Counted from the stretch's first letter, positions 1-32,000 are shown. The stretch is DNA of 32,000 bases from Methanocaldococcus jannaschii DSM 2661 (GCF_000091665.1 NC_000909.1:760712-792711), one strand, 5' to 3'. Notes: generated by a model from the sequence alone, not told the origin. Made by a program: numbers and translations.

Positions 1-240
1 TTGTGGGTCGTTAGGGTATTTGGCAAACATCTGATTTATTGATTCAATAGCTGCTTTTTTCTGGTTTTCAAGCGTTATTTTTTCTTGAAACTGTAGGTTA
101 CTGATTTCATTATATGCGATAAATGCTAATAACCCAACAATTACAACAACCAGTATTATCAATATAAATTTTAATGAACCAGATTTCACCGTTCTTCTAC
201 TTTTCTCTTTTAATGCTTTAATTTTTGAAGTATCTACCAT
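1..240 (-). CDS. Hypothetical N-terminally membrane-anchored protein, 5' part only (gene runs off the window start)
   Basis: The ATG is at 240-238 with GGTGAT (revcomp of 244-249) just upstream, and the frame stays open to position 1 (80 codons). The translation MVDTSKIKALKEKSRRTVKSGSLKFILIILVVVIVGLLAFIAY has a charged leader followed by one hydrophobic helix. It is the last gene of the minus-strand pilin/peptidase cluster and is absent from the ORF track because it is truncated. Confidence 0.6.
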   Translation of the reverse strand, partial: MVDTSKIKALKEKSRRTVKSGSLKFILIILVVVIVGLLAFIAYNEISNLQFQEKITLENQKKAAIESINQMFAKYPNDPQ

Positions 241-294
241 ACAATCACCCTAACTTTAATATTACAAAATTATATGGTTTGTTATCATGGCCTA

Positions 295-678
295 TTATGG
301 ATTTACGGTTATATTATATTCACTTTGGTTTATTTTTGTGACATTATAAATATAGCTTACAATAAAATTCTTTATTTCTGGAGTAATATATGATTTAGGT
401 GAGATATAAATGTATATATTTTTCTTATTCCCTGACCATGAAATTCCCCCATAGATTAAAGTGACATTTGGGTTAATTCCATTATATCCTGAATTTGCCA
501 ATATTACAGCAGTTTTTGCTGCATTTTCAACATCACTTATAACCTTATCATCCTTTGTGAAATTCTGTGATAGAAAATGGCTTATTGTTATAATAGATGC
601 CAACAATATAGCAAGGAATAAAAATGAGAATTCAAGAGATACCTGGGCTTTTTTTGATTTTATTATTTTATTTTCCAT
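295..678 (-). CDS. Class III signal peptide (type IV pilin-like) protein, DUF361-type QVSLEF motif
   Basis: A short basic leader is followed by A|QVSLEF and a hydrophobic helix (MENKIIKSKKAQVSLEFSFLFLAILLASIITI). This matches the archaeal prepilin pattern cleaved by EppA-type peptidases. The gene sits 3 nt downstream of the peptidase gene. I moved the start to the ATG at 678; the ORF-track GTG at 687 is also possible. Confidence 0.7.
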   Translation of the reverse strand: MENKIIKSKKAQVSLEFSFLFLAILLASIITISHFLSQNFTKDDKVISDVENAAKTAVILANSGYNGINPNVTLIYGGISWSGNKKNIYIYISPKSYITPEIKNFIVSYIYNVTKINQSEYNITVNP

Positions 679-690
679 GGTATTCACACT

Positions 691-1710
691 TTAGATTATT
701 GCTAACTTCATCAACATTAAAACTATAACATAACCAATGACAACAAACGGAACAAATGGGTAGGTTTTTATAACATTTAGTTTGTCAGGGATTTTTCCCT
801 CCATATAGAGTTTTTTTATTTTTCGAATGTCTTCATTGGATAACCCTTCTCCATCGGTTAATATTATTTCCTTTTCATTTTCTTTGATTTCATGTTCTAA
901 TAGAAATTTTATTCTTTTCATTATATTTAAGTTTTTTACCTCAACACCATCTTTGTCTATTATTATAACATCCCTCAAAATATCTCCTTCTTTTAATTCT
1001 TCAATATGTTTTTTGTCAGAAGTTTCTACACCCGTGAGTGCATAAATAACGATAGATATTAGTATTATTTCACAAAGGTATATTATGGATGTTAATAGCA
1101 CATTATATTTAATAAAATAAGTTGTATCAATAATATATAAGAATAACAAATAAGCAGGGAATAAATATCCTAATTTTTTCGTATATTCTTTGTATTTTGG
1201 AACTTTTCTTGAGACAAAGATAGATAGGACAATATAAGCCCATATAATTATTGAAGCGTATGGAATTTCGTAGATATTTATAAAATAATATAATATACCA
1301 AGCATCATAGTTAAATAACAAGCTGAAGGAATAATATCTTTCCAATATCTCATTAAAATTTTATACATCGGAAAAACTGCGGCGATAAACATACTAATTG
1401 CTATTAAGTAGAGAATATATTTTGGAATATAAAATACAAACGAGTTTGGATACGCAAAAATTGGAGCTAAAGCGGTGAATAGCTTAACATCTCCTCCTCC
1501 CATTCCAATACTTAATATTAAACATAATATTAGAGTAGAGAAAAACGCAATAATAGCATTAAATCCAAAATAGTAATAACCAACAACTAAGTTTATTATA
1601 ATCATGGCAATTGTGTATTTATGAGGAATAATTCTTTCTTTAATATCAGTTATTGCTGCTAAAAGGAGTAAAATAAAGTTAATAATATAAACTACATTTA
1701 GCAAATCCAC
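691..1710 (-). CDS. eppA: Archaeal prepilin/preflagellin peptidase, A24 family, EppA-like, with a C-terminal soluble domain
   Basis: The protein is polytopic and carries the two aspartyl motifs of A24 peptidases (ITDIKERIIP near the N-terminus and GGGDVKLF). A roughly 100-aa charged domain precedes the last helix. The GTG start has AGGTGA upstream, and the adjacent gene encodes a DUF361-type substrate. Confidence 0.7.
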   Translation of the reverse strand: MDLLNVVYIINFILLLLAAITDIKERIIPHKYTIAMIIINLVVGYYYFGFNAIIAFFSTLILCLILSIGMGGGDVKLFTALAPIFAYPNSFVFYIPKYILYLIAISMFIAAVFPMYKILMRYWKDIIPSACYLTMMLGILYYFINIYEIPYASIIIWAYIVLSIFVSRKVPKYKEYTKKLGYLFPAYLLFLYIIDTTYFIKYNVLLTSIIYLCEIILISIVIYALTGVETSDKKHIEELKEGDILRDVIIIDKDGVEVKNLNIMKRIKFLLEHEIKENEKEIILTDGEGLSNEDIRKIKKLYMEGKIPDKLNVIKTYPFVPFVVIGYVIVLMLMKLAII

Positions 1711-1714
1711 AATT

Positions 1715-2074
1715 TCACCTATTTGGATATTTGGCTTTAACCCTATCTTTTATTTTTAACATCAACTCATGGTTATCTAAGAGCTTTAAAGCCTCATCTA
1801 TATCTTTATCTTTGGTTAAATTTAAAATTTCTCTTAAGATTTCAGTGGCAACATCTTCCCTATGAACCCAAAAACACTTCATACAACTCCAAATCTTTGT
1901 TCCATCTTTTTTTTCAACATACTCTCCTAATTCTTCATCTTCACATGGATAGAAAGGGCAGTAACACCATAAGCAAACCTGTCCATCAAAGTGGCATGGG
2001 TAATATTCACAATTTCTGTTAGCTCCACAAACTTCTAAAACTTTCTTTAGATGATTTTTAGCTAATTCTATCAT
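1715..2074 (-). CDS. Cysteine-rich small-domain protein (probable metal or Fe-S binding)
   Basis: There are 11 Cys in about 55 residues (CGANRNCEYYPCHFDGQVCLWCYCPFYPCEDE...WSCMKCFW). A GGTG SD precedes the ATG at 2074, and the stop lies 4 nt from the peptidase start, suggesting the same operon. Confidence 0.6.
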   Translation of the reverse strand: MIELAKNHLKKVLEVCGANRNCEYYPCHFDGQVCLWCYCPFYPCEDEELGEYVEKKDGTKIWSCMKCFWVHREDVATEILREILNLTKDKDIDEALKLLDNHELMLKIKDRVKAKYPNR

Positions 2075-2147
2075 TATACAACACCTTTAAATAGATTAAA
2101 TATTATTTTTACTTTTAGATGTATTTAAAATTTAGGGAGGGATTTTA

Positions 2148-2897
2148 ATGGAGAGGTTAATAAAATTGGCGGAACAAATAAAGGATGAAGAATTAAGAAA
2201 AAAGGTTATTGAATTTTTAAAAAATCCTAAAGCAACACATCCAGGAATTGTAGATACTGGAATAAGTGTCGAAGAAGCTCCAGCAAGTATAAATTGGCAT
2301 CATAGATATGAAGGTGGGTTAATAGAACATACAATATCAGTAACAAAAATAGCTCTAAAAATGGCTGATGTTTTGGAAGAAGTTTACGGTGTTGAAGTTA
2401 ATAGAGATTATATAATCGCTGGAGCTTTATTACATGATATTATGAAGCCATACAACTATATAAGAAAAGAAGATGGCACTTTTGACCACTACGATATGTT
2501 CAATTTAGACCACTTAACATTAGCTGTTGCGGAGCTCTACAAAAGAGATTTTCCAATTGAGGTTATTAAAATAGTTGCTTCCCATCATGGAGACCATTCT
2601 CCAACAAGGCCAAACTCTATAGAGGCATATATTGTCCATTATGCTGATGAAGCAGATTCAAAGATTAATGATGTAGCTGTTAGAGTTTGTCAAGCAAGAA
2701 GTAGGGATTTAGGAATCTCTGAACAGGAGATATATAAAGCAGTAAATCCTTTGAAGGTTTATGAAGTTAGAAGTAGAGAAGGAAAGCTAAAAACTATAGA
2801 ATTTTTAAAAGACATTTTAAAATCAATAGGTATAATTTCTGAAGATGAGAAAAAAGATGAAAATAATGAAAGTTTAGAAAATAAAGAATCCAATTAA
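2148..2897 (+). CDS. HD-domain metal-dependent phosphohydrolase
   Basis: HD-superfamily motifs are present (H...LLHDIMKP...ASHHGDH...YADEAD). A GGAGGG SD lies 6 nt before the ATG. Confidence 0.75.
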   Translation: MERLIKLAEQIKDEELRKKVIEFLKNPKATHPGIVDTGISVEEAPASINWHHRYEGGLIEHTISVTKIALKMADVLEEVYGVEVNRDYIIAGALLHDIMKPYNYIRKEDGTFDHYDMFNLDHLTLAVAELYKRDFPIEVIKIVASHHGDHSPTRPNSIEAYIVHYADEADSKINDVAVRVCQARSRDLGISEQEIYKAVNPLKVYEVRSREGKLKTIEFLKDILKSIGIISEDEKKDENNESLENKESN

Positions 2898-2939
2898 ATC
2901 TAATCAATTTATATATTTGGTTTTATTAATATAATGTCA

Positions 2940-3030
2940 TAAAATAAAAAATGAAACTTTTGTTTTGTGATTAAATAAAATTGCGTATTAATTTACACCT
3001 CCGAGCGTAAGCGAGGAGGTGTTAGTTTTG
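2940..3030 (+). ncRNA. Candidate small structured RNA: TATA-like box, about 50 nt, GC-rich GNRA hairpin, then a U-tract
   Basis: A TATA-like TTTATATATT lies at 2908-2917. The hairpin at 2995-3022 has an 8-bp stem (ACACCTCC/GGAGGTGT), tandem G.A/A.G pairs, 2 bp and a GTAA tetraloop, and is followed by TTAGTTTT. It is a sharp GC island in AT-rich spacer. The ends are guesses. Confidence 0.25.
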
Positions 3031-3031
3031 A

Positions 3032-3052
3032 TGAAACTTTCTTAAAGTTTCA
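3032..3052. repeat. Perfect 9-bp palindromic hairpin (TGAAACTTT-CTT-AAAGTTTCA) abutting the 3' end of tRNA-Thr
   Basis: Read directly from the sequence. The 10-mer ATGAAACTTT at 3031-3040 also occurs at 2951-2960. Confidence 0.6.
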
Positions 3053-3054
3053 AA

Positions 3055-3131
3055 TGGAGCCTCGGGCGGGGTTTGAACCCGCGACCTCCTGCTTACCAAG
3101 CAGGCGCTCCGCCAGGCTGAGCTACCGAGGC
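3055..3131 (-). tRNA. tRNA-Thr (anticodon GGU), CCA encoded
   Basis: The reverse complement folds as a cloverleaf. Acceptor GCCTCGG/CCGAGGC; D stem GCTC/GAGC; anticodon stem CCTGC/GCAGG with loop TTGGTAA; T arm GCGGG-TTCAAAC-CCCGC; discriminator T plus CCA. Confidence 0.9.
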
Positions 3132-3157
3132 ACCTTAGCATAGTTAAATTACTATAT

Positions 3158-3170
3158 CTTATATATAAAC
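3158..3170 (-). promoter_or_regulatory. TATA box for tRNA-Thr
   Basis: On the minus strand, GTTTATATATAAG lies about 30 nt upstream of the tRNA 5' end (3131). Confidence 0.5.
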
Positions 3171-3178
3171 ATTACGCC

Positions 3179-3192
3179 GAAAAGTATATATA
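3179..3192 (+). promoter_or_regulatory. BRE/TATA-like element GAAAAGTATATATA, copy 1, with no obvious gene
   Basis: This 14-mer is identical to the one at 3257-3270. The A-rich BRE-like part followed by TATATATA fits the archaeal promoter consensus. Confidence 0.35.
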
Positions 3193-3256
3193 TGGGAACT
3201 TTATTTATGAATAGTATGCCCTCATCTGATAAAATCAGACTTAAGAAGTATAGAAA

Positions 3257-3270
3257 GAAAAGTATATATA
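3257..3270 (+). promoter_or_regulatory. BRE/TATA-like element GAAAAGTATATATA, copy 2, probable tRNA-Gln promoter
   Basis: It lies about 40 nt upstream of the tRNA-Gln 5' end, which implies a short leader removed by RNase P. Confidence 0.45.
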
Positions 3271-3309
3271 CCCCTTCTTAGTATTTATTAAATTGCTTAC
3301 GTTTGATGT

Positions 3310-3385
3310 AGCCCGGTGGTGTAGTGGCCTATCATCCGGGGCTTTGGACCCCGGGACCGCGGTTCGAATCCGCGCCGGGCTACCA
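3310..3385 (+). tRNA. tRNA-Gln (anticodon UUG), CCA encoded
   Basis: Acceptor AGCCCGG/CCGGGCT; anticodon stem CGGGG/CCCCG with loop CTTTGGA; T arm CGCGG-TTCGAAT-CCGCG; discriminator A plus CCA. Confidence 0.9.
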
Positions 3386-3435
3386 TTTTTATTTTTACTA
3401 TTTTATATTTATTAATTTAAATACATGGTGAAAGT

Positions 3436-4107
3436 GTGAAGGTTGCTATTTTAACCGATGGAGTTTATGGAGACAGAGCATATAATACAATTAAATCAAA
3501 ATTTCCATGTGATTTTATAACTGTTAAATATTATGGAGATTTTGATGAAATAACAATAAGTGAAAATACAATTGAAAAATTAAAAGATTATGATTTATTT
3601 ATAACTTATACTTTAAATCCAGATTTAACCTACGAGCTTGTTAGAAAGATAAAAGAACTCAACAATAAAGCTTTTGTTCTTGTTGGGGCTTGGAAAGGAG
3701 AGGGATTTAAAAAGCAGATAGAGAGTTTTGGAAACGCTTTCTGCCCCTATTTAATGTGTGATATTGATGAGGATGAACTAAAAGATTATAAAGATTATTT
3801 AGATAACTATCCTCACTTAAAAGAATTTCTAAAATATTTTGGAAAACCAAAAGTAAAATTATACATTAAAAATAATAAAATTGAAAAAATTGATGTTTTG
3901 AGAGAGGCTCCCTGTGGTTCAACTTCTGAAACACTAAAAGAATTCGTTGGGAGAGAATTTAATGACAAAACTTTAATAGATATTGGTTTGAGAGTTCAAC
4001 ACTTTTGTAGAGCTGGAAAAATAAGGCTGTTTGTAGAGAAAGAAGGAAAGAAAACAAAAGCTGGTAAAATATTAGTTAGTGGTATCCAAGTAATTCAAAT
4101 TCCATAA
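3436..4107 (+). CDS. Conserved archaeal protein, DUF166/COG1810-like (function unknown)
   Basis: The GTG start has GGTGA 4 nt upstream. The family assignment comes from my recollection of the N-terminal MKVAILTDGVYGDRA and the C-rich central motifs (FCPYLMCD, APCGST), so it is tentative. Confidence 0.55.
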   Translation: MKVAILTDGVYGDRAYNTIKSKFPCDFITVKYYGDFDEITISENTIEKLKDYDLFITYTLNPDLTYELVRKIKELNNKAFVLVGAWKGEGFKKQIESFGNAFCPYLMCDIDEDELKDYKDYLDNYPHLKEFLKYFGKPKVKLYIKNNKIEKIDVLREAPCGSTSETLKEFVGREFNDKTLIDIGLRVQHFCRAGKIRLFVEKEGKKTKAGKILVSGIQVIQIP

Positions 4108-4121
4108 ATTCAAATTCCATA
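4092..4121. repeat. Perfect 15-bp tandem duplication (AATTCAAATTCCATA x2) spanning the stop codon of the 3436-4107 gene
   Basis: Copies lie at 4092-4106 and 4107-4121. The related 14-mer AAGTAATTCAAATT occurs at 4088-4101 and again at 4151-4164, inside the 3' end of the convergent primase gene. Confidence 0.8.
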
Positions 4122-4141
4122 TTTGATAGTGCGTTAAGTCC

Positions 4142-5194
4142 TTAGGATTTAAGTAATTCAAATTTAATATTATGACCAAATAAATATAGTAAAGCTGAAG
4201 CAGTAATTTTTTTACTTTTATTGTTGTATTTCTTTCCACATATTTCAATTTCGAATTTTCTATCATCAAATATATTAACCTCATACACTTTATTTTCAAA
4301 ATCTTTAAATATGGCATCTTCTAATGGGTTAAATCTCCTTAATTCATCTAAACCACTTAATGGCTTAACAATAAAGCCAGTATAGCCATGTAGAGAATTT
4401 ATAACCCTCAAAAGCCTTATGTCATCATCCATAACTTTTTCATCCAATTCAATTTTATTTTTGGTTTCTTCAATAATATTATATATTTTATTTTTGCTCT
4501 TTAAATTCTCAATAACCTTTTTCCAATTTTTTTCATTTTCAAGTTTTTTTGTGGATATTCTTTTATCTCTTTCTTTGATTGCCTTTATTAATCTTCTTCT
4601 CCAACCACTACCTACTGAATTTAAGTTTAAATTTTTTCCTAATATATAATCCATTAAAAATCTTCTATCTTCTTTTGAATAGCTTTCAATAATATCCCTA
4701 ATTTTTTCATCTCTTGGTTTTATATATATGTGATAACCCCTGTTTCCACTAAATACAATCTTTAAATCTTCTTCATTTAAACCAAAGTCAGGAATTAAAA
4801 ATTCTTCAATTAAGTAGATAGCTTGATTTTTTGCCTCTTCTAAACAATGCTTGCAAATCCAATCATCTTCATGCTTACATTTTTTTGTTTTATGGACATC
4901 TATATCAAACGCTAATTCTCTTCTAAATATACCTTTTTTAGAAGCTCCACCTGATTTATTTGGGTAGAGCATATAAGCTAAAGATTTATAAAAGTGCATT
5001 GGAGCGTTTTTTAACACCCAATCTTTATATTCTCTTTCATTTTTAAAAGATAGGTTTCTATTATCAACTTTTTTTAAATAACCATATCCAAATTCCCTAT
5101 ATTCAATACCTTCAGGGATTTCAAGGATATTGTTTTTTATTGCGAAGTTGTAATATTCCCTATACAATTTTTGAACCTCAGCAAAAGTATTCAT
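4142..5194 (-). CDS. priS: DNA primase small (catalytic) subunit PriS
   Basis: Archaeo-eukaryotic primase motifs are present (ELAFDIDV, SGNRGYHIY, LLRVINSLHG) with a Zn knuckle CKHEDDWICKHC. I moved the start to the ATG at 5194 (MNTFAEV...); the track's TTG at 5209 is less likely. Confidence 0.85.
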   Translation of the reverse strand: MNTFAEVQKLYREYYNFAIKNNILEIPEGIEYREFGYGYLKKVDNRNLSFKNEREYKDWVLKNAPMHFYKSLAYMLYPNKSGGASKKGIFRRELAFDIDVHKTKKCKHEDDWICKHCLEEAKNQAIYLIEEFLIPDFGLNEEDLKIVFSGNRGYHIYIKPRDEKIRDIIESYSKEDRRFLMDYILGKNLNLNSVGSGWRRRLIKAIKERDKRISTKKLENEKNWKKVIENLKSKNKIYNIIEETKNKIELDEKVMDDDIRLLRVINSLHGYTGFIVKPLSGLDELRRFNPLEDAIFKDFENKVYEVNIFDDRKFEIEICGKKYNNKSKKITASALLYLFGHNIKFELLKS

Positions 5195-5279
5195 ATACTT
5201 ATCCCTCAACTTTTAGTATTGACTTAGGAATTAACAATAATTATTTTAGAGAGTTATAAAATTTTTCACGGTGAAAATT

Positions 5280-6263
5280 ATGATTTTGGGAATAGATATT
5301 GGTGGAGCTAATACAAAAATTACAGAGATTGAAGGAGATAATTATAAGATTCATCACATCTATTTCCCTATGTGGAAGAAAAAGGATGAATTAGAAGATT
5401 TATTAAAAAACTATAATGATAATGTTGATTATGTTGCCTTAGTTATGACTGCTGAATTAGCTGACTGCTACAAAACAAAAAAAGAAGGAGTTGAGGATAT
5501 AATAGATAAAGTTGAAAAAGCTTTTAACTGCCCAGTATATGTGTTTGATGTTAATGGGAATTTTTTAACTTCAGAAGAGGCTAAGAAAAATTATTTAGAT
5601 GTTTCAGCGTCAAATTGGAATGCAACAGCTAAATTTGTGGCAGAGTTTATAAAAGATAGCTGTATCTTAGTTGATATGGGCTCTACAACCACAGATATAA
5701 TTCCAATAAAAGATAAAGAAGTTTTAGCTGAAAAGACAGATTTAGATAGATTGATGAATAATCAGTTAGTTTATGTTGGAACTTTAAGAACTCCTGTTAG
5801 CTTCTTAGCCAACAAAATAGAGTTTAGAGGAAAATTAACTAATCTATCTTCAGAGTATTTTGCTATAACGGCTGATATATCTCTAATATTAAATAAAATT
5901 ACAGAAGAGGATTACACCTGTGACACTCCAGATGGAGCTGGAAAGGATTTTGAAAGTTGCTTAACAAGGTTAGTGAGAGTTTTATGTGCTGATAGAGAAA
6001 TGGTTAAAGATGATGAACTAATAGATTTCGCCAATAAGCTTTATAATAAGCTGTTAGAATTAATTAGGGAGAATGTTGATACTATTGCAAAAAGATACAA
6101 TTTAAATGATGTTGTTATAACTGGTTTGGGAGAGGAGATTTTAAAAGATGCCTTAGATGAGTATAATATAATATCAATAAAAGAAACCTATGGAAAAGAT
6201 GTTTCTTTAGCAACTCCAAGTTTTGCTGTAGCTAAATTATTGCAAAAGCAATTAGATAAATAA
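5280..6263 (+). CDS. mfnF: Hydantoinase/oxoprolinase-like ASKHA-fold protein, probable methanofuran biosynthesis enzyme MfnF
   Basis: An N-terminal LGIDIGGANTK phosphate-1-like motif and DMGSTTTD are present. The position between priS and mmp10 matches what I recall for the M. jannaschii MfnF gene. GGTGA lies 6 nt before the ATG at 5280. Confidence 0.6.
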   Translation: MILGIDIGGANTKITEIEGDNYKIHHIYFPMWKKKDELEDLLKNYNDNVDYVALVMTAELADCYKTKKEGVEDIIDKVEKAFNCPVYVFDVNGNFLTSEEAKKNYLDVSASNWNATAKFVAEFIKDSCILVDMGSTTTDIIPIKDKEVLAEKTDLDRLMNNQLVYVGTLRTPVSFLANKIEFRGKLTNLSSEYFAITADISLILNKITEEDYTCDTPDGAGKDFESCLTRLVRVLCADREMVKDDELIDFANKLYNKLLELIRENVDTIAKRYNLNDVVITGLGEEILKDALDEYNIISIKETYGKDVSLATPSFAVAKLLQKQLDK

Positions 6264-6265
6264 TT

Positions 6266-7513
6266 TTATTGTTTTTTCATTCCAAAGAAATTAATCATAC
6301 CAATTAATTCTTCAAATGCTTCAATTTCAAATTTTAATGCTTCTTCTCTTGTATAGATTCCACTAACTTCTCCGTCTAAGGTTAATTGCTCCACTCCTCT
6401 AACAACTATCCTATCTACCCCATCCCTTCTTAAAATCTCTTCAGCAACCCTATCATGCACAAAAGCCTTTGGAGGAATAAAAACAGTCTCTTTAACATCT
6501 TTTAAATCTAATTTTTCTAAATCTTTAGCTGTTATTAAATCGGCGATATCTTTATTAACTTTAACAACATTTACAGATGTTTCATCAAAAATCTTTTTTA
6601 AAAATGGATATGCTACATTTCCAGTAATTATTGTAGCTTCTCCATTTATTTTGTCTTTTAATCTCTCCAAAATGTGGCTGTTTTCTTCTTTAGCTAATGC
6701 AAATGGGGTTCCAGCAACTGGGTCATGCAAAGGAGTTCCAGTAACTCTAATATAATCCCCAAACTCATTATGGATTTCATCAACTATATTTTTAAATTCT
6801 TCAACTGAATGTGGCTTTATACCTTCAATTAGAGGAGCGTTTCCTAAAATTAATCCCTGTTCTTCACTATTTGCAAACCTCATCAATATAACTGCATTAG
6901 CTCCCCAATCAACTAAATCAGAAACTGTCTTCTTTAATTCTTCTCCATCATTAACTCCTGGAATAACAATTATTGCACAATGAACCTCACAATTTTCACA
7001 AAAATATCTTAGGCATTTTAATGCAGTTTCAGCATTTTTGTCATTCATCCATTCCTTTCTAAGCTTTGGATTTGTTGAAAAAACTGAAAATGTGACTTCA
7101 TCAACACCATAATCAACTAAATTTTTTGCAATCTCTACATTATCAAATCCTTTTCCTGAAGTATAGCCAAGATGAATCTTTAATCCTATATTGTTTATAG
7201 CTTTACATAACTCCTCTAATTGAGGATAACAGCTAACGTCTCCTCCAGCAGTTAAATTAACTTTGCTGTATCTTTTAAATAATAAACTACTTTGTAATTC
7301 CATTAATGCAAATGGTAATGGAATGAAATCACCATTTATCTCCCTAACTGAGTACATACAATAGTCACAACCAACTGTAAATTGACAGTATCTACATCCA
7401 AATGGTTGCGGATTATTTTTATTGACTTTTCTAAAATAACAGAACTTACAAAATCCATTACAGTTAATTCCTGGTTCTCCTCTCAAATCTATTAGTAGAT
7501 TAGCTTCTTTCAT
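6266..7513 (-). CDS. mmp10: Methanogenesis marker protein 10, radical SAM McrA-arginine C-methyltransferase
   Basis: The radical SAM cluster motif CNGFCKFC is followed by a second Cys cluster ([13 protein letters not shown]). The gene is about 415 aa and lies divergently next to the mcr operon, the conserved location of Mmp10. Confidence 0.75.
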
Positions 7514-7685
7514 AATTTCACACTATAACTGTTATTTTTAATAAAAAATTTCAGATAGAAAATTTTATAAGGGATTTTTTCACCAAAAATTATTGGATTT
7601 TATGTTATTTTAATTTTAAAACTTTGCCTGTAAATTCCAAATCCATCCACTATATAAATGTTACGATTTTGTTCAAATGAAAAAC

Positions 7686-7700
7686 TGGATATATATAAAC
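7686..7700 (+). promoter_or_regulatory. Probable mcr operon TATA box
   Basis: TGGATATATATAAAC lies about 45 nt upstream of the mcrB ATG. This would give a leader of roughly 20 nt containing the GGAGTGAT SD. A second TATA-like ACTATATAAATG is at 7649-7660. Confidence 0.45.
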
Positions 7701-7741
7701 TGCGATAACTAATATCGAACCAATATGTGGGAGTGATTCCT

Positions 7742-9076
7742 ATGGTAAAGTACAAAGACACAATAAACTTGTATGATGAAAAAGGTAAATTAGTAGAAGA
7801 AAACGTTCCTTTAGAAGCAATCAGCCCATTGCACAACCCAACAATTCAGAAGTTAGTTAAAGATGTTAAGAGAACAGTGGCAGTTAACTTAGCAGGTATT
7901 GAGAACGCTTTGAGAACTGGTCAAGTTGGTGGAAAAGGTTGTATGATTAAAGGTAGAGAGTTAGATTTACCAATTGTTGAAAATGCTGAAACAATTGCTG
8001 AATACGTTGAAAAAGTTGTTAGAGTTTCAGAAGATGACGACACATCAATTAAATTAATTAACGATGGAAAACAGATGGCTGTTCAAATTCCATCAAAGAG
8101 GTTAGATGTTGCAGCAGAATATTCAGTCTCTGTTTTAGTTACAGCTCAAGCATTAAAAGAAGCTATTATTAGAACATTTGATGTTGATATCTTCGATGCT
8201 CCAATGGTTCATGCAGCTGTTTTAGGTGGCTACCCACACGAAGTTACAATGAAAGGTTCAAACATCGCTGCATTATTAGGTAGCCCATTATCATTAGAAG
8301 GGCCAGGTTATGCGTTAAGAAACATCATGGCAAACCACTTCGTTGCATGTACAAAGAAAAATGTCATGAACGCAGTTGCATTCGCTGCAATTATGGAGCA
8401 AACAGCAATGTTTGAAATGGGAGACGCTGTTGGATTATTTGAAAGATTACACTTATTAGGTTTAGCATACCAAGGATTAAACGCAGACAACTTAGTAATT
8501 GACTTAGTTAAAGCAAACGGTAAGAACGGAACTGTTGGTACAGTAGTTGCTTCCGTTGTTGAAAGAGCTTTAGAGGATGGAGTCATTAAAGAAGACAAAA
8601 CATTACCATCAGGATTTAAGTTATACAAACCAGTTGATGTTGCTAAGTGGAACGCTTACGCTGCAGCTGGTTTAGTTGCAGCTGCTATAGTAAACTGTGG
8701 GGCTGCAAGAGCAGCACAGAACATTGCATCAACAATCTTATACTACAACGACATCTTAGAATACGAAACAGGATTACCAGGAGTTGACTTCGGTAGAGCA
8801 GAAGGTACAGCAGTTGGATTCTCATTCTTCAGTCACTCAATTTACGGAGGAGGAGGGCCAGGTATCTTCAACGGAAACCACATCGTTACAAGACACTCAA
8901 AAGGATTTGCTATCCCGCCAGTTGCAGCTGCAATGTGTTTAGACGCTGGAACACAGATGTTCTCACCAGAGAGAACATCAGCATTAGTTGGAACTGTCTT
9001 CAGTGCAATTGATGAATTCAGAGAGCCATTGAAGTATGTCATAAAAGGAGCATTAGAAGTTAAGGACAAAATCTAA
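7742..9076 (+). CDS. mcrB: Methyl-coenzyme M reductase beta subunit
   Basis: The translation is unmistakably McrB ([33 protein letters not shown]...). The start is placed at the ATG at 7742 after GGAGTGAT. The gene has highly expressed-type codon usage. Confidence 0.95.
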
Positions 9077-9094
9077 AACTTTAAGTGATTGTTT

Positions 9095-9583
9095 ATGATT
9101 GAAGTTGAAATCTTCCCACATAGGTATTTGAAAGCCTCCACAACTGAAAAATTTCTCAATAAAATTTATGACTTGAAGACCGTGGAGAGAGTTGTAATCC
9201 ACGGTCAGCCCCTCCCTAAAGTTATCACTTATGGGCCTGCAAGAGGTTTGCCAGTGAATCACACAGAGAGGAAGATAATACATGTTAAAGGAGTTCCAGT
9301 AGAGCTAACAGTGATGGCAGGGAGATTCTGGATAACTCTCAGTGATGACAGTGAGTTGGATAAATTAGATGAAATCTGCAAAGAAATGTTCCCATTTGGC
9401 TACAACTTAAGAGTCGGGAAATTCTTAAAAGACAGACCAACAGTTACCGACTATATAAAATATGGTGAAGATGGGGTCTTCCTAATAAATGAGATGGACA
9501 GAAGATTGATAGGAATGGTTGATCCAAGAAGTAGAATGGCAAACTCTGTTACAGTTGTAGAAAAAGAAGAAAAAGAGGAATAG
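9095..9583 (+). CDS. mcrD: Methyl-coenzyme M reductase operon protein D
   Basis: Position in the mcrBDCGA order, the size (about 160 aa) and the [14 protein letters not shown]-terminus support the call. The ATG at 9095 follows GTGAT. Confidence 0.9.
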
Positions 9584-9584
9584 T

Positions 9585-10187
9585 ATGCCAGTAGGGAGAA
9601 GGGAACAAATTGTGGATTGTAGGTCAGTGATGGGTTTAGGAGAAGGGGGAGGATTAGCACAGAGAGGGACATTTGCAGAGGCATTAAAAAATGATGTGGT
9701 AGTTGTAGCGATGTCACCAGGAAGGAGGCATATAACAAAACCTGTCTGTGAGATAACTTATGGAATAAGGGAAGCAGGGATTCAAACAAGCGTTCTGGTT
9801 TTAAATGCTGGTTCAGGAATACCACATGATGCTCCGAGAGGAGCTCTGGGTTCAACCTTTGGTATCAAACCAGAAGAGGCAGAGCAAATAAATAGACATA
9901 AGCTCTGTGTTGTTCATTTCGGAAACGTTATCAGCCATATCGTCTATAAAGCGGGTCTCCTCCTAAAATACGTTGAAATTCCAACGATTATTGTCTGTCA
10001 AGCTCCTGTGGATATGGAAGACCTTGCTAAATATGGAATAAAGACAAGGGATGTCATGCCCTTAGAACCTAAGACCAAAGGGACAGTTGTAGATATCGTA
10101 ACTGGAGTAATTAGGGGAGAATCTTGTCCCCAAACTAAAATTGATGAGGTAATAAGAAAAATAAAACTTCATTTAAACCTAAATTGA
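9585..10187 (+). CDS. mcrC: Methyl-coenzyme M reductase operon protein C
   Basis: Position in the operon, the size (200 aa) and the [13 protein letters not shown]...GLGEGGG N-terminus typical of McrC support the call. Confidence 0.9.
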
Positions 10188-10196
10188 GGTGATTGT

Positions 10197-10979
10197 ATGG
10201 CATACAAGCCACAGTTCTACCCAGGTCAAACAAAAATTGCTCAAAATAGAAGAGACCACATGAATCCAGATGTTCAGTTAGAAAAGTTGAGAGACATTCC
10301 AGATGATGATGTTGTTAAGATAATGGGTCACAGACAGCCAGGAGAGGATTACAAAACAGTTCACCCACCATTAGAGGAGATGGATTTACCAGAAGACTAT
10401 GTAAGAGATTTAGTTGAGCCATTAAATGGAGCTAAAGAAGGTCACAGAATTAGATACATACAATTTACCGATTCAATGTACTTCGCTCCAGCTCAGCCAT
10501 ATGACAGAGCAAGAACTTACATGTGGAGATTTAGAGGAGTAGATACTGGAACATTATCCGGAAGACAAGTTATTGAGATGAGAGAGAGTGACTTAGAAGC
10601 ATTATCAAAGAACTTCTTAATTGATACAGCATTCTTTGACCCTGCAAGAATTGGTATTAGAGGAGCTACTGTCCACGGACACTCATTAAGATTGGATGAA
10701 AACGGTTTAATGTTCGATGCTCTCCAGAGATATGTTTATGATGAGAAAACAGGACACGTTTTATACGTTAAAGACCAGGTTGGAAGACCATTAGATGAGC
10801 CTGTAGATGTTGGAGAACCTTTACCAGAAGAGAAATTGAAAGAGATTACAACCATCTACAGAATTGATGGAGTCCCAATGAGAGAAGATGAAGAATTATT
10901 AACAGTTGTTAAGAGAATCCACAGAGCAAGAACCTTAGGAGGGTTCTTACCAGTAGAAGATGTTTTCGAGAAACTCTAA
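10197..10979 (+). CDS. mcrG: Methyl-coenzyme M reductase gamma subunit
   Basis: The protein begins MAYKPQFYPGQTKIAQNRR and is 260 aa. A GAGGTGAT SD is present. Confidence 0.95.
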   Translation: MAYKPQFYPGQTKIAQNRRDHMNPDVQLEKLRDIPDDDVVKIMGHRQPGEDYKTVHPPLEEMDLPEDYVRDLVEPLNGAKEGHRIRYIQFTDSMYFAPAQPYDRARTYMWRFRGVDTGTLSGRQVIEMRESDLEALSKNFLIDTAFFDPARIGIRGATVHGHSLRLDENGLMFDALQRYVYDEKTGHVLYVKDQVGRPLDEPVDVGEPLPEEKLKEITTIYRIDGVPMREDEELLTVVKRIHRARTLGGFLPVEDVFEKL

Positions 10980-11110
10980 GATTTGGGCTTTGCCCATTTA
11001 ACCTTTATAACTTTCTCCCACTAAAACTACAAAAATAAATTATAAATCTCAAAAATATAACTTAGAAAAATAAAAAATAAAAATCAAAATTCCTCACAGA
11101 GGTGAGCCCG

Positions 11111-12772
11111 ATGGATGCTGAAAAAAGATTGTTCTTAAAGGCATTAAAGGAAAAGTTTGAAGAAGACCCAAGAGAAAAATACACTAAGTTCTATGTCTTT
11201 GGCGGATGGAGACAGTCAGCAAGAAAAAGAGAATTCGTTGAGGCAGCACAAAAATTAATTGAGAAGAGAGGAGGAATTCCATTTTACAACCCAGATATTG
11301 GAGTTCCATTGGGGCAGAGAAAATTAATGCCTTACAAAGTTTCAAATACAGATGCAATTGTTGAAGGGGATGACTTACACTTCATGAACAACGCTGCAAT
11401 GCAGCAGTTCTGGGATGACATAAGAAGAACAGTTATCGTTGGGATGGATACAGCTCACGCTGTTCTTGAAAAGAGATTGGGGGTAGAGGTTACTCCAGAA
11501 ACAATTAATGAATACATGGAAACTATTAACCACGCTCTCCCAGGAGGAGCAGTTGTTCAGGAGCACATGGTTGAGGTCCACCCAGCATTAGTCTGGGACT
11601 GTTACGCTAAGATATTCACTGGAGATGACGAATTAGCAGATGAGATTGACAAGAGGTTCTTAATTGACATTAACAAGTTGTTCCCAGAAGAGCAGGCAGA
11701 ACAAATCAAGAAGGCAATCGGTAAGAGAACATACCAAGTTTCAAGAGTTCCAACATTAGTCGGTAGAGTTTGTGATGGGGGAACAATAGCAAGATGGAGT
11801 GCTATGCAGATTGGAATGTCATTCATTACAGCTTACAAGCTCTGTGCTGGGGAGGCAGCAATTGCTGACTTCTCATACGCTGCAAAGCACGCTGATGTCA
11901 TTCAGATGGCTTCATTCTTGCCAGCAAGAAGAGCAAGAGGGCCAAATGAACCAGGAGGTATCTTCTTCGGAGTCTTGGCAGATATTGTTCAAACATCAAG
12001 AGTTTCAGATGACCCAGTTGAACAGTCATTAGAGGTTGTTGCTGCTGGGGCTATGTTGTATGACCAAATCTGGTTAGGAGGATACATGTCTGGAGGAGTC
12101 GGATTTACACAGTATGCTACAGCAACCTATACAGATGACATCTTGGATGACTTCTCATACTACGGATATGACTACATAACCAAGAAATATGGAGGATGCA
12201 ACAGCGTAAAACCAACAATGGATGTTGTTGAAGATATTGCTACTGAAGTAACTTTATATGGTTTAGAGCAGTATGACACCTTCCCAGCATTGTTAGAAGA
12301 CCACTTCGGAGGTTCCCAAAGAGCAGGGGTTACAGCTGCTGCAGCAGGTATTACAACTGCATTAGCTACAGGAAACTCAAACGCTGGAGTTAACGGATGG
12401 TATCTAAGCCAGATATTGCACAAAGAATACCACAGCAGATTAGGATTCTATGGTTATGACTTACAAGACCAGTGTGGAGCAGCCAACTCATTATCATTCA
12501 GAAACGATGAAGGTTCCCCATTAGAATTGAGAGGGCCTAACTATCCAAACTACGCAATGAACGTTGGTCACCAAGGAGAATATGCTGGAATTACACAGGC
12601 TGCACACTCAGCAAGAGGAGACGCATTTGCATTGAACCCATTAATTAAGGTTGCATTTGCAGACCCATCATTAGTCTTTGACTTCACACATCCAAGAAAA
12701 GAGTTTGCAAGAGGTGCTTTAAGAGAATTCGAGCCAGCTGGAGAAAGAGATCCAATCATCCCAGCTCACTAA
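11111..12772 (+). CDS. mcrA: Methyl-coenzyme M reductase alpha subunit
   Basis: Diagnostic McrA segments are present: [22 protein letters not shown] and [16 protein letters not shown]. The ATG at 11111 follows AGGTGA; the track's GTG at 11102 overlaps the SD. Confidence 0.95.
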
Positions 12773-12777
12773 ATTCT

Positions 12778-12796
12778 AAATTTTTTAATTTTTTAT
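12778..12796 (+). terminator. Oligo-T terminator region after mcrA
   Basis: Two T6 tracts (12781-12786 and 12789-12794) lie immediately after the mcrA stop. Archaeal termination signals are oligo-T runs. Confidence 0.45.
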
Positions 12797-12934
12797 TATG
12801 TTGATATTGTTAAGCATATTAAAACGTAAAATACAAAAACTTAAATTCTGACATTGTTTTTAATATTCTGGATGGATTCCTATAACTAAAAAAAAGTTAA
12901 ATAAAAATTAAGTGAATTTTAACAGAATCAAATA

Positions 12935-12950
12935 GAAAACCTTATATATT
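12935..12950 (+). promoter_or_regulatory. Probable mtr operon BRE/TATA
   Basis: GAAAAC followed by CTTATATATT lies about 45 nt upstream of the mtrE ATG. The predicted leader contains the AGGTGAT SD. Confidence 0.45.
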
Positions 12951-12991
12951 AACCTAATAAAACTAAGTCTTATGTAAAATGAGGTGATAGG

Positions 12992-13903
12992 ATGGATGCA
13001 ACACTGATAGCCCTTGGGGCTTTAGCGTTGAGTGGTGCATTGGCAACAGTTGCTGGATGTGCAGAAGATTTGGAATCTGATGTAGGGTCTCAGTCAAACC
13101 CAAACTCACAGGTTCAGTTAGCTCCACAGATGGGGAATATACACAGATACTTTAACAAGGCTATATCTGGGGAGCCAGTTTCTTATGGTTTGTATGTTGC
13201 AGTTGCGGGGACAGTTGCTTATGCTATTATGCAAATGGGATTAAACCCAATTTTAGCGTTAATTTTAGGAGCAGGAGTAGCTGCTTTTGTTCATGGGGCT
13301 TATGCTATTTCAGCATATTTAGGTAGAATTGTGGGTCAATCAAAGAACTTTGGTCAGCCAGTTTATTGGGATGTTGTAATGAGCCATCTTGGCCCAATTG
13401 TTGGACATGGTTTTATTGCAGTCTTTTGTATGGTTTTAATGGCTTATTTAGCTAACACTATATTAGGAAACCCATTCCCACTGCCATTGATTGCATTGAT
13501 ATTTGGGATTACTGTTGGTGCAATTGGTTCATCAACTGGAGACGTTCATTATGGTGCTGAAAGAGAATATCAAAAATATCCATTTGGAGGAGGAGTTCCA
13601 GTTGCTAACCATGGAGATATTGACATTAAAGCAGAATATGGTTTAAGAAACGGTATGGACTCCTCATACTTCTGTTCAAGATTAGGAGGAGTTTTAACTG
13701 GTTTATGCTTTGGTTTAATTGTATTTTTAGATGGTTGGAGAGGTGTTTTGGGAGATATATTAAAAGGAGGTCAGGGAGGAAGTGTAATAACTGCTTCAAT
13801 AATATCAATTGTTATTGGTTTGATAATCGTAGCTATATTGGCAATAATAAATAGAAAGGTTGAGGTCTTTGCAAGAAATAAGTATGGACCATACACAAAA
13901 TAA
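12992..13903 (+). CDS. mtrE: Tetrahydromethanopterin S-methyltransferase subunit E
   Basis: A polytopic membrane protein and the first gene of the conserved mtrEDCBAFGH order. An AGGTGAT SD is present. Confidence 0.9.
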   Translation: MDATLIALGALALSGALATVAGCAEDLESDVGSQSNPNSQVQLAPQMGNIHRYFNKAISGEPVSYGLYVAVAGTVAYAIMQMGLNPILALILGAGVAAFVHGAYAISAYLGRIVGQSKNFGQPVYWDVVMSHLGPIVGHGFIAVFCMVLMAYLANTILGNPFPLPLIALIFGITVGAIGSSTGDVHYGAEREYQKYPFGGGVPVANHGDIDIKAEYGLRNGMDSSYFCSRLGGVLTGLCFGLIVFLDGWRGVLGDILKGGQGGSVITASIISIVIGLIIVAILAIINRKVEVFARNKYGPYTK

Positions 13904-13916
13904 AAGGTGATAATGT

Positions 13917-14609
13917 ATGGATATTGTTAGCGCAATTGTTCCATTAATTGAGATGACTATTGCAGGGGCAATAATTAATGCAAGTGTTCATTTTATCCCT
14001 GTTGGAGGGGCTCCAGCGGCTATGGCGACCTCAACAGGGGTTGGAACAGGAACAACACAGTTGGCAGCAGGGGCAGGTTTTACTGGATTGATGGGTGCTG
14101 CAGTAATGGCATCAAATGTAGGTTTATCACCTATTGGAATGGCATTGATTATGATCTCTGGAGCTGTAAGTTCAATGATTATGCTCGGAGTAACGATGTT
14201 AATTGGGCAATTAATTTATGTATTTGGAGTTGGGGTTGTTCCAGCTGCAGATAAGTGTGAAATTGATCCTATAACTAAAGATCCACAAAAACCTTATGTT
14301 ACTCCAGGGACTACAGGACATGGAGTTCCAACTGTTTGTTTTGTTAGTGGTTTAATAGGAGCGGCTTTAGGAGGAATTGGTGGAGCTTTAGCATACATTG
14401 CTTTAAGAAAACTCGGTTTAGATCCAGGAGTTGCAGGGATGTTAGCAGTTGGTTTCTTCTTTATCAATGCGGTTTTAGCATCATATAACATTGGAGGGAC
14501 TATTGAAGGATTCCACGACCCAAAATTCAAGAAAATGCCTAATGGAGTTATTGCATCAACAGTAGCTTCATTATTGTTTGGTATAATTTCAGTATTGATG
14601 GTTTTATAA
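13917..14609 (+). CDS. mtrD: Tetrahydromethanopterin S-methyltransferase subunit D
   Basis: A Gly/Ala-rich polytopic membrane protein of 230 aa, second in the operon. Confidence 0.9.
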
Positions 14610-14638
14610 ATTTAACAATATAGAATGGGTGATTAATT

Positions 14639-15436
14639 ATGTCACATGGTGGAGGAGGTCATGCAGCTGAACTTTATCCTGAAGAGCAAATATTTGCTGT
14701 AGGTATTGCTTTATCATTGGTTGGATGCTATTTAGCAAACTTTTTGTCACCTTATGGATTGGGAATGTTAATTGGCGGTTTATTGGCATCTGCAGCATGT
14801 GTTGCTGGAGCAAATACTGTTAGGAAAGTAGCTGCTTACGGTCTTGGAACAGGAGTTCCGTCCATTGGTATGGTAAGTTTAGGTATGGGAACATTGGCGG
14901 CAGTTGCAGGTGTTTTAATTCCTGATTACTTCAATCTTCCTTATTTGGTAGCTCCAATTATAACATTGATAGTTTCAGCAGTTATTGGATATATCGTTGG
15001 AAGATTAACAGTAAATCCAGTAGGTATGAAGATTCCAATTATGGTTAGAAGTATGACATTTTTATCAATTGCAGGAGCCATGGCTTTATTAGGATTTACT
15101 GTTGCCTATGTGGGTAGTTTAGAACCACAAAAATACATTGATTATGCATTAAATAATGGTATGATGGCCTTGGCATTTATTGCTGCGGGTATGGCAATAT
15201 TACATCCATTTAACGCATGTTTGGGTCCAAATGAAAGCCATAAGAGAACATTAACATTAGCAGTTGCTTGTGGTTTTATAACATGGTTTGTATTCTCAGT
15301 AGTTAAATTAGATATAGTATCTATAATTGTTTCAATAATATTATGGGCAATTGTCTATGTGAAGTTTGTTAAGATGTCATTTAAAGATGCCTGTGCAGTT
15401 CTTCACGTTCCAGAGATTCCTAAGAAGGAGGAATAA
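14639..15436 (+). CDS. mtrC: Tetrahydromethanopterin S-methyltransferase subunit C
   Basis: A polytopic membrane protein of 265 aa, third in the operon. Confidence 0.9.
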
Positions 15437-15445
15437 GGTGATAAT

Positions 15446-15757
15446 ATGGCAACTTATGTATTTATAGACCAGAATATTCCTTTAGTATATACTGTTGAAA
15501 CAGGAGTAATTACAAAAGGATTTGGAGATTTGTTATTTGTTGATGTTTCTCCAATAGAAGAACAAATTAAAAAATTGGAAACATTGGTAGATGCATATGA
15601 GCATTCTTTAGATCCAAGGTATCCACCATTAAACTCATTCCCAAATAGAGATGGCGTCTATGCAATATCAGGATACTTTAAGAGTGCATTCTTTGGATTT
15701 TGGATAGGTCTTGGGATAATGGCACTGTTGGCGATAATATTGGGAGTGAAATTCTAA
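15446..15757 (+). CDS. mtrB: Tetrahydromethanopterin S-methyltransferase subunit B
   Basis: A 103-aa protein with a soluble N-terminal part and one C-terminal helix, fourth in the operon. A GGTGAT SD is present. Confidence 0.85.
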
Positions 15758-15788
15758 AAATCTCTTAAAAATTTTTATGGTGATGTCT

Positions 15789-16514
15789 ATGGCAAATAAA
15801 AGAGAACCAGCACCAGGATGGCCAATTGTCTCTGGTGAATATGTTGTTGGAAATCCGGAAAGTTGTGTTGGAGTTGTAACTTTAGGTTCTCACGGTTTGG
15901 AGCAAGCATGTATCGATGCAGGGGCTGCTATAGCAGGACCTTGCCACACAGAAAACTTGGGTATTGAAAAGGTTGTAGCAAACTATATATCAAACCCAAA
16001 CATTAGGTTTATGATTCTCTGTGGTTCAGAAGTCCAAGGGCATATAACTGGACAGTGTTTTAAAGCATTATGGGAAAATGGCATTGGAGACGATGGAGGT
16101 ATTATTGGAGCTAAAGGGGCCATACCATTCTTAGAGAACGTGAATAAAGAAGCAGTTGAAAGATTTAGAAGGCAGATAGTTGAAGTTGTTGATTTAATTG
16201 ACTGTGAAGATATTGGTAAAATAACACAAGCAATAAAAGAGTGTTTAAGTAAAGACCCAGGAGCTATTGACGAAGACCCATTTATAATTGAGTTAGAAGG
16301 AGGAAAAGGAGGAGGAGAAGAGGAAGAGGGTGTTATAAAACCAATAACACCAGAAATGGCAATAATTGAGAGTAGAATGAGATTAATTGGAAATGAAATG
16401 TGCTATAATGGATTGTTAGCAAAGTGGCAGGCAGGATATTATAATGGTAAGATTCAAGGAATTGCCACTGGTTTGTTCTTAATGCTACTAATTATGGGAA
16501 TCTTAATGTTCTAA
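15789..16514 (+). CDS. mtrA: Tetrahydromethanopterin S-methyltransferase subunit A (corrinoid-binding)
   Basis: The soluble domain begins [21 protein letters not shown] and is followed by a G/E-rich linker and one C-terminal helix. The ATG at 15789 follows GGTGAT. Confidence 0.9.
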
Positions 16515-16531
16515 TTGTATAAGGTGAGAAA

Positions 16532-16738
16532 ATGGGTGTTGAAGTTTCAAACAAACCTAATGTTTCATCAATACAGAGTTATGTAGAGGATTTAGAATAT
16601 AAAGTTGGATTAATAACGAGAAATAGAGGTTTAGAGAGTGGAACCGAATCTGCTGGAACAAAAGGATTAATAATTGGAGTAGTTTCAGCCATAGTGTTAA
16701 TGGGTATTCCTTTGGCGCTGTATTTCTTAATGAAATAA
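16532..16738 (+). CDS. mtrF: Tetrahydromethanopterin S-methyltransferase subunit F
   Basis: A 68-aa protein with a C-terminal helix, at the expected position after mtrA. Confidence 0.8.
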
Positions 16739-16758
16739 GATTTTTTGGGGTGAATTAA

Positions 16759-17013
16759 ATGTCCGAAGACGAAAAGTTGCCACAAGTAATAATGGACCCT
16801 GCAGATTATGAGGCATTAAAAAAGAGGTTAGATGAATTAGAAAAAAAGGTAGAAAACACAAATGCTGAACTCTTCCAACTGGCTGGAAAAAAAGTTGGGA
16901 GGGATATTGGAATATTATATGGTTTAGTTATAGGGATAATACTTTCCTACATACTGCCAGCATTAATCAAAATCATACAAATATTGAGTTTAAAAGTACT
17001 TGTTCAACAATAA
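16759..17013 (+). CDS. mtrG: Tetrahydromethanopterin S-methyltransferase subunit G
   Basis: An 84-aa protein with a coiled N-terminal part and a C-terminal helix, at the expected position before mtrH. Confidence 0.8.
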   Translation: MSEDEKLPQVIMDPADYEALKKRLDELEKKVENTNAELFQLAGKKVGRDIGILYGLVIGIILSYILPALIKIIQILSLKVLVQQ

Positions 17014-17041
17014 ATATATAAAAATTATGAGGTGGGAAATT

Positions 17042-18001
17042 ATGTTTAAGTTTGACAGAGAGCAAATGGTCGTTGAAATTGCGGGGAGAAAAATTGGAGG
17101 TCAGCCAGGAGAGTATCCTACAGCTTTAGCAGGGACTATATTCTATGCAAGACACAAAATTGTTGAAGATGAGAGAAAAGGTATCTTTGACAAAGCAGCG
17201 GCAGAGGATTTAATTAACAAACAGGCAGAGATGGAAGACATTACTGGAAACCCAGCGTTAGTTCAGGTATTTGGAGGAACCCCAGAGGCGTTAGTTAATT
17301 ATATTGACTTTGTTGCTGAGGTTTGGGATGGTCCAATGTTATTGGACTCTACATCAGGAGAAGCAAGAATGGCTGCTGCAAAGAGAGCTACTGAAGCTGG
17401 ATATGCTAAGCAGTGTATTTATAACTCTATTAACGTTTCTATTGATGAGCAAGAATATCAGGTTTTAGTTGAAAGTGATTTGGAAGCATCAATTGTTTTA
17501 TGTTTCGACCCAATGGACCCAACTGTTGAAGGAAAGATAAATGTCTTAACAAATGGTGGGAAAACAGCAGATAAGGGGATGTTAGAACTCGCTGAAAAAG
17601 CAGGTATTAAGTATCCTTTAATCGATACAGCAGTTACACCATTAGGTAACGGAGCAGGAGCTGCTGTTAGAGCATCATTTGCTGTTAAAGCACTATTTGG
17701 ATATCCAGTAGGGAGTGGTATTCACAACATTCCATCAGCATGGGACTGGTTAAGAGAGTTTAGAAAACAGTTAAGAGAAGCTGGAGAAAGAGAAAAAGCA
17801 AAAGATATTCACCACGTTTGTGATGTTGGAGCAAACTTAGTCCAAGTTATGGCGTCAGGAGACTTTGTCCTTTATGGCCCAATTGACAATGCATATATGA
17901 CATTCCCAGCAGTAGCTATGGTTGATGCAATTATTGCAGAGGCAGCAAAAGAATTAGGAATTGAACCAATAGATACACATCCATTCAAGAAATTGGTCTA
18001 A
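17042..18001 (+). CDS. mtrH: Tetrahydromethanopterin S-methyltransferase subunit H
   Basis: A soluble pterin-binding-type protein (MFKFDREQMVVEIAGRKIGGQPGEYPT...) and the last gene of the operon. The ATG at 17042 follows GAGGTGG; the track start at 17000 overlaps mtrG. Confidence 0.9.
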   Translation: MFKFDREQMVVEIAGRKIGGQPGEYPTALAGTIFYARHKIVEDERKGIFDKAAAEDLINKQAEMEDITGNPALVQVFGGTPEALVNYIDFVAEVWDGPMLLDSTSGEARMAAAKRATEAGYAKQCIYNSINVSIDEQEYQVLVESDLEASIVLCFDPMDPTVEGKINVLTNGGKTADKGMLELAEKAGIKYPLIDTAVTPLGNGAGAAVRASFAVKALFGYPVGSGIHNIPSAWDWLREFRKQLREAGEREKAKDIHHVCDVGANLVQVMASGDFVLYGPIDNAYMTFPAVAMVDAIIAEAAKELGIEPIDTHPFKKLV

Positions 18002-18479
18002 TAAAATAAAAAATAAATAGTCTCTATTATTCTATTTTATTACTTTTTATAGTTTTGTAATTTTGATTCTTTTTAGAGTAATAGTATATAATTAGTGATA
18101 GTTATTTTCCTTGAAAGTGAATTAAAAATGCTATTATCAATTTTAAACATGTGACTTATAATATTACTTTTTTTATAGAAAATTGAAAAATTATTTATAA
18201 GGCTTCCAACAAACTAAGTTTTGAATAGTATATACAATACAGGACTTCGTAGTCTATATATTAACTGTTGGAATTTAGATTATATTAAGAGGTATCAATC
18301 CCTTTAAAGATTTATTCCTGTGGAGTTCTATAATATTTAGAATCATTGTTAAACGTAGTTGGAATTATGGTAAAATATAATATATACAAAATATGGGGTA
18401 TTTATTTTTGTAAATATTAATTAATTTTTTTATTTTACTTGTGGGTAGATTGTAGAGAATAGAGGTATGTGTGGTTTAA

Positions 18480-19166
18480 ATGACAAATGCGATGAAGATT
18501 ATTGAAATGTTGAGGATTATTGACAACAGAGCAAAATTTATGGGTATTAAACTAACTATGATGAAAAATTTATTAGAAAAATACAAAGATAATAAGGAAT
18601 TGCTAAAAGAAGTTTTGAAATTAACAGAAGGGACACGGCTACATGAACTTATATTGGAGGCATATCCACCTTTAGAGGAATTAAAAAAAGAAATTAGGGA
18701 GGAAGAGCATAAGATTAAAATTACTTCTGAAAGTGGGGGAGAAGAGAAAAAAGAATTCTGTACTTTTGAAGGTCCTGTATCTCTCATCGCATATATAAAA
18801 GAATATTTGAGGAAATATTATTTAGGAAATAATGTAAAAAGAATTTTTTATGATATTGGTAAAGATTACGCGATTAAATTAGGAATTAACACCTATGATG
18901 ATATGATTACATTCATGAAAAAAGATTTTGGAGAAGTGGTTATTGAAAAATCGGAACCTTTAACAGTTGTAGTTAAAGATAATAAAGAGTGTAAAAACTG
19001 TAAAGCGTCGGAACCGATATGTTATCTAACAGCAGGGTTTATAGCTGGCTGTTTAGAAAATATGACTAACAAAACATATATTGTGGAAGTTACAGAGGAA
19101 AAATGTCAAGCTGTTGGAGACCCTTATTGTACATTTGTTGCAAAAAAATCAATAAGATTGGACTAA
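18480..19166 (+). CDS. V4R (4-vinyl reductase-like) domain protein with an N-terminal coiled-coil region
   Basis: The C-terminal roughly 130 aa carry the V4R signature (EPICYLTAGFIAGCLE...EEKCQAVGDPYCTF). No DNA-binding motif is recognisable. The start is uncertain because the SD is weak. Confidence 0.65.
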   Translation: MTNAMKIIEMLRIIDNRAKFMGIKLTMMKNLLEKYKDNKELLKEVLKLTEGTRLHELILEAYPPLEELKKEIREEEHKIKITSESGGEEKKEFCTFEGPVSLIAYIKEYLRKYYLGNNVKRIFYDIGKDYAIKLGINTYDDMITFMKKDFGEVVIEKSEPLTVVVKDNKECKNCKASEPICYLTAGFIAGCLENMTNKTYIVEVTEEKCQAVGDPYCTFVAKKSIRLD

Positions 19167-19280
19167 TTCTTTTTTGTAATATTTATGAGACTTTTCGCAG
19201 TTTGGGATTAATAAGGAATTTAGATGCTTTAGATATCATTAATTAACTGAATGCACTTATATTCATGTAAAACTAATATA

Positions 19281-19826
19281 TTAATCTTCTTTCCACATAA
19301 AAGCAAAATCTTTTAATGCTCTTTTTACCCTATCTATATTTCCTTCAATGATTACTTTATCTTTCTCATCACTGTATTCAAATATAACCCCATGCCATTC
19401 TCCTAAGTCACTCAATCTCTCAATCTGCATCTCTTTTTGTAACTTTACCCTTATTGCTTCTACTTTTCCTCTTTTTTTAACTTCCCTATTGTAGTTGCTT
19501 TTACTCACTGGGAATTTAGCATTAATCTCTCCTCTAATAGCTTTTATCATCCTATCTAAGTATTTTTCAGTCAGTTCAGTATCACATAAGCTAAAGAGTT
19601 GTGATTGAACATAATTCAGTTCTCTTTCAACATTTGCCAATATATTTATGGATGCATGAGGGTCTAAAATGTAATAAGAAAGGAGAGCGTTGGCTAATCT
19701 AAGCTTCTCAAAAACAATTTCAGGAACTTTAATCCCCCTATTAACCAACTCAGCTGATAACTCAGATAATACAACCCACTGTTTATCTAAGTTTCTTGCA
19801 TCCTTCATTCCGTTCCCCATTTCCAT
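19281..19826 (-). CDS. Conserved archaeal hypothetical protein (possibly DUF2096-like); start uncertain
   Basis: A 181-aa ORF with coding-like composition. The annotated ATG (19826-19824) lies inside an inverted-repeat arm of the TnpB-proximal structure. Alternative ATGs are at 19820 and 19808. Confidence 0.55.
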   Translation of the reverse strand: MEMGNGMKDARNLDKQWVVLSELSAELVNRGIKVPEIVFEKLRLANALLSYYILDPHASINILANVERELNYVQSQLFSLCDTELTEKYLDRMIKAIRGEINAKFPVSKSNYNREVKKRGKVEAIRVKLQKEMQIERLSDLGEWHGVIFEYSDEKDKVIIEGNIDRVKRALKDFAFMWKED

Positions 19827-19949
19827 AGCTTACCATAGCATTTAATAACTTATCATATAATAACTTATCGTATCTAATCGGTAAGCTATGGAAACGGGTT
19901 GTCCTCAACCCATAGCTTCATCGGGAAACACCGTTCCCTCTGCTATGGG
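19823..19949 (-). ncRNA. Candidate TnpB-associated omega-RNA/right-end scaffold (multi-hairpin region)
   Basis: Read 5' to 3' on the minus strand there are four stems. First, CCCATAGC (19949-19942) pairs with GCTATGGG (19916-19909). Second, this encloses GGGAA-CGGTGT-TTCCC (19938-19923). Third, GGTTG-AGGA-CAACC (19910-19897) spans the tnpB stop. Fourth, a 12-bp perfect stem CCATAGCTTACC (19891-19880) pairs with GGTAAGCTATGG (19834-19823) around a 45-nt AT-rich loop. The location, overlapping the tnpB 3' end plus downstream flank, matches that of characterised omega-RNAs. Confidence 0.4.
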
Positions 19950-21208
19950 TTCATTGGACTTAGGGCTGAACGGATACAGCCCCGTAAATCTCTTTATCAA
20001 ATTAAATACAGCTACAGTATCCCTATCAGCATAAAATCCGCAATCAAAGCAATACATTAGCCTCGAAGGCAGAGCCCTCTCATCGGCTAATTTATACAGT
20101 TGAGATAATCTACTCCCACAATTAGGACATTTTATCGAAGTGTAAGCCGGATTTCCTTCAATAACTTTAACGCCAAATTCTAAGCATTTATTTTTTAAAT
20201 AACCTAAGAATTTTTTAGCTGAGATGTTATGCAATTTATGTTTTAGTTTTTTAAATGATTTTTTAGCAATATTTTGGTTAAAATAAGGGGATAAGTCTTC
20301 AATAACTAAAACTGCATTATTTTCTTTAAGTTTTTTGGCTATTTTGTTGGCTAACTTTTTTAGTATATCTTCTCTGATATTTTTTAACCTCCTACCGAAT
20401 TTTTTAGCAAAATAAATCCTTTCCTCTTCAACGGTTTATCCTGCTTATGAATTCCTTTAAAAGAAAATTTCTCTTGAATGTTAGTCATTATGTTGGAGTA
20501 TTTTTCGGTTAATTTTCCTAAATCTGTTTTTATTAACTCTATATTTTCGAAATTACCATAGGTTATATTGTCTAAGTTAAAATCTAAGGCATAAACGGTT
20601 TTATAACTATCATTAATTGTTATCTCCTTCTCTAATGGAATTAAAACAGTTATCGTTCCATCTTCTTTATTCAATCTCAATTTAAATCCAGCTTTTATTC
20701 CCCAGCCTTCATTTAGCAGTTTAAAAAACTGTTTATGAGGCTTTAGGGGAATAACTATTCTACCATTCGGTGTAGATAATCTTAAATGCAAAGTTTTCTT
20801 TCCTTCTTTGTCTATCAAAAATAGTTTTTCTATATTGTTTTTAAAATCTCTATAGTTTGTTAAAACGTCATCTAACCATAAGGAAATGTTTTTAATTTTT
20901 GGTTTTGAAGTGTAAGCTTTATCTCTCTTTTTCATTGCTATAAAGCTTTTTATTCTCGTGGATGCATCTTGAGAGGCTGTATAAATATAATGAGTCGGTA
21001 ACTTTGGGAGTTTGGATTTTATTTCTTCATAAATTCCCTCTCTAATCTTTCTATGGCTCTTTCTATTATTTTTTAAACCGAAATCTAAAGCAATAGATAA
21101 AACTTCTTTATAAGATTCGATAGTATTCTCTATGATTTTTATTTTTGTTTTTGTTAATGGTTTGCTTTTCAATGCAATAGTTTTAGTTAGTTTGATTGTT
21201 TTGGGCAT
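19905..21208 (-). pseudogene. tnpB: IS200/IS605-family (IS1341-like, stand-alone) TnpB/OrfB RNA-guided nuclease homologue, split by one frame change
   Basis: The N-terminal ORF (20384-21208) carries the RuvC-I-like YALDFN motif. The second frame is open from 20435 to 19905 and reads ...FAKKFGRRLKNIREDILKKLANKIAKKLKENNAVLVIEDL (RuvC-II E). It continues with the zinc ribbon CPNCG...CFDCG and RuvC-III YADRDTVAVFN. The second frame is -1 relative to the first. No tnpA gene is adjacent. Confidence 0.85.
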
Positions 21209-21264
21209 GATAAGTATTTTGTAGGATTCTATTTCTATATTTTTCTTTCTATGCTATAATTTTG

Positions 21265-21606
21265 CTATTGTTTGTTATTATTTGATATGGGCTTAGAATT
21301 GTTTTGAATCCTTAACCTCTCAATATATCTTTTTAGGACCTGCTCACTATCATAATTAATTCTAACATTCATCTTCTTAAACTCTTCCTTCAACTCCTCT
21401 ATATTTGTGTCTTTATCTATAAAAAATACTTGATAACTTGTTGTTGAGTTTATATTAAAGATGGCAACTTTATCATCATCCTTTAGCTCTCTTTTATCAA
21501 TGGCAGCTCTAACTTTAACGAAATTTTCCATTTCGCTATTTAATGCCTCTTTAACAGTTAATATGGATATTAGGGTAGCAACAAACTCTACATTTTTATC
21601 GTTCAT
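21265..21606 (-). CDS. Hypothetical protein (113 aa)
   Basis: The ORF has coding-like composition and is co-directional with, and 33 nt downstream of, the preceding gene. I recognise no motif. Confidence 0.5.
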   Translation of the reverse strand: MNDKNVEFVATLISILTVKEALNSEMENFVKVRAAIDKRELKDDDKVAIFNINSTTSYQVFFIDKDTNIEELKEEFKKMNVRINYDSEQVLKRYIERLRIQNNSKPISNNNKQ

Positions 21607-21639
21607 AGTATCCCTTAATTAATGTTAATTATTCTTATT

Positions 21640-22125
21640 TTATTCCTCTTCAAATTTAATTTCTTCCTCTGGAAGTATATAAAATACATAGTTCTCTCTC
21701 TTTGCTGGAACTTCTTTTAAGAATAACACAATCCCATTAACTGGGGTATTAACAAATCTTATATCTCCCTTTCTACTTTGTAAAGCGGCTATTCTATGCC
21801 CACCCAAAATTCTACAACCAAAATCTACAATTGGATAGACTTTATAACCCTCAGCAGGAATCTCTAATAATTTAGTTCCTTTTTTAATGTATGTTATCTG
21901 TCTAACTCCACCAACTTCATACTCTATAATCATATCTTTAGTAACAGTTCCCATTAATACATAGTTATCAAAATCATCGTATATAACTTGATATAAAACC
22001 TTTCCATCTCCTTCATATTCTTCATCTTTATCTAAAAATTTTATTACTTTTCCGCCATTTTCAATAACTACCTTTCTTCCCTCATGTTTCTCAGCGTTTT
22101 CAACATACAACCTTGGAATTCTCAT
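21640..22125 (-). CDS. Conserved archaeal hypothetical protein (about 161 aa)
   Basis: The ATG at 22125 is preceded by GGGGTGA; the track's GTG at 22134 overlaps the SD. It lies 21 nt downstream of the idsA stop, probably in the same operon. I recognise no confident family. Confidence 0.55.
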   Translation of the reverse strand: MRIPRLYVENAEKHEGRKVVIENGGKVIKFLDKDEEYEGDGKVLYQVIYDDFDNYVLMGTVTKDMIIEYEVGGVRQITYIKKGTKLLEIPAEGYKVYPIVDFGCRILGGHRIAALQSRKGDIRFVNTPVNGIVLFLKEVPAKRENYVFYILPEEEIKFEEE

Positions 22126-22146
22126 AATATTCACCCCAAATAAAAT

Positions 22147-23100
22147 TTAATAAATTCTACTCATTATAAAATCAGCCAAATCCTCTAAAACTTTCCTTCT
22201 GTCTTTATTGAATATCTTTAAATATTCTTTTGCTTCTTCAGTTTTTTGTTTCATAAGTTCTTTTGCATATTCAATTGAAGGCTTTAATATCTCAATTGCT
22301 TCTTTAATTTCTTCATCCTTAACATTTTTATTTCCTAAAATTTCCAATAATCTTTTCTTTTTATCTTCATCCAATGTTTTTAGGGCGTGGATAACAATTA
22401 TTGTCTTTTTACCTTCTCTTATATCACTTCCAACTGGCTTACCTAACTTTTTCTGGTCCCCAATTAAATCTAAAACATCATCCTGTATTTGAAAAGTTAA
22501 TCCAATTCTTTTTGCATACTCTTTTAATGCTTCCCTTTCTTCTTCATTACAATCAGCCATAACAGCCCCAATTCCCACAGAAGCCTCTAATAAAGCTCCT
22601 GTCTTTTTTCTAATCATATCTAAGTATTCTTCCATTGTAGGATAGTAGTTTTCAAATTCCATGTCCATTGCCTGCCCTTCACAAACCTCAACACATGCTT
22701 TTGATAGGATTTTTAAAACTTCATGAGCTTTTTTATTATCTTTTATTCTTGAAACTGCTTCAAAAGCTTTAGCATATAATAAATCTCCAGCTAAGATAGC
22801 CATTGGCTCTCCATAGACAACATGAACTGTTGGTTTTCCTCTCCTCTCATCATCATTGTCCATAATGTCATCATGTATTAAGGTGTAGTTGTGAATTAAC
22901 TCTACTGCAGCAGCGGCTGGCAAAACCTCCTCAATATCGTCTTTCTTCAACATATAAGTTACTACAGTTAAATATGGCCTAATTCTCTTTCCTCCAGCAA
23001 ATAGAAGATGTTTTGACGCGTTATATAGTTTATCATCTTTATCTACATAAGTCTTTAATTCTTCATCAATTTTTTGTAAAATATTTTTATCAAAGAGCAT
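22147..23100 (-). CDS. idsA: Short-chain (E)-prenyl diphosphate synthase (geranylgeranyl/farnesyl diphosphate synthase)
   Basis: Both Asp-rich motifs are present (LIHDDIMDNDDERRG and FQIQDDVLD). The ATG at 23100 follows GAGGTGG. The track start at 23130 would overlap the RNase J gene. Confidence 0.9.
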   Translation of the reverse strand: MLFDKNILQKIDEELKTYVDKDDKLYNASKHLLFAGGKRIRPYLTVVTYMLKKDDIEEVLPAAAAVELIHNYTLIHDDIMDNDDERRGKPTVHVVYGEPMAILAGDLLYAKAFEAVSRIKDNKKAHEVLKILSKACVEVCEGQAMDMEFENYYPTMEEYLDMIRKKTGALLEASVGIGAVMADCNEEEREALKEYAKRIGLTFQIQDDVLDLIGDQKKLGKPVGSDIREGKKTIIVIHALKTLDEDKKKRLLEILGNKNVKDEEIKEAIEILKPSIEYAKELMKQKTEEAKEYLKIFNKDRRKVLEDLADFIMSRIY

Positions 23101-23113
23101 AATTCCACCTCTT

Positions 23114-24460
23114 TTAAATAATTCTTTCAAAGCTCAAACACTGCCCATTTCTTAATAAATGAACATCCTCTCCCAATCTATAACCTTCTTCCTCAGCTAA
23201 TTTTGTATATTCAGCTGTTAAGTTAAAGTCCCCATGTGAAGGAATTATATGCTCTGGATTTAACCACCTTAGCATGTCCCTATGGTCTTCTTTTGCAGCA
23301 TGTCCTGAAACATGAGCTCCTTTAAATATTCTAACTCCCAACAACTTTAATCTTGATTCTAACATGTATCTTTGAGCTGCATTCATTGGATTTGGAATTG
23401 GGTCTGCTGAGAACACAACACAGTCATATTTTTCAAACTTGTATGGGGTTTTGTTTGTAGCCATTCTTGACAATACAGCCCCTTCCTCTCCCTGATGTCC
23501 TGTGGCTATTATTAGATATTTCTCCTTACCCTCTTTAACTATATTCTTTAAAGCCATCTCTATTGAACTTGGGTCTCCATAAATCCTTAAATCTTCAGGG
23601 AATTTAACCAACCCAATATCTTGGGCTATTCCACAGAATCTCATCATACTTCTTCCTAATAAAACAGGAGTTCTGCCCATTTTTTCTGCTATATCTGTAA
23701 TTGATTTTATCCTTGCAATATGGGAGGAGAATGTTGTTACAATAATACCGTGTTTGTCATTGTCAGCTGCTAATAAGTCATTTTTCAATAAACCAGAAGC
23801 GATAATTTCAGGTGGTGTTTTACCTTCGTGATTTATTCTTGTAGTTTCTGATATAAAGCATAACACCCCATTTTTACCAACTTTTTTTATTGCTCTATAA
23901 TCTGGTCTTTCACCAACAACTGGGAAGTTGTCAAATTTAAAGTCGTTTCCATAGACAATTGAACCATAAGGGGTGTGTAAAACTGGCAATACAGAGTCTG
24001 GAATACTATGGGTTATTCTAATAAACTCTAAGGTTATGTTTGGAGTTAAATCTATAGATTCTCCAGCGTTTAAAACAATTAATGGGTTTCTTACATCAAA
24101 TTTTTTCTCACTTAATATCTCTCTTTTAACCAGTTCAATTGTATAAGGTGTTCCAATAATTGGAGCGTTGTATCTATGGGCTAATTTTGGCACAGCTCCA
24201 ATATGGTCTAAATGCCCGTGAGATAAGACAATTGCTTTAACTTCTCCCTCAATATTTTTCATAACTGTATCGTTTGGAATTATTCCCTTTTCAATTAACT
24301 CTAAGCTATGAAGCTTTGATATGTCAGTATCTTCATGAATCAAAACTCTATCTAATCTTATTCCCATATCCAATATTATAATCTCTCCATCTACATTAAC
24401 TGCTGTCATATTTCTACCAACTTCTTCATAACCTCCAATAGCAATAATTTCCAATTTCAC
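23114..24460 (-). CDS. rnj: Archaeal RNase J (metallo-beta-lactamase/beta-CASP ribonuclease)
   Basis: The HGHLDH motif and beta-CASP features are present, and the protein begins MKLEIIAIGGYEEVGRNMTAV. It is 448 aa. Confidence 0.85.
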   Translation of the reverse strand: MKLEIIAIGGYEEVGRNMTAVNVDGEIIILDMGIRLDRVLIHEDTDISKLHSLELIEKGIIPNDTVMKNIEGEVKAIVLSHGHLDHIGAVPKLAHRYNAPIIGTPYTIELVKREILSEKKFDVRNPLIVLNAGESIDLTPNITLEFIRITHSIPDSVLPVLHTPYGSIVYGNDFKFDNFPVVGERPDYRAIKKVGKNGVLCFISETTRINHEGKTPPEIIASGLLKNDLLAADNDKHGIIVTTFSSHIARIKSITDIAEKMGRTPVLLGRSMMRFCGIAQDIGLVKFPEDLRIYGDPSSIEMALKNIVKEGKEKYLIIATGHQGEEGAVLSRMATNKTPYKFEKYDCVVFSADPIPNPMNAAQRYMLESRLKLLGVRIFKGAHVSGHAAKEDHRDMLRWLNPEHIIPSHGDFNLTAEYTKLAEEEGYRLGEDVHLLRNGQCLSFERII

Positions 24461-24570
24461 TCTCTCACATCCTTTAATTTTTTATAATTTTAATGTTTAT
24501 AAATATTTAATTATTTTAAATAAATTTACAGCCTAACATCTAAGATAAAAATAAAAATCATAAATGGGAT

Positions 24571-24591
24571 AACAGTATTAACAATACTGTT
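24571..24591 (-). terminator. Hairpin plus T-tracts immediately after the IPP isomerase stop codon
   Basis: A perfect 9-bp stem (AACAGTATT-GTT-AATACTGTT on the minus strand) starts at the base after the stop codon. Two T5 runs follow within about 30 nt. Confidence 0.45.
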
Positions 24592-25671
24592 TTATTTTAA
24601 TCTCTGGGAAATCCATTCTTTTAAAGTTCCTTTAACTATATAAGATGTTTTTTTAAGTTCTTCAATATTTTCAGCTCCAACTAAAAACATCGCTATTTTT
24701 AACTCTTTTATATAGCTCTCTAAAACTTTAACAACCTCTTCCCAGCCCTTTAAACTTGCTTTTAATATAGGCAAAGCAACTGAACAGCAATCACAACCAA
24801 TTGCTATACATTTAGCTATATCTAAACCTCCTCTTATGCCTCCAGAACCAATAACTATACCATCATAAACGCTTTTTACTTCAAATATTGAAGCGGCAGT
24901 TGGAATGCCCCAATTAGCAAATTTTTCAGCCAATCTTTTAATTTCCTCCTCCTTAACTCTATAAATCTCAACCTTTGCCCATGAAGTGCCTCCACTTCCT
25001 TGAACATCTATTGCATCAAAGCCAATATCTTTTAAAATTAATGCATCTTCCTTTGAAAAACCTTCTCCTACTTGTTTAGCAATAAATGGAATATTTTTAT
25101 AGCTTTTTTTGTAATTTGAAATAATTTCTTTGAGTTTATATAGGTTTTTAAAGTTTAAATCACCTTCTGGCTGTATAATCTCTTGTAATGGATTGAAATG
25201 TATAGCTATAGCATCGGCATCTATCATTTCAATTGCCTTATCTATAATCTCCTCATCCCAATCATCAACAATGAAATTAACTGCTCCTAAGTTACCTATA
25301 ACTAAATTGTTTGTGTAGTCTCTAACAATGCTATAGGTATCTATCAGCTCATCATTAACAATAGCTGCCCTCTGAGAGCCAACACCCATACCTAAGCCGA
25401 GTTCTTCAACTGCCTTGGCTATATTCTTGTTTATCTCCTTTGCCTTACTATGCCCCCCAGTCATACCAGAAACAATAATTGGAGCAGATAGTTTTTTTCC
25501 AAACAATTCTATTTCTGTTTCTATATCATTAAAATTAATTCCGCAGGTTCCTTTGTGTATTAGTTCAATATCTTCTAATAATGTTGTTTTTTCATATTCA
25601 ACATTACAATAACTACATAGAAATATATGTTCTAATTTTCTAACTTCTATCTCATTTCTATTATTAACCAT
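24592..25671 (-). CDS. fni: Isopentenyl-diphosphate delta-isomerase, type 2 (FMN-dependent)
   Basis: Type-2 IDI motifs are present (SGMTGG, GVGSQR, QGSGGTSWAKVE, GSGGIRGGLD). The protein is 359 aa. Confidence 0.9.
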   Translation of the reverse strand: MVNNRNEIEVRKLEHIFLCSYCNVEYEKTTLLEDIELIHKGTCGINFNDIETEIELFGKKLSAPIIVSGMTGGHSKAKEINKNIAKAVEELGLGMGVGSQRAAIVNDELIDTYSIVRDYTNNLVIGNLGAVNFIVDDWDEEIIDKAIEMIDADAIAIHFNPLQEIIQPEGDLNFKNLYKLKEIISNYKKSYKNIPFIAKQVGEGFSKEDALILKDIGFDAIDVQGSGGTSWAKVEIYRVKEEEIKRLAEKFANWGIPTAASIFEVKSVYDGIVIGSGGIRGGLDIAKCIAIGCDCCSVALPILKASLKGWEEVVKVLESYIKELKIAMFLVGAENIEELKKTSYIVKGTLKEWISQRLK

Positions 25672-25847
25672 AATTTCACCAAATACTATATAAATATTTG
25701 CTATATAACTTTGTGAAATTTTAATAACAAATTAAAAATAGACACATTATAAAAAAGTTAGTATTGACTTTATCAAAAATATTAAAAAAAGAAATAAAAT
25801 AAAAATTATGAATAATAAAAAATATTTAAATATAAAATGCTAATGGT

Positions 25848-26735
25848 TTATTCTATTCCCAATTTCTTTAAAACTGGGTCAACTGGGATTGCATGGACGC
25901 TAACAGCTAAGTCCTCTGGCTTCATTCCAAATGCCAAACCTAACAACTGACTTAAGTGTAAAACAGGAAGTTTATATTCTTCACCAAACTTCTCTTTTAT
26001 CTCTACTTGCCCCCTATCAAACTGTAAGTGGCAGAATGGACAGACATTGACGGTGCAATCAGCTCCTGCTTCAAGCATATTTCTTATTTTTTCTTTTGTC
26101 ATATCTAATGCAGTTGGTAAGAATCTCGCTCTAACTCCTCCTCCAGCTCCACAGCACATTAAATAATCCCTATACATAACTGGTTTAGCTCCAGTTGCTG
26201 CAACAATCTCCTCTAACAATTTAGGTCTTTCTGGAGAATCTAAGTGTTTAACATCACTTGGTTTTAAGAAGTGACAACCGTAGTGGATAGCAACATTTAA
26301 AACATCTAATGGCTTAACAACTTTCTCTTTTATTTTATCTACTCCAATGTCTTTATAAATCAACTCAGCAAAGTGTCTAACTTTAATAGTTCCTTTGTAT
26401 TGCTTGCCAATCTTATCCAACTTTTCATTTACAAAGTCCAATGCCTCTTTATTCTCATGTAATATGTGTGCTGCCTCAAACAATGAACCGTAACAACCGT
26501 TACAGACAGTTACAATATCTAATCCCATTTCTTCAGCAATACATAAGTTTCTTGCTGCTAATGTGAGCCATGTTTTTTGGTCGAATGAACCAAAGACTCC
26601 TGGAGCTGGACAGCAAGAAGCTCCTGGCATATATTCCAATTCTACTCCTAACTCTTCCATAACTATTTTTGTAGCTTTCTCAACTCCTGGGTATCTGTGT
26701 GGCATAATACATCCTAAGAAAAACGCATACTTCAT
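25848..26735 (-). CDS. hdrB: Heterodisulfide reductase subunit B
   Basis: Two CCG domains are present (ASCCPAPG and MCCGAGGG...CPFC). A GGTGAT SD is present and the gene lies downstream of hdrC. Confidence 0.9.
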
Positions 26736-26805
26736 CTTATCACCAAAAATCTTATTATTTCCTTTAATTTTTTATTGTTTAATTTTAATTCTAATTTTAT
26801 TGGAT

Positions 26806-27366
26806 TTACTCCTTTAAATCCATCTTTTCCCAGTCAAATGCTATTAATTTATCAAATTTTAACTCTTTAATTAATGTTCTAACTTCTTCCAAATCCTTCT
26901 CACTGAATTGAGCTGTTGGTGACTTTGCAGGCAATCCGAGTTTTCCTCTCAACTCAACAATCTGGTTATTTGCAGGAACAGCATGTCCAAATCTTAAAAC
27001 ATAAGAAGCTGTTTTTCTATGTGCTAATGCCATATTTCCTTTTTGAGCGGCAATATTTCTTAAAGTTTTTATGATTTCTGTAATTTTAACATCTCTTGGA
27101 CATCTTTCATAACATGTATAACAAGTTGTACAATACCAGATATCATCACTATCTAAAACATCATCTAAACCTAATAAAACCTTTCTTAAAACTTTTCTTG
27201 TTCTATAAGCTGTTCTTCTTCCACTTGGACAGCTTCCAGTGCAGGTTCCACATTGGTAACAAGCTTTTATTGATTTTACGATATCTTCACCTAAAACTAA
27301 CTTTCCAGCCTCAATAACCTCATTTACGAAGTTTTTATTTACTTCATCTAACTTTATTACTGCCAT
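26806..27366 (-). CDS. hdrC: Heterodisulfide reductase subunit C
   Basis: Two ferredoxin-type clusters are present (CYQCGTCTGSCP and CTTCYTCYERCP). An AGGTGAT SD is present. Confidence 0.9.
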   Translation of the reverse strand: MAVIKLDEVNKNFVNEVIEAGKLVLGEDIVKSIKACYQCGTCTGSCPSGRRTAYRTRKVLRKVLLGLDDVLDSDDIWYCTTCYTCYERCPRDVKITEIIKTLRNIAAQKGNMALAHRKTASYVLRFGHAVPANNQIVELRGKLGLPAKSPTAQFSEKDLEEVRTLIKELKFDKLIAFDWEKMDLKE

Positions 27367-27397
27367 AGTATCACCTCACATTAAGGTAGGGTTTTGG

Positions 27398-27409
27398 TTA
27401 TATATATAG
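27398..27409 (-). promoter_or_regulatory. Probable hdrCB TATA box
   Basis: On the minus strand, CTATATATATAACC lies about 35-40 nt upstream of the hdrC ATG, placing the predicted transcript start just before the SD. Confidence 0.4.
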
Positions 27410-27553
27410 TTAGAAACTTCGAATGTTAGTATTAGACACTTGTAAAATACCTCATTATAAATAAATTTTAAAATTTAATTTAAAGAGAAATTAAAAACAT
27501 GAGGGGGTTATTTTATTTAACTTCTTTTGAATAAAATTAAAGAGGGGGCTAAT

Positions 27554-28876
27554 GTGAGGATTACAATTTACAGTCCAGAAGTTTATACTTATGGTGCCAT
27601 GCTCATTGGTGGTATTTTAAAACATAAGGGCTATAACGTTCATTTAGTTAGAAAGATTGATAAAACACTATTTTTAAAGTCAGATGTTATTATTTTCAGC
27701 CTATATTCAACTCTGCACATATTGGATAAAAATATCAGAGAGGCTATAGACTTTATAAAAAAAGTTAGGAAAAACAAAACCAAAGTTTATGTTGCAGGTT
27801 GTGTTTCAACGTATCCAGAGATTATTTTAAATGAGCTAAATGTAGATGGGGTTATAGTTGGAGAGGGTGAGATAACAACACCAAAAATTATTGAGGGAGA
27901 TAAAGAGGGATTGGCTTATAAAGAGGGAGATGAGATAGTTATAAACTATCCAAAGGAAAAGCCAGATTTGAATCATCCTCTCCCACTAATACCAAAGGAT
28001 ATTGAACAGCAGTCGATTAGAGGAGCTAATGTTTATATAGAGACACATAGAGGTTGTTTGGGTAATTGCACTTTTTGTCAAGTTCCAAAGTTTTTTGGAA
28101 AAACCATTAGAAGTAGGGATGTTGAGGATGTTGTTGAGGAGGTTAAAGCATTTAAAAGGGCTGGAGCTAAGAGAATTGCAATAAGTGGAGGTACTGGAAG
28201 TTTATATGCCTTTAAAAAATCGATAAACAGAGATAAGTTTTTTGAGCTTTTGGAAAAGGTTTCTGAAGTTATTGGGAAAAATAATTTATCTGTTCCAGAT
28301 ATGAGGGTTGATTATGTTGATGAAGAAATATTAGAGGCAATAAAAAACTATACAATTGGATGGGTGTTTTATGGAATAGAGAGTGGGAGCGATAAAATTT
28401 TAAAAGATATGAAGAAAGGAACTAATAGGGAAAAGAACTTAGATGCAATAAAATTGGCTAAGGATTGTGGAGTTAAAGTAGCTGGAAGTTTTATAGTTGC
28501 ATATCCAACAGAGACGGAGATGGATTATCTATTAACAAAAGATTTTATTGTAGATGCTGAGTTGGATGATGTTTTTGTATCTATTGCTGAGCCAATTCCA
28601 ACCACGGAGTTGTGCGATTTAGTTCTATCTATGCCTAAGGAAGAGAATTTGCTATATAAGATGCATGAGGGAGAATATAGAAAACTTGGATTAAGTGAGG
28701 CAGAGGCAAGATGCTTTGATTTGCTGATTCACGCTGAAATGTGGAAGAGTATGCCAAAACCTTTAACTCCTCAACTCTATAACTTATATTTAAATGAGGC
28801 GAGGATACAAGGGAAAGATATAAGAGCTATAACGGATTTATTGTTTAAGTATAGAGATTTATTACTAAAAAAATAA
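27554..28876 (+). CDS. Radical SAM protein with an N-terminal B12-binding-like domain (substrate unknown)
   Basis: The CLGNCTFC (CxxxCxxC) motif follows a Rossmann-like N-terminal domain. The GTG at 27554 is preceded by AGAGGGGG. The track's TTG at 27527 has no SD. Confidence 0.75.
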   Translation: MRITIYSPEVYTYGAMLIGGILKHKGYNVHLVRKIDKTLFLKSDVIIFSLYSTLHILDKNIREAIDFIKKVRKNKTKVYVAGCVSTYPEIILNELNVDGVIVGEGEITTPKIIEGDKEGLAYKEGDEIVINYPKEKPDLNHPLPLIPKDIEQQSIRGANVYIETHRGCLGNCTFCQVPKFFGKTIRSRDVEDVVEEVKAFKRAGAKRIAISGGTGSLYAFKKSINRDKFFELLEKVSEVIGKNNLSVPDMRVDYVDEEILEAIKNYTIGWVFYGIESGSDKILKDMKKGTNREKNLDAIKLAKDCGVKVAGSFIVAYPTETEMDYLLTKDFIVDAELDDVFVSIAEPIPTTELCDLVLSMPKEENLLYKMHEGEYRKLGLSEAEARCFDLLIHAEMWKSMPKPLTPQLYNLYLNEARIQGKDIRAITDLLFKYRDLLLKK

Positions 28877-28895
28877 AAAATAATTTGGTGGGAGA

Positions 28896-29285
28896 ATGTG
28901 TATCTTCTGCAAAATAATCAATGGAGAGATTCCAGCAAAGGTTGTTTATGAAGATGAGCATGTTTTAGCTTTTTTAGATATAAATCCAAGAAATAAAGGG
29001 CATACTTTGGTTGTTCCTAAAAAGCACTATGAAAGATTTGATGAAATGCCTGATGATGAGCTCTGCAACTTTATAAAAGGAGTTAAAAAGACTGTTGAAG
29101 TTCTAAAAAAGCTTGGATTTGATGGCTACAATATAGTCAATAACAACGGCAGAGTTGCGGGGCAAGAAGTTAATCATGTTCATTTCCATATCATTCCAAG
29201 GTATGAAGGAGACGGAGAGGTTGTTAAATTTGGAGAGGTTAAAAACGTTGATTTAGATGAGGTTTTAAAGGAAATTAAAGGATAA
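28896..29285 (+). CDS. HIT-family (histidine triad) nucleotide hydrolase/transferase
   Basis: The HVHFHIIPR histidine triad is present. The protein is 129 aa with a GGTGGGAG SD. Confidence 0.9.
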   Translation: MCIFCKIINGEIPAKVVYEDEHVLAFLDINPRNKGHTLVVPKKHYERFDEMPDDELCNFIKGVKKTVEVLKKLGFDGYNIVNNNGRVAGQEVNHVHFHIIPRYEGDGEVVKFGEVKNVDLDEVLKEIKG

Positions 29286-30525
29286 GCTCCCCTTTCAATC
29301 CAAACGTCTTAGCATCAGTAATTTTCACTTTTCTAAACTCTCCTACCTCCCCTCCTTCAAATTTAACAACTTTAAAGTTGTCAGTATAACCTTTTCCCTC
29401 ATCTAAAACTAAAACTTTCATAGCCTTTCCAATATACTTTTTGTTATTTAGATAGCTCAACTCCCTCCTCAATTTATCTAAAATTTCACTTCTTCTCTTT
29501 CTAATTTTTGTATCTATCTGCTTCATCTTTGCTGCCTCAGTTCCTTTTCTTTGAGAGTATTTAGCTCCGTGAATATAGTCTGGCTTTAACTCCCTCAAAA
29601 CCTCTAAGGTATTTTGAAACTGCTCCTCTGTCTCTCCGGGGAATCCAACGATTATATCTGTTGTAAAGCAGAGATTTTTAATTTTCCTTCTGAATTCATT
29701 TACAATGTCTTTAAATTCATCTACTGTATAACCTCTCTTCATTCTCTTTAAAATCTCATCGTCTCCACTTTGTAAAGGCAAATGTAGAAATTTTCCAACT
29801 TTCTCATTTTGATAGACTTCTATAAGTTCATCTAAGATTAGTTCAGCATTTTTAGCATGCATCATTCCAACTCTCATTATAAACTCTCCCTTTATTTGAG
29901 TTAGCTCATTCAATAGGTTAGCTAAGTTATCTCCAATATCAAATCCATAGCATGCAGTATCTTGTGCAGTTATCAACAAGCATTTAGCTCCTTTATTTAT
30001 TAACTCTTTGGCTTTATTAACGATTTTTTCTCTTGGATAAGATATTAGCCCACCTCTTGCTATTTTCACAATGCAGTAACTGCAGTTTCCTATACAACCT
30101 TCACATATTGGCAATGGAGTAATTAATGATGGTTTTAAGTAATCTAACTTCTTATAGAGTGTTTTGTTGATGTCCTCTTCAATATATGGCATTCTGTAGT
30201 GTTTTTCAACGTAATTTTTCAATATCTCTCCAGCTTTGTGAGCTTCTCTTGGATATATATGTAGGAATCCTTTAACCTTATTCTTTAAAGCCTTTGGCAA
30301 ACATCCAGCAACAACAACCTCCTTTCCTAAATTTTTAAGTTCGTTTATTCTGTAAATCATTCTATTCTCTGTTTCTAATCTAACAACACATGTGTTTATT
30401 ATTGCAATATCTGCCTCTTCTAAGTTATTAACTACTTCAAATCCATGTTTTTTTAGAGAATTCTTTATAATTTCTGTATCAGCGGTGTTTAAAACGCATC
30501 CATAGCCCTCAACATATACTCTCAT
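29275..30525 (-). CDS. mtaB: MiaB-family radical SAM methylthiotransferase, archaeal/eukaryotic MtaB (CDKAL1-like) type
   Basis: The protein has an N-terminal UPF0004 domain (VYVEGYGC...NTCVV), the CIGNCSYC radical SAM motif and a C-terminal TRAM-like domain. The ATG at 30525 follows GGTGA with 5-nt spacing. The track start at 30558 is an upstream extension. Confidence 0.8.
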   Translation of the reverse strand: MRVYVEGYGCVLNTADTEIIKNSLKKHGFEVVNNLEEADIAIINTCVVRLETENRMIYRINELKNLGKEVVVAGCLPKALKNKVKGFLHIYPREAHKAGEILKNYVEKHYRMPYIEEDINKTLYKKLDYLKPSLITPLPICEGCIGNCSYCIVKIARGGLISYPREKIVNKAKELINKGAKCLLITAQDTACYGFDIGDNLANLLNELTQIKGEFIMRVGMMHAKNAELILDELIEVYQNEKVGKFLHLPLQSGDDEILKRMKRGYTVDEFKDIVNEFRRKIKNLCFTTDIIVGFPGETEEQFQNTLEVLRELKPDYIHGAKYSQRKGTEAAKMKQIDTKIRKRRSEILDKLRRELSYLNNKKYIGKAMKVLVLDEGKGYTDNFKVVKFEGGEVGEFRKVKITDAKTFGLKGELIL

Positions 30526-30645
30526 ATCCATCACCACTTGTAAATAATATAACCACATATTTAAATTTTATGTTGTGCATTATTTAATAATAACCAAATA
30601 AGAAATAGAAAATAAAATAGCAATAGCAAGTTAGAGTTTATAAAC

Positions 30646-31029
30646 TTACTCAATCAAATCAGAAAATAGCTTTATGATATCCTTTGAGCTTAAAACACCA
30701 ACAATTTTATCTTCACATGGTGATTTCACATATAAATGATGAATCCCTTTTTCAGCCATAATCTCAACGGCTTTTTCTAATGGAGCTTCTGGGCTAACAG
30801 TTATTGGATTTGTTGTCATTATCTCCTCCGCTGTTTTATCTAAATCATTATAGTGTTTTAATACATCTGTATCTGTTATAATTCCCCAGAATGTCTCTCC
30901 ATCAGAAACTACGACAGATGATATATCATACTTTGCCATTGTTTTAATAACATCGCTTAATTTTGTATCTAAGGTTACTTCAACAACTCCCTTTTTCATA
31001 ACATCTCTAACCAAATACTTTGATATCAT
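30646..31029 (-). CDS. CBS-domain pair protein
   Basis: Two CBS repeats fill the whole 127-aa protein. A strong GAGGAGGTG SD is present. Confidence 0.85.
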
Positions 31030-31244
31030 GCTTACACCTCCTCAATTATATATTTACTATTCTTAGGTTTTTATAAATTCTCTTCTTTTTGAAACATACT
31101 GTAGTTATAAACCAAAATCTTTATATAGTCAAATATGACAATTGATGTATGATAACCTTCATATATTTCTTTGGCAATATCATCTATTACCTCCCAATTT
31201 ATTCATATATTAACAATTACAAATTTATGCTTATGGTGATAATA

Positions 31245-32000
31245 ATGGATGATTTAACTCAACTACCTGGTGTAGGTCCTACAACAGCTGAGAAGTTAAA
31301 AGAAGCTGGTTACACTGATTTTATGAAAATTGCAACTGCATCCATCGGTGAGCTAACAGAAATAGATGGAATTAGTGAGAAAGCTGCAGCCAGGATTATA
31401 GAAGCTGCAAGAGAACTCTGCAATTTAGGGTTTAAAAGTGGAACTGAGGTTTTATCCCAAAGAAAAAATATATGGAAGCTCTCAACTGGAAGTAAGAACT
31501 TAGATGAGATTTTAGGAGGAGGCTTGGAGAGTCAGTCAGTTACTGAATTTGCTGGAATGTTTGGTTCTGGTAAAACCCAGATAGCTCATCAGGCATGTGT
31601 TAATTTGCAGTGCCCAGAGAGAATAGTAGCAGATGACGCAATAAAGGATGAGATTTTAAATGAACCAAAGGCAGTTTATATTGACACAGAAGGAACATTC
31701 AGACCAGAAAGAATTGTCCAAATGGCAGAAGCTTTGGGTTTAGATGGAAATGAAGTTTTAAATAACATCTTTGTAGCAAGAGCCTACAACTCAGATATGC
31801 AAATGTTGTATGCTGAAAATGTTGAGAATTTAATAAGAGAAGGGCATAATATAAAGTTGGTTATAGTTGATTCATTAACATCAACATTCAGAACTGAGTA
31901 TATAGGAAGAGGTAAATTAGCAGAGAGACAACAAAAATTAGGAAGGCACATGGCTACTCTCAACAAATTAGCTGATATATACAACTGTGTTGTTATAGTA
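31245..32000 (+). CDS. radA: DNA repair and recombination protein RadA, N-terminal about 250 aa (gene continues past the window end)
   Basis: The ATG at 31245 follows GGTGAT. The translation begins [23 protein letters not shown] (HhH) and includes the Walker A motif GMFGSGKTQ. The frame is open to position 32000. It is absent from the ORF track because it is truncated. Confidence 0.9.

Follow-up and report, generated by a model that had tools for sequence, protein, structure and literature searches.

A covarying structure across the 3' end of a tnpB pseudogene in Methanocaldococcus jannaschii is very probably the omega-RNA scaffold of an archaeal IS607-family element

The window analyzed in this study is a 32,000-nucleotide stretch of the Methanocaldococcus jannaschii DSM 2661 genome (GCF_000091665.1, NC_000909.1:760712-792711). 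On its minus strand lies a decayed tnpB element that, judging from the sequence, is inserted between two overlapping host genes, DUF749 and DUF2096, in the same orientation as both. The following features make up the locus:

21209-21310, minus strand: degenerate left end of the window copy, placed by its tip position and by the C-termini of DUF749 orthologs
19905-21208, minus strand: tnpB pseudogene with open reading frames 21208-20384 and 20234-19905, from Pfam and alignment
19810-19985, minus strand: whole conserved scaffold of the probable omega RNA, about 176 nt, with three stem-loops and a 3' tail, from the covariance model and the limit of similarity
19790-19809, minus strand: predicted guide AAUGAAGGAUGCAAGAAACU, its length of about 20 nt assumed; host flank of the right end, with its role assigned by analogy

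The split of tnpB into two reading frames results from a 1-nt deletion near 20406, where alignment to four intact copies shows TTGCTTAAAAAA in the intact gene and TTGC-TAAAAAA (missing T) in the window. The C-terminal frame has a Pfam match to Cas12f1-like TNB, and the window gene retains the RuvC D, E and D residues, which are invariant in the family (D209, E309, D402). Searching solved structures by sequence gave only weak matches for TnpB, confined to the zinc-ribbon region (E about 0.005); because the sequence is very divergent from solved TnpB and Cas12f proteins, placement of the protein required a fold search. When an 87%-identical homolog was modelled (pLDDT 72), its fold matched AsCas12f (1e-16), the IS607 TnpB of ISFba1 (Foldseek E = 5.5e-13) and the ISDra2 TnpB (8H1J, E about 1e-10), and by this model the protein family has the TnpB/Cas12f fold.

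Related copies were gathered with several searches. A scan of reference genomes with the repaired protein gave five loci, not among them the source genome itself, with copies in Methanocaldococcus sp. 28A, M. indicus and metagenome-assembled genomes (MAGs). At E <= 1e-10 the protein search delineates a small family, 19 proteins in all, in which the Methanocaldococcus members are 77-96% identical and three distant members, from Thermococcus sp. M39 and two euryarchaeal MAGs or metagenome contigs, are 42-44% identical. A DNA-pattern scan of metagenomes, for which three conserved motifs were fixed so that these motifs look more conserved in the retrieved loci than they may be, added 26 loci, of which 23 were kept; the remaining three (L024, L031 and L044) were GC-rich chance matches that were excluded by eye and that the covariance model also does not match. 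Viral contigs held no match to the scaffold pattern, and no other copy was detected within the window by motif search, by repeat search or by the covariance model with its filters off. After removal of duplicates, the alignment comprised 35 distinct copies in three clades (Methanocaldococcus, Thermococcus-like, and other euryarchaeal contigs).

The relatives identify the type of element. At L017, L018/L043 (whose TnpB is 89% identical to that of the window), L020, L021, L025, L032, L037 and L040, the gene upstream of tnpB carries HTH_17 and Resolvase domains, and the best PDB matches of this linked tnpA are MJ0014 and the IS607-family TnpAs of ISC1926 and IS1535. Most Methanocaldococcus copies have lost tnpA, and it is absent from the window copy. 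IS607 elements carry GG at their termini and at their target (PMC6188088), and GG is found at both junctions here. Since the relatives carry a serine-recombinase TnpA together with these GG junctions, the element is, by its sequence relationships, of the IS607 type. The initial annotation had drawn its comparison with ISDra2, an IS200/IS605 element; this affiliation does not hold given the recombinase genes and junctions of the relatives, and no Y1 (HUH) transposase was found among the called neighbours of any copy.

Intact copies in the Methanocaldococcus clade have about 100 nt in common ahead of the ATG, with the junction reading flank-(G/T/A)AG-GG-TTTGAAACAGTTTCTTAG; the left end reads flank-GG-TTTGAAAC in 10 of 12 junctions, with TG in L001 and L006. 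Thermococcus-like copies (clade B) have their left end, AA-GG-CTGTTCTCTG, upstream of tnpA, reading AA-GG-CTGTTC, and the right end reads ...AAC-GG-flank in all copies but L014 (AG). In the window, the left junction TTAAG-GA-TTCAAAACAATTCTAAG (21315-21293) falls within what is annotated as the 3' tail of the DUF749 reading frame, and the distance from left-end tip to ATG is 102 nt, compared with 100 nt in intact copies. When aligned at full length to intact left ends, the window left end scored no better than shuffled sequences. The assignment stands on two concordant observations, the tip position and the C-termini of the orthologs: DUF749 orthologs terminate in YIERLRE and a stop, or in a close variant, and the window protein (YIERLR-IQNNSKPISNNNKQ before its stop) departs from them exactly at the left junction.

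The two junctions delimit an element of about 21310 to 19810. Its removal rebuilds TTAAG-GG-AATGAAGG (TTAAG-GG-AATGAAGGATG), in which the DUF749 frame ends ...L R E stop and an ATGA overlap leads onto the DUF2096 start. This rebuilt site, TTAAG-GG-AATGA, fits the ortholog C-termini, and a target-site duplication is absent. In Methanocaldococcus sp. FS406-22 or M. bathoardescens, the empty-site DNA at the DUF749-DUF2096 junction is predicted to read ...TTAAGGGAATGAAGGATG..., and for the ancestral target the protein ends favour three G's over two. The annotation of both host genes calls for correction, as the 3' tail of the DUF749 frame and the start of the listed DUF2096 frame are transposon sequence.

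At the right end, every blastn alignment between a copy and the window breaks off at 19810/19809. The copies end in ...GGAAACGG (in the window, GGGGAACGG) and are unrelated beyond, and this divergence after ...AACGG also holds for pairs within a single genome (L007 vs L008, L013 vs L014). The point of common divergence is therefore taken as the boundary between scaffold and guide. By analogy with characterized systems, the guide would be AAUGAAGGAUGCAAG..., directly past ...AACGG, and would match the reconstructed empty site between the two host genes; the same region likely holds the true DUF2096 start codon (ATG, 19808-19806). The proposal of the initial annotation, in which a scaffold on the tnpB strand reaches from the 3' end of tnpB to the right end, is supported by these limits, as the conserved unit overlaps the last 79 nt of the reading frame, including the stop codon, and ends where similarity ends.

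Four stems had initially been described in this region, and all are found in the minus-strand sequence at the positions given, as are the repeated heptamers:

19949-19942 with 19916-19909, minus strand: stem 1, CCCATAGC with GCTATGGG
19938-19934 with 19927-19923, minus strand: stem 2, GGGAA with TTCCC
19910-19906 with 19901-19897, minus strand: stem 3, GGTTG with CAACC, spanning the tnpB TGA stop (19907-19905)
19891-19880 with 19834-19823, minus strand: stem 4, CCATAGCTTACC with GGTAAGCTATGG

The heptamer GCTATGG starts at 19916, 19839 and 19829 (three copies on the minus strand), and its complement CCATAGC starts at 19948 and 19891. The hairpin region has a G+C fraction of 0.49, the peak of the 3.5 kb profiled around it, against a window mean of 0.33. 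The minus strand of 19955-19815 folds at -63.2 kcal/mol, compared with -28.6 +/- 3.5 for 200 dinucleotide shuffles (z = -9.9), none of which folds as well.

The extent first assigned to the structure (19949-19823) proved too small. The covariance model built from the 35 copies matches the window at 19810-19986 on the minus strand with 150 bits, with no other credible match in the window, and together with the similarity limit this gives a conserved unit of 19985-19810. At 37 C the full 176-nt unit folds at -81.7 kcal/mol (shuffles, -42.1 +/- 4.1) and reproduces the covariation model; at 85 C, within the growth range of the organism, it folds at -14.7 (shuffles, -1.8 +/- 1.3). Its parts are as follows:

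19962-19983, minus strand: stem-loop 1 (the 'nexus'), GGGGCUG (19983-19977) with CAGCCC(U) (19968-19962), loop UAUCCGUU, from covariation and folding
19901-19959, minus strand: stem-loop 2, a composite stem, from covariation and RNAalifold
19897-19910, minus strand: GGTTG/CAACC hairpin across the stop codon, present in the window copy and lacking covariation
19816-19898, minus strand: stem-loop 3, the long hairpin at the scaffold's end; about 20 bp join 19898-19879 to 19835-19816, and the AU-rich loop is variable, from covariation
19810-19815, minus strand: scaffold 3' tail GAACGG, ending with the GG junction dinucleotide (19811-19810), from the alignment of copies

Stem-loop 1 is an additional conserved hairpin upstream of those initially noted, and it forms in the minimum-energy structure computed for the full scaffold at 37 C. 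Across the alignment 95.6% of its cells are paired, and two of its pairs have changed on both sides (e.g., U-A in 23 copies vs C-G in 8). Stem-loop 2 takes in stems 1 and 2 and consists of a closing helix, GUCC (19959-19956) with GGAC (19904-19901), a middle helix, AACCCAUAGC (19951-19942) with GCUAUGGGUU (19916-19907), and an inner hairpin, GGGAA (19938-19934) with UUCCC (19927-19923), which the other two helices enclose. These three helices are 97.9%, 92.3% and 98.9% paired, respectively, with 13 pairs changed on both sides, and RNAalifold independently recovers the structure. Stem-loop 3 contains the 12-bp stem 4, whose true length is about 20 bp, and has 8 pairs changed on both sides, with CCGUUUCCAU/AUGGAAAUGG in Methanocaldococcus becoming CCUCCUGCACC/GGUGCAGGAGG in the other two clades.

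Three of the four initially described stems thus stand as parts of covarying stem-loops 2 and 3, and the fourth, GGTTG/CAACC, does not. None of its 5 pairs covaries, and every departure is a broken pair: the 5' arm varies among copies (GGCTG, GGTCG, GGTTA, TCTTG), and the CAACC arm is constant in all of them. The hairpin is mutually exclusive with covarying pairs, namely GUCC/GGAC (U-A in 18 copies, G-C in 14) and AA/UU, and when the whole of 19985-19810 is folded it is replaced by the long-range GUCC/GGAC helix. From these comparisons, GGTTG/CAACC is probably not the functional pairing.

The 3' tail, GAACGG in the window, reads GGAAACGG in almost all other copies. Within it, AACGG (19814-19810) could pair with CCGUU, part of the stem-loop 1 loop (19973-19969), and the two are complementary in 94.8% of cells; both segments are nearly invariant, and there is consequently no covariation between them. 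In the 85 C minimum-energy fold, the loop sequence CCGUUC is paired with the 3' GGAACG. From the complementarity, a pseudoknot between the loop of stem-loop 1 and the 3' tail is predicted and judged likely. Other constraints could act on the same segments, as the CCGUU segment also codes for Ser-Pro-Phe and the AACGG segment may be a TnpA site or crossover site.

The initial annotation had proposed that the stems be examined for compensatory changes across related tnpB copies, and such changes do preserve the stem-loops in the other copies. RNAalifold applied to the 35 copies predicted 33 pairs, 22 with compensatory changes. An explicit model consisting of stem-loops 1-3, the inner hairpin, the GUCC/GGAC closing helix and the pseudoknot was 92.6% paired, with 23 pairs changed on both sides (counts made without phylogenetic correction). 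Its covariation score was 0.418, compared with 0.175 +/- 0.009 for shuffled alignments (0 of 500 reached the observed value) and 0.04-0.09 for slid controls. Compensatory changes were also found inside each clade, at 10, 9 and 5 pairs. When the 3' end of the window copy (20100-19760) was compared by blastn with the Thermococcus copy, whose protein is 42-44% identical, only the 5' half of the scaffold aligned. Additionally, the C-termini of the proteins stop anywhere between the 5' arm of stem-loop 2 and the loop of stem-loop 3, in different frames. The constraint therefore acts on the nucleic acid and not on the peptide.

Combined, the compensatory changes, the excess of G.U over A.C cells described below and the common boundary at 19810/19809 support the reading first suggested from the window, and the hairpins are very probably the omega-RNA (reRNA) guide scaffold of an IS607-family tnpB element of hyperthermophilic euryarchaea. 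On this reading they add one member to an established class, the IS607-type omega RNA, and do not define a class of their own. No Rfam family accounts for it: at the gathering threshold the whole window gave two tRNAs only, and a permissive scan of 19650-20150 gave meaningless miRNA and CRISPR-repeat matches on the long hairpin only. HgcC (RF00062) and RAGATH-18 were considered as candidates and rejected, as neither scores at E <= 10 in 19650-20150 or has a gathering-threshold match in the window. Searches of a paper library returned nothing specific on this locus or on a Methanocaldococcus TnpB guide RNA, no transcriptome report for the locus and no published omega-RNA scaffold from Methanococcales.

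Three explanations compete with a guide scaffold. The stems could be transposon-end signals at the DNA level, without a functional RNA, serving either as single-stranded hairpins for a Y1 (HUH) transposase as in IS200/IS605 or as double-stranded sites for the serine recombinase. In agreement with this, the plus strand of the same region also folds well (-51.5 kcal/mol, z = -8.9), if more weakly than the minus strand, and the terminal hairpin matches the covariance model on both strands; GAAAC repeats occur in the last 20 nt or so, with GAAAC/GTTTC at the left-end tip. IS607 right ends are moreover required for excision (10.1101/2023.11.20.567912), and TnpA sites may well overlap the RNA 3' tail. 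However, the tnpA genes linked to the family encode a serine recombinase; such an enzyme works on double-stranded DNA, so that the usual IS200/IS605 explanation by single-stranded hairpins falls away, and a Y1 gene is missing from the called neighbours. Double-stranded binding sites, in turn, do not predict 23 pairs kept through two-sided changes. About 80 nt of conserved structure are located inside the reading frame, far from the tip. The tnpB sense strand is specifically favoured because G.U cells exceed A.C cells on it by 83 to 37, which points to one strand. DNA signals as the sole explanation are consequently considered quite improbable.

An RNA without guide function is a second alternative, with the structure stabilizing or terminating the 3' end of the tnpB mRNA or forming a 5' leader of DUF2096. 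It does lie at the end of the reading frame and abut the DUF2096 start codon, and with the element in sense orientation between two genes that once overlapped, read-through transcripts probably include it. The structure nevertheless moves with the element into unrelated flanks at every locus, and is thus not tied to DUF2096; no T run follows it, and three stems with an invariant tail ending exactly at the transposon boundary exceed what a terminator needs, while the architecture fits described IS607 omega RNAs (10.1101/2023.11.20.567912). This leaves very little probability for a stabilizer, terminator or leader. Finally, the GCTATGG/CCATAGC repeats allow several pairings in the window copy, as would be expected if the element were decaying and its heptamer repeats and local G+C had produced the structure by chance, but the other two clades build the same architecture from different sequences and none of the 200 shuffles folds as well; a chance origin is refuted by the comparative data and retains next to no probability.

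For an omega-RNA scaffold, a working cycle can be proposed that is drawn wholly from characterized IS607 and IS605 systems. The RNA would be transcribed in the tnpB sense, either on the tnpB message or on transcripts that read through from DUF749, the gene located upstream on the same strand. It would fold into the three stem-loops, with the loop CCGUU and the tail AACGG forming the pseudoknot, and would be bound by TnpB, carrying directly after ...AACGG a guide copied from the right-end flank. Excision by the serine recombinase TnpA at the GG junctions would leave an empty site composed of the G-rich motif, GG and the flank; this site would match the guide, so that TnpB could cut it and re-copying of the element from the sister chromosome would be favoured.

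In the window copy itself the scaffold is structurally intact, the tnpB gene is frameshifted, the left end is degenerate and tnpA is absent. Function at this locus is doubtful because tnpB is broken and the left end has decayed; most likely it is a relic that no longer moves, and its RNA could be active only if another source provided TnpB. A different reading is that the scaffold has been kept for its own sake after the decay of tnpB, whether as an orphan guide RNA loaded in trans by the TnpB of another copy (in non-autonomous, guide-only elements) or, at the window locus, as an RNA co-opted as a DUF2096 leader. This reading fits the intact scaffold beside a frameshifted tnpB as well as the 330-bp miniature element of M. 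indicus (L004), in which the left end is joined directly to the last ~170 nt of tnpB and a full-scoring scaffold; it is regarded as possible, if unlikely.

With the guide scaffold as the preferred reading, this study provides a covariation-backed secondary structure, an exact boundary between scaffold and guide, and a candidate TAM (the motif that must adjoin the target) for a TnpB-omega RNA system that, as far as the searches show, is confined to hyperthermophilic euryarchaea (Methanocaldococcus, Thermococcus-like and related lineages). The intact relatives, including the metagenomic copy with tnpA (L018) and the copies of Methanocaldococcus sp. FS406-22, are suitable material for testing a thermostable candidate RNA-guided nuclease of about 430 amino acids. 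The plan of the IS607 omega RNA, with its three stem-loops, its pseudoknot linking the nexus to the 3' end, its ...CGG terminus and its G-rich TAM, would thereby be extended from bacteria to archaea.

The archaeal RNAs described earlier at tnpB 3' ends, the sotRNAs of IS1341-type tnpB genes and HgcC, which was first found in M. jannaschii, resemble the present scaffold as sense-overlapping structured RNAs and as G+C-rich islands in AT-rich hyperthermophile genomes (PMC4615843). They differ from it in belonging to IS200/IS605-type elements and in a UUCA-tetraloop motif that resembles the right end (PMC4615843). The ISDra2 omega RNA likewise extends over the 3' end of tnpB and the transposon right end and takes the flank just beyond as its guide, and its pseudoknot-containing scaffold is similar in size and serves a protein of related fold (8H1J). 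ISDra2, however, uses a Y1 TnpA acting on single-stranded DNA hairpins and a TTGAT TAM, whereas the present element has a serine recombinase and GG junctions. Closer in type are the RAGATH-18-derived reRNAs (ISFba1; PMC11061315, PDB 8IAZ), which also guide IS607-type TnpBs, the ISFba1 protein being the structural match noted above for the present family. Their TAMs are G-rich (GAGGG or AGGAG; PMC11061315), near the GAGGG seen at several left junctions here, and they contain pseudoknots, a feature predicted for the present scaffold. In contrast to the present scaffold, which overlaps the reading frame, the RAGATH-18-derived reRNA lies entirely downstream of it and has the RAGATH-18 motif.

The nearest likeness is to the IS607 omega RNAs of Clostridium botulinum CboIStron and Xylella ISXfa1, as compared in bioRxiv 10.1101/2023.11.20.567912. 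The scaffold of these RNAs is built from three stem-loops, forms a pseudoknot that links its nexus stem-loop to its 3' end, and terminates in ...UCGG; their TGGG TAM is the same as the TnpA target, with a strict GG core dinucleotide, and the element's own right end, TCGG, is discriminated against at position -3 (10.1101/2023.11.20.567912). The present scaffold shares with them three consecutive stem-loops upstream of the guide, a first stem-loop whose loop is complementary to the scaffold 3' end, and an end in ...CGG (here ...ACGG) of which GG is the recombinase core dinucleotide. Also shared are a G-rich left-end flank ending in GG (GAGGG at several of the present junctions), the C at right-end position -3, which in Cbo prevents self-cleavage, a serine-recombinase partner, and the overlap of the scaffold with the tnpB 3' end. 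The likeness is one of architecture, since there is no detectable sequence similarity and no Rfam model, and the present hosts are hyperthermophilic archaea, the group I intron is absent and the terminal hairpin is much longer. The TAMs differ as well: the candidate TAM of the present system, as read from the junctions only, is (G/T/A)AGGG or AAGG, compared with the published TGGG.

In the loci L015, L016 and L017, which represent two clades outside Methanocaldococcus, the tnpB ORF continues through stem-loop 2 of the omega-RNA scaffold into the loop of stem-loop 3, leaving read-through protein tails at the 3' ends such as ...EANLLHHKNAL...; where the stop codon falls relative to the RNA therefore varies by over 100 nt among members of the TnpB family. 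In the window copy, the loop of the inner hairpin carries one additional T at 19928 (-) (GGUGUUUCCC vs GGUGUUCCC in other copies), which shifts the frame of the final tnpB codons and leaves the inner-hairpin stem unaffected. Both copies in Methanocaldococcus sp. FS406-22 (L007 and L008:2722-2760) have a damaged stem-loop 1 (GGGGGCTTTCCGTTGTCCC), and their tnpB ORFs are intact, yet the C-terminus of the protein is shorter.

Two independent TnpB copies, P0013 (ending ...KKFGR) and P0010 (ending ...REDKLKN), are truncated at most about 20 codons from the window frameshift (~20406), in a tnpB stretch with several A runs. Because independent copies are broken so near this frameshift within an A-run stretch, the sequences suggest a homopolymer hotspot for inactivating indels in tnpB near window ~20406.

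A miniature element of ~330 bp was observed in Methanocaldococcus indicus (L004:2440-2769), in which the left-end tip GGGTTCGAAACAGTTTCTTAG... is fused straight onto the final ~170 nt of tnpB. This remnant is followed on its 3' side by a full-scoring scaffold (162 bits) and a normal right end (...GGGAAACGG). Judging from its sequence, the element looks like a non-autonomous, guide-RNA-only derivative.

In the window, the insertion also mis-delimits two host ORFs, at 21265-21310 (-) and 19809-19826 (-):

Window 21265-21310 (-): 3' tail of the DUF749 ORF, the final 15 codons of which (IQNNSKPISNNNKQ*) are left-end sequence of the element
Window 19826 (-): listed ATG of the DUF2096 ORF, falling within the right end of the element

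The true start of DUF2096 is therefore probably the ATG at window 19808-19806 (-). Elsewhere in the window, two tRNA genes lie in divergent orientation:

Window 3058-3131 (-): tRNA gene, Rfam tRNA model, 66.3 bits
Window 3310-3382 (+): tRNA gene, Rfam tRNA model, 55.6 bits

At the element ends, GAAAC units are repeated at the right-end tip and GAAAC/GTTTC occurs at the left-end tip; these may be TnpA binding sites. The scaffold 3' tail reads GGAAACGGGAAACGG in many Methanocaldococcus copies, and at L040:108-274 (-) it is present in duplicate (GGAAACGGAAACGG). The left-end junction is TG, not GG, at L001:2376 (...TTGT/GTTTGAAAC, slash at the junction) and L006:1375 (...AAGT/GTTTGAAAC), both copies being otherwise normal; a published study reports IS607 integration products whose left and right core dinucleotides do not match (bioRxiv 10.1101/2023.11.20.567912).
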